Origin: an uncultured Gemmatimonadota bacterium
Lineage (GTDB): Bacteria; SM23-81; DAOVCL01
DNA: 64,000 nt
Direction: 5' to 3'
Assembly: GCA_964626665.1 (NCBI GenBank)
Contig: CAZVGK010000003.1
Location: forward strand, 85,277-149,276
Both the position numbers and the translations under genes were made by a program. The notes under the pieces are model-generated. The model ran no database searches. It was given only the letters and a program-made list of their open reading frames with translations, and was not told where the DNA came from. This document shows positions 1 to 64,000 of this stretch, piece by piece (within the stretch, counting starts at the first letter, position 1; the number at the start of each line of letters is the position of its first letter).

Positions 1-1
1 C

Positions 2-2374
2 GGTACATTCGAAGATCTGTTGAAAGCATTGGATACAGCTATAGTGAAGAGCATGCGCCCCTTACTGGCAAAGCTCGAGGCAGACCATCCCGTCCGGCTA
101 CGTTTCGTGGTTAAGGACAGACCTTCTACCGCGCTAATAGAGTTCCTGGCAAATGACTTCGAGTATGTACACGAAGGTGTTCCTAGCACAGCTGGCAATC
201 CTTCCCGCTTCTACTCGGGCTTTGAACTTGACTGGTATCCAATCCTGAAGGATCTCGATGTGCGCCGAGGGCTTACGAATAAGCTTCTTGAAGATATAGT
301 TTTACGTCCCGAAGAAGATCGCCCTTCCCAAGTTGAGCTTTATGTAGTCAAGGCGGAAGCTGGTGCAGGCAAGTCGGTTCTTCTTCGGCGAGTCGCTTGG
401 GAAGCCGCTACAAATGCAGGGGTACTTTGTCTTCGCCACCGTGGGACAACCCTACCTAGCCTTGAGGCGCTGCGAGAACTTAGTGAGGCCACAAATGAGC
501 GGATTTTCCTTTTTGTTGACAATGCTGCTGATTACTTATCATTAATACTTAGAATTCTTGAGTTTGCGCGATCAAAAAAACTCCATCTTACCCTAATCAC
601 AGCTGAGCGTGTCAACGAATGGAATGTCCGTTGCGAGGCTCTCGAGGAGTACCTTTCGGACCAATATCAGCTTCATTACCTGAGCCGGTCGGAGATTGAA
701 ACTCTCGTAAGGCTTCTCACAAAGTACGACTCTCTCGGACCTAACCTCGCAGACAAGACCTTCGAGGAGCAAGTAGGTGAATTCGAAAAAAGGGCAGGTC
801 GTCAGCTTCTAGTAGCACTTCATGAGGCCACCCAAGGTCGCCCGTTTGAAGAGATACTCCTTGACGAGTACGAGAGTATTATCCCGCCGGAAGCCCAGCG
901 CCTCTATCTCACCGTCTGTGTGCTTAATAGGCTGAAAGTGCCGGTCAGGGCCGGTTTGATATCCCGGGTCCACGGCATCCCGTTCGAGAAGTTCCGAGAG
1001 CGCCTCTTCAGGCCACTCGAGCATGTTGTTCATGTAGTCCAACTGCCTTGGGGCGACTATGCTTACCGAGCCCGGCACTCAGAGATTGCTCAGATTGTTT
1101 TTGAACAGGTACTCACAGAGTCTACGGAGCGGTTTAATGAGTACATCCGTATTGTCCGCGCTCTGAATCCGATCTATTCAGTAGACTACGAGGCCCTAAG
1201 GGGTATGCTTCGCGCGAAGTGGGTCCACGACCTCTTTCCTAGCTATGAGGATGCGAAGGCCATCTACGTTTCAGCGATGGAGATTCTCGGCGATGATGCC
1301 TATCTTCTTCAGCAAAGGGCCAACTATGAGCGGATACGCCCAAGCGGCAATCTCACTCTTGCTCAAACTCTCCTAAATAAGGCGCGACAGTTGGACCCGT
1401 CAGACTTCACGATTGTGCACACTCTGGCAGAGGTGCTCCGCGCCCGGGCGGAAGCGGCCGATAAGAGACTTGAGCGAGCCCGCTTTCGTAGTGAGGCTCG
1501 AGCACTGCTTCAAAATATAACATCCACTGCACCTGCCGCTCGGTATGCCTCGGTCACGCGGCTCAAGCTTTGTATCGACCGAGTTCGCGATCTACTGACG
1601 GACGAATCCTCGACGGACCGCGACATCGATGAGGGAGTGCGCGATGCGGAACGAATCTTCGAAAGCGCGAGGCAGAGGTATCCAGGAGATAAATTTGTGC
1701 TTACTGCTGAGTCCGAGTTCGCCAAGCTCCTAGAGGACCATGAGCGCAGCTTTGAAGCTCTGAAACGAGCGAGAAATTCGAACCCAAGAGATCCGTTCAT
1801 AGCCTCCCGACTCGCTGCCATATTGGTGAGCAGGGGGGACAGGAATACGGCACGGGCATACGTCGAGGAAGCTCTTGAAAGCAACCGAGGAGACAAACGG
1901 CTAAACTTCCAGTATGCCCAGCTACTGAGAGCAGAAACGGAGACACCAGGTGAGGACCTTGCCTATTATTACCGACGAGCCTTCACCAAATGGGACCACA
2001 ACTACGAATCGCAGTTCTGGTACGCCCGATTCACATTTGAAAGCAGGGATTCCGGAAAGGTTCGGGAGTCCAAGGAAGTTTTTAGGCATCTCCGTGAGGT
2101 CCCGATGTCTTATGATGATCGCATCCGTGTACGGGATGCCGTGGGTGGACTAGGTGACCCAAAACAATTCTTTGGCACAATAACCCGAGTTGAGGCTACT
2201 CACGGTTTCGTGTCTATCGATGGACGCGGCGATTGTGTATTCTTCTACGAAACCGACGTGGCAAGTGGTGTCTGGAATCATCTTTCGTCTGGGACAAGGG
2301 TGGTTTTTGCGATCGGATTCACTTTGCGCGGTCCAAAAGCTCTTGGGGTGCGGTTGGAAGGGGGAACGGCCTAA
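2..2374 (+). CDS. STAND-like P-loop NTPase with TPR-like helical repeat region and C-terminal cold-shock (CSD/OB) domain. The 5' end lies outside the window.
   Basis: The frame is open to the window edge; the TTG at 20 is only an ORF-caller start. Walker A VVKAEAGAGKSVLL and Walker B RIFLFVDNAAD are present. A long helical repeat region follows. The C-terminal 65 aa (GTITRVEATHGFVSIDGRGDCVFFYETDV...GTRVVFAIGFTLRGPKALGVRLEG) fits the cold-shock domain pattern (GFGFI...DVFFH...V.F......GP.A..V). Stop is TAA at 2372-2374. Confidence 0.6.
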   Translation, partial: GTFEDLLKALDTAIVKSMRPLLAKLEADHPVRLRFVVKDRPSTALIEFLANDFEYVHEGVPSTAGNPSRFYSGFELDWYPILKDLDVRRGLTNKLLEDIVLRPEEDRPSQVELYVVKAEAGAGKSVLLRRVAWEAATNAGVLCLRHRGTTLPSLEALRELSEATNERIFLFVDNAADYLSLILRILEFARSKKLHLTLITAERVNEWNVRCEALEEYLSDQYQLHYLSRSEIETLVRLLTKYDSLGPNLADKTFEEQVGEFEKRAGRQLLVALHEATQGRPFEEILLDEYESIIPPEAQRLYLTVCVLNRLKVPVRAGLISRVHGIPFEKFRERLFRPLEHVVHVVQLPWGDYAYRARHSEIAQIVFEQVLTESTERFNEYIRIVRALNPIYSVDYEALRGMLRAKWVHDLFPSYEDAKAIYVSAMEILGDDAYLLQQRANYERIRPSGNLTLAQTLLNKARQLDPSDFTIVHTLAEVLRARAEAADKRLERARFRSEARALLQNITSTAPAARYASVTRLKLCIDRVRDLLTDESSTDRDIDEGVRDAERIFESARQRYPGDKFVLTAESEFAKLLEDHERSFEALKRARNSNPRDPFIASRLAAILVSRGDRNTARAYVEEALESNRGDKRLNFQYAQLLRAETETPGEDLAYYYRRAFTKWDHNYESQFWYARFTFESRDSGKVRESKEVFRHLREVPMSYDDRIRVRDAVGGLGDPKQFFGTITRVEATHGFVSIDGRGDCVFFYETDVASGVWNHLSSGTRVVFAIGFTLRGPKALGVRLEGGTA

Positions 2375-2614
2375 TCAGCAGCTGAAGTCTAGCGCAGCTT
2401 GCCGCTACCCTGCTTAATCGCAGTGTTACGCATCGCATTGGCGGGTTATCGGATTCACAAAGTCAACGTTTACTGTTTCCCAGTATCTCCCTTGTGGGAA
2501 TCGATGAGTTACTTCTTGGAGTATTATACCTCATTGAAGTGATGGCACTCTTTAAGGAGGGTTCTGGCATCGTGTATGAGCTACTGTAGGTCAGCGGGTA
2601 GCTACTCATCTTGC

Positions 2615-3205
2615 CTACTTAACCCAGATATCCCCATGGCTGCGGAGAGAATATTTCCTTCCCTTGTGCTCAGCCTCCACCGCAAAGATGCAGCGGTAGA
2701 CCCCACCATAAATCCTATCTCCCCAATAACCTCTTAAATCCCATTTAACCCTATGAAAACCAGCGGGCCGAGCTCCATCAAGGAGTATGGTCACCGTATT
2801 CAGCTTATCATCAATAATGGCCATAAAGACCCAGGAACTTATGGGCAGGCCATAGGCAATGGTCACAGTATCAGTGGTTGGGTTGGGATATGCAGCATGA
2901 ATCGAGAAAACCGCGGGCACAGGAACTATTTCAAAGGTATCTGATGAAGAATATTCTGGCGGACTGGGAGAAGGACCAATTAACCCTTCATAGGGCCAAT
3001 TAGAATCCCAATGCCAGTCGTTAGGGTCAACGGGTCCATTTATGTTGCCTCTGCTATCAGTGAAAGTGATTCCTTTAAAACCGGGGTTGAAAAGCGTAGG
3101 ATCAAAAGGTTCCTTCTTGCCACATCCACCCAAACCAAGGAGGAGGAGGAGAACAAGAGCTGTCCGCCAAATTGATCCTCCAATCCGATTATCAGCCTTA
3201 GCCAT
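2615..3205 (-). CDS. Small lipoprotein with a T9SS-type C-terminal sorting domain (Por_Secre_tail/FlgD-Ig-like)
   Basis: N-terminus RTALVLLLLLGLGGC looks like a signal peptide with a lipobox-like LGGC. The C-terminal ~85 aa (AYPNPTTDTVTIAYGLP...GFHRVKWDLRG...GGVYRCIF...) match the T9SS CTD consensus. Confidence 0.6.
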   Translation of the reverse strand: MAKADNRIGGSIWRTALVLLLLLGLGGCGKKEPFDPTLFNPGFKGITFTDSRGNINGPVDPNDWHWDSNWPYEGLIGPSPSPPEYSSSDTFEIVPVPAVFSIHAAYPNPTTDTVTIAYGLPISSWVFMAIIDDKLNTVTILLDGARPAGFHRVKWDLRGYWGDRIYGGVYRCIFAVEAEHKGRKYSLRSHGDIWVK

Positions 3206-3708
3206 TATTGGAAATAGAAGTGAAGAAAACCCAGACTGGCTGTCGAAACTACAGTCGAATTGTAGGGAAAACCATTGGGAGAGAAGTCCTCATCTGTCTT
3301 CCAAATGTTAAGCTGGAGCTCACCTCCTACACTAAAGCGGCCACCAAAGAACTTCTCCATCCCGATCAATATCCCTCCGCCATAGTCACTATAGTCTTTT
3401 AGCCTCATCATCTCAAACAGGAAGCCAAGATAAGGGGAGCAATCACCCTCTGAAAAATGCTGCAGGTAGTCAATGCCAATACCTCACTCAGTGGTAGCCC
3501 CTCCGTGCTTGGGTTTAACCTGATAAAAGGTCCCTCCCAGTTCCAGGGCGGAGCGGGAGCTCAGCCAATACTTGAAATTGTAACCAGATGCAGGAGGGGA
3601 GAGAAGAACTCCCATCCCCATCTTTCCACCTTTTCCTTGGCCATTTGCCTGGGGAACGGTTAAAATGGCCAATATCAATACGGACAAAAAGGCAAATAGC
3701 TTTGCCAT
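3205..3708 (-). pseudogene. Outer-membrane beta-barrel protein (OMP_b-brl-like) interrupted by an in-frame TGA at 3484-3486
   Basis: ORFs 3484..3819 and 3205..3411 are in the same frame. The likely start is the ATG at 3708 (MAKLFAFLSVLILAILTVPQANG, a signal peptide) with AGGAGG 6 nt upstream. Read-through across the TGA gives continuous alternating-hydrophobic beta-strand sequence ending FYFQ. Confidence 0.5.
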
Positions 3709-3960
3709 CGTTTTCCTCCTTTTTTGGTTAAGGTTGAAAGCATCAATTCCAATGAGACCTTGGTCAACAACCTCCTTTCCTAACCAAGGGATTTTGCACA
3801 TTGGAACCGTTTGCGCCACAACGAAATCTAGCCCACAATTTTTGTTTTCACCCTCAAGTCCTGCCTCCTTCGGGTCGGATGAATCCGACCCCTACATCTC
3901 AAGCCTTTGTAGGGGTTCGATTTATCAAACCCGGGGAATCTCCTAATCATAGGAATGACG

Positions 3961-4600
3961 CTATTTTGACCTCTGAATCCCAGAGAATGCCATCACCAAC
4001 CCAAAGGTAAACCAGAGAAGCATACCATCCTCGGCATCGGTGTAGTAACATTGAAATAGACTGGCCAGGAAGAAGGCCACTGCTGAGGAGAAACCACCCA
4101 GAAACAGAGAATGGGAGATCCGCCGGTAGCCTTTAAGCGATGCCCACCAAAAAGCCCACCAGATCCAGAGAAATCCCAACATCCCCAAGCCCCCGGCATT
4201 AACTCCCACATTGAGCAAATCATTGTGGGAGTGGCTGATGGAGTCATAATATCAAGGGACCTTGTATTGGTTAAAGAACCTCTTGAAGTTGTCCAACCCA
4301 ACCCCTAACAGGGGATGGTCTTTGATCATCCGCCAAGAGGTTTGCCAGAGCCTCACCCGGGTTCCGCTGCTCGGGGTATTTAGATCTGCGGCATTTTTAA
4401 TCCTCTCCCTGAAGGTTAATAGGACCAGGGTGCGCCTACCAAAAGCGGATAAGAAAGAGTGCCGAATAAGGTAGAGATACACAGGGTTTAGCTCCCTTGG
4501 AAGAGAAGAACCAATTCGATCTGTAAGGGATATGGATTTTTAAACTCCAACAGGTGCAAGAGCGAGCATAGACTTATGAACTGGCTAAAGGTAGTCATCA
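3961..4600 (-). pseudogene. O-antigen ligase/polymerase (Wzy_C) family C-terminal remnant carrying a frameshift and an in-frame TGA (4252-4254)
   Basis: ORFs 4252..4482 and 3961..4218 share a frame. Read-through gives ...GVGLDNFKRFFNQYKVP*YMDSISHSHNDLLNVGVNAGGLGML, i.e. the conserved ligase H.HN..L...G..G motif spans the TGA. A frameshifted hydrophobic segment lies further upstream (~4483-4600). The N-terminal ~250 aa of a full-length ligase are absent. Confidence 0.5.
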
Positions 4601-4687
4601 ATAAAGCGTTTTTACCTTATTCCTGAAATTATCCGCGTGCTGGATACCTCAAAATATAGATTCTCACCATCAATGGCAATAGATCCG

Positions 4688-5848
4688 TCATACACTTTTG
4701 GACGAGTTCAAATTTTTTATTGCATCCAAAAGTTTTTGGGCTCGATTTTCCCAAAGATATTTCTCTGCCATAGTATATATTTTTTTACTCATTCTTTCTA
4801 GAAAATCATTATGTGTGTAGAGAAAATCGATTTCTTGAGCTAATTCTTTCAGATTATTTGGCTTAAAGAAAAGCCCTGTTTCGTTTTCTTTGATCAGTTC
4901 ACGCATTGTCGGAAGATCTGAAGAGAGGACAGGGATGCTGTAACTATAAAAATCAAATAATTTTAACGGGGAAGTCAGAAATCGATTAAAAAATGTATCC
5001 TGTAACGGGATAACACCAATTTTAATCTTTGTTAGATATCGTTCAAGCTGGGGGCGACGGAGCCAGCCCGTAATTTCTACTTTTTCTTTTCGATAATATT
5101 TTTCGGCCAGTGCGTTATATTCATCGATTTCCTCATTATTTTTTCCACCAAGAATCAAAATTGACGGTTGGGTTTGACTAAGAGCCGCAGATTGCAAAAG
5201 ATTTGCTACTCCCTTATGGGCATTTAAAGAACCGATATAACCTAAATATTTTCTTTCAGATATATCAGAATGTTCAACGTAAGAAAGTCCAGTTCGAGCA
5301 ATAATAAATTTTTGATTAGGAAAATATCTTTCATACAGCATTTTTTGTGCTTTTTGTAAACAGATAACCCCGCTAATATGCGGGATATATCTTTGCTCAT
5401 ATGTGCTCCTTTTTCTTTTCTTTTTGATATTAATATCATCTCGAATGGATAGGTCAGCATAAAAATCGTGGGTTTCAAAAAAAGTCGGTATCCCAAATCT
5501 CTCTTTTAGTTTAGCTAAATAAGGTAGAAAAGTCGTGTTCCGAGAAATAACGGCATCAAGTTCATTATGTGATATTAATTCTTTAAGCTTTCGAAAAACT
5601 TTCTGGAAGAAAAAACAATTTGTGTTGATTATTCTTGTATTCTTTAGTTGATAAATAGTTAAATTATTTGGTTGTAACATATTAAAATATTTTTTCAAAA
5701 TTTCAGAGGAAGAACTTGGGGAATTTCTTTTGATGAAGAAATAACAGTGCCCAGACACCGCTGCCAAACCAATCGCATTTAAGGTAGCAAAAGTTACGCT
5801 CGGAGAATGCGATGGCCATAAACCGGTGTGAACATATGCGATTTTCAT
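4688..5848 (-). CDS. Glycosyltransferase family 4 (GT-B)
   Basis: 386-aa product with a GT4-type C-terminal domain. Low-GC gene (~35%). Confidence 0.6.
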   Translation of the reverse strand: MKIAYVHTGLWPSHSPSVTFATLNAIGLAAVSGHCYFFIKRNSPSSSSEILKKYFNMLQPNNLTIYQLKNTRIINTNCFFFQKVFRKLKELISHNELDAVISRNTTFLPYLAKLKERFGIPTFFETHDFYADLSIRDDINIKKKRKRSTYEQRYIPHISGVICLQKAQKMLYERYFPNQKFIIARTGLSYVEHSDISERKYLGYIGSLNAHKGVANLLQSAALSQTQPSILILGGKNNEEIDEYNALAEKYYRKEKVEITGWLRRPQLERYLTKIKIGVIPLQDTFFNRFLTSPLKLFDFYSYSIPVLSSDLPTMRELIKENETGLFFKPNNLKELAQEIDFLYTHNDFLERMSKKIYTMAEKYLWENRAQKLLDAIKNLNSSKSV

Positions 5849-5860
5849 AGTTCTCCTTCT

Positions 5861-6847
5861 TTAAGAGTTGTATCTTCGTTTTATAAGAGCATAGCCTATT
5901 TCTCGGGATTTGTCATCCCGAGAAAATTTTCTCATCTCTTTTTTAAATTTTTTGACTCCAGGGAATCTCTTAGTAACATATCTATTCATCAGTGAACTTC
6001 TATCTTTTTTGGCCTTCAGTTTATTTCTGTTTGAAGTGTAATCATGATAAATAACGGCTTGTGGGTAATATATCAGAGAATACTTCCCGTATCTGCACCC
6101 AATCCGATAAGATAATTCTAACCCCTCATGCCCAAATAACAGAGGGTTCATTCCGTTCATCTCCATATAAACATTCTTATTAAAGGCAGAATTGCCTTCT
6201 ACATTAATAACCGAAGGAATAGGGATCGGCCCCAGGTCATAATGCTTAACCGACGGGGCAACCCCATCCTCCGTCTTAGGGAAAACTCTGCCCCTTAATC
6301 CAACAATATCATATCTACGGAAAGCTTCGATAATGGAGGAAACATAGGTGCTTGCTGCACGAGCATCATCGTCCAAGAAAGCTACGATCGCACCCTTGGC
6401 GAAATAGACACCTATATTTCTCCCCTCAGATAAGATTAGGTTCTGAGGAGATTTAACATAGAGTATATCTGAAGTCATCAAATTCCTTTCAATAGATTCA
6501 TTTTGGCCATTGTCTACAACAATAATTTCAAATCTGTCTGGAACCAGGGGAAGGAGAGAGTCCAGACAGTTCAATAGAAGCTCATTGCTCTGGTAGGTGA
6601 CGATAACTACGGATAGAATCGGTTGGTTGACTCCTCGGTTATCCCTCTTTGATAAGAGCTCATAGTTAATATGGTCTCGATATAATTTCATAAATCTTTC
6701 TGCTTCGGAGAATTTTTGGGCAGAGAATCGCTGGATTGCCAATCCAAAATTGTGTAAAGCAAATTGTTGAGGCTCTTGAGAGTTCTCTGGTAAGCTCCTG
6801 TTTTTGTTCTTGGTAAAACTTTTCAATTTTGTCCACATATCCATCAT
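5861..6847 (-). CDS. Glycosyltransferase family 2
   Basis: LSVVIVTYQSNELLLNCLDSL...EIIVVDNGQNES is the GT2 N-terminal signature including a DxD-like motif. Confidence 0.65.
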   Translation of the reverse strand: MMDMWTKLKSFTKNKNRSLPENSQEPQQFALHNFGLAIQRFSAQKFSEAERFMKLYRDHINYELLSKRDNRGVNQPILSVVIVTYQSNELLLNCLDSLLPLVPDRFEIIVVDNGQNESIERNLMTSDILYVKSPQNLILSEGRNIGVYFAKGAIVAFLDDDARAASTYVSSIIEAFRRYDIVGLRGRVFPKTEDGVAPSVKHYDLGPIPIPSVINVEGNSAFNKNVYMEMNGMNPLLFGHEGLELSYRIGCRYGKYSLIYYPQAVIYHDYTSNRNKLKAKKDRSSLMNRYVTKRFPGVKKFKKEMRKFSRDDKSREIGYALIKRRYNS

Positions 6848-7092
6848 TACTCACAGGACATTATAGTTTGCCCATGGGCAGCTTTAATTATAATAACCAG
6901 GTCTGTTCCAAAGCGTGAAGGATGGAGCAAGGCGAAACAACTTCACTCCACCAAGACTTCTATTGCACTTTAGTACAGGGTTAGGACCTTTGGCTGAAGC
7001 CCAAAAAAAAAGGTTGATTGCTGTTCTGGCAAAGACATGTAATATGCTTTTCGCTCGCATTAGTAACTCCCCCCACAAAAGTGCTTGTTCCT

Positions 7093-8034
7093 TTAACCCT
7101 CAATCCAGTTCCATGAAGTTAAAAGATGCCTTATGAACTCTTCATGGCGATCTTTCCCAATACCTATCTTTTGCCAAAGGCTATTTTTATCCCTGTAATA
7201 ACCATTTGCAGCCTTATAAATTGGGCTGGACAAATCACCGTAAATGACGCTCATTTCGGTGACAAGCCATTTGCCTTCATAATCCCTCAAAATATCATAC
7301 GACATAACCTCAAAGTTCATCTGTTCATTGGCCCTCGCCCCTAAGTCTAATACTTCAACGGGAATTTCAGAAGTATCAAATAGACCACTCCCACTGGCAA
7401 AGGGACTTTTATCCCTGTTGGGTCTAAAAAATCCATAAATTACTCTATTGCCATAGCAAACGATCCTATAGTCACCCTGATTGTCGCCAAGAAATTCCTG
7501 AAAATAGACATAACCCTTTTGGACTTCATTTTTAAAATAGGTCTTAATCCCCTTATTGAATACCCTTCTTATGTATTTCATAGCTGTTTTTGGATCTTCC
7601 AACAACCCCACATTTGAACTGCCAGCGCCATGCGCACATTTGTATACAAGCGGATATCTCGTTTGCTGGGCAAATGCTACAGCTTCATCTTGATTAAAAA
7701 AAATGTAGGTCTTGGGAGTGGGAATATGATGTCTGGTAAAAAGGTAGTACTGCGCAATTTTGTCATCATAATGCCAGTATGACCTCCAGTCAGGATATGT
7801 AGGAATTTTAAATTCCTGGCCAAAGAAATAGATAAAACGCTTAGCCAGATTCTTGATAACAGGATCATGTTTGGCTCGCCAAATAAAACTGTCAAAATTT
7901 TCTGAAAATAATCTATCCTGCTCGGACTTTCTCCAAATATCAAGGAGGCAAACCTGAAAGCTATAGCGTCTAAGAATTCTCTCATAGATTTGCCAAAATC
8001 TCATTTTATCCTTGACTAATGCGATCTTCCTCAT
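7093..8034 (-). CDS. ATP-grasp domain protein within the polysaccharide locus
   Basis: The central and C-terminal region (YPLVYKCAHGAGSSNVGLL...YVYFQEFL...DYRIVCYGNRVIYGFFR) is consistent with the ATP-grasp fold. Confidence 0.45.
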   Translation of the reverse strand: MRKIALVKDKMRFWQIYERILRRYSFQVCLLDIWRKSEQDRLFSENFDSFIWRAKHDPVIKNLAKRFIYFFGQEFKIPTYPDWRSYWHYDDKIAQYYLFTRHHIPTPKTYIFFNQDEAVAFAQQTRYPLVYKCAHGAGSSNVGLLEDPKTAMKYIRRVFNKGIKTYFKNEVQKGYVYFQEFLGDNQGDYRIVCYGNRVIYGFFRPNRDKSPFASGSGLFDTSEIPVEVLDLGARANEQMNFEVMSYDILRDYEGKWLVTEMSVIYGDLSSPIYKAANGYYRDKNSLWQKIGIGKDRHEEFIRHLLTSWNWIEG

Positions 8035-9002
8035 TTAACATATCCTTCCCTCTTGAGTTGGAATAATTCCATGGCATATTGGAAGAAATCTGTCCATTGA
8101 TAGATAAGATTATTCCAGTCAAATTCCTTCTCCATCTTTTGGCGAATGGCTCTCCCCATTCCAGGTAGCATATCTCGATTTTCGACAAACTCAAGTAACC
8201 TTTCTTTGATAGCTTGATAACTTCTTTCCACAACAATTCCATTTATCCCCTGCTCTATTAATTCAGGGATAATGCCTACATCTGTTGAAATCACAGGTAT
8301 ACCACAGGCAGCAGCTTCAAGCACAGGGCGAGGGGTTCCCTCACTGCGGGAAGCACAGATATACAGGTCCAAGGAATTATAAAATTTCCGCATTTTATTA
8401 TTATCTCTGACAAAATCATCCTCTTTACATTGCACCCTTAACTCAATTTCTGGAATTTCATTGCAAACAGGCTTGATGAATTCAAAAAAACCTCTCTTTC
8501 CAGGATGGTTGGTTAGACTTCCTGTCCACCCTACTACCAGTTTGTCACGGTTTCTTTGGCTTCTTTCTTCAGGATAAAAGGCATCTAGGTCACAAGTATA
8601 CTTGGTATGAATAATCGGCAGATATCGCCCAAATATGTACCATAATTTTTTGCAGTGCGTATTAACAAGAAGAGCCTTCTTTAATTTACGAATAATTTTT
8701 GCTGGCGGTTTTGCATTATATCCAGGGGGCTGAGTTCTCCTGTCGTCCCAACGATGAAAGGAGCGAATCCCAGTTGTGATTTTATCAGTACAAATACCGC
8801 TTTTCAGCAAGGGGAAGAATTCACCAATGTACATAGGGTACAATAAATCATAATTATCATAGTTTTTTTTCCATTCTTTTATGAATTCCCGGAAATAAAG
8901 GATGTCAAATTGAATGTTAGATCTGTTGTATTTAATTAAATCTCGAGCATTCTTGTCTAATGCCCAATGAGGGATATCCGGTATGAGTAAAACCTTCTTC
9001 AT
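8031..9002 (-). CDS. Glycosyltransferase (GT1/GT4-like GT-B)
   Basis: C-terminal LVVGWTGSL...RSEGTPRPVLEAAACGIPVISTDVGIIPELI is the typical GT4 E-x7-E region. Confidence 0.55.
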   Translation of the reverse strand: MKKVLLIPDIPHWALDKNARDLIKYNRSNIQFDILYFREFIKEWKKNYDNYDLLYPMYIGEFFPLLKSGICTDKITTGIRSFHRWDDRRTQPPGYNAKPPAKIIRKLKKALLVNTHCKKLWYIFGRYLPIIHTKYTCDLDAFYPEERSQRNRDKLVVGWTGSLTNHPGKRGFFEFIKPVCNEIPEIELRVQCKEDDFVRDNNKMRKFYNSLDLYICASRSEGTPRPVLEAAACGIPVISTDVGIIPELIEQGINGIVVERSYQAIKERLLEFVENRDMLPGMGRAIRQKMEKEFDWNNLIYQWTDFFQYAMELFQLKREGYVK

Positions 9003-9326
9003 GGGTTCTCACATCCTTTAAATTAGGATATACTAAAGGAAGAACTAAAAAGATCGCATTTCTGAAACCCTTGACAGAGGTAAGAAACTAATAACAAAAA
9101 TGAGTAAAAACAATAATCCGCTTTTCGTAGTAATTTTAAGTCTAATTTTAATATAGAATAAATTAATAAAAGTCAAGAGATATCTTTAAATTCATTTCAA
9201 ATAATTCAAATTTATATCTGTTCTTCTCCAGTCATCCCCCCAAGGATTAGTGTATACTGTTTTTGAGTTAGTTCTAACTTTTTACCTGAAACATTATAAA
9301 TTCATTTTCCTTTTCGGTTAAGCAAA

Positions 9327-10439
9327 TTAAGAGAGGTCGTAATAGAATCTCTCCGTGGATTCAGCTAACCTCTCTATACTGAAGTCCCCCACAGTTTTCC
9401 TCCTTGCCTCCCGACCAAATTCCTCCCTCTTATCCTCATCCCTGAGGAGTTCCAGGATGGCCCTGGCCAATGGTCGCGGTTCTGCCGGTGGGACGATTAC
9501 CCCACCTGTCCCATCAGCAATCAAATCGGGAATGGAGTTTATTCTTGTCCCCACCACAGGCTTTCCCATAGCCATAAACTCTAAGGCTACCCGGCAGATG
9601 GTCTCAGAACCTACAGAGGCCACCACCCCAAAATCAAGGGCAGAGATGATAGTCCTTATATCCTTTTGATAAGGGAGAAAGAAAAAATTTTCGAGAACCC
9701 CCTTGGATTGGGCCAAAACCTTTAACTCCCTTGATTTTATCTGCGCATCCCCCCCAGCGATGAGAAAGTGGACCTGCGGCCATTCCTTGACCACCTGGGA
9801 GGCGGCATCAATGAAGAACCTATGGCCCTTCACCGGGGAAAACCTCCCGATCATTCCCACCAAAGGGGTGGAACTATCTAATCCTAATAGCCTCTTAGCC
9901 TCTGAGGAACTAACCTTGGGTTGAAAATATTCTGTATCCACCCCAGGGGGGATGACCTCAATCTCCCCTTCCCCCAGGCCTAACTTCAGAAGAGGTAGCC
10001 TAAGCGAGGAGCAGGTGACCACAACCCTATCGGTCAAACAACGATGCAGCAAGAGGTTGAAAGGATGAGCCAATGGAGGCCTCTGATCACCTCTTGTTCT
10101 GACCAGGGGGATCCTATGAAATCCTCTGAGAAGGGAGGCATAGCTATGTCCTTCCCCCCGATGGGCATTGACCAGGTCAATTGACTCGCTTTTTATAATG
10201 GAGGCAAGCTGAATAAGATGAGCTGCCGCCTTATATGGGCTTAGCTTGTTTAAGGAAAGGTCAACCACAGGGAGCCCATATTCCTCTGCTTTTTTATAGA
10301 CTGGGCTCCCTTGCCTACCTGCAATGATCACCCTATGTCCCCTCTTCCTTAATCCCCGGCTAAGGTTAAGGGCATACCAGGCACAAGCATTAAACCAGCG
10401 AACATTTATCAGTTGTAGAATATTGAGCTTTCTTTTCAT
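9327..10439 (-). CDS. Glycosyltransferase family 4
   Basis: 370-aa product. The GT-B C-terminal motif FGVVASVGSETICRVALEFMAMGKPVVGT is present. Confidence 0.65.
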   Translation of the reverse strand: MKRKLNILQLINVRWFNACAWYALNLSRGLRKRGHRVIIAGRQGSPVYKKAEEYGLPVVDLSLNKLSPYKAAAHLIQLASIIKSESIDLVNAHRGEGHSYASLLRGFHRIPLVRTRGDQRPPLAHPFNLLLHRCLTDRVVVTCSSLRLPLLKLGLGEGEIEVIPPGVDTEYFQPKVSSSEAKRLLGLDSSTPLVGMIGRFSPVKGHRFFIDAASQVVKEWPQVHFLIAGGDAQIKSRELKVLAQSKGVLENFFFLPYQKDIRTIISALDFGVVASVGSETICRVALEFMAMGKPVVGTRINSIPDLIADGTGGVIVPPAEPRPLARAILELLRDEDKREEFGREARRKTVGDFSIERLAESTERFYYDLS

Positions 10440-10460
10440 CCTGGTTTATGCATTAAGAAA

Positions 10461-10573
10461 CCACGAGATTTCACAAGATATTCAAAATAAAGAGCTCACA
10501 AAAATTGAGGTTAAACCCCTCTTTCACCTGAAAGGTGAAAGCCTATATTCTTGAAGATACTTATATAATCTGT
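10461..10573. repeat. ~110-nt interspersed repeat with internal hairpin (ctttcacctgaaaggtgaaag)
   Basis: 10461-10573 and 62294-62395 are ~90% identical (cacaagatattcaaaat.aagagctcacaaaaatt.ag.ttaaac.cctct.tc..ctgaaag.tgaaag..tata.tct.gaagatacttat.taatctgt). A partial copy lies at 18441-18500. Confidence 0.65.
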
Positions 10574-10726
10574 GAAAATCCGCGTTCACCCCGTTAAATA
10601 ATTTAGAAATAGACATCATCGCATCCCCAAGCTTGCTTTTATTTAACGGACTTCACCCCGTGAAATACGAAAGTATATTTAACGGGGTTCATCTGTGGTT
10701 TATGCATATTTTGGTTCATAATTAGC

Positions 10727-10756
10727 TTGACAAAGCAGTGAAACCTTTTGTATTCT
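10727..10756 (+). promoter_or_regulatory. Putative sigma70 promoter for the 10764 glycosyltransferase gene, possibly giving a leaderless mRNA
   Basis: ttgaca at 10727-10732, a 17/18-nt spacer, then gtattc/tattct. The ATG at 10764 would be at or next to the predicted TSS, and no SD is present. Confidence 0.3.
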
Positions 10757-10763
10757 TTCATCC

Positions 10764-11642
10764 ATGAAAGTAAGTGGGTTCACATTCGTCAGGAATGCGG
10801 TGAGCTTAGACTATCCCATTGTCGAGTCAATTAGTTCCATTCTCCCTATATGCGATGAGTTTGTGGTTGCTGCCGGGGATTCTGAGGATAATACCACCGA
10901 ACTCATCAGAGGCATAAAAAGCGATAAGGTCAAAATAATCGAGACTAAATGGGATCCAAAGCTCTTCGTTCATGGGGCGATAAACGCCCAACAGACAGAT
11001 ATCGCCCTTTCCTATTGTCAAGGGGATTGGTGTTTCTATCTCCAGGCAGACGAAGTCGTGCACGAGAAGTTCCTCCCCATCATCGTAAAAAAGATGGAGG
11101 AAGCCCTACAGCGCAGAGAGGTAGAAGGGTTCCTCTTTGATTACCTCCACTTCTGGGGCAGCTACCAAACCTATCAGATCTCCCGGAATTGGTATCGCCA
11201 AGAGGTGAGGGCAATCAGGAACCATATCGGAGTCCATTCCTGGAAGAGCGCCCAGGGTTTTAGAAAGGATGGGAAAAAACTTAGAGTCATCCACTCCGGT
11301 GCCCAGATCTACCATTACGGCTGGGTAAGGGACCCAAAACTGATGAAGCAAAAACAGATAGCTTTGGACTCCCTCCATCACCCCCAGAAATGGGTGGAAA
11401 AACATCATCCGGATAAGGGAGCACCATTCCAATATGGTTCGCTCCAGCATTTAGCCAAATTTGCAGGGACCCACCCCCAGGTTATGGCCGAAAGGATTAA
11501 CAAGAAAAATTGGCAGATAGTTCCGAATCCAAAAGTAAAACATAAACACAACAAACTCTCTATCCGACTTTTCACTTTTATAGAAGATAAAATCATCCAC
11601 ACCAGAATAGGAGAGTACAAGAACTATATCCTCATCGATTGA
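10764..11642 (+). CDS. Putative glycosyltransferase (GT2-like)
   Basis: N-terminus FTFVRNAVSLDYPIVESISSILPICDEFVVAAGDSEDNT resembles GT2-type nucleotide-sugar binding folds. It is divergent from the GT4 gene at 9327..10439. Confidence 0.45.
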   Translation: MKVSGFTFVRNAVSLDYPIVESISSILPICDEFVVAAGDSEDNTTELIRGIKSDKVKIIETKWDPKLFVHGAINAQQTDIALSYCQGDWCFYLQADEVVHEKFLPIIVKKMEEALQRREVEGFLFDYLHFWGSYQTYQISRNWYRQEVRAIRNHIGVHSWKSAQGFRKDGKKLRVIHSGAQIYHYGWVRDPKLMKQKQIALDSLHHPQKWVEKHHPDKGAPFQYGSLQHLAKFAGTHPQVMAERINKKNWQIVPNPKVKHKHNKLSIRLFTFIEDKIIHTRIGEYKNYILID

Positions 11643-12576
11643 GAGATTTCATCCACTCCACCTCTTGACGTAATCCTTCTTCAATTTGAACTTCAGGTTT
11701 GAATCCTAACTCCTTTTGTATCTTTGATGTATCTGCCAGAGTATCCTTTACATCCCCCTTCTGCACATCCTGATAGACAACCTTCGCTTTTTTCCCACAG
11801 AGCCCCTCGATAATTTTCAGGGTATCATTTATGGAAATCCATCTTCCCCCTCCCACATTCAAAGTCTCTCGCACTACCTTGCTCTCCCCTGCTTTCATCG
11901 TAGCCTCCACCACATCGGAAAATAAGGTAAAATCCCTCCTCTGCTCTCCACCACCGAAGATTTTGACCTCTTCCCCTCTAAGGATTGCCTTGATAAAGCA
12001 ATGAAAAGCCATATCGGGCCTTTGGCGCGGTCCGTAGACGGTGAAGTAACGAAGGGAAATGGTGGGGATCCCGTAGTTCTGGGCATAGAGCCTGCAAAGC
12101 TCCTCTCCAGCATATTTGGTCAATCCATAGGGAGAGATCGGAGATGGCCTCTCATCTTCCCTCAGGGGGAGGTTATGGCTTTCCCCATAGACCGATGAGG
12201 AAGAGGCATAGATGAACTTTCTTAAAGGGTATGAACTACAAAGTTCTAAGAGCCTCTGGGTGGCCAAGACATTGTTTCTCAGATAAACCTCAAAACCAGG
12301 GCCCCAGCTCCCTCTTACCCCGGGCTGGGCGGCCAGGTGGTAGATATGGGTGAGGTCAGGGGGAAGCTCCTGTAGATCGAGGATATCCATTTCCCTAAAG
12401 CTAAACCCCCTTTTGCCCAGAAGAGGGTTAAGATTTGTCCTCTTCAATTCCGAAGAGTAGTAGGAGGTAAAGCTGTCCAGGCCCACTACATCATACCCAC
12501 TGGCCAAAAGGTGTTGGGCCAAATGGGAGCCGATAAAGCCTGCTACCCCAGTAACTAGCGCCCTTTTAGCATTCAT
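11632..12576 (-). CDS. NAD-dependent epimerase/dehydratase (UDP-sugar 4-epimerase-like)
   Basis: ALVTGVAGFIGSHLAQHLL Rossmann motif and the YxxxK region are present. Confidence 0.75.
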   Translation of the reverse strand: MNAKRALVTGVAGFIGSHLAQHLLASGYDVVGLDSFTSYYSSELKRTNLNPLLGKRGFSFREMDILDLQELPPDLTHIYHLAAQPGVRGSWGPGFEVYLRNNVLATQRLLELCSSYPLRKFIYASSSSVYGESHNLPLREDERPSPISPYGLTKYAGEELCRLYAQNYGIPTISLRYFTVYGPRQRPDMAFHCFIKAILRGEEVKIFGGGEQRRDFTLFSDVVEATMKAGESKVVRETLNVGGGRWISINDTLKIIEGLCGKKAKVVYQDVQKGDVKDTLADTSKIQKELGFKPEVQIEEGLRQEVEWMKSLNR

Positions 12577-12690
12577 TGAGAAGATAATTCTCCCCTTGTA
12601 GCATAGCTACTGAATATTTTTCTACATAGGTCCAACCCCTACACGGAGATGGTCCACTTTTTGTACCTTCTCTAAACCCTGGAGGAGTTA

Positions 12691-13815
12691 TCAAGGGCCA
12701 GGGATAACACCTTTTTTATCCTTGAGGAGGGAGGAAAATGATTTCTCCACCCTTTCCACCATCAAGGAGGAGGAAAAAGATCTTTCTATCCTTCTTCGGC
12801 TGGCTTTTCCCAGGGTTTCCCTTAGGAGTCTATCATAAAGTAATTTTTTAATAGATTGAGCTAATTGCGAGTGATTATTGGGAGATACAATTAAACCGCT
12901 CACCCCATCCTCCACTGCCTCTGGCACACCACCCACCCTTGTTGCTACCACGGGTTTACCACAGGCCATAGCCTCCAAAACTACATTGGGCAACCCTTCA
13001 AACAAGGAGGGGAGAACTAAAATATCCAGTGCGGCATAAACCAAGGGAAGATTGGTCCGATAACCGGAGAAAATCACCCGTTCCCTTATCCCAAGTTCCT
13101 TGGCAATATCCTCCAGTTCTCCCTTCCTCTCCCCATCTCCTACCACCCAGAAAACAACCTGGGGAAAGCTTTTGGCCAACAGTTTAGCCGCCTGAAGAAA
13201 GAGTTTATGCCCCTTCTGATGGGTTAACCTCCCCACGATTCCCACCACTAAGCCGTTGGAGGGCAAGCCAAACTGAACTCTGGCTTCAGCCTGAGAGTCC
13301 CCAGGATGAAAATAATCGAGGTCAACCCCATTGGGAATAACCTCTATCAAATTACGATCCAACCAACTATAGCGGCCCAACTCCCTCTTTATGGAATTTG
13401 ATGGACATACAATCTTATCAGCAAGAAATCTATAGGAAAGCTTGAACCTTAACTTATCCCTCATCAAGGGAAGCCCCTTGCGAACAACTAGGGCTCTCAC
13501 CCCGGCCAGCTTTGCTCCTAAGCCTCCTAACCTGAGATCCTTGTCGAAATTGACACAGAGGAGTTGCACCTTCCCCTTTCTCATCAACAGGGCCAACCTA
13601 TAAATATTTATGGGCCCAAAATCCCCCCTTATCCTCAGGGAATAAACTTTTAACCCTTCCGTGGATGCCCCCTTTAAAAAACGACTTCCCCTGCGGCCAG
13701 CTATAACTACCCGATGTCTTCTGGCCTTAAGGCCCTTGGCCACGGCGACCATCCACTTCTCTCCCCCACCCCAGACTCCTTCCCTAATGGAGTTGAGGAA
13801 AAGAATGTTCAACAT
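12691..13815 (-). CDS. Glycosyltransferase family 4
   Basis: FEGLPNVVLEAMACGKPVVATRVGGVPE is the GT4 signature. Confidence 0.7.
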   Translation of the reverse strand: MLNILFLNSIREGVWGGGEKWMVAVAKGLKARRHRVVIAGRRGSRFLKGASTEGLKVYSLRIRGDFGPINIYRLALLMRKGKVQLLCVNFDKDLRLGGLGAKLAGVRALVVRKGLPLMRDKLRFKLSYRFLADKIVCPSNSIKRELGRYSWLDRNLIEVIPNGVDLDYFHPGDSQAEARVQFGLPSNGLVVGIVGRLTHQKGHKLFLQAAKLLAKSFPQVVFWVVGDGERKGELEDIAKELGIRERVIFSGYRTNLPLVYAALDILVLPSLFEGLPNVVLEAMACGKPVVATRVGGVPEAVEDGVSGLIVSPNNHSQLAQSIKKLLYDRLLRETLGKASRRRIERSFSSSLMVERVEKSFSSLLKDKKGVIPGP

Positions 13816-14888
13816 TAAAGCTCCTCTACCAGGGAGTTGAACTCGGCGAGAACATCGGCTACTGAGGGATCCCCTCCCCGGTAAACCGTGCGATGATGAT
13901 CCCCCTGGGGAGCATACCTATAGGAATTCCCTACCAGGAAAACAGATAGGGTGGGAACACCCAGGGCAGCGGCTAGATGCATCGGGCCACAATCTCCGCT
14001 AATGAATACCCGACAGAAGGAGAGGAGAGAGGCAAACTCCCGCAAGCCCATCTGAGGAAAAATGGTCACCCCAGGGGAGGGAAACTCCTGCTTACCTCTT
14101 AAAAGATCCTTCTCACCTGGCCCCCAGAAGATGAGGATAGGAAAACCATACTCCTTATTAATCATTCTGGCTAGAGAGGCAAACTTGCTCAGGTCCCACC
14201 TTTTGTCCCTTCTCCCTCCTGGATGGATACCCACCAAAAAGGAGGAACTATCTATACCCAAGCTCTTAAGCACATCTCTTGCTTGCTCCCTTTCTTTTGG
14301 GGCCAAAAAGACCTCCATCCCATTGGAACTGAAACTTTTACTAAGAAAAGAGAGGAGGACGAGGTTAGTTTCAATTTGATGAACTTTCCCTTCTGGCGGG
14401 GGAATTTCTACATTTAAAAATGGATTGGGCTTTCCCCTTTGAAAACCCACCCGATAAGGGGCAAGGGAAAGCAGGGTATAGAGCCCATTGTTAAAGGAGA
14501 GCGAGTCCTGATGGCTACAATCGAAGGAGAGGTCAAACCCCGTTCCTATAAGCTTTATGAGAAACTTAGTCAAAGCAAAGGGATTATACAGAAGACTCCT
14601 TTTCTTCAGGGTGATAACCCCATCTATATTCGGATTTCCCCTGAGTAGAGAGGAGAACCTACTGCTAACCAAAGCCCAGATCCCAGCCTGGGGAAGGGAA
14701 GATTTGAGAAGCTCAAAAAATGGGGTGAGCATCAAGAGATTCCCCAACCTCTCATCCCCTCTGACCACTAAGACCTGCCTCACCTGAGATAGATCGATTC
14801 GTTCAACCCCCAGCTTCTCCCGTTTAAGGGGGGTAAGAAGTTTAAATAGCTGGCCTTTTAGGCCCCTCTCTAAATCCTTTAACCTCAT
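13815..14888 (-). CDS. Glycosyltransferase family 9 (LPS heptosyltransferase-like)
   Basis: C-terminal FISGDCGPMHLAAALGVPTLSVF is the GT9 motif. The 5' end overlaps the MsbA-like gene by ~47 nt, so the real start may be internal. Confidence 0.65.
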   Translation of the reverse strand: MRLKDLERGLKGQLFKLLTPLKREKLGVERIDLSQVRQVLVVRGDERLGNLLMLTPFFELLKSSLPQAGIWALVSSRFSSLLRGNPNIDGVITLKKRSLLYNPFALTKFLIKLIGTGFDLSFDCSHQDSLSFNNGLYTLLSLAPYRVGFQRGKPNPFLNVEIPPPEGKVHQIETNLVLLSFLSKSFSSNGMEVFLAPKEREQARDVLKSLGIDSSSFLVGIHPGGRRDKRWDLSKFASLARMINKEYGFPILIFWGPGEKDLLRGKQEFPSPGVTIFPQMGLREFASLLSFCRVFISGDCGPMHLAAALGVPTLSVFLVGNSYRYAPQGDHHRTVYRGGDPSVADVLAEFNSLVEEL

Positions 14889-16713
14889 TATCCACGAACT
14901 GGAGCTGATAGAGTCTGCGGTAAAGACCGTCCTCCCCTATTAACTGGGAATGGTTTCCCCTCTGCACAATTCGTCCTTTCTCCAGGACTACTATCAGATC
15001 TGCATCCCTTACGGTGGAAAGCCTATGAGCCACAACAAGGGTTGTTCTCCCCTTGATTAGCCTGTTGATCGCCTCCTGTACCAACCTCTCGGACTGAGCA
15101 TCCAATGAGGAGGTGGCCTCATCGAAGATCAATATCTGGGGATTCTTAAGGATAGCCCTAGCAATGGCAATCCTCTGTCTCTCCCCTCCGGAGAGTTTGA
15201 CCCCTCGGTCTCCGATATAGGTATCGTATTTTTGCGAGAGGGAGAGGATGAAATGGTGGGCATTGGCCACCTCTGCCGCTTTCTCCACCTTTTCCCTGGC
15301 TACATCATTTAGCCCATAGGCGATATTGTTAAAAACGGTATCGTTGAAGAGGATGGTCTCCTGAGTGACAATCCCCATTAGCCTCCGCAGGGAGCTCACC
15401 TTTATCTCCCTTATATCCCTCCCATCCAGTTCAATTCTCCCCTGCTGAGGGTCATAAAAGCGGGGCAAGAGATCCAAAAGGGTCGACTTGCCCACCCCAC
15501 TTGGCCCGACAATGGCCACTACCTCTCCGGCTTTAACCTCTAGATCAATACCTTGTAAGATGGTTTCCCCTTCATCATATCCATACCAGACATTTACATA
15601 CCTAATGGAGTCGGTGAGATTATCTACCTCCTTCTTACCCTCATTCTTTACCCTGGGGGGGGTATCCAAAACCTGGAAAACCCTCTCTGCTGCGGCCAAT
15701 CCCTGTTGGATCTTGCTGTTTACCCCGGAGATGTTCTTCACCGGTTGCATCATCATAAATAGGGCCAGCACAAAGAGGACGAAATCGTCAGGGGACATAA
15801 CCATTCCCTGCAAGACATGGGAACCACCAAACCAAAGGATGATCACCCCTACTCCAGTCCCTAAGAGCTCATTCAGGGGATTAGCCAGCCTACTCACCCT
15901 GGCCATCTTCAACCTGGTGCGGAAATACCTCTGGGTCTCCCTCGTAAATTTACTTAGCTCAAACCTCTCCATAGAGAAGGCCTTGACCACCCTCACCCCT
16001 GATATGGTCTCCTGTAAGATGGAGGTCACATCGGCCATCCTGGCCTGGGAACGGCTGCTATACTTACGCAGTTTCCTGCCCACCTTGGTTATCACCAAGA
16101 GGACCAGAGGGGCTACTAAGAGTATTAAGAGGGTCAGTTTCCAGTTGATCATTACCACCATAACCAGATAGATGAGAATAAGAAAGGGATTCTGGATCAT
16201 ACTGGAGAAGCTGATACTTATGGTATTGTTCAGAACCAGAGTGTCGTTGGTAATCCTAGAGATCAGTTTACCGGTTCTCTGTTGGTGGAAATAAGTCAAG
16301 GAAAGACAGTGAAGGTGTTCATAGAGCTTATTTCTTATGTCCCTGATAAATCCCTGTTGCACAAAGGCGATAAAATAAGCCTGTAGATAGAAGAAGAGGT
16401 TTTTGAGGAAGACAACTATGAGGATTAATAGGCAAAGCCTCTTTAAGGTAGCAAGCTTTGTCCTCCCCATTATCAGCGAGTAGGCCTTCTCCTTGACCTG
16501 CACCCTGAGCCCGGAGAGAAAGTCCGTTTGAAGCGGCACCTTCTTCAGGGTCTGGGGTTCATCTGGAGTCATAAAGATGGTCTTCACAGTGGGGGCCACC
16601 AGCCAGACCATGGCTCCGCTGAAAAGGGTGAAGAGAACCGTGCAGAGGATGGAGACCACTAAGTGTCTCCAATAAGACCTTAAATATCCTAAAACCCTAA
16701 GATAGAGTCTCAT
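14842..16713 (-). CDS. ABC transporter, fused permease/ATPase (MsbA-like lipid exporter)
   Basis: Six-TM N-terminal domain; Walker A GPSGVGKST; ABC signature LSGGERQR; Walker B ILIFDEATS. Confidence 0.8.
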   Translation of the reverse strand: MRLYLRVLGYLRSYWRHLVVSILCTVLFTLFSGAMVWLVAPTVKTIFMTPDEPQTLKKVPLQTDFLSGLRVQVKEKAYSLIMGRTKLATLKRLCLLILIVVFLKNLFFYLQAYFIAFVQQGFIRDIRNKLYEHLHCLSLTYFHQQRTGKLISRITNDTLVLNNTISISFSSMIQNPFLILIYLVMVVMINWKLTLLILLVAPLVLLVITKVGRKLRKYSSRSQARMADVTSILQETISGVRVVKAFSMERFELSKFTRETQRYFRTRLKMARVSRLANPLNELLGTGVGVIILWFGGSHVLQGMVMSPDDFVLFVLALFMMMQPVKNISGVNSKIQQGLAAAERVFQVLDTPPRVKNEGKKEVDNLTDSIRYVNVWYGYDEGETILQGIDLEVKAGEVVAIVGPSGVGKSTLLDLLPRFYDPQQGRIELDGRDIREIKVSSLRRLMGIVTQETILFNDTVFNNIAYGLNDVAREKVEKAAEVANAHHFILSLSQKYDTYIGDRGVKLSGGERQRIAIARAILKNPQILIFDEATSSLDAQSERLVQEAINRLIKGRTTLVVAHRLSTVRDADLIVVLEKGRIVQRGNHSQLIGEDGLYRRLYQLQFVDNEVKGFREGPKRPAI

Positions 16714-16759
16714 AATCCCTTGAATTTAACCCCTGAAACCAAAGATGTCAAGCCATAAG

Positions 16760-16787
16760 AGAAAACCGTCATCTCTGACGGTTTTCT
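16760..16787 (-). terminator. Hairpin plus T-tract downstream of gcvPB
   Basis: aaaaccgtcatctctgacggtttt is a perfect 8-bp stem flanked by A/T runs, lying between gcvPB and the MsbA-like gene. Confidence 0.4.
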
Positions 16788-16913
16788 AACTCCGAGCATC
16801 CCTCCATTTTTTACAATGAACTGAAGGGATTTGAAAAGTTTTCCCCTTCAATCCCTTGCGGATGATAAAATCCAAAGGGGAGCAGAACATCCACAGGGAA
16901 TAGAGGCATCACC

Positions 16914-18362
16914 TCACCGGCTTTTCCACCTCACATCTAAATCCTTGGCTGCCTTTCTCTCATCAAGCCGGGAGACCGGGGTTGTATGGGGAGCAGACCT
17001 GACCAGATCAGGGTTTTCCTCTGACTCCTGGGCAATCTTCTTCATCGCCTCGATAAACCCATCCAGGGACTCCTTCGGCTCGGTCTCCGTAGGCTCGATC
17101 ATCAGAGCCTCAGGGACGATGAGGGGAAAGTAGACAGTTGGTGGGTGAAAGCCATAATCCAGAAGCCTCTTGGCTATATCCAGGGTTCTCACCCCCTGGG
17201 CCTTCTGGCGGGAACCGGAGAGGACAAACTCGTGGAGAGGGAAGCGGTCATAGGGAAGGTGATAGTAATCTTTAAGGTTTTTCATCAAGTAATTGGCATT
17301 GGTTATCGCCCCTTCACTGACCTCCCTTAGTCCTTTGGCACCCAACATCCTCAGGTAGATATAGGCCTTCACCATAACCCCAAAATTGCCATAGAATCCC
17401 TGCACCTTACCGATGGAATCGGGGCGATCGTAGCTGAACCGATAGCCCTCATCTTCCTTCTCTATGGTGGGCAAGGGAAGGAAGCCGGCCAATTCCCCCT
17501 TTACCCCTACTGGTCCGGATCCTGGTCCCCCACCGCCATGAGGGGTGGAGAAGGTCTTGTGCAGGTTGAGATGGACCAGATCAAACCCCATATCCCCTGG
17601 CCTGGTTATCCCCAAGAGGGCATTCATATTGGCCCCATCCATATAGAGGAGAGCTCCAGCCCGGTGGACTATATCCGCTATCTCCATAATCTGGGATTCA
17701 AAGAGACCTAAAGTATTGGGGTTTGTCAACATAAGTGCGGACACATCCTCATCAACCAACTCCCTCAACTGGGTAAGGTCAACAAGTCCCTGGGAGTTGG
17801 ATTTCACCTCTACCGCCCTATATCCGGCAAGGTGAGTAGATGCTGGGTTTGTCCCATGGGCAGAGTCCGGTATGATCACTCTTTCCCTGGGGTTTCCCTT
17901 ATTGAGATGATAGGCCCTAACCATCAGAAGGCCAGTAAGTTCCCCCTGAGCACCAGCCGCCGGCTGTAGGGTCATCCTATCCATACCAGTGATTTGACAG
18001 AGCATCCCCTCCAGCTCATACATCAACTTCAGAGCTCCCTGGACCGTGCTCTCCGGCTGATAGGGATGAAGATTGCAGAAACCAGGAAGCACGGCTAATC
18101 TCTCCCCTATCTTGGGGTTGTATTTCATCGTGCAGGAACCCAAGGGGTATAACCCCCTGTCAATATGATAGTTCAATGCGGAGAGGTTAACGAAATGGCG
18201 CACCACTTCCACTTCACTCACCTCGGGCAATTCTGGTGGATACCCCCTGAGCACCTCGGGGGGGAGAAGCTCCTCTGGAAATCGGGCGGGCAAATCAGAT
18301 TTAGGCAGGGTAAATCCCCTCTTACCACTTCCGCTAAGTTCAAAGATTAATTTCTCGGTCAT
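16914..18362 (-). CDS. gcvPB: Glycine dehydrogenase (decarboxylating) subunit 2
   Basis: 482-aa product with conserved GcvPB motifs ([16 protein letters not shown]). Confidence 0.9.
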
Positions 18363-18772
18363 CTTAATCTCTCCATCCTCCTAAATACTTTGGACGTAGA
18401 TCAATGTAGATCAAAAGGATAAATCCAGACTATACGCTGGGGAACCACGAGATTTCACGAGATTGTCACCAGATATTCAGAATAAAGATCCTCACCAAAT
18501 CAGCAATCTATGATTAAACTCACAGATCAATCCCCAACAGCTCCCTCAAATCGGAGGAGAGGTCTCAGACCTTTCGAAAGCTGTCAGCCCCGTTCCGACG
18601 GGATTCCTGGCGGAAGAGGTAACTCCTGATGGGCACACTTTTTAAGAAAACACCGAATGACACTAAAATCCCTATCCACAAGGAATAGACAGGGCCGTCA
18701 GGAGGTAACTCCTGACGGCACATTTTAGAGACAAGTTTTGTTTATCCTGTTTATCCTGTCCAAGATGAGATC

Positions 18773-20122
18773 TCAACCTCCCCCTGCTATCTCCTTCAAA
18801 CCATCGATGAGGAGATCTATCTCCTCCTTGCTCCTCTTCTCCGTTGTGGCTAACAAAAATCCCTTCCCCATCCCAAACCTGCCTAAATCTGGCCCGACAA
18901 AGATCCCCTTCTGGGCCAGGGAGGTGATTACCTTCCCTGCAGAAAGGGCTGAAATGACCGTAAACTCCTTAAAGAATGGAGCTGTGTAACCGGGTTGAAA
19001 ACCATCTATCTCCGCTATCCGCTTCTGTGTGTAGTGGCTCTTTCGTAGACAGAGCAAGGCTAAATCCCTCATCCCCTCTCTCCCCAAGAGGGTGAGATAG
19101 ACAGCGGCGGCCAGGGCATTTAGGGCTTCGCTGGTGCATATATTGGAGGTGGCCCTTTCCCTCCTTATATGTTGTTCCCTGGTTTGCAGGGCAAGGACAA
19201 ATCCCCTTCTTCCCTGGCTATCTGTGGTTGCCCCCACCAATCTTCCCGGCATTTGGCGAAGGAACTCCCTCTGACAGGCAAAGAATCCTAAATACGGGCC
19301 GCCAAAAGAGGTGGGATTCCCCAAGGGCTGCCCCTCTCCCACGGCGATATCTGCCTCATATTTCCCTGGGGGTTTAAGGATGCCCAAGGAGATGGGATCT
19401 ACCACCATTATCAGCAGAGCTCCTACCTTGTGGACCAACCCGGCGGTCTGGCTCAGGTCCTCCACAGCTCCCCAGAAATTGGGATTCTGGATGACAACTG
19501 AGGCCACATTCTCGTCGAGCATCCCCTCCAACCTGCCCCAGTCCGTCCTTCCAGTGCTAAGGGGTATCCTCTGAATTTTTAATCCCAAACCCCTGGTATA
19601 GGTCTTCAGAACCTGATGATAAGCGGGATTAAGCCCCTCCGAGGCCAGGATGGTATCCCTTCCGGTAATGGAATGGGCCATAAGCGCTGCCTCTGCCGTT
19701 GCTGAGGCCCCGTCATACATTGAGGCATTAGCCACATCCATCCCGGTAAGCTCACAAATCAAGCTCTGGTACTCATAGATCGCCTGTAGGGTCCCTTGAC
19801 TCACTTCAGCCTGATAGGGTGTATAAGAGGTGTAATATTCGCTCCGTTCGATGATAGAGGAGACAGCCGCCGGAACCCAGTGGTCATAGGCACCTCCCCC
19901 CAAGAATGATAGGTTGTGGTCGAGATCGTCGTTCTCCTCTGAAATGTCCCGCATAAGCGTGGAGACCTCTATCTCGGAGAGGGGAGGTGGCAGATCAAGA
20001 GGTCTCTTTATCCTGATCTGCGGAGGAATAGAGGAGATAAGCTCGGCGAAGCTCTCCACCCCGATGGTGGAAAGCATATCTTCCTTCTCCTTAGCCGATA
20101 TTGGTATCCAGCACATTCTCAA
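18773..20122 (-). CDS. gcvPA: Glycine dehydrogenase (decarboxylating) subunit 1
   Basis: 449-aa product with the GcvPA fold. The start may be the internal MLSTIGV. Confidence 0.85.
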   Translation of the reverse strand: MRMCWIPISAKEKEDMLSTIGVESFAELISSIPPQIRIKRPLDLPPPLSEIEVSTLMRDISEENDDLDHNLSFLGGGAYDHWVPAAVSSIIERSEYYTSYTPYQAEVSQGTLQAIYEYQSLICELTGMDVANASMYDGASATAEAALMAHSITGRDTILASEGLNPAYHQVLKTYTRGLGLKIQRIPLSTGRTDWGRLEGMLDENVASVVIQNPNFWGAVEDLSQTAGLVHKVGALLIMVVDPISLGILKPPGKYEADIAVGEGQPLGNPTSFGGPYLGFFACQREFLRQMPGRLVGATTDSQGRRGFVLALQTREQHIRRERATSNICTSEALNALAAAVYLTLLGREGMRDLALLCLRKSHYTQKRIAEIDGFQPGYTAPFFKEFTVISALSAGKVITSLAQKGIFVGPDLGRFGMGKGFLLATTEKRSKEEIDLLIDGLKEIAGGG

Positions 20123-20505
20123 TGCTCCTCTTCCTCCAAAAGCTTCTCATAATCCGCAGGGGAAAGGAGGTTCTCCAACTCACTGGGGTTTTCTATCTGC
20201 AGCTTTATTATCCAACCCTCCCCGTAAGGGTCCGAGTTTATAAGCTCAGGCTTGTTCTTTAGTGCAGGATTTGACTCCAACACTTCACCTGATACCGGGG
20301 CATAAATGTCGGTGACCGCTTTCACCGCCTCAATCGTGCCAAATGACTCCATCTGCTCCACCTTTGCCCTTACCTCCGGAAGCTCCACAAAGACAATATC
20401 GCCCAGTTCCCCCTGGGCATAGTCAGTTATCCCCACCGTGCCTTCATCTCCATCTATCCTTACCCACTCGTGCTCCTTGGTATAATTCAGGTCATCCGGG
20501 ACCAT
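20119..20505 (-). CDS. gcvH: Glycine cleavage system H protein
   Basis: Lipoyl-lysine motif ESFGTIEAVKAV. Ends with TGA, so TGA functions as a stop here. Confidence 0.9.
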   Translation of the reverse strand: MVPDDLNYTKEHEWVRIDGDEGTVGITDYAQGELGDIVFVELPEVRAKVEQMESFGTIEAVKAVTDIYAPVSGEVLESNPALKNKPELINSDPYGEGWIIKLQIENPSELENLLSPADYEKLLEEEEH

Positions 20506-20881
20506 ACCTCCTCCTTGGTTTATGAATCTAAAGTTTACAGTTCACCGGGACCAACAGCCAGATATTTCAGCGAAGCTTCAAATGTAAAATGAAGAATTAA
20601 GAATGGAAGTGATTATTGACACGGGCGACGGAGTCTGAGCTTCAACTCCATTGCTCTTCCCTTTCTTCCCTCCCTACAGAAACAGACTATTAGCCATTCG
20701 CCCCACTTCCGCGGGCTTATCGGAGCCGCTCTGTTCTCCTGATCCCCGGGAACTGTTACTTACCCCTAATATAAAAGGATTAACGGCCAATTCAAGTCTT
20801 TTTACCCAAAATTGCCGATAAAATTGCCTGGGCCCTGGCAGGGAGCTTAACCCTGAACCCAGAGTAAACCTGGTCAAGAAG

Positions 20882-21679
20882 CTATATCCCACGCACCTCC
20901 ACCTTTTTTACCCACAATCTCATAATCTCGGCAAATGATTGCAGCCTCTTCACCGGGTAGGGTTTTAGCTGTGAGTAGGAGGGATCTAAGGTGGTGCCAG
21001 GCCTAAATTGTTGCAGGGCATAGAGTCGGCTTCCCTCAATCAACTTTCCTATCTCCTCCAAATCCTCCTCCCCGACAAAACCAGGGACATAGGTGGTGCG
21101 AAACTCATACTCTATCCTAGAGTCCATCAGGATCTCAATGCTTCTCTCTAACCTCTTCAGGTCGATCTGGATGCCCGAGGCAAGGGAATAGCGTTTCGGA
21201 GAGGATTTTATGTCTATGGCAATATAATTCACCGCCTTAGTTAGTTCCGTAACTACCTGAGGGAGGTAGCCATTTGTATCCACCTTCACCAATAACCCCA
21301 AATCCTTTAGCCTCTGGCAAAAGGGGACAAGGCCCTTCTCTATGGTTGGTTCCCCTCCGGTGATACAGACGCCATCGATGAACCCTTTCCTCTGCTCCAA
21401 TTTCTCCATAACTTCGTTAGTTGGGATAGTCAGTATCCCCTCATAATTGAGGACGAGGTCCCTGTTCTGACAGAAGGGGCAACGGAAGTTGCAGCCCCCA
21501 GTGAATAAGGTGGTAACTATCTTTCCGGGATAGTCAACTGTGGAGATACCCTGTATGCCTTTGATCTGCAACTGCACAAATCCTTGGTTAATGATTAGGG
21601 GGAAGGCCCAATTACTTCTTTGAAATTTACGAATTAGAACACTCAACTGGACATCTAAACAATAGACCTCACAGCTCAA
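20882..21679 (-). CDS. Radical SAM activating enzyme, NrdG/PflA-like small activase
   Basis: GCNFRCPFCQN CxxxCxxC cluster; GGEPT; VDTNGYLP. The true start is probably ~21580 (LQIKGIQGISTVDYPGKIV). Confidence 0.65.
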   Translation of the reverse strand: MSCEVYCLDVQLSVLIRKFQRSNWAFPLIINQGFVQLQIKGIQGISTVDYPGKIVTTLFTGGCNFRCPFCQNRDLVLNYEGILTIPTNEVMEKLEQRKGFIDGVCITGGEPTIEKGLVPFCQRLKDLGLLVKVDTNGYLPQVVTELTKAVNYIAIDIKSSPKRYSLASGIQIDLKRLERSIEILMDSRIEYEFRTTYVPGFVGEEDLEEIGKLIEGSRLYALQQFRPGTTLDPSYSQLKPYPVKRLQSFAEIMRLWVKKVEVRGI

Positions 21680-21722
21680 TATCAGGACAGATGTGAATTA
21701 TTCGGGCAGACCCTCAATTTTT

Positions 21723-22964
21723 TTAAAGTCCCAATTTGTCCTCAACATCCTCTATGGAGGGTTCCACCAAAACCGCATCCCTTTCCAATTGGAAATCCAC
21801 GGCCTTGATATCTTTTAATCCGCTTCCCGTGACGAGGATGACCACCCTTTCGTCGGGGTTAACCCATTTTTCGCCAATTGCCTCTATCAGGCCAGCCAAA
21901 GCGGTGGCGCCAGCCGGCTCAGCGAATATGCCTGTTGCTTTGGCCAAAAGCCCCATTGCCGCCCTGATCTGTTCGTCGGAAACGGATATAAACCTTCCTC
22001 CCGTATCCCTTACTGCCCTTAACGCTTTCACCTGATCCCGCGGATTTCCCACCGATATACTGTCCGCTATCGTATGGGGGATTAGGGGCTCCACCCGCTC
22101 CTTATTCCCCTGAAAGGCCCGCACAAACGGCGCGCTCCCCTCTGCCTGCACCCCTATAAGGGAGGGTAGTTTGGCGATAAAGCCCAACCTATGCAGATCT
22201 GAAAAACCTTTCCATACCCCACTAATGATACATCCATCTCCCACAGGGACAAAGACCTTGTCTGGTGGTTTCCAATTTAACTGCTCCGCTATCTCCAGGG
22301 CAACCGTTTTCTTCCCCTCAACTAAGTAGGGATTGTAGGCTGTATTCCGGCTATACCATCCCCATCTCTCGGATGCCCTTAAACAAAGCTCAAATGCCTG
22401 ATCATAGGTCCCCTTAACCAAGATAACATTTGCCCCAAAAACAACAAGTTGAACAAGCTTTGCCTGGGGCACCTTGGCTGGAACAAATATGTATGACCTA
22501 ATGCCGGCACAGGCGGCAAATGCCGCCATAGAAGAGCCGGCATTGCCACTGGAGGCAGCAGTTACAACCTGAGCACCATTTTCCAATGCCTTCACTATTG
22601 CGATTGAAGATGCCCTGTCCTTCAGCGAACCGGTGGGATTTCTGGTATCGTTCTTTATCCACAATTGCCTGAGCCCCAGCCTGGCCTCTAATTGGGGGAA
22701 TTTGGTGAGAGGTGTCCAACCACTATGCAGGGGCTGGATATAGTCCCCTCCCTCCACAGGCAATAGGGGAAGGTAACGCCAGAGGGAAAAGTCCCTATTC
22801 ACAGCTAAATTTTCCTTGGTGAGCTTCTCCCTGATCACCTCATAATCATAGACAACATCCAGGGTTCCCAAGAGGTCCCCACATTGGGGGCAGGTGTATT
22901 GAACCTCCCCCGGCAGATACTCCCGGCCACAGCTAACACATCTTAGTAGCTTAATCTCTCCCAT
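21723..22964 (-). CDS. thrC: Threonine synthase-like PLP enzyme with N-terminal zinc ribbon
   Basis: N-terminal CVSCGREY...CPQCG ribbon followed by a fold-type II PLP domain (SLKDRAS... GNAG). Confidence 0.65.
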   Translation of the reverse strand: MGEIKLLRCVSCGREYLPGEVQYTCPQCGDLLGTLDVVYDYEVIREKLTKENLAVNRDFSLWRYLPLLPVEGGDYIQPLHSGWTPLTKFPQLEARLGLRQLWIKNDTRNPTGSLKDRASSIAIVKALENGAQVVTAASSGNAGSSMAAFAACAGIRSYIFVPAKVPQAKLVQLVVFGANVILVKGTYDQAFELCLRASERWGWYSRNTAYNPYLVEGKKTVALEIAEQLNWKPPDKVFVPVGDGCIISGVWKGFSDLHRLGFIAKLPSLIGVQAEGSAPFVRAFQGNKERVEPLIPHTIADSISVGNPRDQVKALRAVRDTGGRFISVSDEQIRAAMGLLAKATGIFAEPAGATALAGLIEAIGEKWVNPDERVVILVTGSGLKDIKAVDFQLERDAVLVEPSIEDVEDKLGL

Positions 22965-24274
22965 AATTTGCTGCTCAGTTCCCTCGCTCTTTGAGTGATT
23001 TCCTCCTCATCTATCCCCACCAACTTTTTATCCCTCATCAGAATTTTCCCGTTGGAGATCGTGGTATCGACCACGGAGTTGGCCAAACCAAAGACCAAAT
23101 GACCGAGGAGATTTTGCTCCTTTAGCTGGGTAGGGGGAAGATAATCCACTAAAATTAAATCTGCTAAGTAACCCTTGGCGATCTTCCCCACTTTAAACCC
23201 AGTAACCTTTTCCGCTATTTTCGGGTTGTTTTCCAAAAGCATCTTTGCTGCCTCGGCAAATCCGACTCTGGGATCGCCAGCGGTGTGGCGATGAAGCAAG
23301 TAGGCAGCTCTCATCTGAGCCAGCATATCCGAGGACATCCCATCTGTCCCCAACCCCACTGTAATTCCCTTTCCCATCATTCCCCGGACATCGGCACTAC
23401 CCACGGCATTGTTCATATTCGATTCCGGATTATTTACCACATTTGTCCTGGTTTCCCTCAATATGTCCTGCTCTTTATCATCAATATTGACGCAATGGAC
23501 GGCAATAGATTTTGGCCCCAAGGCCCCATGTTTTGCCAATCTCTCCCCCACCCTCACCCCATATTTTCTCTGGCTATCCTCCTCATCTATCCTATCCTCA
23601 GCTATATGAAGGTGGATCCCACAATCATATTTTTGGGCGAGATCCACTGACCTGTCCAGGGTCTCATCCTCCACTGTAAAGGAGGCGTGCAACCCCACCA
23701 TCCCGGTTACTAAACCTTCTTGATCTCCCAATTTTTTGAGGAATCTCTCATTTTCCGCAACCCCTTCATCGCCTTTTCCATACCTATCTGAGGCTCCCAG
23801 GCAAAGGCAGGCCCTCACCCCAATCTCCTCGACGGCCCTTTGAATCTCATCTAAGCTGCCGAGCTGATATGACTGGGATTCGTGGTGATCAAAGATGGTG
23901 GTTGTCCCCTTTTTGACCCCCTCAATTAAAGGAATTAAAGAGCTGTAATAGATGTCCTCAGGGGTCAATGCCCTATCTAACTTCCACCAGATCTTCTCCA
24001 GTATCTCTCTGAAGTTCTTTGCTGGCTCCTTCGGCGGCTTCATCCCCCGCGCAAAGGTGGAATATAGATGGTGGTGAGCACAGATCAGGCCGGGCATAAT
24101 AACCTTGCCGGAGGCATCGATCTCCTCTGCGTTGGTTGGTTTTCCAACCTTGTCAGTCGGGCCGAAGTCCTTAATCCTATTCCCCTCGATTAAGACCGCA
24201 CCGTTCTCGATTACCCTGTTCTCTTTCCCTAAGGTTATGAGAATTCCATTTTTAATGAAGATTGCCATTTTCAA
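22943..24274 (-). CDS. ssnA: SsnA-family putative aminohydrolase (amidohydrolase superfamily)
   Basis: Close motif-by-motif match to E. coli SsnA: GKVIMPGLICAHHHLYSTFARGM; WWKLDRAL...IYYS; HHESQ; NNPESNMNNAVG; LGTDGMSSDM. Confidence 0.75.
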   Translation of the reverse strand: MKMAIFIKNGILITLGKENRVIENGAVLIEGNRIKDFGPTDKVGKPTNAEEIDASGKVIMPGLICAHHHLYSTFARGMKPPKEPAKNFREILEKIWWKLDRALTPEDIYYSSLIPLIEGVKKGTTTIFDHHESQSYQLGSLDEIQRAVEEIGVRACLCLGASDRYGKGDEGVAENERFLKKLGDQEGLVTGMVGLHASFTVEDETLDRSVDLAQKYDCGIHLHIAEDRIDEEDSQRKYGVRVGERLAKHGALGPKSIAVHCVNIDDKEQDILRETRTNVVNNPESNMNNAVGSADVRGMMGKGITVGLGTDGMSSDMLAQMRAAYLLHRHTAGDPRVGFAEAAKMLLENNPKIAEKVTGFKVGKIAKGYLADLILVDYLPPTQLKEQNLLGHLVFGLANSVVDTTISNGKILMRDKKLVGIDEEEITQRARELSSKLWERLSY

Positions 24275-24393
24275 CCTTTTTTCGACAGGATAACAGGATT
24301 TATGGGATTAGATCAGGTGACAGTAGTCAGGGACAAGAGGTTTGAAACCGACCCCCGACCTCTGTAAACTGTCAGCCCTATTCACTTATCCCG

Positions 24394-25623
24394 TCAATCC
24401 TGTAAATCCCGTCTAAAATTGTTCTTTTCCTTTATCGTAACCGCATCCACCGGACAGACACTTGCACACAACCCACATCCCACGCATTTCTCCTCATCAA
24501 CCTGAGGAAGCCTATCCTGTCCCTCCAACTTCATCGCCTGATGTCCCCCATCGCGGCAGGCAATATAGCAGACATCACACCTGACGCATAACTCTTCATC
24601 AATCTGAGAAACAACGGATTTTCTTTCCAGTTCCCCTTGAGTAACGATATGGGGGAGGCTTTTCCCGATAATTTCTCTGACCTCGTTGCATCCCCTATCT
24701 TCCAGATAAAAGGCTAAGCCATCGATCAAATCCTCAATTATATCATAGCCATAGTGCATAACGGCAGTGGCAAACTGAATAGTCCTTGCTCCGACGAGGA
24801 GAAATTCAACTGCGTCCTTCCAGGTGGTGGGCCCTCCCGTTCCGGTGATGGGAATATCCACATTCTTGGCGATTTCGGCAATCGTCCTCAGGGTAATCGG
24901 TTTTATTGCTGGCCCACTCATTCCACTATAAGAGGATTTCCCCCTTACATTTGGGTAGGGGGTGAATGAATGGAGATCAATTCCCATCAGTGAGGGGATT
25001 GTATTTGAAGCACAAATGGCATCCCCTCCCCCTCTCTTTACCGCCTTAGCCACATCGACAATGTTTGTGACCTGCGGGGTGATCTTGATGACCACAGGGA
25101 CCCTCTCTGCTGCCTCCTTTACCCATCCAGCGACCTTTTCGGTAGCTGGAATCGATTGGGCAAGCATAGCCCCGGGTTCCTCTCCCATACTCCCTTGTGG
25201 ACAGGAAAACGAGCATTCTATCAGGTCAACCCCAGCACTTTCTAATCTCTTCACTAAACCCTGCCAATCCTCTTTCTCTGACCCCATAATCGATGCCCCC
25301 ACAACCTTATGGGGGAATTCCCTTTTCAAAATTTCTACCCCTTTTTCTATCTCATCGATATGATGCTCGGAGATTAAGTCAATGTTTCCTAAGCCGACTA
25401 CCCTCTTCCCCTCAAAGTTTAGGGATGAGATCATTGGATAGACCAGATCAACTGATGTCCCCTCCACAGATGTGGTCTTTAGGATTGCCCCTGCCCAACC
25501 GGCCTCGAACCCCTGTCTAACCATATCCAGATCATCAGTGGGGGGAGCCGCAGCTAAGATGAAAGGGTTCTCGAATTTCACCCCACAGAAATCCACCCCC
25601 AGTTCAATACCGTGATACTTCAT
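24394..25623 (-). CDS. preA: Dihydropyrimidine dehydrogenase PreA-like subunit (DHOD-family TIM barrel plus C-terminal 2x[4Fe-4S])
   Basis: FMN-binding DHO_dh fold with two C-terminal CxxCxxCxxxCP ferredoxin motifs. Confidence 0.7.
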   Translation of the reverse strand: MKYHGIELGVDFCGVKFENPFILAAAPPTDDLDMVRQGFEAGWAGAILKTTSVEGTSVDLVYPMISSLNFEGKRVVGLGNIDLISEHHIDEIEKGVEILKREFPHKVVGASIMGSEKEDWQGLVKRLESAGVDLIECSFSCPQGSMGEEPGAMLAQSIPATEKVAGWVKEAAERVPVVIKITPQVTNIVDVAKAVKRGGGDAICASNTIPSLMGIDLHSFTPYPNVRGKSSYSGMSGPAIKPITLRTIAEIAKNVDIPITGTGGPTTWKDAVEFLLVGARTIQFATAVMHYGYDIIEDLIDGLAFYLEDRGCNEVREIIGKSLPHIVTQGELERKSVVSQIDEELCVRCDVCYIACRDGGHQAMKLEGQDRLPQVDEEKCVGCGLCASVCPVDAVTIKEKNNFRRDLQD

Positions 25624-25647
25624 TTCCCCCCTTTTTCCCTAAATAAA

Positions 25648-25865
25648 CCACAGATTTCATGGAATCTCTGGAACACGAATGAGACGAATAAACGAATCTA
25701 CACGAATAGATAGATTTACCACGGAAATTCACGGAATTACACGGGAAAAAGGCAATTAAAAATTGAGAATTAAGAATGAAATTTATGCTGGCTATCCCTG
25801 ATCCCCGGAAACTGACTCTTGATCCCTGTTTTTCTGTGCATAGTCCGTGGTTATCCGTGGTGAAG
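25648..25865. repeat. cacgg-rich composite interspersed repeat (~220 nt), copy a
   Basis: The module ccacggaaattcacgg...gcaattaaaaattgagaattaagaatga..ttatgctg..cctgatccccggaaactga..gtccgtggttatccgtggtgaa recurs at 34600-34812, 39577-39798, 43013-43233 and inverted at 60580-61038. It includes ATTCGTGT-type direct repeats with ~9-10 nt periodicity. Confidence 0.7.
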
Positions 25866-26127
25866 TCCTTGTGCAGGGCTCCGCCCTGACAGGGAACCTT
25901 TTTCTCTGACAGGATGACAGGATAAAAAGCAGTTGTCAGTGATCAGGGCCAGGAACTGATCCCCGTCCGCTGAAACCAGTCTCCTCTCCCTTGACGGGGA
26001 AGGGCTAAGGAGAGGGTGAAATAGTTTTCCCCCCTCACCCTAACCCTCTCCCCCCAGAGGAGAGGGAACCGTAAAAGGCAGGAGTCAGTTGTCAGTAGTC
26101 AGTTATCGGGAACAACTCCCAAACCCA

Positions 26128-26196
26128 TGTGCTGTCAGGGCTCTGCCCTGACAGGGAGATCCCTTTGTGGATGATAACATCCACAAAGAGCGCTGG
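26128..26196. repeat. Double-hairpin repeat (gtcagggctctgccctgac plus ctttgtggatgataacatccacaaag)
   Basis: Near-identical copies at 26128-26196, 26418-26487 and 32697-32764; partial at 25878-25900 and 56355-56385. Confidence 0.7.
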
Positions 26197-26572
26197 GATT
26201 CTGTCTAAGTCTTCTCTGACAGGATAACAGGATAAACGGGATTAAGTGAACCTCCCTGCTCCAGGCTGGGCATCCCAAAACAGTCTCCTCCCCCTTTACG
26301 GGGGAGGACTAAGGAGAGGGTGTAAAAAGTAATCCGTTACCTCCCTCACCCTAATCTTCTCCGCTCAATTTCAGTAATATTTATCCAGTCAATCATGTAA
26401 ATCCTGTCTAAATTCCTGTGCTGTCAGGGCTCTGCCCTGACAGGGGGAGTCCTTTTGTGGATGATAACATCCACAAAGAGCACTGGGTTCTTCGTAAAGA
26501 AAACCTTCTTTTCTTGGCTTCATAACACAGATTTTGATAATCCGTGAAATCAGTGGAATCCGTGGCTCCATC

Positions 26573-29500
26573 CTATTTTATCACCACTAGCTTTTTGACG
26601 GCAGTGAAATTACCTGCCTCGAGTCGATATAGATAAACCCCGCTGGCCAATCCTCTGGCATCCCAACGGACTGACCTGTATCCGACCCCCTGATACTCAT
26701 CTACCAATGTCGCCACCTTCTGCCCCAGCAGGTTGTAAATCTCCAGCCTAACCTGAGCATCCCTGGGCAGAGCATACTTGATCTCCGTAGTGGGATTGAA
26801 GGGGTTGGGGTAGTTTTGGGAAAGGGCAAAAGCTTGTGGAATACCAAATACTCCCCTCTCCCTTACCCCCTCTTTCCCTACCACAAACCACCAGGGGGAA
26901 ACATCGCTGTTTGATCCCCAGGTAGTCAGGCTATCCGTGTCCATAGCTACCACCTTCCAATAGTATCTGGTGTTGTCATCTAAGGGAATGCCCGGTGGAA
27001 TTGTAAAGTGAGTATCGGCAGGAGAAATAACCCTTACTCCCTGGGAGAAGGTGCTATCCGGGCTAAGGTAAATCGTATAGGTGACATAGTCCCATAGGTC
27101 ATTATCCGTGGCCTTATGCCAGAGGAAGGTGGGAGTTGTGGAGACGGAATCTATGCCCAGTTCTGGCTCTATGAGGGAAAAGGGATTGGGAGGCTCCAAG
27201 GCTACATTGGTGAAGAATTTCCAGGTATCCGTAGATGTGGTTAAGCTCTCCTTATCTACGGCTACTACCTTCCAGAAGTATTGAGAGTTGTCGGATAACT
27301 CCTCTGTAGGGATATAGCAGTTGCTGTTCACAACCGTGGGGGTAGCCCCGCTGAAGTTGCTGTCCTGGCCAACCCAGAGGAGATAGTGAATAGAGTCGGC
27401 AATATCGTTGTCTGTGGCATTCTCCCAGTAGAAGATAGGGGTGAGGTCAACCTCCACGCTGTTCTGGGTAGGGGTGACCAGGTTGAAGCTGTTGGGGTCT
27501 TCGTTGGCCGTATTAGTGATAAAGGCCTGATAGCCCTCTTCATCCTCCACCGTAGCACCAGCTAAGTCCTGAGCCACTACCTTCCAGTAGTAGAGCTGAT
27601 TGTCCTCCAAGGGGGTCTTGATCTGATAGACGCTCTCTCCTCCCACCTCAACTTGCACCTGAGAGGGGACGTCCTTTCCATAGAAGAGGGTATAGGTAAC
27701 CACATCTCCAGGATCGGGGTCTATGGAGGTCTCCCAATCCAGTATGGGCTTTAGGGTGGTCACCTCACCTCCATCGGCGGGGGTTAGAAGATGGAAGCTA
27801 CCTGGCGGATTGTTTTCAGAGTTGATAATAAAGGAGCTTGAGGCCATCCATTCCCCATTTTCAAAACCATCATAAGCACTTGCCCTCCACCAGTATTGGT
27901 GATTATCCTCCAAAGGGACATCAATCAGCCAAATTGTGGAATCTATCCCCTCTTCTACTCCAGTGGCCGATGTGACCAGGTTGCTCAATAGGCTATCGCT
28001 GTAAACCTCAAAGCCATAGATAAGACTATCGCCTTCGGCATCTGTGCAATTGGAAATGATCAAAGTCACTATGCTATCGCTGATTACCTCTCCTTCTTTA
28101 GGGCTTAAACCCAGGGGGATGGTGGGAAGACTATTCATCCTGAAGGAAAGGCTGGCCCAACTTGCCCATAAATCATCAGTATTCTTCACCCTGGCTCTCA
28201 AATAGTAGGTTTCCACATCAATCAAGGAATCCCCAGCATAGGTTACAAAGGTGTCCGCACTGCTCACCTCTCCGCTATCCCACATCTCGGCCACCGACCA
28301 GTCATCATCAGTTCCCACCTGAACCTGAAAGCCATCTTGAGGCAAGCTTTGCAGATCAGAATATGACCAGGTGATAAGTGGCTGATGACTAACCAGATGC
28401 TCTATATCTTCCGATCCCCCAATATCCAGATTGGAAATGAAGGGATGCGGATTTTCCCCTACGAGAACGGTAGTAAACTTGGTAGAATCCACATCGGAAG
28501 TAATGGTAATCGTCTCCCCAACCGTAGCCCCAATAGATACCCCTTCCACACTCACGGTATCTATCAAAGCAGTTCCTCTGAATATGCCAGAGACTGAATC
28601 AGTTTCCGTAAGAGCAACACTAATATATTGGGTAGTGAAGTTACTGGTTATAGCAACTGTAGTCTGATCGACGCAGATGGAATCGCTGTCTTGACCTTCA
28701 AGCTGGATATACATCGTCGCCCCAATCCACAAATTGGTGGTTAAGTTGCTGGTATAGGTTTCATCCGACTTCAACACAACCGAATACACTGAGTCCGGCT
28801 CACCAAGAGCTGGAGAGGTAAGAATGGGGCTATACAGGACTTTCCCCAAGGTTATGTCATCGTAATAATCCCAAATCCTGGCGTCGATCGAATCCGTATT
28901 AGTTGTCCCCCACCAATTGTTGCTGGCATCAATATCAGTATCTTGATCGTATCCAAGCTTTACCTCATATTTGCCATTAGTGATCAAATTGTTCTGGTTT
29001 ATATGAGCGTCTGAATTTTGGTCACAGTAAATTCCCCCCCACTCAGGAGAGGCAAAATTCCCAGCTATGAGGTTATTACTAAGGGTCAGAGAGCACCACT
29101 TACAAGAAATTGCAACCCCTAAGTTCGCAGTTATAGTATTGTTCGTAATAGACAAAGTTGAGTGGGAGCAACCGAGGGCAACCCCTGAATTTCCAGTTAT
29201 GATATTCTCGAGAATAGCTAAAGGGGCATATGAACATTGAATGCCGCCACCACGATTTTTGCTTATAGTGTTGCCTGTAATAGGTGATGCTCCATGATAG
29301 TAATAGACACCACCACCAGAGTAAGCAGAGTTCCCGGTTATTATGTTGCCCGTGATAGACGGGGAGGAATACTCACAATACACGCCACCACCTTTACCAT
29401 CACTTGAGGCAAAGTTTCCCGTTATTGTATTGTCAACGATATTGGGGGACGATTCGAAATAGCAAGAGATGCCACCACCATTGCCATGATAGGAAGTTTC

Positions 29501-30232
29501 AGTTATCGTATTTCTATCTATGATGTTCTCAGTGATAATTGGTGACGAATGGTCTTCGCATTCAATACCAGCCCCACCCATTTTGGCGAGATTTCCTTCT
29601 ATAGTGTTACTGGAGATAATCGGAGAAGAATACTGATAACAGCGGATACCACCGCCATAAGCGTAAGTGAGGTTCAAATTATTGTGCTGAATGTAATTTC
29701 CTATAATAATGGGGGACGAATTGTGACAGTTAACGGCGGGGCCAGAACTTTCGGTTATACTACTATGGATTATAAGCGGAGAGGTGTAATCGCAATAGAC
29801 AGCTCCATCGCCGCCGCCATATTCAATTCTGGAGTATTCAATAATACATCCACTTACATAGTTGCCCAGTGAATCCAAAACGGCATCAACGCTGGTATCA
29901 ACAAACTTCATACTTCCCCAATCCCCTGGCGCTGGTGTGGCATTGTTAGAAGTAAACAGAATGCTATCCGTTACTGTCCCCCTGGCTATCAATTCACCGC
30001 CAATGTTTAGAGATAGGCTATCGTTGAATTTCACCGTTACCCCAGGCTCAATGGTTAGGGTTGCTCTTTCAGCCACCTCCACTGTTCCCACCACAATATA
30101 TGGACTACCAGCCACCGTCCAGATTGTATTAGAGTTGATACCACCGCTAACCTCCGTATCGGCAATGGCCAATTGGACTCCAAAGCTGAGCAAAAACACC
30201 ATTGCCACCAAACTTACTTCAATCTTTCTCAT
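26573..30232 (-). CDS. Giant T9SS cargo protein: signal peptide, parallel beta-helix (PbH1) repeats, several FN3-like domains, C-terminal sorting domain
   Basis: MRKIEVSLVAMVFLLSFGVQLAIA signal; ..ITGN.. beta-helix repeats; recurring YYWKVVA.D FN3 motifs. The C-terminus NYPNPFNPTTEIKYALP...VRWDARGLASGVYLYRL is a T9SS CTD. Confidence 0.8.
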   Translation of the reverse strand: MRKIEVSLVAMVFLLSFGVQLAIADTEVSGGINSNTIWTVAGSPYIVVGTVEVAERATLTIEPGVTVKFNDSLSLNIGGELIARGTVTDSILFTSNNATPAPGDWGSMKFVDTSVDAVLDSLGNYVSGCIIEYSRIEYGGGDGAVYCDYTSPLIIHSSITESSGPAVNCHNSSPIIIGNYIQHNNLNLTYAYGGGIRCYQYSSPIISSNTIEGNLAKMGGAGIECEDHSSPIITENIIDRNTITETSYHGNGGGISCYFESSPNIVDNTITGNFASSDGKGGGVYCEYSSPSITGNIITGNSAYSGGGVYYYHGASPITGNTISKNRGGGIQCSYAPLAILENIITGNSGVALGCSHSTLSITNNTITANLGVAISCKWCSLTLSNNLIAGNFASPEWGGIYCDQNSDAHINQNNLITNGKYEVKLGYDQDTDIDASNNWWGTTNTDSIDARIWDYYDDITLGKVLYSPILTSPALGEPDSVYSVVLKSDETYTSNLTTNLWIGATMYIQLEGQDSDSICVDQTTVAITSNFTTQYISVALTETDSVSGIFRGTALIDTVSVEGVSIGATVGETITITSDVDSTKFTTVLVGENPHPFISNLDIGGSEDIEHLVSHQPLITWSYSDLQSLPQDGFQVQVGTDDDWSVAEMWDSGEVSSADTFVTYAGDSLIDVETYYLRARVKNTDDLWASWASLSFRMNSLPTIPLGLSPKEGEVISDSIVTLIISNCTDAEGDSLIYGFEVYSDSLLSNLVTSATGVEEGIDSTIWLIDVPLEDNHQYWWRASAYDGFENGEWMASSSFIINSENNPPGSFHLLTPADGGEVTTLKPILDWETSIDPDPGDVVTYTLFYGKDVPSQVQVEVGGESVYQIKTPLEDNQLYYWKVVAQDLAGATVEDEEGYQAFITNTANEDPNSFNLVTPTQNSVEVDLTPIFYWENATDNDIADSIHYLLWVGQDSNFSGATPTVVNSNCYIPTEELSDNSQYFWKVVAVDKESLTTSTDTWKFFTNVALEPPNPFSLIEPELGIDSVSTTPTFLWHKATDNDLWDYVTYTIYLSPDSTFSQGVRVISPADTHFTIPPGIPLDDNTRYYWKVVAMDTDSLTTWGSNSDVSPWWFVVGKEGVRERGVFGIPQAFALSQNYPNPFNPTTEIKYALPRDAQVRLEIYNLLGQKVATLVDEYQGVGYRSVRWDARGLASGVYLYRLEAGNFTAVKKLVVIK

Positions 30233-30332
30233 CTTACTCCTCTCCTTTCTTGGTTTTTCAGGGATTCTGCATTTTATTTGTCTTCTACTTGCTCCTATAT
30301 TTCTAACTTTTAACAGCAAGCCGATGTGGTTT

Positions 30333-31157
30333 TCATATAACGAAAAAACTCGCCTGTGTTGCGATATCTTTGATTAATGTCTTGGCTTTCACTCTACGAT
30401 GGGTAACAATAAATTCAAACATTTCAAAAAGGTCCTCTGTTATCTGTATAAGTCTTTCATTCGATGCGTAATTATGAGGTTGTCCATGTTTAAAAAGGTA
30501 TGTTCGCCCTCGGCAGGTCACTTTAAGATCCGATTCGTCTCTGGCAAAGTATACTCCATTATTATGTATGCAATTTCTAATAGCTGATAACATTTTAAGA
30601 GCTTCCCGAAAAATATGAGGATCAGGTAAGCTTAAATGCTGAAAAAGACTTAGCCAGACTCTGCTGAACTCCTTATTCGCTTTATTACCAGGATCAATTG
30701 CTCTTAATATCGAACGCATTGCAGACTCTACTACGCTGGAAAGCGAGAAGATAAATCCGCTCCGTATATACACTTCGAATTGTTTCCCTACTATACAAGC
30801 GTCTGATTTAGAAGCGGGAGACATAATTTTTTGTACCCAATTTATGTCTAATGCATAATGAGCAGCATAATACAGTGCAAGATCACACGATCTTATGAGA
30901 TTACAGAGCGCCCAAAATAAACGAATCCGGATATCCTGATTAGCATCCCAGGAATAGTTTTGTAGAAGTCTCTTGCTTTGATTTTCGATGGTGACCCGTA
31001 AAGCCTCAAAATCTTTCATGCATTTAAGAAGGTTTGTCGGCGTTGGCATGATCACAACGGTATTTCGGCTCCCTAATCCAGATATTGACGGGAAATTTGA
31101 GGAGGAACTTCTATTTTCATCTCCCTCTGTACCGGTTTTGAAATTGTCATTTCTCAT
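30333..31157 (-). CDS. Uncharacterised protein, translationally coupled partner of the NERD-like nuclease
   Basis: 274 aa with no confident domain. Low GC. A 1-nt gap to the upstream gene implies coupling. Has an AIRNCIHNNG (R-x3-H) motif, which is not the canonical HEPN Rx4-6H. Confidence 0.5.
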   Translation of the reverse strand: MRNDNFKTGTEGDENRSSSSNFPSISGLGSRNTVVIMPTPTNLLKCMKDFEALRVTIENQSKRLLQNYSWDANQDIRIRLFWALCNLIRSCDLALYYAAHYALDINWVQKIMSPASKSDACIVGKQFEVYIRSGFIFSLSSVVESAMRSILRAIDPGNKANKEFSRVWLSLFQHLSLPDPHIFREALKMLSAIRNCIHNNGVYFARDESDLKVTCRGRTYLFKHGQPHNYASNERLIQITEDLFEMFEFIVTHRRVKAKTLIKDIATQASFFVI

Positions 31158-31158
31158 T

Positions 31159-31980
31159 TTACTTTTCCACTCCCAAAATTATTGGGTTAGAATAGTCTAT
31201 TTCAATAGCTAAGCTTCGTAAGTATTCAATTAGCATACCTCGCTTACCTTCAGATCTTAGCCTGTCTTTAAAACTTTGATCGCTATGTCCTAAGATGATT
31301 TCTAAATAATCAATTAGAGTGGCATAGAAAACCAAAAAAGCAATATCATATTGTGATCTGTCCGCTTTCTTGAGAGAATAATATATATGCTCTGGAGACT
31401 TTCGTAGTAGTCTACTGCTTGAACCACTTTCAATTCCGAAGATAATGCTAAATTGCTTATTTCCGATACAATGGATGCCATCTAAGGCATATCCATTCTT
31501 TTCTGGTGGACATTGACGGATATACTTTTGCACAGTTTTTTCCAAAACTGAGCCGAAACAAAATAAATCACATTTACAAAGATTAGCTGGAGGAGAACTC
31601 GATGTATTGCCCACCATTTCTTTTATAGTTTTCATGCTATCGAGTGTCGAAAAAAATTCCTTTTTATTGAGCTTAGTTTTGACTTCAATTGCATATATTG
31701 CTGATTCTGGCCTAACAACAACAATGTCACCAAATTGAAACAGAGGAGCATAGCGAGATGCCTCATGAATGAGAATATCTATTTGAGGACTGACTGTATT
31801 TTTGTCAACATAAACAAACCCAGACGATACTGCGAAATGAGTAGGAACATAGTCTCTTAGAAAGTTACTAAGAAGCCTTTCTGCCCAAAGTCCTTTCGTG
31901 CCAGGATGTGTGATGAAGCTTTTAATCTGGTTTAACTGACTATTGAAGCTTTTGTCTACTTCTGCAAAATAGTCTTTCAT
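31159..31980 (-). CDS. NERD/Mrr-like PD-(D/E)xK nuclease-fold protein
   Basis: GTKGLWAERLLSNFLRDYVP...VSPQIDILIHE...AIYAIEVKTKL follows the NERD pattern (G..GE....L...y.v...eIDhvvi...gifviEvK), i.e. a D...E.K catalytic-core arrangement. Low GC. Confidence 0.5.
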   Translation of the reverse strand: MKDYFAEVDKSFNSQLNQIKSFITHPGTKGLWAERLLSNFLRDYVPTHFAVSSGFVYVDKNTVSPQIDILIHEASRYAPLFQFGDIVVVRPESAIYAIEVKTKLNKKEFFSTLDSMKTIKEMVGNTSSSPPANLCKCDLFCFGSVLEKTVQKYIRQCPPEKNGYALDGIHCIGNKQFSIIFGIESGSSSRLLRKSPEHIYYSLKKADRSQYDIAFLVFYATLIDYLEIILGHSDQSFKDRLRSEGKRGMLIEYLRSLAIEIDYSNPIILGVEK

Positions 31981-32307
31981 CTCTTACTTGTGTTAATGTT
32001 TGATGCCATAGCGCTGGTAGACAGATAGTGCTATTGCTTGAGAACTTACCAGATAACAAAATATACTGTAAGACCCGCTCCAATTACACACTACTTCTCT
32101 TCTCGGTATGGCTTTTGAGCGGGCGATATGGGGTCATATCTTTATTCTTGACTTTCCAAATTCTAATTACCAACTTAATTCCCTTTGTCAGTTGCCGGGT
32201 AATGCCTTTTAAACAGGGCTTTAGCCCTGTCCCTGCAATTCATTGACTATGTGAAGAGATCTCCTGACCTCGACTTCCATCGGCATCGGAAGATGCCTCC
32301 TACACTC

Positions 32308-32449
32308 TTCTACCCGGCTTTAGCCGGGGTTGAGAGGGCTTTAGCCCGTTTGGAGTGCTGTGATTCCTGTCACAGCTTCCGTCAGCAGGAGTTGACGCAC
32401 TCCATAGAGGGCCTAAAGACCCTTAACCCGCACTGAAGTGCGGTAGAAG
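32308..32449. mobile_element. REPIN/MITE-like element, copy 1
   Basis: Terminal hairpin modules ttctacc-CGGCtttaGCCGG and CGCACTgaAGTGCG-gtagaa (CTAC/GTAG-flanked). Core three-way junction ggagtgc[ctgtga..tcacag][gtcagc..gttgac]gcactcc. Other copies at 34859-34954 (truncated), 49567-49693 (inverted), 59487-59662, 62455-62580 (inverted) and a fragment at 60743-60800. Confidence 0.65.
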
Positions 32450-32903
32450 TCTTCTACTCAAGGAAACCTGAAAAGGTTTGAAAAAAAAGACCTTGCAAAA
32501 TTGTAGGCCAGAGATCAGTTTACAGGGATCGAAGGTCAGGAGAAATCCGTTACACCTATCAACCGACACCTGACGAATGACTGACTACTGATCCCTGACC
32601 CCTGTGAACCGTTAGCTTAATTCAAAAATACCATGAAAAAAGGCCCTGTCAAGGGGAAACTTCCCCCCTGCTACAGGGTCTTTCTGTGTTGTCAGGGCTT
32701 TGCCCTGACAGAGGAAGTCTTCTCGTGGATGATAACATCCACAAAGAGCACTGGGGTTGTTTTTCGACAGGATAACAGGATTTACAGGATTTTAGTTTTA
32801 TCCCGATCATTCTGTCAATCCCGTCTAATAAAAGGGAATTCTCCCTGCTTCTCAGTGCCGTCATGGCAGGACTCCTGAGGGATGGAAAATAGAAATTCCT
32901 GAG

Positions 32904-32927
32904 CCGTCAGATGCCCTCATCTGACGG
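32904..32927. repeat. Palindromic hairpin family cggtcagatgccctcatctgacgg
   Basis: Copies at 32904-32927, 54109-54133, 59749-59768 (truncated) and variant 59785-59809. The 54040-54135 and 59695-59770 copies share a longer ~90-nt context. Confidence 0.7.
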
Positions 32928-33123
32928 GGTTTTAGTAGCAGGAGAGGGATTTTGCCACCCCATGTTAGCGGCACATTTGAATTGGGGGACCTGTCTGCGT
33001 GCCTGCCTGAGCGAGAACGCTCGCAGTCAGGCCTGCCTGTACCAGTCTGCCTGTGCGTCGCACGCAGACAGGCACGGCAGACAGACACCGCACAAGCAGG
33101 GAGGTCTCCAGACCTTTCAAGAG

Positions 33124-33147
33124 CTGTCAGGAGGTAACTCCTGACAG
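33124..33147. repeat. Palindromic hairpin family gtcaggaggtaactcctgac
   Basis: Copies at 18610-18637 (imperfect), 18685-18708, 33124-33147 and 41463-41486. Confidence 0.7.
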
Positions 33148-33185
33148 CACGCTTTTAGTGCCCTTCCCTGACGGCGAGAGGGGAG

Positions 33186-33210
33186 GGTGGCAGAATCGGG
33201 GTTCTGCCAC
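33186..33210. repeat. Palindromic hairpin family ggtggcagaatcggggttctgccacc
   Basis: Copies at 33186-33210, 34815-34840, 54175-54204; variants ccgtcagaaccccgattctgacgg at 56203-56230 and 62785-62808. Confidence 0.7.
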
Positions 33211-33270
33211 ATCGGGCTTAATTTATCCTGTCAATCCAGTAAATCCTGTCCGAAAAGCAGTTGTCAGTAG

Positions 33271-34584
33271 TCAGTTATCGGGAACGACTCCCGACCCCTG
33301 CAAATAGGTAGCTATTGCCTGGGCGGCCTTTTTGCCTTCGGCCACCGATTGGACAACGGTTCTCCCCTTTTTTGACACGATTATATCCCCCCCAGCAAAG
33401 ACTCCTTCCCTTGAGGTCATCATATCCTCATTTACCACCAAGTATCCTTTAGCTGTCTTTAATCCCTTAAACAGCGGACTCTCCTCCGGTGCCTGACCCA
33501 CTGCTTCAATTATTGTATCTCCGATTAAAGTTAAACTGCTCCCCTTGATTTTAACTGCATTCTCCGGAACAAACCTTCCCGGAATTCTCCAATCGATTTT
33601 AATTGCCTCCAGCCCTTTAACCCTTCCATTATTGCCCATAATTCTTAAGGGCATAAACCTGGGATGGATATTTACTCCCTCATTCTCCGCCTGGCTTATC
33701 TCCTCCCTGAAGGCCGGCAGTTCATCTGGCCCTTCCAGACAGACCAGGTCCACATGTTTGACCCCTACCCTTAATGCGGAGCAGGCACAATCAATTGCCA
33801 CACTCCCGCCACCGATCACAATTGCCCTTTCACCCACCCTTACCCTCTGAGGATCCTCATTGACCTCTCTCAGGAATTCTATTGCAGACAGAACCCACTT
33901 TAGCTCCTCACCTGGAATCCGACAGAACAACGGTTTCCCCAATCCCACGCCAATAAATATGGCCTTAAACCCCGAACTGAATAGATTATCCAGGCTACCA
34001 ATCGCTCTATTTCCTTTAACTTTCAGTCCCAATTTTTTGACATAGTCGATTTCTTGCTTGACCATCCTCTTAGAGAGTCGATAGGAGGGGATTCCATAGG
34101 TGAGAACTCCACCTAACTTGTCCCTTTTCTCAAAGATCGTCACCTCAAATCCTTGAACTGCCAGTTCGGCGGCACAGGAGAGACCGGCCGGTCCCGCACC
34201 GATTACGGCCACGTTCACCCTGTTTTTCTTGATCTGAGGAAACGATTTAAACTTCGCTGTATATTCCCTCTCTGCCGCGAATCTTTGCAAGTCCCCAATC
34301 CTAATTGGGGTAGAAAGCTTCGTGGATGAGCATTCCTTCTCGCACAAAGCCTCTACAGGGCAGACAGTTCCGCAGACCCCGGCCAAGATGTTCTTCTCCT
34401 TGATCAGGTTTATGGCTCGCCGGTAATTTTCAAATCTGATTGCCCTGATGAACTTCTTTACATCAATACCTGCTGGACAACCTCGGTTACAAGGGGCATC
34501 CTCGCATAGTAAACACCGAGATGCCTCCAGCACGGCCTGAGCCTCGGTCATCGGCTCTTTCGTTTCCTTAAAGCTTAACTTCAT
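33271..34584 (-). CDS. preT: GltD-like NAD(P)H-dependent oxidoreductase (dihydropyrimidine dehydrogenase PreT-like subunit)
   Basis: N-terminal 2x Cys clusters (CLLCEDAPCNRGCP; CGTVCPVEALCEKEC); FAD/NAD Rossmann motifs VAVIGAGPAGL and IVIGGGSVAIDCA. Confidence 0.7.
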   Translation of the reverse strand: MKLSFKETKEPMTEAQAVLEASRCLLCEDAPCNRGCPAGIDVKKFIRAIRFENYRRAINLIKEKNILAGVCGTVCPVEALCEKECSSTKLSTPIRIGDLQRFAAEREYTAKFKSFPQIKKNRVNVAVIGAGPAGLSCAAELAVQGFEVTIFEKRDKLGGVLTYGIPSYRLSKRMVKQEIDYVKKLGLKVKGNRAIGSLDNLFSSGFKAIFIGVGLGKPLFCRIPGEELKWVLSAIEFLREVNEDPQRVRVGERAIVIGGGSVAIDCACSALRVGVKHVDLVCLEGPDELPAFREEISQAENEGVNIHPRFMPLRIMGNNGRVKGLEAIKIDWRIPGRFVPENAVKIKGSSLTLIGDTIIEAVGQAPEESPLFKGLKTAKGYLVVNEDMMTSREGVFAGGDIIVSKKGRTVVQSVAEGKKAAQAIATYLQGSGVVPDN

Positions 34585-35077
34585 AATTATCTCAAATTAC
34601 CACGGAATTTCACGGAGAAAAGCAATTATGAATTGAGAATGAAGAATGAAGAATGAAGCTTATGCTGTTATTCCTGATCCCCGTAGTTTGATCCCTAACC
34701 TCTGTTTTTTCGTGGTAATCCGTGGTGATCAGTGGTAAAATATCAGCTACAGATTACACGGAAAAATGCAATTAAGAATTGAGAATTAAGAATGAGGCTT
34801 ATGCTGATCAGCGAGGTGGCAGAATCCCGATTCTGCCACCCTCCCATTGTTTTCTGATTTTCTACCCGGTTTTAGCCGGGGGTTCTTAGGGCTTAAGCCC
34901 TTTCAACGCACTTGGATAGAAAGGCCCCAACCCTGCACTAAAGTGCGGTAGAAACCTTCCACCCAGCTTTAGCTGAGCTATCAAATCCTCGATCTGACAG
35001 CAGATATCCTGATCCCTGTAAACTGTTACCTCTATTTTGACATTCATCCTGTCAATCCAGTTAATCCTGTCTAATAA

Positions 35078-36805
35078 TTATTCTTTCTCAAAAAGTGGGA
35101 CGAGCTGGAACTTTACCACATCTATTATCCCCTTGTCGCTTACTCTAATCTCCGGAATTACGGGCAAAGCAAGGAAGGAGAGGACCATAAATGGCTCCTT
35201 TACCGTAGCACCCAATCCCTGGCAGGCCAAATTCAAGGCCTGTATTTTGGCTTCAACTTCCTCCAGTTTCTTCCCCGTCATCAAACCGGCAATGGGAAGG
35301 GGCAATTCTTCAATGACCTGGCCACCTTCCACCACAACCAATCCACCCTGTAGTTTTACGATCTTTACCGCCGCGGTATACATATCATCATCATTGGTCC
35401 CCACAACAACTATATTGTGTGAGTCATGAGCGATTGATGAGGCAATGGCCCCCCTCTTTAATCCTATCCCCTGGACAAACCCCAAACCAGTGTGGCCAGA
35501 GGCCAAATGCCTCTCAATGACAGCCACTTTCAAGATGTCCCTCCCTGGATCAGAAAGGGCCTCTCCACCCTCTATTTTCACCTCCTCTATGCGTTTTCTC
35601 GTAATTAGCTGATCAGGGACGATTTGAATCACCTTAGCGCGTTGTCCCTTGGCCACAACCTTGAAATGTTCCTTCTCTATCCAGGCCGTATTCACCGTGC
35701 TCCTCAAGGGGACAAAGACCGGCTTGATCATTCCGGGCAACATTTGGCCATCAGAGGCCACAAGTTGACCATCTTTGTAAACGGAGATTATATTGAAATC
35801 CCGAAAGTTGTCAAAGACAACCAGATCTGCCTTATATCCAGGGGCAATAGCACCTAAGTCTTTGAGTTTAAAGTATTCTGCACCATTTAGGGTGGCCATC
35901 TGGATGGCGGTTAGCGGATCTGTCCCCGATTCGATGGCTGTTTTGACCATATAATTGATGTGCCCCTCTCGAAGGAGATCATAGGGATGCCGATCATCGG
36001 TGACAAAGAAACACTTACGCGATGTATTCCTTCCTTTGGACTTCACCAAAGGGAGAAGGGTCTTTAGGTTCTTGGCCGTGGTTCCTTCCCTAATCATCAC
36101 ATACATCCCATCCCTCAGCTTTTCCCTGGCCTCCTCTAAGGTAGTTGACTCATGGTCGGATTTAATCCCGGCGGCGATGTAGGCATTTAGCTCCTTACCC
36201 GTCAACCGGGGGGCATGACCGTCGATAAGCTTATCCCCGGCAGCCTTAATCTTCTCCAAAACCTCCGCTGTTCTATGGATAACCCCAGGGTAATTCATCA
36301 TCTCGCCCAGCCCCAGGATCCGCTTATTGTCGAGAAGAAGCTTAAGGTCAAAGGCAGAGAGCCTGGCCCCAGAGGTTTCCATCTCGGTAGCAGGCACACA
36401 GGAGGAGAGCATAAGGAAGACATTAAGGGGAAGGTTGCTGCTTGTCTCCAGCATATACTTTATCCCTTCCAAACCAAGGACATTGGCAATCTCATGGGGA
36501 TCAATGATTACGGTAGTTGTACCCAAAGGGACAACAGCCCGGGCATACTCCGGGGGGGGGACCATCGCGCTTTCTATATGCACATGGCCATCGAGCAGGC
36601 CGGGGGCAAGGTATTTCCCTCGCAGATCGACCACCCTTTTTGCCTTGTAGTTGCCAATTCCAGCAATCCTCCCTTTGTAGAGGGCTACATTACCCTCATA
36701 GATCTCCTCGGCAAATACATTGACAACCTTCGCATTTTTTAACAAGAGGTCACAGGGCCTCTCCCCCCCTGCAGCCTCGATCATCTCCTCAAGCTTAGGA
36801 TTCAT
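35078..36805 (-). CDS. ade: Adenine deaminase
   Basis: Amidohydrolase fold with LLDGHVHIES metal-binding motif and the adenine deaminase C-terminal domain. The likely start MNPKLEEMIEAAGG overlaps the upstream stop (ATGA). Confidence 0.75.
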   Translation of the reverse strand: MNPKLEEMIEAAGGERPCDLLLKNAKVVNVFAEEIYEGNVALYKGRIAGIGNYKAKRVVDLRGKYLAPGLLDGHVHIESAMVPPPEYARAVVPLGTTTVIIDPHEIANVLGLEGIKYMLETSSNLPLNVFLMLSSCVPATEMETSGARLSAFDLKLLLDNKRILGLGEMMNYPGVIHRTAEVLEKIKAAGDKLIDGHAPRLTGKELNAYIAAGIKSDHESTTLEEAREKLRDGMYVMIREGTTAKNLKTLLPLVKSKGRNTSRKCFFVTDDRHPYDLLREGHINYMVKTAIESGTDPLTAIQMATLNGAEYFKLKDLGAIAPGYKADLVVFDNFRDFNIISVYKDGQLVASDGQMLPGMIKPVFVPLRSTVNTAWIEKEHFKVVAKGQRAKVIQIVPDQLITRKRIEEVKIEGGEALSDPGRDILKVAVIERHLASGHTGLGFVQGIGLKRGAIASSIAHDSHNIVVVGTNDDDMYTAAVKIVKLQGGLVVVEGGQVIEELPLPIAGLMTGKKLEEVEAKIQALNLACQGLGATVKEPFMVLSFLALPVIPEIRVSDKGIIDVVKFQLVPLFEKE

Positions 36806-39105
36806 AGTCTCCTTTTCTCCCTTCTCTGGTTTATTGCCTGGAGAACCTTTGCTGGGGTAAAAGGTGTCTTCCGCATCCTCACCCCGATAGCATCCCAAAT
36901 AGCATTAGCTATTGCCGGACAGGGGCCATTTATGTTTACCTCCCCCACGCTCTTTGCGCCAAAAGGCCCTGACGGTTCATAGGAGGGGATCAAGTTAACC
37001 TTTATCTCCGGGATATCCATCGCCGAAAAAATCTTATAATCCCGAAAGGACCCGTTCATCATCTTGCCATTTTTATCAAAGATAAACTCCTCGGTAAGGG
37101 CATAGCTAATACCGTTTATAATCGACCCCTCCACCTGTCCCTCGGCAAGTTTGGGGTTAATTACGGTGCCACAATCGACGCCGGCCACATATCTCTCCAC
37201 CTTTATCTTCCCGGTCCCTTTATCTATGAGGATCTCCACAAAATGGGCAGCAAATGGAGGTGGTGACTGAGGAGAGATGTGAGACATAGAACCAATTATC
37301 TGGTGTTGCTCCCTCTCATAGAGGGAATGGTAAGCTATCTCCTGATAGGAGACCGATCTCCCCGTTCTCTTGCTCATCACCTGGGCAACTTGGACAATGA
37401 GGTTTTCCTTTACCTCATTTAACATTTCTCCTCCGATGCGCATGATCTCTTTGAGAACCTTTTGGGCTGTTTTGAGAACTGCCCCCCCGGAAATGTAGGT
37501 TGTGGAGGAGGCATAGGCCCCCACATCAAAGGGGGTGAAATCCGTATCCGATGAATAAACGATAATCTTCCCGGTGGGCACCTTCAGGGCTTCCGCGGCG
37601 ATCTGGGCAAGGATGGTATCCGACCCTGTTCCCAAATCGGTTGCCCCCACAAGGAGGTTGAAGGAACCATCCTCGTTTAACTTGATCAACGCTGCCCCCA
37701 TATCCACATTGGGGATTCCGGAACCCTGCATCATAATGGCCGAGCCATATCCCCTTTTTAGCTTTCCCTCTTCCTTTGGCTTTTTCCTCCATTCAATGAG
37801 CTTAAAACCCTCCTCTATACATTGGGGAAGTTTGCAAGAGCCAATTACCTGTGAAACCCCCTTCTTCCCTTCACCTAAAACCTCAAATAGCGGCGATGTC
37901 TCCCCCTCCTTTATGTGGACCTTTTTCCTCAACTCTACTGGTTCCATCCCTATCTTTTCCGCTAGTTCGTCGAGCATAGACTCGGTGGCAAAGTAACCCT
38001 GGGTGGCCCCATATCCCCGATAGGCACCGGCAACTGGCAGGTTGGTATAGACCACCTTCCCTTGAAACCGCACATTAGGGCAACGATAGAGGGGCAAAAC
38101 CTTGCTTCCCGTGTTATACATCACGGTAGTGGCGTGCGAGCCATAGGCCCCGGTGTTGGAGAGAATGCGCATATCCAATGCGGTGAGGGTCCCATCCCTC
38201 TTCACCCCAGCTTTAAGCAAGGTGATGATGGGATGCCTCGTCCTGGAGATAAACTCCTCCTCCCTGCTCAGTTCGATTTTGGCCGGTCTACCTGTCTGTA
38301 AGGTAACCCAACCAGCCACATAGTCGAGGTAAACCTCCTGCTTGGTGCCGAAGCCTCCCCCTATTCTGGGCTTGATTACCCTTATTTTCTGAATGGGAAT
38401 TCCCAAGACATTTGCGCATATCCTCCTGGTATGGAAGGGAACTTGGGTGGAGGATCTAATCACCAACCGCCCATTCTCGTCCAGCCAGGTGATGACGATA
38501 TGTGGTTCAATTGGGGTATGTTGGGCATAATGAACCTCATATCTATTTTCAAGGACAGCATCTGCCTCCTGAAAACCCTTATTTAGGTCTCCGACCTCTA
38601 CCTCCACCTCTCCGACAAGGTTGCGTTGCGGATCGAGGATACCCTGAGAATCCTCCTCGTCGTGAATGACCGGCGCCCCCTCCCTTAATGCCTCCTCGGG
38701 GTTGAACACAGGGGGGAGGGGATCGTATTCCACCCTAATTTTCCCGATGGCCTCAGAGGCCGTCTCCGGGGAGTCGGCAGCCACGCAGGCCACCCTATCA
38801 CCCACAAACCTTACTTTTCTGTCAAACATTACGCTATCATAAGGTGAGGGCTCAGGATACCCCTGTCCCGCAGTGGTATGGGGAACCCGAGGGACATTTT
38901 TATAGGAGAGAATAAGGGCAACCCCAGCCATCTTCTCTGCCTCTCTGGTATCAATACCCTTGATTATGGCGTGAGGATGAGGGCTCCTCAGAAATTTGAT
39001 AAAGAGCATACCCTTAAGGTCTATATCATCGGCAAATACCGGATTGCCCTTAACTAAGGCATATCCGTCGACCCGGTGGACATTTTTACCCACTTCCTTA
39101 AACAT
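36802..39105 (-). CDS. Molybdopterin-dependent hydroxylase large subunit (xanthine dehydrogenase/CoxL family), system 1
   Basis: 767-aa product with the Ald_Xan_dh_C/C2 architecture (GGGFG, Mo-binding region). Confidence 0.85.
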   Translation of the reverse strand: MFKEVGKNVHRVDGYALVKGNPVFADDIDLKGMLFIKFLRSPHPHAIIKGIDTREAEKMAGVALILSYKNVPRVPHTTAGQGYPEPSPYDSVMFDRKVRFVGDRVACVAADSPETASEAIGKIRVEYDPLPPVFNPEEALREGAPVIHDEEDSQGILDPQRNLVGEVEVEVGDLNKGFQEADAVLENRYEVHYAQHTPIEPHIVITWLDENGRLVIRSSTQVPFHTRRICANVLGIPIQKIRVIKPRIGGGFGTKQEVYLDYVAGWVTLQTGRPAKIELSREEEFISRTRHPIITLLKAGVKRDGTLTALDMRILSNTGAYGSHATTVMYNTGSKVLPLYRCPNVRFQGKVVYTNLPVAGAYRGYGATQGYFATESMLDELAEKIGMEPVELRKKVHIKEGETSPLFEVLGEGKKGVSQVIGSCKLPQCIEEGFKLIEWRKKPKEEGKLKRGYGSAIMMQGSGIPNVDMGAALIKLNEDGSFNLLVGATDLGTGSDTILAQIAAEALKVPTGKIIVYSSDTDFTPFDVGAYASSTTYISGGAVLKTAQKVLKEIMRIGGEMLNEVKENLIVQVAQVMSKRTGRSVSYQEIAYHSLYEREQHQIIGSMSHISPQSPPPFAAHFVEILIDKGTGKIKVERYVAGVDCGTVINPKLAEGQVEGSIINGISYALTEEFIFDKNGKMMNGSFRDYKIFSAMDIPEIKVNLIPSYEPSGPFGAKSVGEVNINGPCPAIANAIWDAIGVRMRKTPFTPAKVLQAINQRREKRRL

Positions 39106-39565
39106 CTTCGTTAAGGATCTCCCCTGCCTTTTTTATTGCCTTGATAATCTTGACATACCCGGTGCACCTACAGAGGTTGCCGGAGATGGCCTCTTTTATC
39201 TCCTCCTCTGTGGGATGTGGGTTTTCCCTGAGGAGGGCCTGAGCTGCCAGGATCATCCCCGGGGTGCAGAACCCACATTGCACAGCGCCCTCATCAAGAA
39301 ATGCCTGCTGAATCGGGTGAAGCTCATCCCAGTTGGTCATCCCTTCCAGGGTTTCGATGCTATGACCGGCAGCCTGAGGGGCAAACAGGAGACAGGATTT
39401 GGCCAATTTCCCATCCAAGATCACCGAGCAGGCCCCGCATTCACCCGTCTCACACCCTCTTTTTACGCTCTTATACCCCTCCCTTCTCAATAGGTTAAGG
39501 AGAATCTCACCGGGAGAGGTGTTTAATCTCTTCAAAACTCCATTTATGGTTAGTTCGATTTGCAT
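39098..39565 (-). CDS. [2Fe-2S]-binding small subunit (CoxS/XdhC-type), system 1
   Basis: CETGECGACSV and CGFCTPG...CRCTGY motifs. Confidence 0.9.
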   Translation of the reverse strand: MQIELTINGVLKRLNTSPGEILLNLLRREGYKSVKRGCETGECGACSVILDGKLAKSCLLFAPQAAGHSIETLEGMTNWDELHPIQQAFLDEGAVQCGFCTPGMILAAQALLRENPHPTEEEIKEAISGNLCRCTGYVKIIKAIKKAGEILNEDV

Positions 39566-39576
39566 AGGTCTATAGC

Positions 39577-39798
39577 CACGGATTGCACGGATTCACCGAA
39601 TCTTTGGAACACGAATAAACAAATCTACACGAATAAATGATCTACCACGGAAATTCACGGAAAAAAGCAATTATGAATTGAGAATTAAAAATTAAAAATA
39701 AGTATGCTGACTATTCCTGAGCCCCGGAAACTGACTCCCGATCTCTGAAAAACTGATCCCTGTTTTTCCCTGCATAGTCCGTGGTTATCCGTGGTGAA
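39577..39798. repeat. cacgg-rich composite repeat, copy c, lying between the M and S subunit genes
   Basis: Same family as 25648-25865. Its terminal segment encodes the last residues (IIHHG-stop) of the FAD subunit gene. Confidence 0.65.
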
Positions 39799-40582
39799 TT
39801 ATTCCTAACTCTTCAATCATGTCAATAAATAAAGCAGAGGCGATCTCCTTCTTGAATTCGGCATCTCCTCTAAGATCAGAAAACGCCTTCACATCCTTCC
39901 TGAAAGCACTACTTATCTTATTCTCGTCTATCTCTCCACTTTCTATTGCACTTTCCAAGCCCTCTATCCTCTGCGGAACTTTCCAGAGCCCCCCAACTAC
40001 GGCGTGAACCTCTGAGAATCGAGTGAGAACACAAACAACCTGGGGGATGTCCACTTCGGTCCTGGAAAATCTCCGATAAAACCCCTTTCCCCCTTTGGGC
40101 ACAACTACCTCCACCAAAAGCATTCGCCTAAATCGAGTATCCTTCAGGAAGGAATCAATCCCCACCTTATGTGGCTCTCCATCAAAGAGAAGGAGATCGG
40201 CATCTGTTGCTAAGAGGATGGGGACAATATCGCTCCAGTATACCCGGGACATTAGGTTGCCCCCGATAGTGGAAAAGTTTCTCACTGCAGGTGAACCCAA
40301 CCTCCTTGCGGCTTTATTCAATATCCCCGAAAAGGAGCTGGTAATAACTTCTGATTCCGCAATCTCGGTTACTGTGGTCATTGCCCCAATACCGATAACT
40401 TGTTCATCGTCTTTAATGTAATTGAGCCCAAGGGCTTGGAGGTCGATCAAATTCTCCACTTCAATGCTCTTCCTCTGAGTAAACAGCGTCCCCCCAGCAA
40501 GGAATGCAGCCTTTCCCCTTTGGTAAATTTTGTAGGCTTCCTCAACCGATTTAGGCCTTATATATTCTCCAATCTGGCTCAT
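39785..40582 (-). CDS. FAD-binding subunit (CoxM/XdhB-like), system 1
   Basis: FAD_binding_5 motifs (LAGGTLF; IGAMTT; GSPAVRNFSTIGGNL) plus the CO_deh_flav_C domain. Confidence 0.85.
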   Translation of the reverse strand: MSQIGEYIRPKSVEEAYKIYQRGKAAFLAGGTLFTQRKSIEVENLIDLQALGLNYIKDDEQVIGIGAMTTVTEIAESEVITSSFSGILNKAARRLGSPAVRNFSTIGGNLMSRVYWSDIVPILLATDADLLLFDGEPHKVGIDSFLKDTRFRRMLLVEVVVPKGGKGFYRRFSRTEVDIPQVVCVLTRFSEVHAVVGGLWKVPQRIEGLESAIESGEIDENKISSAFRKDVKAFSDLRGDAEFKKEIASALFIDMIEELGIIHHG

Positions 40583-41316
40583 AGTTCCAGCAGCCCCTGC
40601 TTGAGTAGAGCCCCCACCATTCTCCGGCGATACTCAGATGTGGAACGTATATCCGAGATTGGCTTCGCTTCATCCTGGATGATTCTGCTGGCCTCATCGA
40701 TGAGCTCTGGGTCCAATGGCTTAGAATTTAAGAACCTTGCCGTCCGCTGGGCGTAGGTAACAGTAGGGGCCACGGCACCAAGGGCAATGGATACATCGGT
40801 CAACCTCCTCCGCTGAAATACACCCTTAAAGGCCACGGATACCTTGGAGATGACCATTGCTCTCCTCTGCCCCAATTTACTAAAAAACCAACGCTCATCT
40901 TTCTCCCTTTTCCTCAAGCTAACCTCAGTAAGTAGCTCATCTTTCTCCATCAGGCTCTCCCCTGGTCCTGAGAAAAAATGGGAGATGGAGATAGTCCGTT
41001 TTCCCCTTTGGCTCCTAAGAATAAGCGTGGCCCTATGGACAAAGAGGGGAGGAACCGTATCGCCTGCCGGTGAGGCATTTGCTATATTCCCCCCAATGGT
41101 TCCTAAATTTCTTATCTGAGGTGACCCCATCTTGCCCGCCGCATCAGAAAGCACGGGCGCATAGGCATTAATCACCTCTGATCTGAAAATTTCCTCCAGG
41201 GTGGTTAGTGCACCTATCCTCAATTCCTTTTGCCCCTCCTTGATGTAATCGAGGGGCAACCTCCTGATGTTGATAACAGCCTGAGGATGAAAGGTCCCTT
41301 CTTTCATCCTCACCAC
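40579..41316 (-). CDS. FAD-binding subunit (CoxM-like), system 2. The N-terminus is probably extended upstream with a non-ATG start.
   Basis: GSPQIRNLGTIGGNIANASP motif. Conserved N-terminal residues (LKIYSPETVEEATEILTRLKGKARILAGGTDLVV) are encoded in frame upstream of the first ATG/GTG, back to a TAA at ~41413. Confidence 0.8.
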   Translation of the reverse strand: MVRMKEGTFHPQAVINIRRLPLDYIKEGQKELRIGALTTLEEIFRSEVINAYAPVLSDAAGKMGSPQIRNLGTIGGNIANASPAGDTVPPLFVHRATLILRSQRGKRTISISHFFSGPGESLMEKDELLTEVSLRKREKDERWFFSKLGQRRAMVISKVSVAFKGVFQRRRLTDVSIALGAVAPTVTYAQRTARFLNSKPLDPELIDEASRIIQDEAKPISDIRSTSEYRRRMVGALLKQGLLEL

Positions 41317-41497
41317 GAGATCTGTCCCGCCCGCCAGTATACGGGCTTTCCCCTTCAGCCTAGTGAGGATCTCCGTAGCTTCCTCTACTGTTTCAGGTGA
41401 GTATATCTTCAGAACTTAGCTCCCTTTGGTTGCAAAGCCCGCAGGCCATAAGGTTGAACAGGTGTCAGGAGGTAACTCCTGACACCACGAAAAATAG

Positions 41498-41590
41498 AAT
41501 CTGTCTCAATCTGCGTTCACCCCGTTAAATAATTAAAAATAAACACCATCACACTCTCAAAATGGTTTTTATTTAACAGGGTTAATCTGC
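41498..41590. mobile_element. MITE-like element with TIR ctgcgttcaccccgttaaataa
   Basis: Left end tctgcgttcaccccgttaaataatt, right end tttatttaacagggttaatctgcgtccc. A second, larger copy lies at 10565-10700. The right arm encodes the XdhC C-terminus (GTQINPVK-stop). Confidence 0.55.
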
Positions 41591-42357
41591 GTCCCATTCT
41601 TTGAATTCCTGACGGAGATTATCTCAGCCATAATGCTCACGGCGATCTCTCCTGGAGTCTTGGAACCAATCTTCAGGCCAATCGGTGCATGAACTCCCCT
41701 TAATAACTTCTCAGAGACGCCTTTATCCCGCAATCTGGTAAGGATAGCCTCTGTCTTTTCTTTACTGGCTACCATTCCAATGTAGGCATAATCTTTTTCA
41801 ATACACCCCCTAAGCACAGTCTCATCTGTCCGATGGGCGCGAGTTGCCACCACAATATAAGAATTATCGTCTAAATGGAGATCGGGGATTATCTTTTTGT
41901 AATCACCAAAAATGAGCTGTTTTGCCTCAGGCAACCTCTCCTTTTTGACAAATTCCTCCCGATCATCTACTACGGTTACCTCAAATCCGGCGTAAGGGGC
42001 TATCTGGGAGAGAGCCTGGCCAATATGACCTGCCCCAAAGATGAAGAGGCGTGGATCGGTTAAAACTGGTTCAATAAATATTTTGACTCCTCCACCACAA
42101 AGCAGACCATTGGTTTCTTTCAGCTCATATGCCAGGAGTTGGGGAACCTTTGTCCTAATCGCCTCTATCCCCTTCTTAATTACGGCAAATTCTACCCGAC
42201 CGCCCCCGACTGTTCCAATTGTGTTGCCGTCCTCCTTTATTATCATTTTTGCCCCAGATTTTCCCGGGCTGGAACCTGAAGATTCCACCACTGTGGCCAA
42301 GGCAAGGGCCTTCCCCTGGTTAAGGAGATTCACTATTTCCTTATATATCTTCCCCAT
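41569..42357 (-). CDS. xdhC: XdhC/CoxI-family molybdenum-cofactor insertion/accessory protein
   Basis: XdhC_CoxI N-domain plus Rossmann-like XdhC_C (LFIFGAGHIGQAL). Confidence 0.8.
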   Translation of the reverse strand: MGKIYKEIVNLLNQGKALALATVVESSGSSPGKSGAKMIIKEDGNTIGTVGGGRVEFAVIKKGIEAIRTKVPQLLAYELKETNGLLCGGGVKIFIEPVLTDPRLFIFGAGHIGQALSQIAPYAGFEVTVVDDREEFVKKERLPEAKQLIFGDYKKIIPDLHLDDNSYIVVATRAHRTDETVLRGCIEKDYAYIGMVASKEKTEAILTRLRDKGVSEKLLRGVHAPIGLKIGSKTPGEIAVSIMAEIISVRNSKNGTQINPVK

Positions 42358-42519
42358 CAGTATTTATATCTCACCACGAAGCCACCGAATAGCATCTTAC
42401 AATGGTCAATTAGCAATTAGCAAGTTAAAATGAACTAAAGATGGGAAATGCAGTAGTATCCATTGATAATTGTTAATTAATCATTAACCATTTCTTTGTC
42501 AATTAGTGGCTATCCGTGG

Positions 42520-42996
42520 CTAATTATCCCCTATATTTAACCTCTTTGCCGCCTTCCCTATCGCTTTTATGATCTTGCTGTATCCTGTGCACCTGCAGAG
42601 ATTTCCTGATATTGCCTCCTTTATCTCCCCTTCGCTCGGATCTTGGTTTTTCATCAGCAACGCCTTTGCTGAAAGTATCATCCCAGGCGTGCAGAACCCG
42701 CATTGGACTGCTCCCTCTTCGATGAATGCCTGCTGAATTGGGTCGAGCCTGTCATCTTTGGAGAGCCCTTCAATCGTCGTTATCTCACAGCCATCAAGCT
42801 GGCAGGCAAGCACGAGACAGGAAACAACCGGTTTACCATCCATAATAACCGTGCAAGCTCCACATTCCCCCTTCCCACATCCCTCCTTCGTCCCCTTCAG
42901 TCCCAGGTCTTCTCGCAGGATCGATAGCAAGGTTCTGGTAGATTCAGTAACTATCTCCCTCTCCTGCGAATTTACTTTGAACTTTATCTTAATCAT
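42520..42996 (-). CDS. [2Fe-2S]-binding small subunit, system 2
   Basis: CGKGECGACTV and CGFCTPG...CRCTGY motifs. The likely start is the internal MIKIKFKVN. Confidence 0.9.
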   Translation of the reverse strand: MIKIKFKVNSQEREIVTESTRTLLSILREDLGLKGTKEGCGKGECGACTVIMDGKPVVSCLVLACQLDGCEITTIEGLSKDDRLDPIQQAFIEEGAVQCGFCTPGMILSAKALLMKNQDPSEGEIKEAISGNLCRCTGYSKIIKAIGKAAKRLNIGDN

Positions 42997-43012
42997 TTTT
43001 GATAACAACCAA

Positions 43013-43233
43013 CCACGGAACCTCACGGAACTACACGGATGTTTTTATCAACGAATTCATTACTCATTTTTAATCTTTTTCCGTGCTACTCCGTGGTCAT
43101 CCCTGGTGAATCTACCACGGAATCTCACGGAGAAAAGCAATTATGAATTGAGAATTAAGAACGAAATTTATGCTGTTATTCCTGATTTCTGTAGACTGAT
43201 CCTTGATTTTGTTTTTCTGTGCTAGTCCGTGGT
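43013..43233. repeat. cacgg-rich composite repeat, copy d
   Basis: Same family as 25648-25865. It overlaps the 3' end of the large-subunit gene and encodes its last ~20 aa (ISPRTSTEKQNQGSVYRNQE-stop). Confidence 0.65.
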
Positions 43234-45488
43234 GAAATATTATCATTTTTGTTTAACTCAGCTATAATCTTTTCTGGGGTTGCCGGAAGGTCTCTTATCC
43301 TGATGCCGGTGGCATCAAATATCGCATTAGTAATTGCCGGGGCTACTCCAATTAGGGGCTGTTCCCCCAACCCCTTCGCCCCAAATGGCCCTTCAGGATA
43401 AGGGTCCTCAACAAAAACCGAGACTATCTCCGGTGTGTCCTTCGCGGTAGGAAGTATGTAAGTGGAGAAATTAGTATTCAAAATCTTGCCTCCCCTGGAG
43501 ATCATATCCTCAAAGAGGGCATATCCAACCGCCTGTAGTATTCCACCCTCCACCTGCCCAGTTGCGGTTTGCGGGTTAATCACCCTCCCCACATCGTGGA
43601 CGGCAATGATCTTTTTGACCGTTACCTCACCGGTAAACATATTCACCTCAACCTCCGCTATGTTTGTCCCTGTGGAGTAAACGAAATATGGTTTCCCCTG
43701 ACCGGTGGCTTTGTTCCAGGAGGTGGGCGGAGCCTTATACCACCCCTGAGAGGACATCACCATCTTTTCCTTAAAACATTCCCTGATCACATCATTTATA
43801 TCTATCCTCTTGGCTCTACACAAGGCATATCCATCTTTCAATTTAACCTTCGCCCGCGGAGACTTTAACATTTTAGCCGCCACCTCCCCGATGCTTTTCT
43901 TTATCGGCCTTGAGGCTTCTATCAGGGCATTTCCCGACATCACGGTGGCCCGAGAGGCCACCGTGGGGCCACTATCCGGCACCCTTGTTGTATCCGTAGG
44001 AATCATCGATACCCTCTCATATTCAATCCCCAATTCATTGGCCAAAATCTGAGAAAGCACGGTCTCCATACCCTGGCCCATTTCGGTGGTGCCCACCGCA
44101 AAGTTCACAGAACCATCAGAGAGAACACTCACCCACGCCCCTGCTTTGGCCAGGTGTTTCCCCCCAGCCCCTAAGCCCACCCCATAATAGTTACAGGCTA
44201 CTCCCAAACCCCTTCTTTCATATCCATTTGAACTTTTTTTCTTCCCCTTCCATCCAATGCGGGCTGCTTCTCTCAAAGTTTTTTCCAACTCTATGCTTTC
44301 CTTGATAAGGTGTCCTGTAACCGTCCTATCGCCCTTTTTCAATATGTTTCTTAACCTAAATTCAATGAGGTCAATGTGCAATTTGTGGGCAAGTTCATCC
44401 ATCTGAGATTCAATGGCGAAGGTTACCTGAGGCGTACCAAACCCCCTAAATGCCCCACAGGGAACGGTATTGGTGGTTAGCGCATAGGAATCCACCTTCA
44501 CATTAAGGCATTTGTATGGCCCTACCGCATGGACTGTTCCCCGCCAGAGGACAACTGGGCTTAAGGTGCTATAAGCGCCAGAGTTGAGGACATATTTTAC
44601 CTCAACAGCGTTGAGATAACCATCTTTAGTAACCCCGGATTTGTAATCAATTACTGCGGGATGACGCTTACTCATAGACTCTATGTCCTCTTCTCGGGAA
44701 TAGATAAGCTTGGCCGGTCTTTTGGTCCAGAAAGCAACCAAAGCGGCCTGAGAGGCCACCAGGGAAGGAACATCCTCTTTGCCTCCAAATGCCCCACCAG
44801 TGGTGGTCTGGATTACCTCTACCTTGCTGAAAGGAACTCCCAGGATATGGGAGACAGCATTTTGCACATAAAAAGGACACTGCATAGAGCCATAAATCAG
44901 CATTCGATCCTCATAGGGAACAGCAATCATTCCCTGGGGCTCTATGTAGGCATGTTCCTGGTAGGAGGTTGTATACCTGTGTGTGACAACGAGGTCGCAC
45001 TCCGCAAATCCCCTTTGAACATCTCCCCTTCTTATCCTGTGATGGGAGAATATATTATCTTTACCATAAATTTTCGGCGATTCCTTTTTCATCGCTATTA
45101 AGGGATCAAGAAGGGGCTCAAGCTCCTCATATTCAACCCTTACCTTCTGGGAGGCCTCCTCAATTGCCTCCCTATCCTCCCCCGCTATCAGGGCAATCGG
45201 TTCACCTATATACCTCACCTCTTTTTCGGCGAGCAGTGGTTGATCCATAAGAACTATGGGCACTACATTGGCTCCCGGAATAGATTCAGAGGTAAGGACA
45301 GCCACTATCCCCTTAACGGTTTTCGCCTCTGAGGGGTCGATGCTTTTGATCAAGCCATAAGGTAAAGGACTACGCACCACCTTAACCCAAAGCATATTTG
45401 GAAAGGAGAGGTCATCGATGAATATTGCCTTGCCGGTGACCTTTAACCTCACATCTTTCCTTATCTCACTTTTCCCAATAAAGCTCAT
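43176..45488 (-). CDS. Molybdopterin-dependent hydroxylase large subunit, system 2
   Basis: 770-aa class Ald_Xan_dh product. The ATG start is at MSFIGKSE; the ORF-caller TTG extension runs into the flanking inverted repeat. Confidence 0.85.
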   Translation of the reverse strand: MSFIGKSEIRKDVRLKVTGKAIFIDDLSFPNMLWVKVVRSPLPYGLIKSIDPSEAKTVKGIVAVLTSESIPGANVVPIVLMDQPLLAEKEVRYIGEPIALIAGEDREAIEEASQKVRVEYEELEPLLDPLIAMKKESPKIYGKDNIFSHHRIRRGDVQRGFAECDLVVTHRYTTSYQEHAYIEPQGMIAVPYEDRMLIYGSMQCPFYVQNAVSHILGVPFSKVEVIQTTTGGAFGGKEDVPSLVASQAALVAFWTKRPAKLIYSREEDIESMSKRHPAVIDYKSGVTKDGYLNAVEVKYVLNSGAYSTLSPVVLWRGTVHAVGPYKCLNVKVDSYALTTNTVPCGAFRGFGTPQVTFAIESQMDELAHKLHIDLIEFRLRNILKKGDRTVTGHLIKESIELEKTLREAARIGWKGKKKSSNGYERRGLGVACNYYGVGLGAGGKHLAKAGAWVSVLSDGSVNFAVGTTEMGQGMETVLSQILANELGIEYERVSMIPTDTTRVPDSGPTVASRATVMSGNALIEASRPIKKSIGEVAAKMLKSPRAKVKLKDGYALCRAKRIDINDVIRECFKEKMVMSSQGWYKAPPTSWNKATGQGKPYFVYSTGTNIAEVEVNMFTGEVTVKKIIAVHDVGRVINPQTATGQVEGGILQAVGYALFEDMISRGGKILNTNFSTYILPTAKDTPEIVSVFVEDPYPEGPFGAKGLGEQPLIGVAPAITNAIFDATGIRIRDLPATPEKIIAELNKNDNISPRTSTEKQNQGSVYRNQE

Positions 45489-45517
45489 CTTATGGGGAAG
45501 TCTCCTATTTTTAAGAA

Positions 45518-45955
45518 ACCACAAGATTACACAAGATTTTCACGAGATTATCCTTCTTTCCTCCAATTTTTCTTTGCCAAAATTGAAAAGTAATCCAATT
45601 CTATATTTTGTAGCCTTCAAATAATGCATCAACTGCGCCTCATCCACCTTTGTTAAACCAGAGGTAGCTTTAATCTCAACAATAACCTTCCCATCCACTA
45701 CCAAATCAGCTCTATACTTTTTAGGAATTAAGTGGTCTTTATAATAGATATCGATCTCAACTTGTTTCTGGAAAGGAATTCTTTGCAGCCTTAATTCATA
45801 GCATAGAGCTTCTTCATAGACATATTCCAGGAAACCGTTTCCTAATTCATTATGGACTTCCATCGCCGCACCAATGATTCTGTAAGTCAGATCTTTATAT
45901 AACCATTTGTCATCATCTGTGCTCATCTTGTGTTAATCTTGTGGTTACGAAAGCC
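45518..45955. mobile_element. Inverted-repeat-flanked mini-cassette carrying a GxxExxY (PDDEXK_3) gene
   Basis: Left IR aaccacaagattacacaagatttt (45518-45541). Right IR, as reverse complement, aaccacaagattaacacaagatga (45926-45950). About 22/24 bp identity. Confidence 0.6.
45540..45926 (-). CDS. GxxExxY family protein (PD-(D/E)xK-like, PDDEXK_3)
   Basis: IGAAMEVHNELGNGFLEYVYEEAL...ADLVVDGKVIVEIKA matches the GxxExxY family signature. Confidence 0.75.
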   Translation of the reverse strand: MSTDDDKWLYKDLTYRIIGAAMEVHNELGNGFLEYVYEEALCYELRLQRIPFQKQVEIDIYYKDHLIPKKYRADLVVDGKVIVEIKATSGLTKVDEAQLMHYLKATKYRIGLLFNFGKEKLEERRIIS

Positions 45956-46528
45956 TTTTATACACCTTTCATAATCCTCTTTTGTGTTGATATTAAGGAC
46001 AACGTTCTTATCTCCCACGGGAAGCTCGACGACACTATCTCTATTCTCCTTAATCACGAATCGAGCTCCAATGTCCTCCGGGGCATTCATCAACTCCTTT
46101 ATATATTTGGAGTTAAAGCCAACTGGATGTCCCCTTTTGCCTTTGTATTTCGGAAGAACTATCGGGGACCCCTTTTTAAGGAGGTCAACAATTGCCTGGT
46201 AAGTAGTCACTGAAACCAGAGGATGATCCACAAGGACCATCAGAAAAGCATCTATGTCTGAGGAGAGAAGGTTCAATCCAACCTTCAGGGAGAAGAGCTG
46301 TCCCCTTTCATAATTATCGTTTACTAGAGACTTTACATCTGCGGGAAGATGCGACTTAATCTCTCTTGCCTTATGGCCTAAAACGACGACGATCTCCCTT
46401 AACCCTGCCCTTTTTAAGCTTTCTATAATAGTATTTAGAAAGGTGGACCCTCCGAGGGGCAAAAGGGATTTTGGAATGCCCATTCTCTCCGATTTACCTG
46501 CTGCTAAAATTATCGCCGCGATCTTCAT
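45923..46528 (-). CDS. mocA: Molybdenum cofactor cytidylyltransferase (MocA/MobA-like NTP_transf_3)
   Basis: MKIAAIILAAGKSERMG...K.LLPLGG nucleotidyltransferase motif. The C-terminal RNHKINTR-stop is encoded by the cassette IR. Confidence 0.7.
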   Translation of the reverse strand: MKIAAIILAAGKSERMGIPKSLLPLGGSTFLNTIIESLKRAGLREIVVVLGHKAREIKSHLPADVKSLVNDNYERGQLFSLKVGLNLLSSDIDAFLMVLVDHPLVSVTTYQAIVDLLKKGSPIVLPKYKGKRGHPVGFNSKYIKELMNAPEDIGARFVIKENRDSVVELPVGDKNVVLNINTKEDYERCIKGFRNHKINTR

Positions 46529-46538
46529 TACAAAGGAT

Positions 46539-47279
46539 TTATAGCCTTATATTGATCTTTCGTCCCCATTTCCTAATTCCCTGGGTATTGGCACCAAGTG
46601 AAACTGTCTGAAGTAAATTTTCTGAGTCAACCACCTCCATACCCGAAAGCAAAGTTATCCCATGATCCTTCAATACCTCCGGAATCATAGGTGTTGTTGG
46701 TCCTATTATTGCCACGGTTCTGGCATTAGCACAGAGGGGAAGTAACCTATCAATTGTTTTATTTGTGAAGGATGTTCCGCTGATAACTATCACTTCACAT
46801 TTGGGGAGAAGCAGAGGCTCAGCCCAGTCCGGCCTATACCCCCTTAGTCCATCGATGGGGTAACGTTCAAATACATATAGCTCTTTGGATAGTTTACGCA
46901 ATTCTGGGATAAGTGGTAAAAAGGAACCTACCATACAAACTGTATCCCCACTGGTAACATCGAAAAATTGCAAGGCGTTGCCCTCAAAGAGGAGATCACT
47001 ATCCACTTCGGAGAGTGCATTCACCGTGGCCATTCCTATTGCAGCCATAAGAAAATTGTCTGAAGTTGATAACTCCAAACATTTAATAGACTTACCGTAT
47101 AACATCTGAGGTTTTAGGTGAGGAAGGGGATGGGCAAGCTCTCTGACCAATGTGGAGGCGAGGCCACATCTTCCACTATCTAATTTCACCGCCGTCAAAC
47201 ACAGTCCTACTCTTATATCGACGATTTCGTGTTCTTTTGCCCTGTCCTGCAGGGAGTCGATTATGTCACCTACAAGCAT
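46539..47279 (-). CDS. DUF364/DUF4213-like Rossmann-fold protein (putative cofactor/metal-handling accessory)
   Basis: Architecture and the GPTTPMIP motif are consistent with the DUF364 family. Lies in an operon with mocA. Confidence 0.45.
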   Translation of the reverse strand: MLVGDIIDSLQDRAKEHEIVDIRVGLCLTAVKLDSGRCGLASTLVRELAHPLPHLKPQMLYGKSIKCLELSTSDNFLMAAIGMATVNALSEVDSDLLFEGNALQFFDVTSGDTVCMVGSFLPLIPELRKLSKELYVFERYPIDGLRGYRPDWAEPLLLPKCEVIVISGTSFTNKTIDRLLPLCANARTVAIIGPTTPMIPEVLKDHGITLLSGMEVVDSENLLQTVSLGANTQGIRKWGRKINIRL

Positions 47280-47304
47280 GTTGATAGATTATCAGAAGAC
47301 CAGA

Positions 47305-48175
47305 GAATCAGAACGAGATTATCAGATTCTCTTGGCACCTTTCCGGTTACTTTGGTCCCTCTTTTCTGCGATTCTCGCTATCAAACCGTTTAACCCGCGG
47401 ATTATCTCCTCATACTCATCAATCATTGCCTGAGCCTGAAAATCAGATAAATAATGCTTATCTTCCATTTCCCTCAAATGATTTTGTGTTTCTCCAGATT
47501 CCTTTCTTGCTGTATAAAACCCTTTTATTTTATTGTTGTAATAGTAACTTGAATTACCTTCGGCAATATTATCCGCCACAGACTTTGACGAGCGTTCAAT
47601 TTGACCGCGGAGTACATATTTTTCATTCGGGGGTAGTGTCTTACAAATCTCATGAATTTCTAGCATTAGCTTATGTGCCTTTTGCCATACCCATAACTTT
47701 TCATGTCTGGGAGTTATCCCCCTCTTCTTATCATAATTTTGGGTGGCGTAGTCAAAATTGTTGCTAAGCAGATCTTTGAAATCCAGAATCTTTAAGTAAA
47801 TCAACGCCTTCTGTAGTATAGTCGTTCAAATAAGGTCTTATCACTTACCACAGGAGGTCAGAATGAATAAATCCAGGGAACGGTTGCAGTACTCAAGTTG
47901 CTATGGACTCCATAATAGACCTTATGATTCCTTCCATGATACCTGTCAGGCAACTCTAAAGTAGTATAGATTTAAGACGTTTACAGCCTCTCTTAAAAGG
48001 AACAGACACAAGATCGATAAAAACCACTTTAGTTAGCTAAGGCGGACACCCAAAATATCAACTGGATCGGATTCAGTCAGAAGCCTCATTAGCAACAATT
48101 TTGACTACGCCACCAATTTTGTGCCATAATTTTTCTGTTATTCTGATGCTCTCGTTCTGCTATTCTGTAATCTGA
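47305..48175. mobile_element. Inverted-repeat-flanked cassette carrying a four-helix-bundle (23S rRNA IVS-type) gene
   Basis: Left IR gaatcagaacgagattatcagattc (47305-47330). Right IR, as reverse complement, gaatatcagattacagaatagcagaacgagagcatcagaa (48138-48177). Confidence 0.5.
47322..47804 (-). CDS. Four-helix-bundle protein (TIGR02436, 23S rRNA intervening-sequence protein family)
   Basis: WQKAHKLMLEIHEICKTLPPNEKYVLRGQIERSSKSVADNIAEG is the family signature. Confidence 0.75.
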   Translation of the reverse strand: MIYLKILDFKDLLSNNFDYATQNYDKKRGITPRHEKLWVWQKAHKLMLEIHEICKTLPPNEKYVLRGQIERSSKSVADNIAEGNSSYYYNNKIKGFYTARKESGETQNHLREMEDKHYLSDFQAQAMIDEYEEIIRGLNGLIARIAEKRDQSNRKGAKRI

Positions 48176-48647
48176 TATTCTTCTCTATGAGCTCTGGGAT
48201 AAACTCCCTGTTATCCTCAGTAACTTCCATAATAACCACTTCGTGCAGCGATCTAATCCTATCCAAGAATGGATTAGACTCCTTCTTCAGCACTCCCAAC
48301 ACGCTGCGGTCACTGTTGATTGCAGAGAAAACCGCCTTTTGAAATTCCTTACAGTCAAGTTCGAACCTCCCCAGCTCATCCATTATAATGATGTCCCTCT
48401 TAACAAGCGCCATCTCTATAGCAGATTTCCCCAACCCTTCAAAGCCCTCCTTGATAATTTCCCAGTTTAACCCATTTCTTCTCGCTACAACTTCAGTTCT
48501 ATCGGATATTAAATCTCGGAGCAAAACCAAATTAGACTCTATTTTAGTCTGAAACCCTCCATAGGAGAGGTCAATGCTCTGCAGGAATTCCCTGATGGCT
48601 GTGCTCTTCCCTATACCAATCTTACCAGTGAGGAAAATATTCATCCC
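48138..48647 (-). CDS. THEP1/NTPase_1-like P-loop nucleoside triphosphatase
   Basis: MNIFLTGKIGIGKST Walker A and IIIMDELGRFEL Walker B. The last 9 aa (QNSRTRASE) are encoded by the cassette right IR. Confidence 0.6.
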   Translation of the reverse strand, partial: GMNIFLTGKIGIGKSTAIREFLQSIDLSYGGFQTKIESNLVLLRDLISDRTEVVARRNGLNWEIIKEGFEGLGKSAIEMALVKRDIIIMDELGRFELDCKEFQKAVFSAINSDRSVLGVLKKESNPFLDRIRSLHEVVIMEVTEDNREFIPELIEKNIRLQNSRTRASE

Positions 48648-48660
48648 CCAAACACCACTA

Positions 48661-49341
48661 TTAGGACCCAACAGTGATGGCAAAGGCTCCAATCCCCCAA
48701 CAAACTGCTGAAATGGTAATGCAGGTAGCATAACCAAAAGTTGGTTTTGTCGTCAGCAGATGAACCATAGCTGGCCGGAGTTTTATCCCCACCAAATATC
48801 CAACAGGTAAGAAAATGGCTGAGAAAACCATCCAAACAAGGCCCTCTCGCACCATAAACCCCATTGGGCTAAACGAGAGCAGATAAGTGCAGGGCGCCAC
48901 TCTCATCCCCACGAAGTAAAAACTTGCTGCACCAATGAGAGCGGCTAGGGCCCCCACGCCCATTCTCGTATAGACACCTCTATCCATTCTCTCCATTAGA
49001 CCAAGGGCTACCAGGCTGAGGGCAAATGACTCTAACCCCACAGCAATAGATGAGTTTGCTTTGCAGACTATGGAAATGTGCAGAATGGGAATAGAAAGCA
49101 TCTTAAACAACCCAGCAATTAAACCTACCCCCAACAGCATAGTTGGCCTTTTGTAGATAGCCAGAGTTATGCCCATACTGAGCATTCCCATACCCACGAG
49201 CAAACCAGCATGATAGGGAAAATCGATAGCCCGCAGGCCAGATCCAAGAACAACCTCAAAGAATCCCCAAATAGAACCAAAGAGCAAAATCCCCATAACA
49301 ACAGGGAATCCACCTTGCCATTTGCTAACTTCTGTGCTCAT
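48661..49341 (-). CDS. Polytopic membrane protein of unknown function (about 7 TM)
   Basis: Strongly hydrophobic helices. The start is placed at MSTEVSKW, which has the perfect RBS gggaggagag upstream. Confidence 0.55.
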   Translation of the reverse strand: MSTEVSKWQGGFPVVMGILLFGSIWGFFEVVLGSGLRAIDFPYHAGLLVGMGMLSMGITLAIYKRPTMLLGVGLIAGLFKMLSIPILHISIVCKANSSIAVGLESFALSLVALGLMERMDRGVYTRMGVGALAALIGAASFYFVGMRVAPCTYLLSFSPMGFMVREGLVWMVFSAIFLPVGYLVGIKLRPAMVHLLTTKPTFGYATCITISAVCWGIGAFAITVGS

Positions 49342-50237
49342 CTCTCCTCCCTCTAAATTTCCGATTTTATCCTTTTTGAGCAAGACATATGAGAAGTTTT
49401 CCCTCCCCACCCCATCTCTCGACTGGCCTATAATAAGAAATGTTCATTAACCTGTCAAGCTTTCTTGGATGAATAGTTACTACTGAGACCACTAATCAGA
49501 TTACCCATCATTGCGAGGCTTGCACTGAGCTGCAGCGAGGCGGCAAGCCAAAGCAATCTCCAGCAACTACCGCACTTTAGTGGGGGGGGATATTATGGAG
49601 TGCGTCAACTTCCGTTGACGCATGCTGTGACAGGGCCACAGCACTCCAAAGGGGCTAAAGCCCTCTTAACCCCCGGCTAAAGCCGGGTAGAAGTTGTGGG
49701 AGGCATCTCCCAATGCTGATGCAAGCCAAGGCCAGGAGACCCCTCCCACCCAACCAATGACCCTCCTCGCAATGACCAATGAAATACCAATATGCAGACT
49801 ACAATGTGACCCGAGTAATAATTATCCTTCATTTTTCTGGGATCCCGCTTCTTAAACAATCCCTTCGCTCAGCTTCGGCATTAAACGCTTGACTTTAACC
49901 AAAGATGGGGCTAACTTTCAGTTAGGGGATTACTTGAATTTCCAGATGAACCAAGTATAGGGGAAGAGTAAATTGCTTCAGGAAAAGAACCTTTCTCCCC
50001 TAAGCCATAAACCACAGAGGTCAGAGATCAGTTTACGGGAATCAGGGATCAGCCGTCAGCGGTCAGCAATTCGTCAGTTATCGGTTATCAGTTGTTAGGG
50101 GTTCCCCCCTGATCCCTGCTTCTTCATTCCTGTAAACTGACCCCTGGCTGCTGCAAACTGACCTCTTTGCCTAAAGTGACGCTCACCTCTTTTTAAACCT
50201 TTTGCCCAATATGGTTTCCTAATCTTAAGGAGGGAAG

Positions 50238-50753
50238 ATGGATGTCTTCGAAGCTATAAAAACCCGGCGGAGTATTCAGGAATACAAGGACAAAAAAGTA
50301 GAGGAGGAAAAGTTGCAAAGGATCCTGGAGGCCGGGAGACTTGCCCCTTCGGCAAAGAACATTCAGGAACGGAGGTTTATAGTCGTGAGGGACAAGGGGA
50401 CCAGGGAGAAACTGGCCCAAGCGGCGCGCAACCAATCCTTTGTGGCCCAAGCGCCAGTCTGCATAATTGGTTGTGCCGCAATCGCCGACTACCGGATGAC
50501 CTGCGGCCAGAAGGCGTATCCCATCGATGTGGCTATAGCTGTTGACCATATGACCCTGGTAGCTGTGGAAGAAGGGCTGGGCACCTGTTGGATTGGCGCC
50601 TTCTTTGAGGATCAAGTTAAGGATATCCTCAAGATACCGGATGATATAAGGGTAGTGACCCTCCTCTCCCTTGGCTATCCAAGTTTTCAACCTCCTGCGA
50701 AGTCCAGGCTTCCCACGGAGAAGATCATCTGTAGGGAAAGATGGAAATGGTGA
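50238..50753 (+). CDS. Nitroreductase family protein
   Basis: RRSIQEY...LEAGRLAPSAKNIQ nitroreductase signature. Confidence 0.85.
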   Translation: MDVFEAIKTRRSIQEYKDKKVEEEKLQRILEAGRLAPSAKNIQERRFIVVRDKGTREKLAQAARNQSFVAQAPVCIIGCAAIADYRMTCGQKAYPIDVAIAVDHMTLVAVEEGLGTCWIGAFFEDQVKDILKIPDDIRVVTLLSLGYPSFQPPAKSRLPTEKIICRERWKW

Positions 50754-50807
50754 AGAAATGATTTGACAACCAGCAATCGAAGTGCTAATTTGTCTCTTGC
50801 TGATTAA

Positions 50808-51575
50808 ATGGGGGACGCTATGAGAAAAATTTGGATAATAGCCTTGCTATCATTATTGCTGTGGCCCAATCTCTCCGGAGGACAGGATATTCAGCCGAGA
50901 AAATTGGTGGATTGTCCCACTGCAGGGCTTCTTCCCAAGGGCAGTTTCGACTTAGAAGTTAGGGCCTATTCCGGTGGAGGACTTCTGGCCCAGGCCTCTG
51001 TCGGCCTTACCGATAGGTTAGCTATGGGGCTCTCCTTCGGCGGGGGCAATATAATCGGTGCCGGCAAGATAGATTGGAATCCCAGGCCCGAGGCCCAGAT
51101 AAAATATAGGCTCTTTGAGGAGTCACCCCTCTGGCCAGCAGTGGCCATAGGCTTCGATTCCCAGGGCTATGGGAGCTACTCGGATAGCTCGGAGAGATAT
51201 GAGATAAAATCCAAAGGAGCCTATGGAGTGCTCAGCAAGAACTACCATCTCGGGGGAAGACCTCTTGGTCTCCACTTCGGGGCTTATTATAGCTTCGAAA
51301 AAAAGGATGGCGATGATGACCCCTCTTTCTTCCTTGGTTTGGATAAAAGCCTGAATGAGGAGCTTTCCCTGGTAGCTGAATATGATTTAGCGTTAAATGA
51401 CGACCGCCAAAACGGTGTTTTTGGCACTGGGAGGGGATATTTAAATATGGGAATTAGATGGAACATTGAAAAAAGATTCTTCTTTGAGCTGGACCTCAGG
51501 AACCTCACCGATAACATAGAGAATCTATCTGGCTTTGCCCGGGAACTGAGAATAGTCACTCTGCAATTCTTTTAA
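50808..51575 (+). CDS. Outer-membrane beta-barrel protein (signal peptide, C-terminal Phe)
   Basis: IWIIALLSLLLWPNLSG signal, alternating beta-strand pattern, ends ...LQFF. Confidence 0.55.
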   Translation: MGDAMRKIWIIALLSLLLWPNLSGGQDIQPRKLVDCPTAGLLPKGSFDLEVRAYSGGGLLAQASVGLTDRLAMGLSFGGGNIIGAGKIDWNPRPEAQIKYRLFEESPLWPAVAIGFDSQGYGSYSDSSERYEIKSKGAYGVLSKNYHLGGRPLGLHFGAYYSFEKKDGDDDPSFFLGLDKSLNEELSLVAEYDLALNDDRQNGVFGTGRGYLNMGIRWNIEKRFFFELDLRNLTDNIENLSGFARELRIVTLQFF

Positions 51576-51709
51576 TCTGCCTTAATCCATTGAATTTAGG
51601 TATGGAGTAGTTAAGGTTAAAGACAATCCAATTCTGTCTTCCCAAGACGATGGGCAAACGTAGCCAATGGGGGCTACTAAGATAGTAAATTCAAACTCGG
51701 AGAAATATC

Positions 51710-51934
51710 ATGAAAGAGGAACAAAAACTTCAGATGATTAACGAAATCAAACGGATTGAACGCCAACTTTACCTGAAAAGAAGTCAGCTTGCATCCACTG
51801 AAACTATTGATGATATACCCGCTCCTGCGTATGGGTTAGATCATAGACTATGGAAAACACTGATTAAGGATATAGGCAAACTCTCTATCGGAGGCAACAG
51901 TGTTGAGGACATCAGAAAGGTGCGTCAGAAATGA
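51710..51934 (+). CDS. Putative antitoxin (VapB-like) partner of the PIN toxin
   Basis: 74-aa ORF with a 4-nt overlap to the downstream PIN-domain gene. Confidence 0.5.
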   Translation: MKEEQKLQMINEIKRIERQLYLKRSQLASTETIDDIPAPAYGLDHRLWKTLIKDIGKLSIGGNSVEDIRKVRQK

Positions 51935-52353
51935 AGCTGGTCATTGATAGTAATATCTTTATCAGTAGTCTTGACCCAAATGACATTTTTCATTCTGAAT
52001 GCTATCCCATTTTTGAGAGGATACTAAATCTTGAAATAGAAGCTTTATGTCCCACTCTTGTATTAGTTGAGACGGCATGTGCTCTACGCAGAAGAACTAA
52101 TAATGAGGAGATCGCCCACAAAATCTATAAAAACTTGGCTCTTTTGCCCTCTATAAATTGGTTGGATATAACGCTTGAAGTCGCGGAGAGGGCTTGTATG
52201 TTAGGTGTTAAATCTGGATTAAGCGGAGGTGATGCCGTAGTTTTACAAGTAGCCGAACAGTACGGTATTCCCCTTCTAACCAAAGATAAAGAGATGAAAG
52301 AGAAGGCACTGAAGAATATTCTCATATTTGAACCGGTAGATATGGCTTTGTAG
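51931..52353 (+). CDS. vapC: PIN-domain ribonuclease toxin (VapC family)
   Basis: LVIDSNIFI (Asp 6) and the conserved acidic residues of the PIN fold (..E..., SGGDAVV). Confidence 0.75.
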   Translation: MKLVIDSNIFISSLDPNDIFHSECYPIFERILNLEIEALCPTLVLVETACALRRRTNNEEIAHKIYKNLALLPSINWLDITLEVAERACMLGVKSGLSGGDAVVLQVAEQYGIPLLTKDKEMKEKALKNILIFEPVDMAL

Positions 52354-52610
52354 GAGAATTAAACAACGTTAGAGGTAAAGCTCACATTGTATGATTTCAC
52401 GACGATTATTTTTCAGCATAGGTTTGCCCGGTAGAGGGATGACTCCTAAAGCTCGGTATAGTGCGTCGCATCGAGGCATTGTTGCAAATGGCAACCAAAC
52501 ATACAAGAGCAATACCCCTTTAGGAGTATGCCTAAGGAACATTACAGTTAATCCAGTGTAAAAACATATTTCGCAATCGCCTTTTTAGGAAAGAAATTTG
52601 CAATTTAGAG

Positions 52611-52781
52611 CCCACATTCCGGAAAATCAAATTTTGGATTCGTAACTTATTGATTTTCAAAGACAAATTTTCTAGATTTTTATGGACTACATTTCAATTG
52701 CCGGTTATTAAAAAACTACCTAATTGGTTGATTTTTCCGTAGTTGTTCGTATTTGACCTTAAATTTTTTCCGGAATGTGGG
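52611..52781. mobile_element. MITE with perfect 16-bp terminal inverted repeats and 6-bp target-site duplication, inserted upstream of hypA
   Basis: TIRs cccacattccggaaaa (52611-52626) and ttttccggaatgtggg (52766-52781). Flanking direct repeat ttagag at 52605-52610 and 52782-52787. AT-rich 139-bp interior. Confidence 0.7.
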
Positions 52782-52795
52782 TTAGAGGAGAACCT

Positions 52796-53209
52796 ATGCA
52801 TGAATGGGCATTGGCGGAGGCAGTAGTTTCCACAGCACTCAAGGTAGCTAAAGAGGAGCAACTTCGGGAGATCACCAAGATTAAGGTTAAAATGGGTGAG
52901 TTGCAGCAAATAGACAGGAAAATATTTACCTCTGCCCTAAAAGAGATTATTCTCCCCCAAGAGGAGATGTTGAAAAACGCCCAGATAGAGATTGAAGCAG
53001 AAAAAGCCGCTTTTCAATGTCGGGTTTGTGGGCATGAGTGGACATATGCCGAGGCAAAAGATCAATTAGATGAAGAGGAATCGGAGTCCATCCACTTCAT
53101 CCCGGAAATCTCCCATTGTTACCTCAGGTGTCCCCAATGCAAGAGCCCAGACTTCAAGGTGATTAAAGGGAGAGGTGTCTGGATAGATTCGATAGAAGGG
53201 GAACAATAG
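52796..53209 (+). CDS. hypA: Hydrogenase nickel-insertion protein HypA
   Basis: MHEWALAEAVV N-terminus; CRVCGHEW...CPQC zinc finger. The start is at 52796, not the caller's 52775. Confidence 0.8.
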   Translation: MHEWALAEAVVSTALKVAKEEQLREITKIKVKMGELQQIDRKIFTSALKEIILPQEEMLKNAQIEIEAEKAAFQCRVCGHEWTYAEAKDQLDEEESESIHFIPEISHCYLRCPQCKSPDFKVIKGRGVWIDSIEGEQ

Positions 53210-53962
53210 GTGGATCCAAGGTTGGAAGTCATCGACAAAAGGCTCAGCGGGGTGAAGAGGGTGATTGCCGTCACCGGAGGCAAGGGGGGAATTGGAAAGA
53301 GCTTGGTTGCCTCTACTTTGGCAATGATCCTGTCCCAAATGAACCATAGGGTCGGCCTCTTGGATCTGGACTTCTCCGGGCCATCGACAGATTTGATCTT
53401 GGGAATTGAGGGAATTTACCCAAAGGAGGAGAAAGGAATTATTCCACCTGAAATTTATGGCATTAGGTTTATGTCGGTCATCTATTATGCCCAGGACAAC
53501 CCCGCACCCCTAAGGGGCATTGACATCTCCAATGCCTTAGTTGAACTGCTGGCCATTACCCAATGGGGTAAACTGGATTTCCTCATTATTGATATGCCAC
53601 CCGGCATCGGAGATGCCACCTTAGATACCATTCGCCTGATGAAAAGGGCTGAATTTCTTGCATTAACTATACCCTCGAAAGTAGCCTTGGGAACGGTAAA
53701 AAAAATGCTGTCGATGCTGAAAGAGCTTAATTTGCCCATCATTGGCCTCCTGGAAAATATGAAGACCAGAAATTCAATATCAATAGAGGAAAAGATAAGC
53801 GGGTTTGACATCCCCTATTTGGGGGCAATAGATTTTGATGAAAACCTGGAGAGCTCGTTAGGAGATGGAAACAGGCTCTTAGAAACAGCCTTTGCCCGAA
53901 GGCTAAGGGAGATCCTCTTAGGAGCTCCACAATTTAAATTGGCCACAACAGAATTTATCTGA
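53210..53962 (+). CDS. Mrp/NBP35/MinD-family P-loop ATPase (archaeal-type HypB-like partner of HypA)
   Basis: Deviant Walker A VTGGKGGIGKS, Walker B FLIIDMPPG. Immediately follows hypA. Confidence 0.7.
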   Translation: MDPRLEVIDKRLSGVKRVIAVTGGKGGIGKSLVASTLAMILSQMNHRVGLLDLDFSGPSTDLILGIEGIYPKEEKGIIPPEIYGIRFMSVIYYAQDNPAPLRGIDISNALVELLAITQWGKLDFLIIDMPPGIGDATLDTIRLMKRAEFLALTIPSKVALGTVKKMLSMLKELNLPIIGLLENMKTRNSISIEEKISGFDIPYLGAIDFDENLESSLGDGNRLLETAFARRLREILLGAPQFKLATTEFI

Positions 53963-54325
53963 CAGGATGAACAGGATTTACATGGTTTTTTTTATCCTGA
54001 CAATCCCATATATCCTGTCTAAAAAAGGAATTTTTTCTGCTATGAAGTTTAATTCGGATTATTTATTCATAAGTTTCTGCTCAGATCCTCCGAGCCACCA
54101 ATGATTGAGCGGTCAGATGCCCTCATCTGACCGTTATCGGCCAGCCATCAAGTTCCTTTACTTAACGGCACGGGGGTGGGTGGCAGAATCGGGGTTCTGC
54201 CACCTTGGCTTTGGGATGAACTGTTCGGGATAGACAGGTCCTTGTAAATAATTAAGTTTAAAACCGTTTCGGGTTTATAACCCGCAAGAATGCAACTAAA
54301 CCTTTAAAACCTAGGAGGTGATCCA

Positions 54326-54826
54326 ATGAACCTGAAGAGATACCTCCTCTTACTGGTTCTCATTTTTATCCCCTTGTCCATCTTCGGCTGTTATACCACC
54401 TTCCGTCCACCAAAGGCAGGAACCCAACAAGAGTATATTGAGCAGCAGCCCGAGGCCAGCTACTACTATGAACATCACCACTATTTCCATTGGGATTCCT
54501 TCTATGATCCCTACTGGTTCTACTACCCTTCCCGATATAGTTGGTGGAGATACTATTATGGCTATCCCTGGTGGTGGGATGATTGGTATTGGACACACTG
54601 GTATGACCCCCCAGAGAGCTACCATAAAGAGGAGGGTGAAAGGCTGGAGAGAAGGAGGGGGTTGACCACACCTCCACCAGGATGGGGTGAACCCCCCAAG
54701 CCACCTTCAACCCCCGTCTATATCTCTCCTCAAAAGGAGAAGAAAAGTCCACCACCACCACCAAAGAAGAAGGAAGAAAAGAAGGAGAAGGAAAAAAAGA
54801 GGCCAACAAGAAGGCGAGGATTATAG
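54326..54826 (+). CDS. Lipoprotein with an extremely Tyr/Trp/His-rich core and Pro/Lys/Glu-rich tail
   Basis: AGGAGG RBS 7 nt upstream. Signal plus lipobox (LSIFGC). Residues 45-100 read YYYEHHHYFHWDSFYDPYWFYYPSRYSWWRYYYGYPWWWDDWYWTHWYDPP. Confidence 0.6.
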   Translation: MNLKRYLLLLVLIFIPLSIFGCYTTFRPPKAGTQQEYIEQQPEASYYYEHHHYFHWDSFYDPYWFYYPSRYSWWRYYYGYPWWWDDWYWTHWYDPPESYHKEEGERLERRRGLTTPPPGWGEPPKPPSTPVYISPQKEKKSPPPPPKKKEEKKEKEKKRPTRRRGL

Positions 54827-54828
54827 GG

Positions 54829-56103
54829 ATGACTCCGAGAAAATTGTTACTCATTTCCCTTTTCCTCCTCCCTTGGATAGGGACCTTTTTTGCTCAGGGT
54901 GGTCTCAGCGACCTTCCACCAGAGGAATCCAGTGTAGACAACTTCTTGGGTTTGGGGGCAAGGGCAATGGGGATGGGTGGGGCACACATCGCTGTGGCGG
55001 AGGATTTTTCCGCCCTCTGGTGGAACCCAGCCGGATTAGCCAAGATAAGGAGGATCGAGCTCTCTGGTGGTTTGATCTATGAAAAGGAGAGAAGTAGAAC
55101 CCTTTTTTATAACTATGGGAAAGGGAAAACGGATTCCCATACCAGGTTGGCCTCAGGAGGTATAGCGGTGCCTATTCCCACCTATCGGGGGAGTCTGGTC
55201 TTTTCAGTGGGATTCAACCGACCAAAGAGCTTTGATTCCTTCCTAAAATTCAAGGGAAGGTCCCCAGAGGAGGGCTTTTGGCAAGAGGGACTTGAGTTAA
55301 AATCGGGTGGTCTTTATAATTGGGGATTGGGAGGGGCAATCGACCTCTCCCCTTTCCTCTCTGCCGGGGCCACAATTATGCTTTGGAGAGGGGAAGAGGA
55401 TTATACTTGGGATATGGCCAAGAATATACCTAACGGTCAGGGGAATATTTTACAGGCGGTAAACAATCGGGATCATTTCTTAGATGACTACAACGGCATA
55501 AACTTAAAGTTGGGCCTCCTCTTTCGTGCTAATCGTTATATAATTTTTGGTGGAACCTTAGAGGCTCCTTTAAAGCTTACCATAGAGCAGGACTGGACAT
55601 CCCAGACCGACTCCCTTTTCAACAATGATTCCACCATCTCAGCAGAGGATTATGGCTATTACAAATACAAGTTTAGGCTCCCTTATGAGTTCTGTCTGGG
55701 AGCACGGCTTACCCTCCCCTACCTGATTTTGGCCGCCGATTTGAACTACACAGATTGGTCAGAAACGGAGTATAAATATCCACCTGAGGATGTAAGTGCT
55801 TTTAACCCATATATGGGCGATGTCTACCGGGATATTCTCAGTTGGCACTTAGGGGCAGAGGCCTTGGTGCCTAAGGCAGGAGTTAAGCTGAGGCTTGGCT
55901 ACTACCAGGATCCATTGCCCTACAGGTTAGAGGAGATAAAAAACAACAGGGATTACCTCACCTTTGGTGTGGGTTTTCTGATGGGCAAAGTGATGACCCT
56001 GGATGTTGCCCTGGTGTATGGACTCTGGGAAACCTCTTTCCAGGGCTTGGACGAAAGCTACAGTGTAAATCGTTTGTTTATCACCACTGCTTACAGGTTT
56101 TAG
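54829..56103 (+). CDS. FadL/PorV-like outer-membrane beta-barrel protein
   Basis: Signal peptide; GARAMGMGGAHIAVAEDFSALWWNPAGLA N-terminal motif; C-terminal ...TTAYRF. ATGA overlap with the upstream lipoprotein gene. Confidence 0.55.
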   Translation: MTPRKLLLISLFLLPWIGTFFAQGGLSDLPPEESSVDNFLGLGARAMGMGGAHIAVAEDFSALWWNPAGLAKIRRIELSGGLIYEKERSRTLFYNYGKGKTDSHTRLASGGIAVPIPTYRGSLVFSVGFNRPKSFDSFLKFKGRSPEEGFWQEGLELKSGGLYNWGLGGAIDLSPFLSAGATIMLWRGEEDYTWDMAKNIPNGQGNILQAVNNRDHFLDDYNGINLKLGLLFRANRYIIFGGTLEAPLKLTIEQDWTSQTDSLFNNDSTISAEDYGYYKYKFRLPYEFCLGARLTLPYLILAADLNYTDWSETEYKYPPEDVSAFNPYMGDVYRDILSWHLGAEALVPKAGVKLRLGYYQDPLPYRLEEIKNNRDYLTFGVGFLMGKVMTLDVALVYGLWETSFQGLDESYSVNRLFITTAYRF

Positions 56104-56474
56104 CGAGGCTTCGAATCAGAGGATGAAAAAGCTATAACCTCTAACCCGACTTCCGCAGTAAAGGCGCTAAGTGGTTGTAAATTATGAGTTAAATTTTTGT
56201 TGGGCCGTCAGAACCCCGATTCTGACGGCCCAAGGCCCTTCCATTTCCGAGTGGTCAAATGTTTAGCTAACCCCAAGGTGAAGGTTGGCAATTGGGGTTC
56301 TGATGGCTCGGTTAAAACAGGTCAACAAAGCTCTTAATAAGTCTAAAAAATCTCTTTGTGGATGTTAACATCTGCAAGGAACGAGGATCAGGGAGAATCC
56401 ATAACGACTGACAACTGTCTGACTGCTGATCCCTGACCTCTGTGAACTGTTACTTAATTTTTAACAGAATTATT

Positions 56475-57767
56475 ATGTCACTCTTCAAAAAAATTAACAT
56501 TTTGGCTATGGTCACCATCTTTTCCTTGACCCCGCGACTATCTGCCCAAAAAGTAGAGGTTTTGACGGTAAAAGGGGTCATCGATCCCGTTGTGGCCCGT
56601 TATATAACAAACGGCTTCGACCGGGCGGAGAAAGATGGAGCCGAGCTCGTGATCATAAAGTTGGACACCCCCGGGGGGCTGATGGAGTCAATGGAGAGCA
56701 TCACCCAGAAGATGCTTAACTCCCCGATTCCCTCTGTGGTCTATGTCTGGCCCCAGGGGGCAAGGGCGGCATCAGCAGGCGTCTTCATTACCTATGCCGC
56801 CGACATCGCCGCTATGGCCCCCAGCACAAACATCGGGGCCGCCCATCCGGTAACTATGGGCCAGAAGGCAGATAGCACAATGATGGAGAAAATCACCAAT
56901 GATGCCGTGGCCCGTATAAAGGGTATGGCCAATAAGAGAGGGAGAAATGCGGAATGGGCCGAAAGGTCGGTGCGCAAGAGCGTTTCCATCACCTCGGATG
57001 AGGCCCTGAAACTGAATGTAATAAACCTGATCGCCGCAAATATGAGTGAGCTCTTAGACAAACTTGATGGAATGCAACTAAAGAGAGATGACCAGGAAGT
57101 AGTCATCAGAACGAAGAGAGCCCATCTCAGGGAAAAGGAGATGAATCCTGTGGAGAAACTTCTACATACCATAGCCAACCCCAATATAGCTTATATCCTT
57201 CTCCTTTTCGGTGTTCTTGGCCTCATCTATGAGTTCCACACCCCAGGTGTGGGCTTCCCCGGGGTAGTAGGGATGATCTGTCTTATCCTGGCCTTTTTCT
57301 CCCTTCAGGTCTTGCCCATAAACCTTGCCGGGTTGCTACTCATCATTATTGCCATCATCTTCTTTATCCTCGACCTGCAGATAGTAAGCCACGGCATCCT
57401 CACCATCGGGGGGATTATATCCCTTACTATGGGCTCCCTTATGCTCTTCAGCACCCCAGGGAGAACCCCTTACTACCGCCTCTCCCTCGTTTTGGTAATC
57501 TCTGTGGTGGCTGCCACCACCCTCTTCTTCCTCTTTGCCATTACCGCCGGGCTCAGGGCTCAGAGAAGAACACCGGTGACCGGCGAGGAAGGGATGATCG
57601 GTCAAATAGGGGTAACCAAGACAAGGCTCGTCCCTCAAGGGACGGTAATGGTAATAGGAGAACACTGGAATGCAATCTCCTTCGATGGGAAGGCTATAGA
57701 AAAGGGGGAAAGGGTAAAAGTAGTGCAGCTTGAACGAAGGGTAGTTAAGGTAAGGAGAATTCAGTAA
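56475..57767 (+). CDS. NfeD-like membrane-bound ClpP-class serine protease (long form with C-terminal OB domain)
   Basis: ClpP-like N-domain, four TM helices, C-terminal OB fold. Paired with the stomatin gene. Confidence 0.75.
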
Positions 57768-57813
57768 AGGGATTGGGAAATCATTCCTGATCCAAAAAAG
57801 AGGAGGTCACATA

Positions 57814-58578
57814 ATGAGTGCTTTTTGGGTAGGGGTAATTGTGGTCTTAGCTATCATCCTCTCTAAAGCCATCAGGATAGTAAGGGAGTATGAGAGGGGG
57901 GTCATCTTCAGGTTGGGAAGGCTGATCGGGGCCAAAGGGCCAGGCCTCTTCTTCCTTATCCCCATTGTAGACAGGATGATAAAGATCGACTTAAGGACAT
58001 TGACTATGGATGTTCCGGCCCAGGAGGTAATCACCAAGGACAATGTCACGGTAAAGGTAAATGCAGTGGCTTACTTCCGGGTGATGAACCCAAATGATGC
58101 CGTAAACAAGGTAGAGAACTATCTGGTGGCCACCTCCCAGATCGCCCAGACCACCTTGAGGTCTATCTTAGGGCAGGTTGAACTGGACGAGCTTTTGACT
58201 GAAAGGGAGAAGATCAGCCGAAACCTGCAGAAAGTAATAGACGAGCTCACCGACCCTTGGGGGATAAAGGTAAGCGTTGTGGAGATAAAGGATGTGGAAC
58301 TGCCTGAACAGATGAAAAGGGCAATGGCCAAACAGGCTGAGGCAGAGAGGGAGCGGAGGGCCAAGATTATAGCTGCTCAAGGGGAGTTTCAGGCCTCCCA
58401 GAAGCTTTCTGATGCGGCAGCAATCATCTCCCAACATCCGATGGCCCTCCAGCTCAGATTCCTCCAAACCCTCAAAGAGGTGGCCACTGAGAACAACTCT
58501 ACCACCATCTTCCCGATCCCCATCGATCTCTTAGAGCCCTTTTTGGATAGGTTTAAAAAGAAGGAGGAGAAAAAGTAA
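57814..58578 (+). CDS. SPFH/Band-7 (stomatin/prohibitin-like) protein
   Basis: N-terminal TM; [13 protein letters not shown]...; coiled-coil tail. Confidence 0.85.
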
Positions 58579-58641
58579 GGCATCGGCCCTTTGGTCTCAG
58601 TTACCTATTGGCTCTGATTTAACCATAAAACCCTGAGGAGG

Positions 58642-59454
58642 GTGATCCTGACGGCGAAACCACAAGAAAGCTATATGCAAATAGAGGAAACGGTTATCTC
58701 CAGAGCTATCCTTCAGTCCTATTACCGGAAACTCACCGGGAGTTTGGAGATTGATGTGGCCATAGTGGGAGGAGGGCCAGCAGGGCTCACCGCGGCCTAT
58801 TTCCTGGCCAGGGAAGGGGTAAAGGCAAGTATATTCGAGAGAAAGCTCAGCCTTGGAGGGGGAATGTGGGGAGGAGGGATGATGTTCAACCAGATAGTGG
58901 TGCAAAGGGAGGGGAAAGTGATCCTCGATGGTTTCGGGGTGAGCACCCAGGAGTTTTCCCCTAACTATTGGGTCGCCGATTCGGTAGAGGCCGTCTCTAC
59001 CATCTGTTCACAAACCGCTAAGGCGGGGGCAAAGATATTCAACCTGATCAGCGCCGAGGATGTAACCATCAGAGAGGGGAGGGCAACCGGATTGGTTTTA
59101 AACTGGACTGCGGTGGAGACCGCTGAGCTTCCCATTGATCCTCTCTGCATTAAGACTCAATTCATAGTGGATGCCACTGGCCATCCAGCCAAACTAATTG
59201 AGGTAATCCAGCGGAAAGCCGGCTTGAAAATCCCCGGCCGAAAGCCAATCGGAGAAGGACCTATGTGGGCGGAAGCAGGGGAGAAAGCCGTCTTGGAAAA
59301 CACTCAGGAGGTCTTCCCCGGGGTCTTTGTAGCTGGAATGGCGGCCAATGCCGTATTTGGCGCCCCCCGAATGGGTCCCATATTTGGCGGTATGCTCCTC
59401 TCCGGCAAAAGGGCCGCCGCATTGATTCAGAGGAAACTGCAGGGTAGTTCTTAG
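58642..59454 (+). CDS. thi4: Thiazole synthase Thi4 family (archaeal-type)
   Basis: VAIVGGGPAGLTAAYFLA FAD motif and the Thi4 core (GGGMWGGGMMF). Confidence 0.8.
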   Translation: MILTAKPQESYMQIEETVISRAILQSYYRKLTGSLEIDVAIVGGGPAGLTAAYFLAREGVKASIFERKLSLGGGMWGGGMMFNQIVVQREGKVILDGFGVSTQEFSPNYWVADSVEAVSTICSQTAKAGAKIFNLISAEDVTIREGRATGLVLNWTAVETAELPIDPLCIKTQFIVDATGHPAKLIEVIQRKAGLKIPGRKPIGEGPMWAEAGEKAVLENTQEVFPGVFVAGMAANAVFGAPRMGPIFGGMLLSGKRAAALIQRKLQGSS

Positions 59455-59486
59455 CACCCAGCAAATAATCCAATACAAAAACCACT

Positions 59487-59662
59487 TCTACCCGGCTTCA
59501 GCTAAGGGTTCTCATTTTTTTACCGGGTTTTAGTCGAGGGTCATTGGGGCTTTAGCCCATGTGGAGTGCTGTGACTCCTGTCACAGCATGCGTCAACAGG
59601 AGTTGACGCACTCCATATACTGGCCTGAAGGCCCTCAACCCTACTACTAAAGTGCGGTAGAA
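59487..59662. mobile_element. REPIN/MITE-like element, most complete copy
   Basis: ttctacccggcttcagc....ggagtgctgtgactcctgtcacagcatgcgtcaacaggagttgacgcactcc....ctactaaagtgcggtagaa. Same family as 32308-32449. Confidence 0.65.
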
Positions 59663-59833
59663 ACAAGCAACTCAAAAGCCGAAAGGAAAGCCTTTAATCC
59701 GAATTATTCATAAGATCCCACTGAGATACTTCGAGCGTCCAATGAATGAGCGGTCAGATGCCCTCATCTATCTGTCCCCCACCGAGCCGTCAGGTGCCTC
59801 ACCTGACGACAAGTTCTTAAGGCCGGAGTAGCA

Positions 59834-60550
59834 ATGGAACTGCGAAAAAGGTTCGGTCACTTGATTCTCCCCCGGTTAATAGTTCTCCTTTTCCCTTCCC
59901 TTTTCATTCCAGCTATTTTTCTCATAAGTGAGGCAAAAGGCAATAGGATGATAAAGCTCCCCAAACCTAAGCTAAAGGGGGAAATCTCCTTAGAGGAAGC
60001 GATAAATCGCAGGAGTTCTGTAAGGAGCTATTCTGCAAAACCTTTGACCTTAGCTCAACTCTCCCAGCTTCTCTGGGCCGCTTGTGGCCAAAGATTTGAT
60101 GCTGCTACCGAAGCCTCCCGCACCATACCCTCGGCTGGTGCTCTCTATCCCTTGGAGATCTTCATTCTGGTTGGAAAGGTGGAAGATCTGAGTAAGGGCT
60201 TCTACCAATATCACCACATTGATCATTCCCTTGAGCTTCTCAAGAAAGAAGATCTTAGGGAGGTGCTTTCCAGCTCAGCTTGGGGACAGGACTTTCTGGC
60301 CCAGGCTCCAGTTGACCTGATTGTGGCCGCTGAGCCTTCCCGCACTACAGATGTCTACGGGAAAAAGGGGGAAAGGTATATCCAGATAGAGGTCGGCCAC
60401 TTGGCCCAGAATGTTTACCTGCAAGCAGAGGCCCTGGGCCTTTCCACCTGCGCGGTGGGGGCCTTCGATGACGATGAAGTGGCCCGAATTTTAGGGTTTG
60501 AAAAGAACCTTATCCCCCTCTATATCCTCCCCCTGGGTCATCGTAGGTAA
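59834..60550 (+). CDS. SagB-type dehydrogenase / nitroreductase-superfamily protein with N-terminal TM segment
   Basis: RRSSVRSY...SAGALYPLEIF...LSKGFYQYHH motifs of the SagB/ThcOx family. No YcaO partner in the window. Confidence 0.6.
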   Translation: MELRKRFGHLILPRLIVLLFPSLFIPAIFLISEAKGNRMIKLPKPKLKGEISLEEAINRRSSVRSYSAKPLTLAQLSQLLWAACGQRFDAATEASRTIPSAGALYPLEIFILVGKVEDLSKGFYQYHHIDHSLELLKKEDLREVLSSSAWGQDFLAQAPVDLIVAAEPSRTTDVYGKKGERYIQIEVGHLAQNVYLQAEALGLSTCAVGAFDDDEVARILGFEKNLIPLYILPLGHRR

Positions 60551-61066
60551 GTAACATAGAGGCACCCTTAGCAGTAACAATTCACCACGGAATTACCTGG
60601 CGCGGCAAAGCCGCAACCAAACAAGGGCCACAGATTACACGGATTTCACTGACAGAAAAAACTACTATCGGAGGTCGTCGCTGATCACCTACTGCGGGTA
60701 GGGGCTTGATTTATCAAGCCCGTTCGGGTCGCATAAATGCGACCCCTACACTTCTACCCGGCTTTAGCCCTATCTTTTCAACCTACGGGCCTGAAGGCCC
60801 AGGGATAACCAGCATAAACTTCATTTTTAATTCTCAATTCTTGCAAAGGGAGGAGATATTCGGAAAGATTTTTCTCTAATCTGTGGAAATCTTTGCATAT
60901 CTGCGGTTTATATGTGTATTGTAATTCTTATCTCTTTTCCCGTGTAATTCCGTGAATTTCCGTGGTAAATTATCCATTCGTGTAGATTCGTCTATTCGTG
61001 TCATTCGTGTTCTATCAGTGAAATCTGTGGAATTCCGTGGTAAACCAGAAGCCTCGCTAAGCTGAT

Positions 61067-62044
61067 ATGTTTAAATTTCCCAAACCAAAAGTAGGCCTGG
61101 CCCTGGGCGGGGGTGGCGCCAGGGGACTGGCCCATATAGGGGTTTTGAAGGTCCTGCAAAGGGAAGGGATACCGATCGATGCGCTGGCCGGGACCAGTAT
61201 GGGGGCCATAGTGGGAGGTGCCTTTGCTCTCAAGCCAGATGCAAACTATCTTGCCCAGCAGGCAGTAGATATCCTCCAGGATAAGGGCATACTAAACCTG
61301 GACAAGGTCTCTGTAAGATCCATCCCCAAACGCAGGAGGCTCGTGGTAAAGAGGCTCATCTCCTTCATCAAGGAGATTTACCTGATAAACTTGGAGGCCA
61401 CCAAAAGATGGCTTGTAGATGGGGAGAAGATAAGACCCCTGTTGGAGACAGTGGTTGGAGAGAAAACTTTTTCCGACTTGCACCTTCCCTATCTGGCCGT
61501 GGTTACCGACCTCAGAACAGGAGAGGAAATCTGGCTTGGAGAGGGGGAACTCTCCGATGCACTCCTGGCCAGCGCGGCCATCCCCGGGATATTTCCCCCT
61601 TTGGAAAAAGGTAACCGGCTTCTGGTTGATGGAGGGGTAACCAGTTTGGTGCCGGTGGATGCAGTCCACAGCTTGGGGGTTGATCTGGTAATCGGGGTCA
61701 ATGTAGAGGGAGATATATATAGGCAGGATTTCCCCCATGGGATAGACATCCTCTACCAGGCCGATGATATACGGGGGCATGAGCTAACCAAATCCAAGCT
61801 CGCTCAGGCCGACCTAATCATCAGACCAAAGCTAAAGGGCATCAATTGGTCCCACTTCGCCAAGGTGGAGCTCTGCATCCAAAAGGGGGAAGAGGCCACT
61901 TATAGATCCCTGCCGGAAATCAGGATGAAGCTAAAGGCCAAGGCCAGGGCACTAATTTTTAAGAAGCTCTTTGTTAGGAAGGCAAAAGGGAAATTGCCCT
62001 ATCGACAGGTCAGGAAAACACCCCAAGCCATAACAAAAAAATGA
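61067..62044 (+). CDS. Patatin-like phospholipase
   Basis: GGGGARG oxyanion motif, GTSMG (GxSxG) and a DGG catalytic Asp. Confidence 0.85.
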   Translation: MFKFPKPKVGLALGGGGARGLAHIGVLKVLQREGIPIDALAGTSMGAIVGGAFALKPDANYLAQQAVDILQDKGILNLDKVSVRSIPKRRRLVVKRLISFIKEIYLINLEATKRWLVDGEKIRPLLETVVGEKTFSDLHLPYLAVVTDLRTGEEIWLGEGELSDALLASAAIPGIFPPLEKGNRLLVDGGVTSLVPVDAVHSLGVDLVIGVNVEGDIYRQDFPHGIDILYQADDIRGHELTKSKLAQADLIIRPKLKGINWSHFAKVELCIQKGEEATYRSLPEIRMKLKAKARALIFKKLFVRKAKGKLPYRQVRKTPQAITKK

Positions 62045-62088
62045 GAGAATCTAGAATATAATTGCTTTTCCGATCTGCAAAAAAAAAC

Positions 62089-62117
62089 TTGACAAACCGC
62101 TTGTGAGGTAGTATATT
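62089..62117 (+). promoter_or_regulatory. Near-consensus sigma70 promoter (TTGACA - 17 nt - TATATT) with upstream A-tract
   Basis: ttgaca at 62089-62094; spacer aaccgcttgtgaggtag; tatatt at 62112-62117; A9 run at 62078-62086. Confidence 0.55.
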
Positions 62118-62123
62118 TGAGAG

Positions 62124-62265
62124 GAATTGTATTTTTTGAAGGAGGATGGGAAATTGCCCAAAGCCACGGCTTTGATCCGATACACCATAAGAAGTCTTAT
62201 GAGCTTTCTTTCATAAGGCTGAGCAGGAAATTTTTTTATCCTTAGCTCAGTCTTTTTTTGTTTTT
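62124..62265 (+). ncRNA. Candidate short transcript (sRNA, or mRNA for a ~20-aa peptide) ending in an intrinsic terminator
   Basis: Downstream of the strong promoter lie AAGGAGG (62139-62145), a TTG ORF at 62154-62216 (MPKATALIRYTIRSLMSFLS), the hairpin cttatgagctttctttcataag, then ctgagc..gctcag followed by tcttttttt. Confidence 0.3.
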
Positions 62266-63128
62266 ATCCCAAATTATGCGATAGGGTGATCGTCACAAGA
62301 TATTCAAAATGAAGAGCTCACAAAAATTAAGTTTAAACTCCTCTATCGTCTGAAAGATGAAAGTTTATACTCTGGAAGATACTTATTTAATCTGTACTAC
62401 GATCTTGCAAGAACTTGTTTTTTGGACAAAGTTAAAGCCCATTGAGCACAAAATTTCTACCGCACTTTAGTACAGTTTGCTATGGAGTGCGTCAACTCCT
62501 GTTGACGTATGCTGTGACACGGTCACAGCACTCCAAACGGGTTAAACCCCTATCAACCCTCAGCTAAAGCCGGGTAGAAGAAGTCCTGAACGTTGAGTAG
62601 TTTTTTTGGTCTGTGTAATCCGTGTAATCTGTGGCTCTTGTCTGGTTGCGGCTTTGCCGCGCTATGAAAATCTACACTACAATTTTGCAAGATCTTGTTT
62701 TTTTAACAAAGTTTTCCTTAGCAACCGCAAAGCTACTAAGATCGCAGAGGAGATAAAAAGCAAAAGAGAGATGAAATCTACCGAGCCGTCAGAACCCCAA
62801 TTCTGAGGGTAATCTCTATTTTCTTTCGGGGTTACTCCGTGTTTATCCGTGGTGAATCTTTTTCTTTAAACTTTGCGTCCTTTGCGACTTTGCGGTGAAT
62901 TATTTGGTTGCGGCTTCGCCGCACTGGGTTCATCTGTGGTTATAGCATATTTTGGGTTTATATATCGTTCTCCCCTGGCGAGGAGAAACGAGGACAAAGA
63001 AAATGGAAAGGAGGTGATGCAACAAACAGAATCGCCAGAACCTTTATCCCAAAAGGGGGGTGATAACATATGTTGGTGGACTGTTGCTCGTGAACTATTC
63101 ATAAATTTCAATTTGAAGGAGAAAGAAA

Positions 63129-64000
63129 ATGAATAAGTCAAAATTTGTTTGGCTGTTGGCTTTGGCGGGGGTTATTTTCTCCCTGGTGATGGCCACCAGC
63201 ACAGCTCTTGCTGACTGGTATCCTGGCGATCCTTACAAAATGCATTTTCCGCAACTACCGGATGAGGCTGGATGGGATGTGAATGCGACCCAGCCTGTAG
63301 TCCTGGCAGACGACTGGGGGTGTATAGAAAGCGGCTGGGTCAAGGACATCCACTTCTGGGGCTCGTGGATGGAGGGCTTTACAGGCGAGATTACCAGCTT
63401 CGTCCTGAGCATTCACGATAATGTTCCCGGTCCGCCCAGTACGCCGGGCCAGACACTCTGGGAGTGGGAAGTACCCTTCGATTCGGTCATAGCTGTTCCA
63501 TTCACCTCGCCAGAATGGGAAGGGTGGTATGATCCACCTTCTGGTATGTGGGCCCCTTCAGACCATAACACGTACTACCAGTACAATGTCTTTCTCCCAG
63601 AAGCAGAATGGTTCTGGCAGGAAGAAGGAACCATCTACTGGCTAAATATCTCAGCAATCGTTGCGGATCAACCTGGGGGGCAATGGGGCTGGAAGTCGTC
63701 AATTCAGCACTTTGAGGATGATGCATGTTGGGCCTTCTGGGGTGAATTGAATTGGATAGACATCTGGGAGCCGCCGGATTTCATACAGTCCCTCGACCTG
63801 GCTTTTGTAATCACCGGAGGGGTTGAGCTTGACTACGGCGATTGTCCAGATCCAACCTATCCAACCCTGCTGGCCAGTGATGGTGCCAGACATATCATCG
63901 CACCGGGCGTCTTTTTGGGTGCCAGTATCGATCCTGAAACTGATGGTCAACCATCGGCGGATGCACTGGGTGATGATAACAATCCACCTATAGGACCTGA
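63129..64000 (+). CDS. Secreted Trp-rich protein of unknown function (3' end outside window)
   Basis: ATG at 63129 preceded by aggagaaagaaa. Signal peptide MNKSKFVWLLALAGVIFSLVMATSTALA. The frame stays open to 64000. The ORF caller missed it because there is no stop in the window. Confidence 0.6.
   Translation, partial: MNKSKFVWLLALAGVIFSLVMATSTALADWYPGDPYKMHFPQLPDEAGWDVNATQPVVLADDWGCIESGWVKDIHFWGSWMEGFTGEITSFVLSIHDNVPGPPSTPGQTLWEWEVPFDSVIAVPFTSPEWEGWYDPPSGMWAPSDHNTYYQYNVFLPEAEWFWQEEGTIYWLNISAIVADQPGGQWGWKSSIQHFEDDACWAFWGELNWIDIWEPPDFIQSLDLAFVITGGVELDYGDCPDPTYPTLLASDGARHIIAPGVFLGASIDPETDGQPSADALGDDNNPPIGP

Follow-up and report, generated by a model that had tools for sequence, protein, structure and literature searches.

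The 64,000-nucleotide stretch of DNA analyzed here (the window), from an uncultured sediment bacterium, contains a short repeat with a hairpin at each end, and the question that it raises is what kind of element this is and how it is spread. An earlier note, made from the nucleotide sequence of the window alone, described at least five copies and likened them to REPIN or MITE elements. By reading, alignment and profile search we found eight loci of this family, here termed F1: four full elements, one without core, and three fragments, every one of them intergenic and noncoding, with unrelated flanks. That F1 is a real repeat family is in our judgment nearly certain. The window as a whole (46.9% G+C) holds approximately 13 copies of the 25-nt F1 unit; the end string GTGCGGTAGAA has five matches where 0.39 are expected, and the end string TTCTACCCGG has nine where 3.7 are expected. 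In the aligned window copies, similarity ends exactly at TTCTACC and GGTAGAA, and the copies are therefore not parts of one duplicated region. The copy positions given in the note hold to within 1 to 2 nt, except for the start of one fragment at 60743, which takes in CCCCTACAC, the tail of a different, adjacent repeat. The F1 features (hp, hairpin) are as follows.

59486-59662, plus strand: full F1 element, left unit tandemly duplicated
59486-59509, plus strand: left unit of the 59486 copy
59518-59541, plus strand: tandem duplicate of the left unit of the 59486 copy
59547-59558, plus strand: hpB of the 59486 copy, GGGC-TTTA-GCCC
59563-59614, plus strand: core of the 59486 copy, GGAGTGC + hpC + hpD + GCACTCC
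59622-59633, plus strand: hpB' of the 59486 copy, GGCC-TGAA-GGCC
59637-59662, plus strand: right unit of the 59486 copy
32308-32448, plus strand: full F1 element, core at 32352-32403
49565-49692, minus strand: full F1 element, core at 49597-49647, hpB' deleted, GCAC-type end degenerate (AACTACC)
62455-62579, minus strand: full F1 element, core at 62484-62534, hpB' deleted
34860-34953, plus strand: F1 element with most of the core missing, degenerate core remnant caacgcacttggatag
34957-34978, plus strand: orphan F1 left unit, slightly degenerate, TTCCACCCAGCTTTAGCTGAGC, directly 3' of the 34860-34953 element, found by profile search
60752-60800, plus strand: F1 fragment, left unit and hpB'-like hairpin GGGCCTGAAGGCCC, adjoining a REP pair of a second family, F2
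6958-6993, minus strand: truncated F1 copy, GCAC-type end unit TTCTATTGCACTTTAGTACAGG and partial B-type hairpin, found by profile search

The 59486 copy has extra length only because its left unit is tandemly duplicated. Some F1 copies are in divergent promoter regions and others follow genes; relative to transcription both orientations are found, and there is no T-tract. The intergenic DNA around them is a mosaic of several further short repeat families. The genes of the window are also found on a 174,672-bp contig present in NCBI, JGI and Logan, and neighboring genes of the locus carry Por_Secre_tail domains.

Each F1 element is a heterodimer of inverted units with a variable cargo of small hairpins between them. 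The 25-nt unit, one at each element end, has the form cTTCTAC-C-[4-5 bp stem]-TTYA-[stem]-R-GGGT; one strand of it reads 5'-CTTCTACCCGGCTTTAGCCGGGGTT, the left-end pattern is TTCTACCCGRCTTTAG, and the core pattern is GGAGTGCTGTGAC...GTCACAGC. The two units of an element differ in their stems, which in the window copies are of the CGGC type on the left and of the GCAC type on the right. When an element is oriented by these ends, its left part runs TTCTACC, hpA (CCGGC TTTA GCCGG), GGGTT.., hpB (GGGC TTTA GCCC); its core is GGAGT-(GCTGTGAC tcct GTCACAGC)-at-(GCGTCAAC agga GTTGACGC)-ACTCC; and its right part runs hpB' (GGCC TRAA GGCC), ..AACCC, hpA' (GCAC TRAA GTGC), GGTAGAA. The inverted terminal hairpins beside ttctacc and ggtagaa, and the ggagtgc...gcactcc core, are thus as they had been described.

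The same cannot be said of the order of the inner hairpins, which the earlier note saw as occurring either way round and attributed to inversion or recombination within the element. A pseudo-dyad in the element gives rise to this impression: in flanks and loops the right half is the reverse complement of the left half, and the members of the pairs A/A', B/B' and C/D differ in their stems. F1 even matches its own profile on the opposite strand (E 1e-10). Two of the copies, 49565 and 62455, are reverse complements of the whole element. When the ends set the orientation (CGGC left, GCAC right), the 12 full copies, some in the window and some on other contigs, prove to be collinear in the order hpA-hpB-GGAGTGC-hpC(TGTGAC)-hpD(GTCAAC)-GCACTCC-hpB'-hpA'. 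The either-order reading is an artefact of orientation, internal inversion of the core is ruled out, and recombination within the core is unsupported.

The terminal tag has a fixed polarity. TTCTAC is invariant on the strand with the TTYA loop in 86 distinct units, which had been selected for an intact TTCTAC, and is conserved at 83 to 93% per position in 492 unselected matches; GTAG occurs in F1 only 3' of the hairpin, on the opposite strand. The stems vary in a compensated manner. Among 259 nonredundant, well-paired units in approximately 0.95 Mb of loci, the stems are GCAC/GTGC (96), CGGC/GCCG (51), CGAC/GTCG (34), GGGC/GCCC (30) and CAGC/GCTG (18), which makes at least five variants, each complementary. 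Of the four stem pairs, three show changes on both sides when the 86 distinct units are aligned; double-change cells number 91, against 33 +/- 5.5 in shuffled data, the observed value was reached in none of 500 shuffles, and shifted pairings collapse. At the level of sequence, this covariation supports selection on the terminal hairpin and the formation of local terminal hairpins. A fifth pair, C:R, is C:G in one third of units and C.A in the rest, the latter being a T.G wobble on the strand that reads hairpin-GGTAGAA.

Between the constant ends, the interior varies. The 134 left-right end pairs include complete elements of 51 to 249 bp: those of 51 bp have nothing between GGGTT and AACCC, those of 70 to 104 bp have one or two additional hairpins, those of 119 to 146 bp contain the GGAGTGC core, and the longest, up to 249 bp, have other repeat modules inside. 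The interior hairpins, too, are paired in inverted orientation, with loops that match and stems that differ (B/B' and, within the core, C/D). Most family members are without a core; where present, it has two inner hairpins, one (L036, L200), or a broken second hairpin (L158, L160, L127, L135), and it is otherwise almost invariant across copies and exhibits no covariation.

The family extends well beyond this locus, which itself recurs, 100% identical, in the JGI metagenome contigs L001-L003. An exact 23-mer of the F1 end matched 111 stretches in JGI metagenomes, on more than 100 contigs, and several metagenome-assembled genomes (MAGs) also carry F1, so that many further copies exist elsewhere. 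The MAGs came from a first scan with a 15-mer over one genome per species, in which most of the 98 stretches listed were chance matches; only genomes with several matches were used. Of these MAGs, one was assigned to Zixibacteria (nine loci), two to WOR-3 and one to Omnitrophica, and two were unclassified; the labels depend on MAG binning. Both the metagenome and the genome scans were seeded with the GCAC-type right end, and their counts are consequently ascertainment-biased. The closest named homolog of a gltD-like gene of the locus (74% amino acid identity) is from a candidate division WOR-3 bacterium. A phage or plasmid origin was rejected on empty searches of IMG/VR with a 21-mer of the F1 end and of PLSDB by blastn, and a cyanobacterial origin (HIP1) was rejected, there being 0 GCGATCGC sites in the window.

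Two features of these sequences bear on how copies arise. One 89-bp F1 sequence is identical at no fewer than 11 distinct left flanks in groundwater contigs, which suggests recent amplification. Tandem arrays of hpB'+hpA' modules with a 50-bp period show that local duplication adds to F1 copy number as well. No clean pair of filled and empty sites emerged from an all-against-all blastn of 133 loci, where the candidate indels were other sequences, or from the orthologous loci of relatives (L225, L227, L226, L223/L224), which had diverged intergenic DNA; in the WOR-3 relative at 74% identity (L223/L224), 22 kb contained none of these repeats.

The earlier note saw no RAYT gene in the window, and sequence searches, profile searches and Pfam agree with it. 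The queries were sequences of E. coli RAYT, IS200 and IS608 TnpA, followed by a profile of 120 RAYT homologs; no Y1 transposase was found in the window, in L001 or in 6.5 kb beyond the window, and Pfam detected no transposase among 10 flanking window genes. Approximately 1 Mb of F1-bearing contigs yielded only two Y1_Tnp remnants, L192 and L108, and no RAYT flanked by F1: L192 is flanked by a third family, F3, and L108 by F2. L192 has a frameshifted Y1_Tnp gene (Pfam PF01797, E 9e-12) with GTAGC-GGAGACC-TTTA-GGTCTCC upstream and GGAAAAC-TAAA-GTTTTCC-GCTAC downstream, and its homologs, one annotated as Zixibacteria, lie between like REP pairs, which constitute F3 (L215-L219). L108 has a C-terminal Y1_Tnp fragment inside arrays of GTAGGGG-N4-ATTTAT-N4-CCC. 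In L221 and L220, which carry homologs of this fragment, the RAYT reading frame starts from the upstream REP, which is of the F2 type, and in L221 the downstream REP supplies the final codons of the RAYT.

The window itself contains two F2 REP pairs.

60698-60749, no strand assigned: F2 REP pair, tags outside, immediately 5' of the F1 fragment
3872-3932, no strand assigned: second F2 REP pair, tags inside

The first pair reads GTAG-GGGCTTGA-TTTA-TCAAGCCC ... GGGTCGCA-TAAA-TGCGACCC-CTAC. In the second, the unit at 3872-3895 (minus strand), GTAGGGGTCGGATTCATCCGACCCG, matches without a difference the REP overlapping the L221 RAYT gene at its 3' end; L221 and the window locus share both the Ga03155xx-numbered JGI contig series and a GC content of 46%. 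F1 and F2 co-occur in 47 of 130 loci, and in L129 a complete F2 dimer is nested inside an F1 element. A census of hairpins beside any GTAG or CTAC in the window did no better than shuffled sequence at a 5-bp threshold and was set aside.

F1 is a variant of the well-known REP/REPIN class of bacterial miniature mobile elements. Its layout and its many copies elsewhere support the earlier description of a REP- or REPIN-like dispersed family with inverted hairpin ends. Like the REPIN/BIME-RAYT systems of Pseudomonas, E. coli, Stenotrophomonas (SMAG) and Marinomonas (REP-Mb), it consists of extragenic hairpins beside a conserved tetranucleotide, arranged as inverted pairs and different-stem heterodimers with a structured spacer, in clusters and tandem arrays (PMC8266576; PMC3733652; PMC3116915), and it shares with them covarying stems, high copy number, and the lack of target duplication and coding capacity. 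REP families with different-stem heterodimers, structured spacers and clusters are known, and avoidance of long perfect palindromes has been suggested as the rationale for the different stems (PMC3733652). Marinomonas REP-Mb also has the TTTA loop and 5-bp stem of F1 (PMC8266576). F2 and F3 also resemble F1: they occur in the same genomes, adjacent or nested, with the same layout of tag, 0 or 1 nt, stem, TTYA loop and stem.

There are also differences. In canonical REPs the active strand has the order 5'-GTAG-stem-loop-stem (PMC8266576, PMC3733652), as it has in F2 and F3 by the same strand rule, whereas the tag 5' of the F1 hairpin is (TT)CTAC. The GTAG/CTAC tetranucleotide that the earlier note connected with RAYT recognition is thus present, but on the TTYA strand it stands as 5'-CTAC, the reverse of the polarity of canonical RAYT substrates. 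Because 5'-GTAG is not found in this position and the sampled contigs gave no RAYT flanked by F1, F1 is to be set beside the GTAG REP superfamily and not within it. F2 and F3 further differ from F1 in having stems of 7 to 8 bp and in directly flanking or overlapping Y1_Tnp genes. In comparison with REPIN/BIME systems, F1 has no adjoining cognate RAYT that we could find, an unusually modular interior (51-249 bp) built of inverted hairpin pairs set one inside another, with a 52-nt double-hairpin core that is conserved, and hosts that are uncultured WOR-3/Zixibacteria-type bacteria and not Proteobacteria.

The reading that we favor, with a probability of roughly 0.55, is that F1 is a REP/REPIN/BIME-type element moved in trans by a RAYT-type enzyme, a link to the enzyme that we infer. 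A RAYT-type enzyme is suggested because F1 shares the tag-stem-TTYA-stem layout of the REPs at the RAYT genes L192, L215-L219 and L108/L220/L221, and a REP/RAYT context because F1 co-occurs and nests with F2, of which a window unit is identical to the REP of the L221 RAYT. F1 would spread as single-stranded DNA, cut and rejoined beside its terminal hairpins by a RAYT-type Y1 HUH transposase encoded elsewhere in the genome, and this enzyme could be either dedicated to F1 or in the service of the co-resident canonical GTAG family F2. The differing stems would keep the units folding locally and avoid a long perfect palindrome. The REP tag occupies the place of the IS200/IS605 guide, and for the Marinomonas enzyme an altered tag redirects cleavage, GTAC leading to cuts at GA/GT (PMC8266576). 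Under this RAYT/IS200 guide model, a CTAC tag would lead to cleavage at a different dinucleotide, GT. A speculative candidate is the GT in GGGT just 3' of the hairpin, conserved in 209/256 and 229/256 units.

Several observations were counted against the RAYT-type reading: no F1-flanked RAYT in approximately 1 Mb, the CTAC tag, no clean filled/empty pair, the tandem 50-bp arrays, and counts that are GCAC-seeded and ascertainment-biased. The activity of E. coli TnpA-REP is lost with any GTAG mutation, and cleavage by S. maltophilia TnpASm is severely reduced by such mutations (PMC8266576).

The alternative that survives best, although it is clearly less probable, dispenses with a transposase. 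F1 would be a BIME-like mosaic whose modules are spread by slippage, gene conversion and recombination between neighboring palindromes and maintained by the host, possibly as protein-binding or supercoiling sites, mRNA 3'-end stabilizers or terminators. The tandem hpB'+hpA' arrays, the duplicated left unit of the 59486 copy, the extremely modular interiors, the mosaic of short repeat families in the surrounding intergenic DNA and the failure to find an F1-flanked transposase all speak for it. However, the 89-bp sequence that recurs unchanged beside 11 or more unrelated left flanks, and the sharp and constant element ends, need a mechanism of dispersal beyond local slippage, and near-identical ends in MAGs of different phyla fit a recognition site for an enzyme. 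A uniform role as terminator or stabilizer is unlikely because the sites and orientations are mixed and there is no T-tract.

Somewhat less probable again is that F1 has no dedicated enzyme and is cross-mobilized by the RAYT of F2 (or F3) through recognition of common C-TTYA-G loops. The loop CTTTAG/CTTCAG and its complements are common to F1 and F3 and are present as TTTA in F2; F1 and F2 co-occur and nest, with F2 units in the window itself; and some RAYTs bind mutated tags, while loop bases matter for the Marinomonas enzyme (PMC8266576). Against this, the stems of F1 are 4 to 5 bp and those of the putative helpers 7 to 8 bp, both G positions of the tag are changed, and 52 of 130 F1-bearing loci contain no F2, F3 or F4 unit, although these loci are short.

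We think it very improbable that F1 is a classical MITE, that is, an element derived by deletion from an insertion sequence of the DDE type and bounded by short terminal inverted repeats (TIRs). The 7-bp TIR TTCTACC/GGTAGAA, small size, intergenic location and high copy number would suit one. However, at none of the five complete window copies do the two flanks have a direct repeat in common, so that there are no target-site duplications, and no autonomous element was found between F1 ends: among the 134 end pairs, only 3 exceed 350 bp, of which one is without an ORF of at least 100 amino acids and the remaining two, of 1.7 and 6.2 kb, contain several ORFs without individual annotation, and no length class above 250 bp has a transposase. 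Single-strand HUH substrates typically have covarying subterminal hairpins of this kind, and the profile found no RAYT-family Y1 gene in F1-bearing loci beyond the L192 and L108 remnants. In the strict sense of a TIR, a target-site duplication and an autonomous parent, the comparison with MITEs in the earlier note fails on the last two counts. The PATEs derived from IS200/IS605 share with F1 subterminal hairpins, the absence of target duplication and a presumed single-strand HUH chemistry, but IS200/IS605 hairpins are direct on one strand with no TIR, whereas F1 has a single unit, inverted, at its two ends: read along one strand, the loops are TTTA on the left and TAAA on the right, and the ends TTCTACC and GGTAGAA are reverse complements.

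Correia/NEMIS, ERIC and the pneumococcal BOX and RUP elements are, like F1, small, intergenic, modular and able to form long hairpins, but their TIRs are longer, and as a rule they have target duplications or defined target dinucleotides. We know of no sequence similarity between them and F1.

The structure of the element was also explored by folding. The copy at 32307-32449, treated as single-stranded DNA, has a minimum free energy of -39.2 kcal/mol (z -7.9) and a predicted fold in which the core forms a three-way junction, alongside a terminal stem, hpA and hpA'; the other strand has a similar predicted fold (z -6.2). The isolated 52-nt core is likewise predicted to form a three-way junction (ensemble frequency 0.61, z -7.4), and the 59486 copy folded as RNA has a z of -7.7. 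The three-way junction that the earlier note proposed is thus confirmed as a prediction of the fold. For the 51-nt and 89-nt elements the best predicted fold is one long imperfect hairpin, left half against right half. Because the TTCTACC/GGTAGAA ends and the GGGTT/AACCC segments are mutually able to pair, a REPIN-type long hairpin and a form with local hairpins may both be available to the single strand. That F1 is a family of structured noncoding RNA genes, with the three-way junction as its functional part, is equally improbable as a MITE origin: the predicted fold is very stable (z about -8), and in copies from several organisms the flanking modules vary around a core that hardly changes, but there is no Rfam family at E 0.5, no covariation in the core, an hpD that is broken in one subfamily and absent in another, a majority of members without a core, both orientations relative to neighboring genes, and about equal folding of both strands because of the pseudo-dyad.

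Rfam 15 gave no match at the gathering score; at E <= 0.5 its one match lay elsewhere and was an unrelated chance similarity to an miRNA. Interpretations of the four-way and three-way junctions as tRNA-like or ribozyme structures were considered and discounted: the loops are of 4 nt, there are no linker residues and no Rfam match, and for the short elements a single long hairpin is the best predicted fold.

To a specialist, REP-like repeats in a bacterial genome are unsurprising; what is noteworthy is that the tag is reversed, that the modules are nested, and that the family is spread over phyla that have received little study. Work on REP/REPIN-RAYT systems has, to our knowledge, been almost confined to Proteobacteria, and their inheritance is described as vertical. 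In the present case, several families of REP-like repeats that share one hairpin loop are found together in little-known phyla of sediment and groundwater, and F1 keeps the RAYT-type hairpin while carrying the complementary tag. If a RAYT acts on F1, then the family is a natural test of the model in which the tag serves as guide to the cleavage site; if none does, then there is another route for the spreading of palindromic modules. A tentative extension, which we consider doubtful, is that F1 represents a "mirror-tag" class of REPs with 5'-CTAC, served by a RAYT with a retargeted guide that would cut at the GT of GGGT, and acting as a modular carrier that spreads the 52-nt core between WOR-3, Zixibacteria and Omnitrophica. 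Were this true, it would represent natural reprogramming of the guide in domesticated HUH transposases, and REPINs that move horizontally with cargo.

Repeats of the F1 type fill and reshuffle the intergenic DNA of these MAGs, and they will break assemblies and confuse gene calling. An example of the latter is provided by the F2-flanked RAYT genes: many database calls for homologs of the L108 fragment are only 72 to 102 amino acids, in comparison with the longer frames of L221 and L220 that reach the 5' REP.

A second REP family, one with the canonical GTAG tag (F2; GTAGGGG-N4-ATTTAT-N4-CCC) is also found in the window, and in contigs other than that of the window F2 repeats bracket a clade of RAYT genes, which encode REP-associated Y1 (HUH) transposases of the TnpA-REP type.

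F2 repeats in the window and in other contigs
Window 3872-3932
Window 60698-60749
L108 1-470
L220 2837-3490
L221 2782-3255

The C-terminal codons of this RAYT clade (...GSDESDPY) are supplied by the 3' REP itself. Many of the database gene calls for its proteins (P0125-P0155) are just 72-102 aa long and begin at an internal Met shortly ahead of the HUH motif. In L221 (2800-3261) and L220 (2870-3303) the RAYT open frame extends upstream as far as the 5' REP, and this extension codes for the usual N-terminus (RLKDYDY..GYYFVTICT), so that the short calls seem to reflect wrongly assigned starts or gene decay and not a mini-protein.

At L129 4665-4818, a whole F2 (GTAGGGG) pair is nested inside an element of F1, the hairpin-rich intergenic family under study, with the paired inner hairpins hpB and hpB' on either side, which suggests that one palindromic element has inserted itself into the other. 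The third REP family, F3, consists of GTAGC-GGAGGTC-TTYA-GACCTCC paired with GGAAARC-TRAA-GYTTTCC-GCTAC and is absent from the window. It lies on both sides of RAYT genes, one of which is annotated as Zixibacteria; the RAYT gene of L192 is broken by a frameshift within an A-run.

F3 repeats beside RAYT genes
L215 2267-2650 and 3116-3260
L217 5790-6000 and 6468-6700
L192 9640-10200

The right-hand modules of F1 (GGGCTAAAGCCC + CCCTGCACTAAAGTGCGG + TAGAAGTAAACCAT) also make up tandem arrays of two to three copies with a 50-bp period, every one of which is closed by the variant unit GGGCTAAAGCCCTGTAGAA.

Arrays with a 50-bp period
L108 4320-4450
L180 6970-7150
Also in L112, L147 and L171

A further repeated hairpin, GGTGGCAGAA-N6-TTCTGCCACC, has a 10-bp stem, occurs in 34 of the 130 F1-bearing loci and is at times carried inside F1 elements (L071, L125, L144, L184 and L189).

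Copies of the GGTGGCAGAA-N6-TTCTGCCACC hairpin in the window (three)
33186-33211
34815-34840
54179-54204

Downstream of the gltD-like gene, window 32675-33270 is a long intergenic mosaic of additional short repeat modules, for example CGTCAGATGAGGGCATCTGACGG, which are found again in many F1-bearing contigs; the mosaic shares 83% identity with the corresponding syntenic stretch of L225, an orthologous locus from a relative.

In the large ORF with which the window opens (20-2374), Pfam finds a novel STAND NTPase domain together with TPR repeats and, at the C-terminus, a cold-shock domain; adjacent to this ORF, 31159-31980 codes for a DUF6602 protein, and both may be defence-type genes. The sole Rfam match in the window at E <= 0.5, to the eukaryotic miRNA precursor model mir-627 (25981-26066), was read as chance; it scores 29 bits, where the gathering score is 86.

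The motif TTCCGTGGTAA, often within ..CCGTGAAATTCCGTGGTAAAT.., occurs eight times in the window against 0.78 expected.

Positions of TTCCGTGGTAA in the window
25716, 34597, 34708, 39642, 43112, 60582, 60958, 61033

It possibly serves as a promoter or regulatory signal. The majority of sites are on the coding strand and precede a gene start by no more than about 100 bp; upstream of gltD the motif is also conserved in L225 and in L227, a second orthologous locus.
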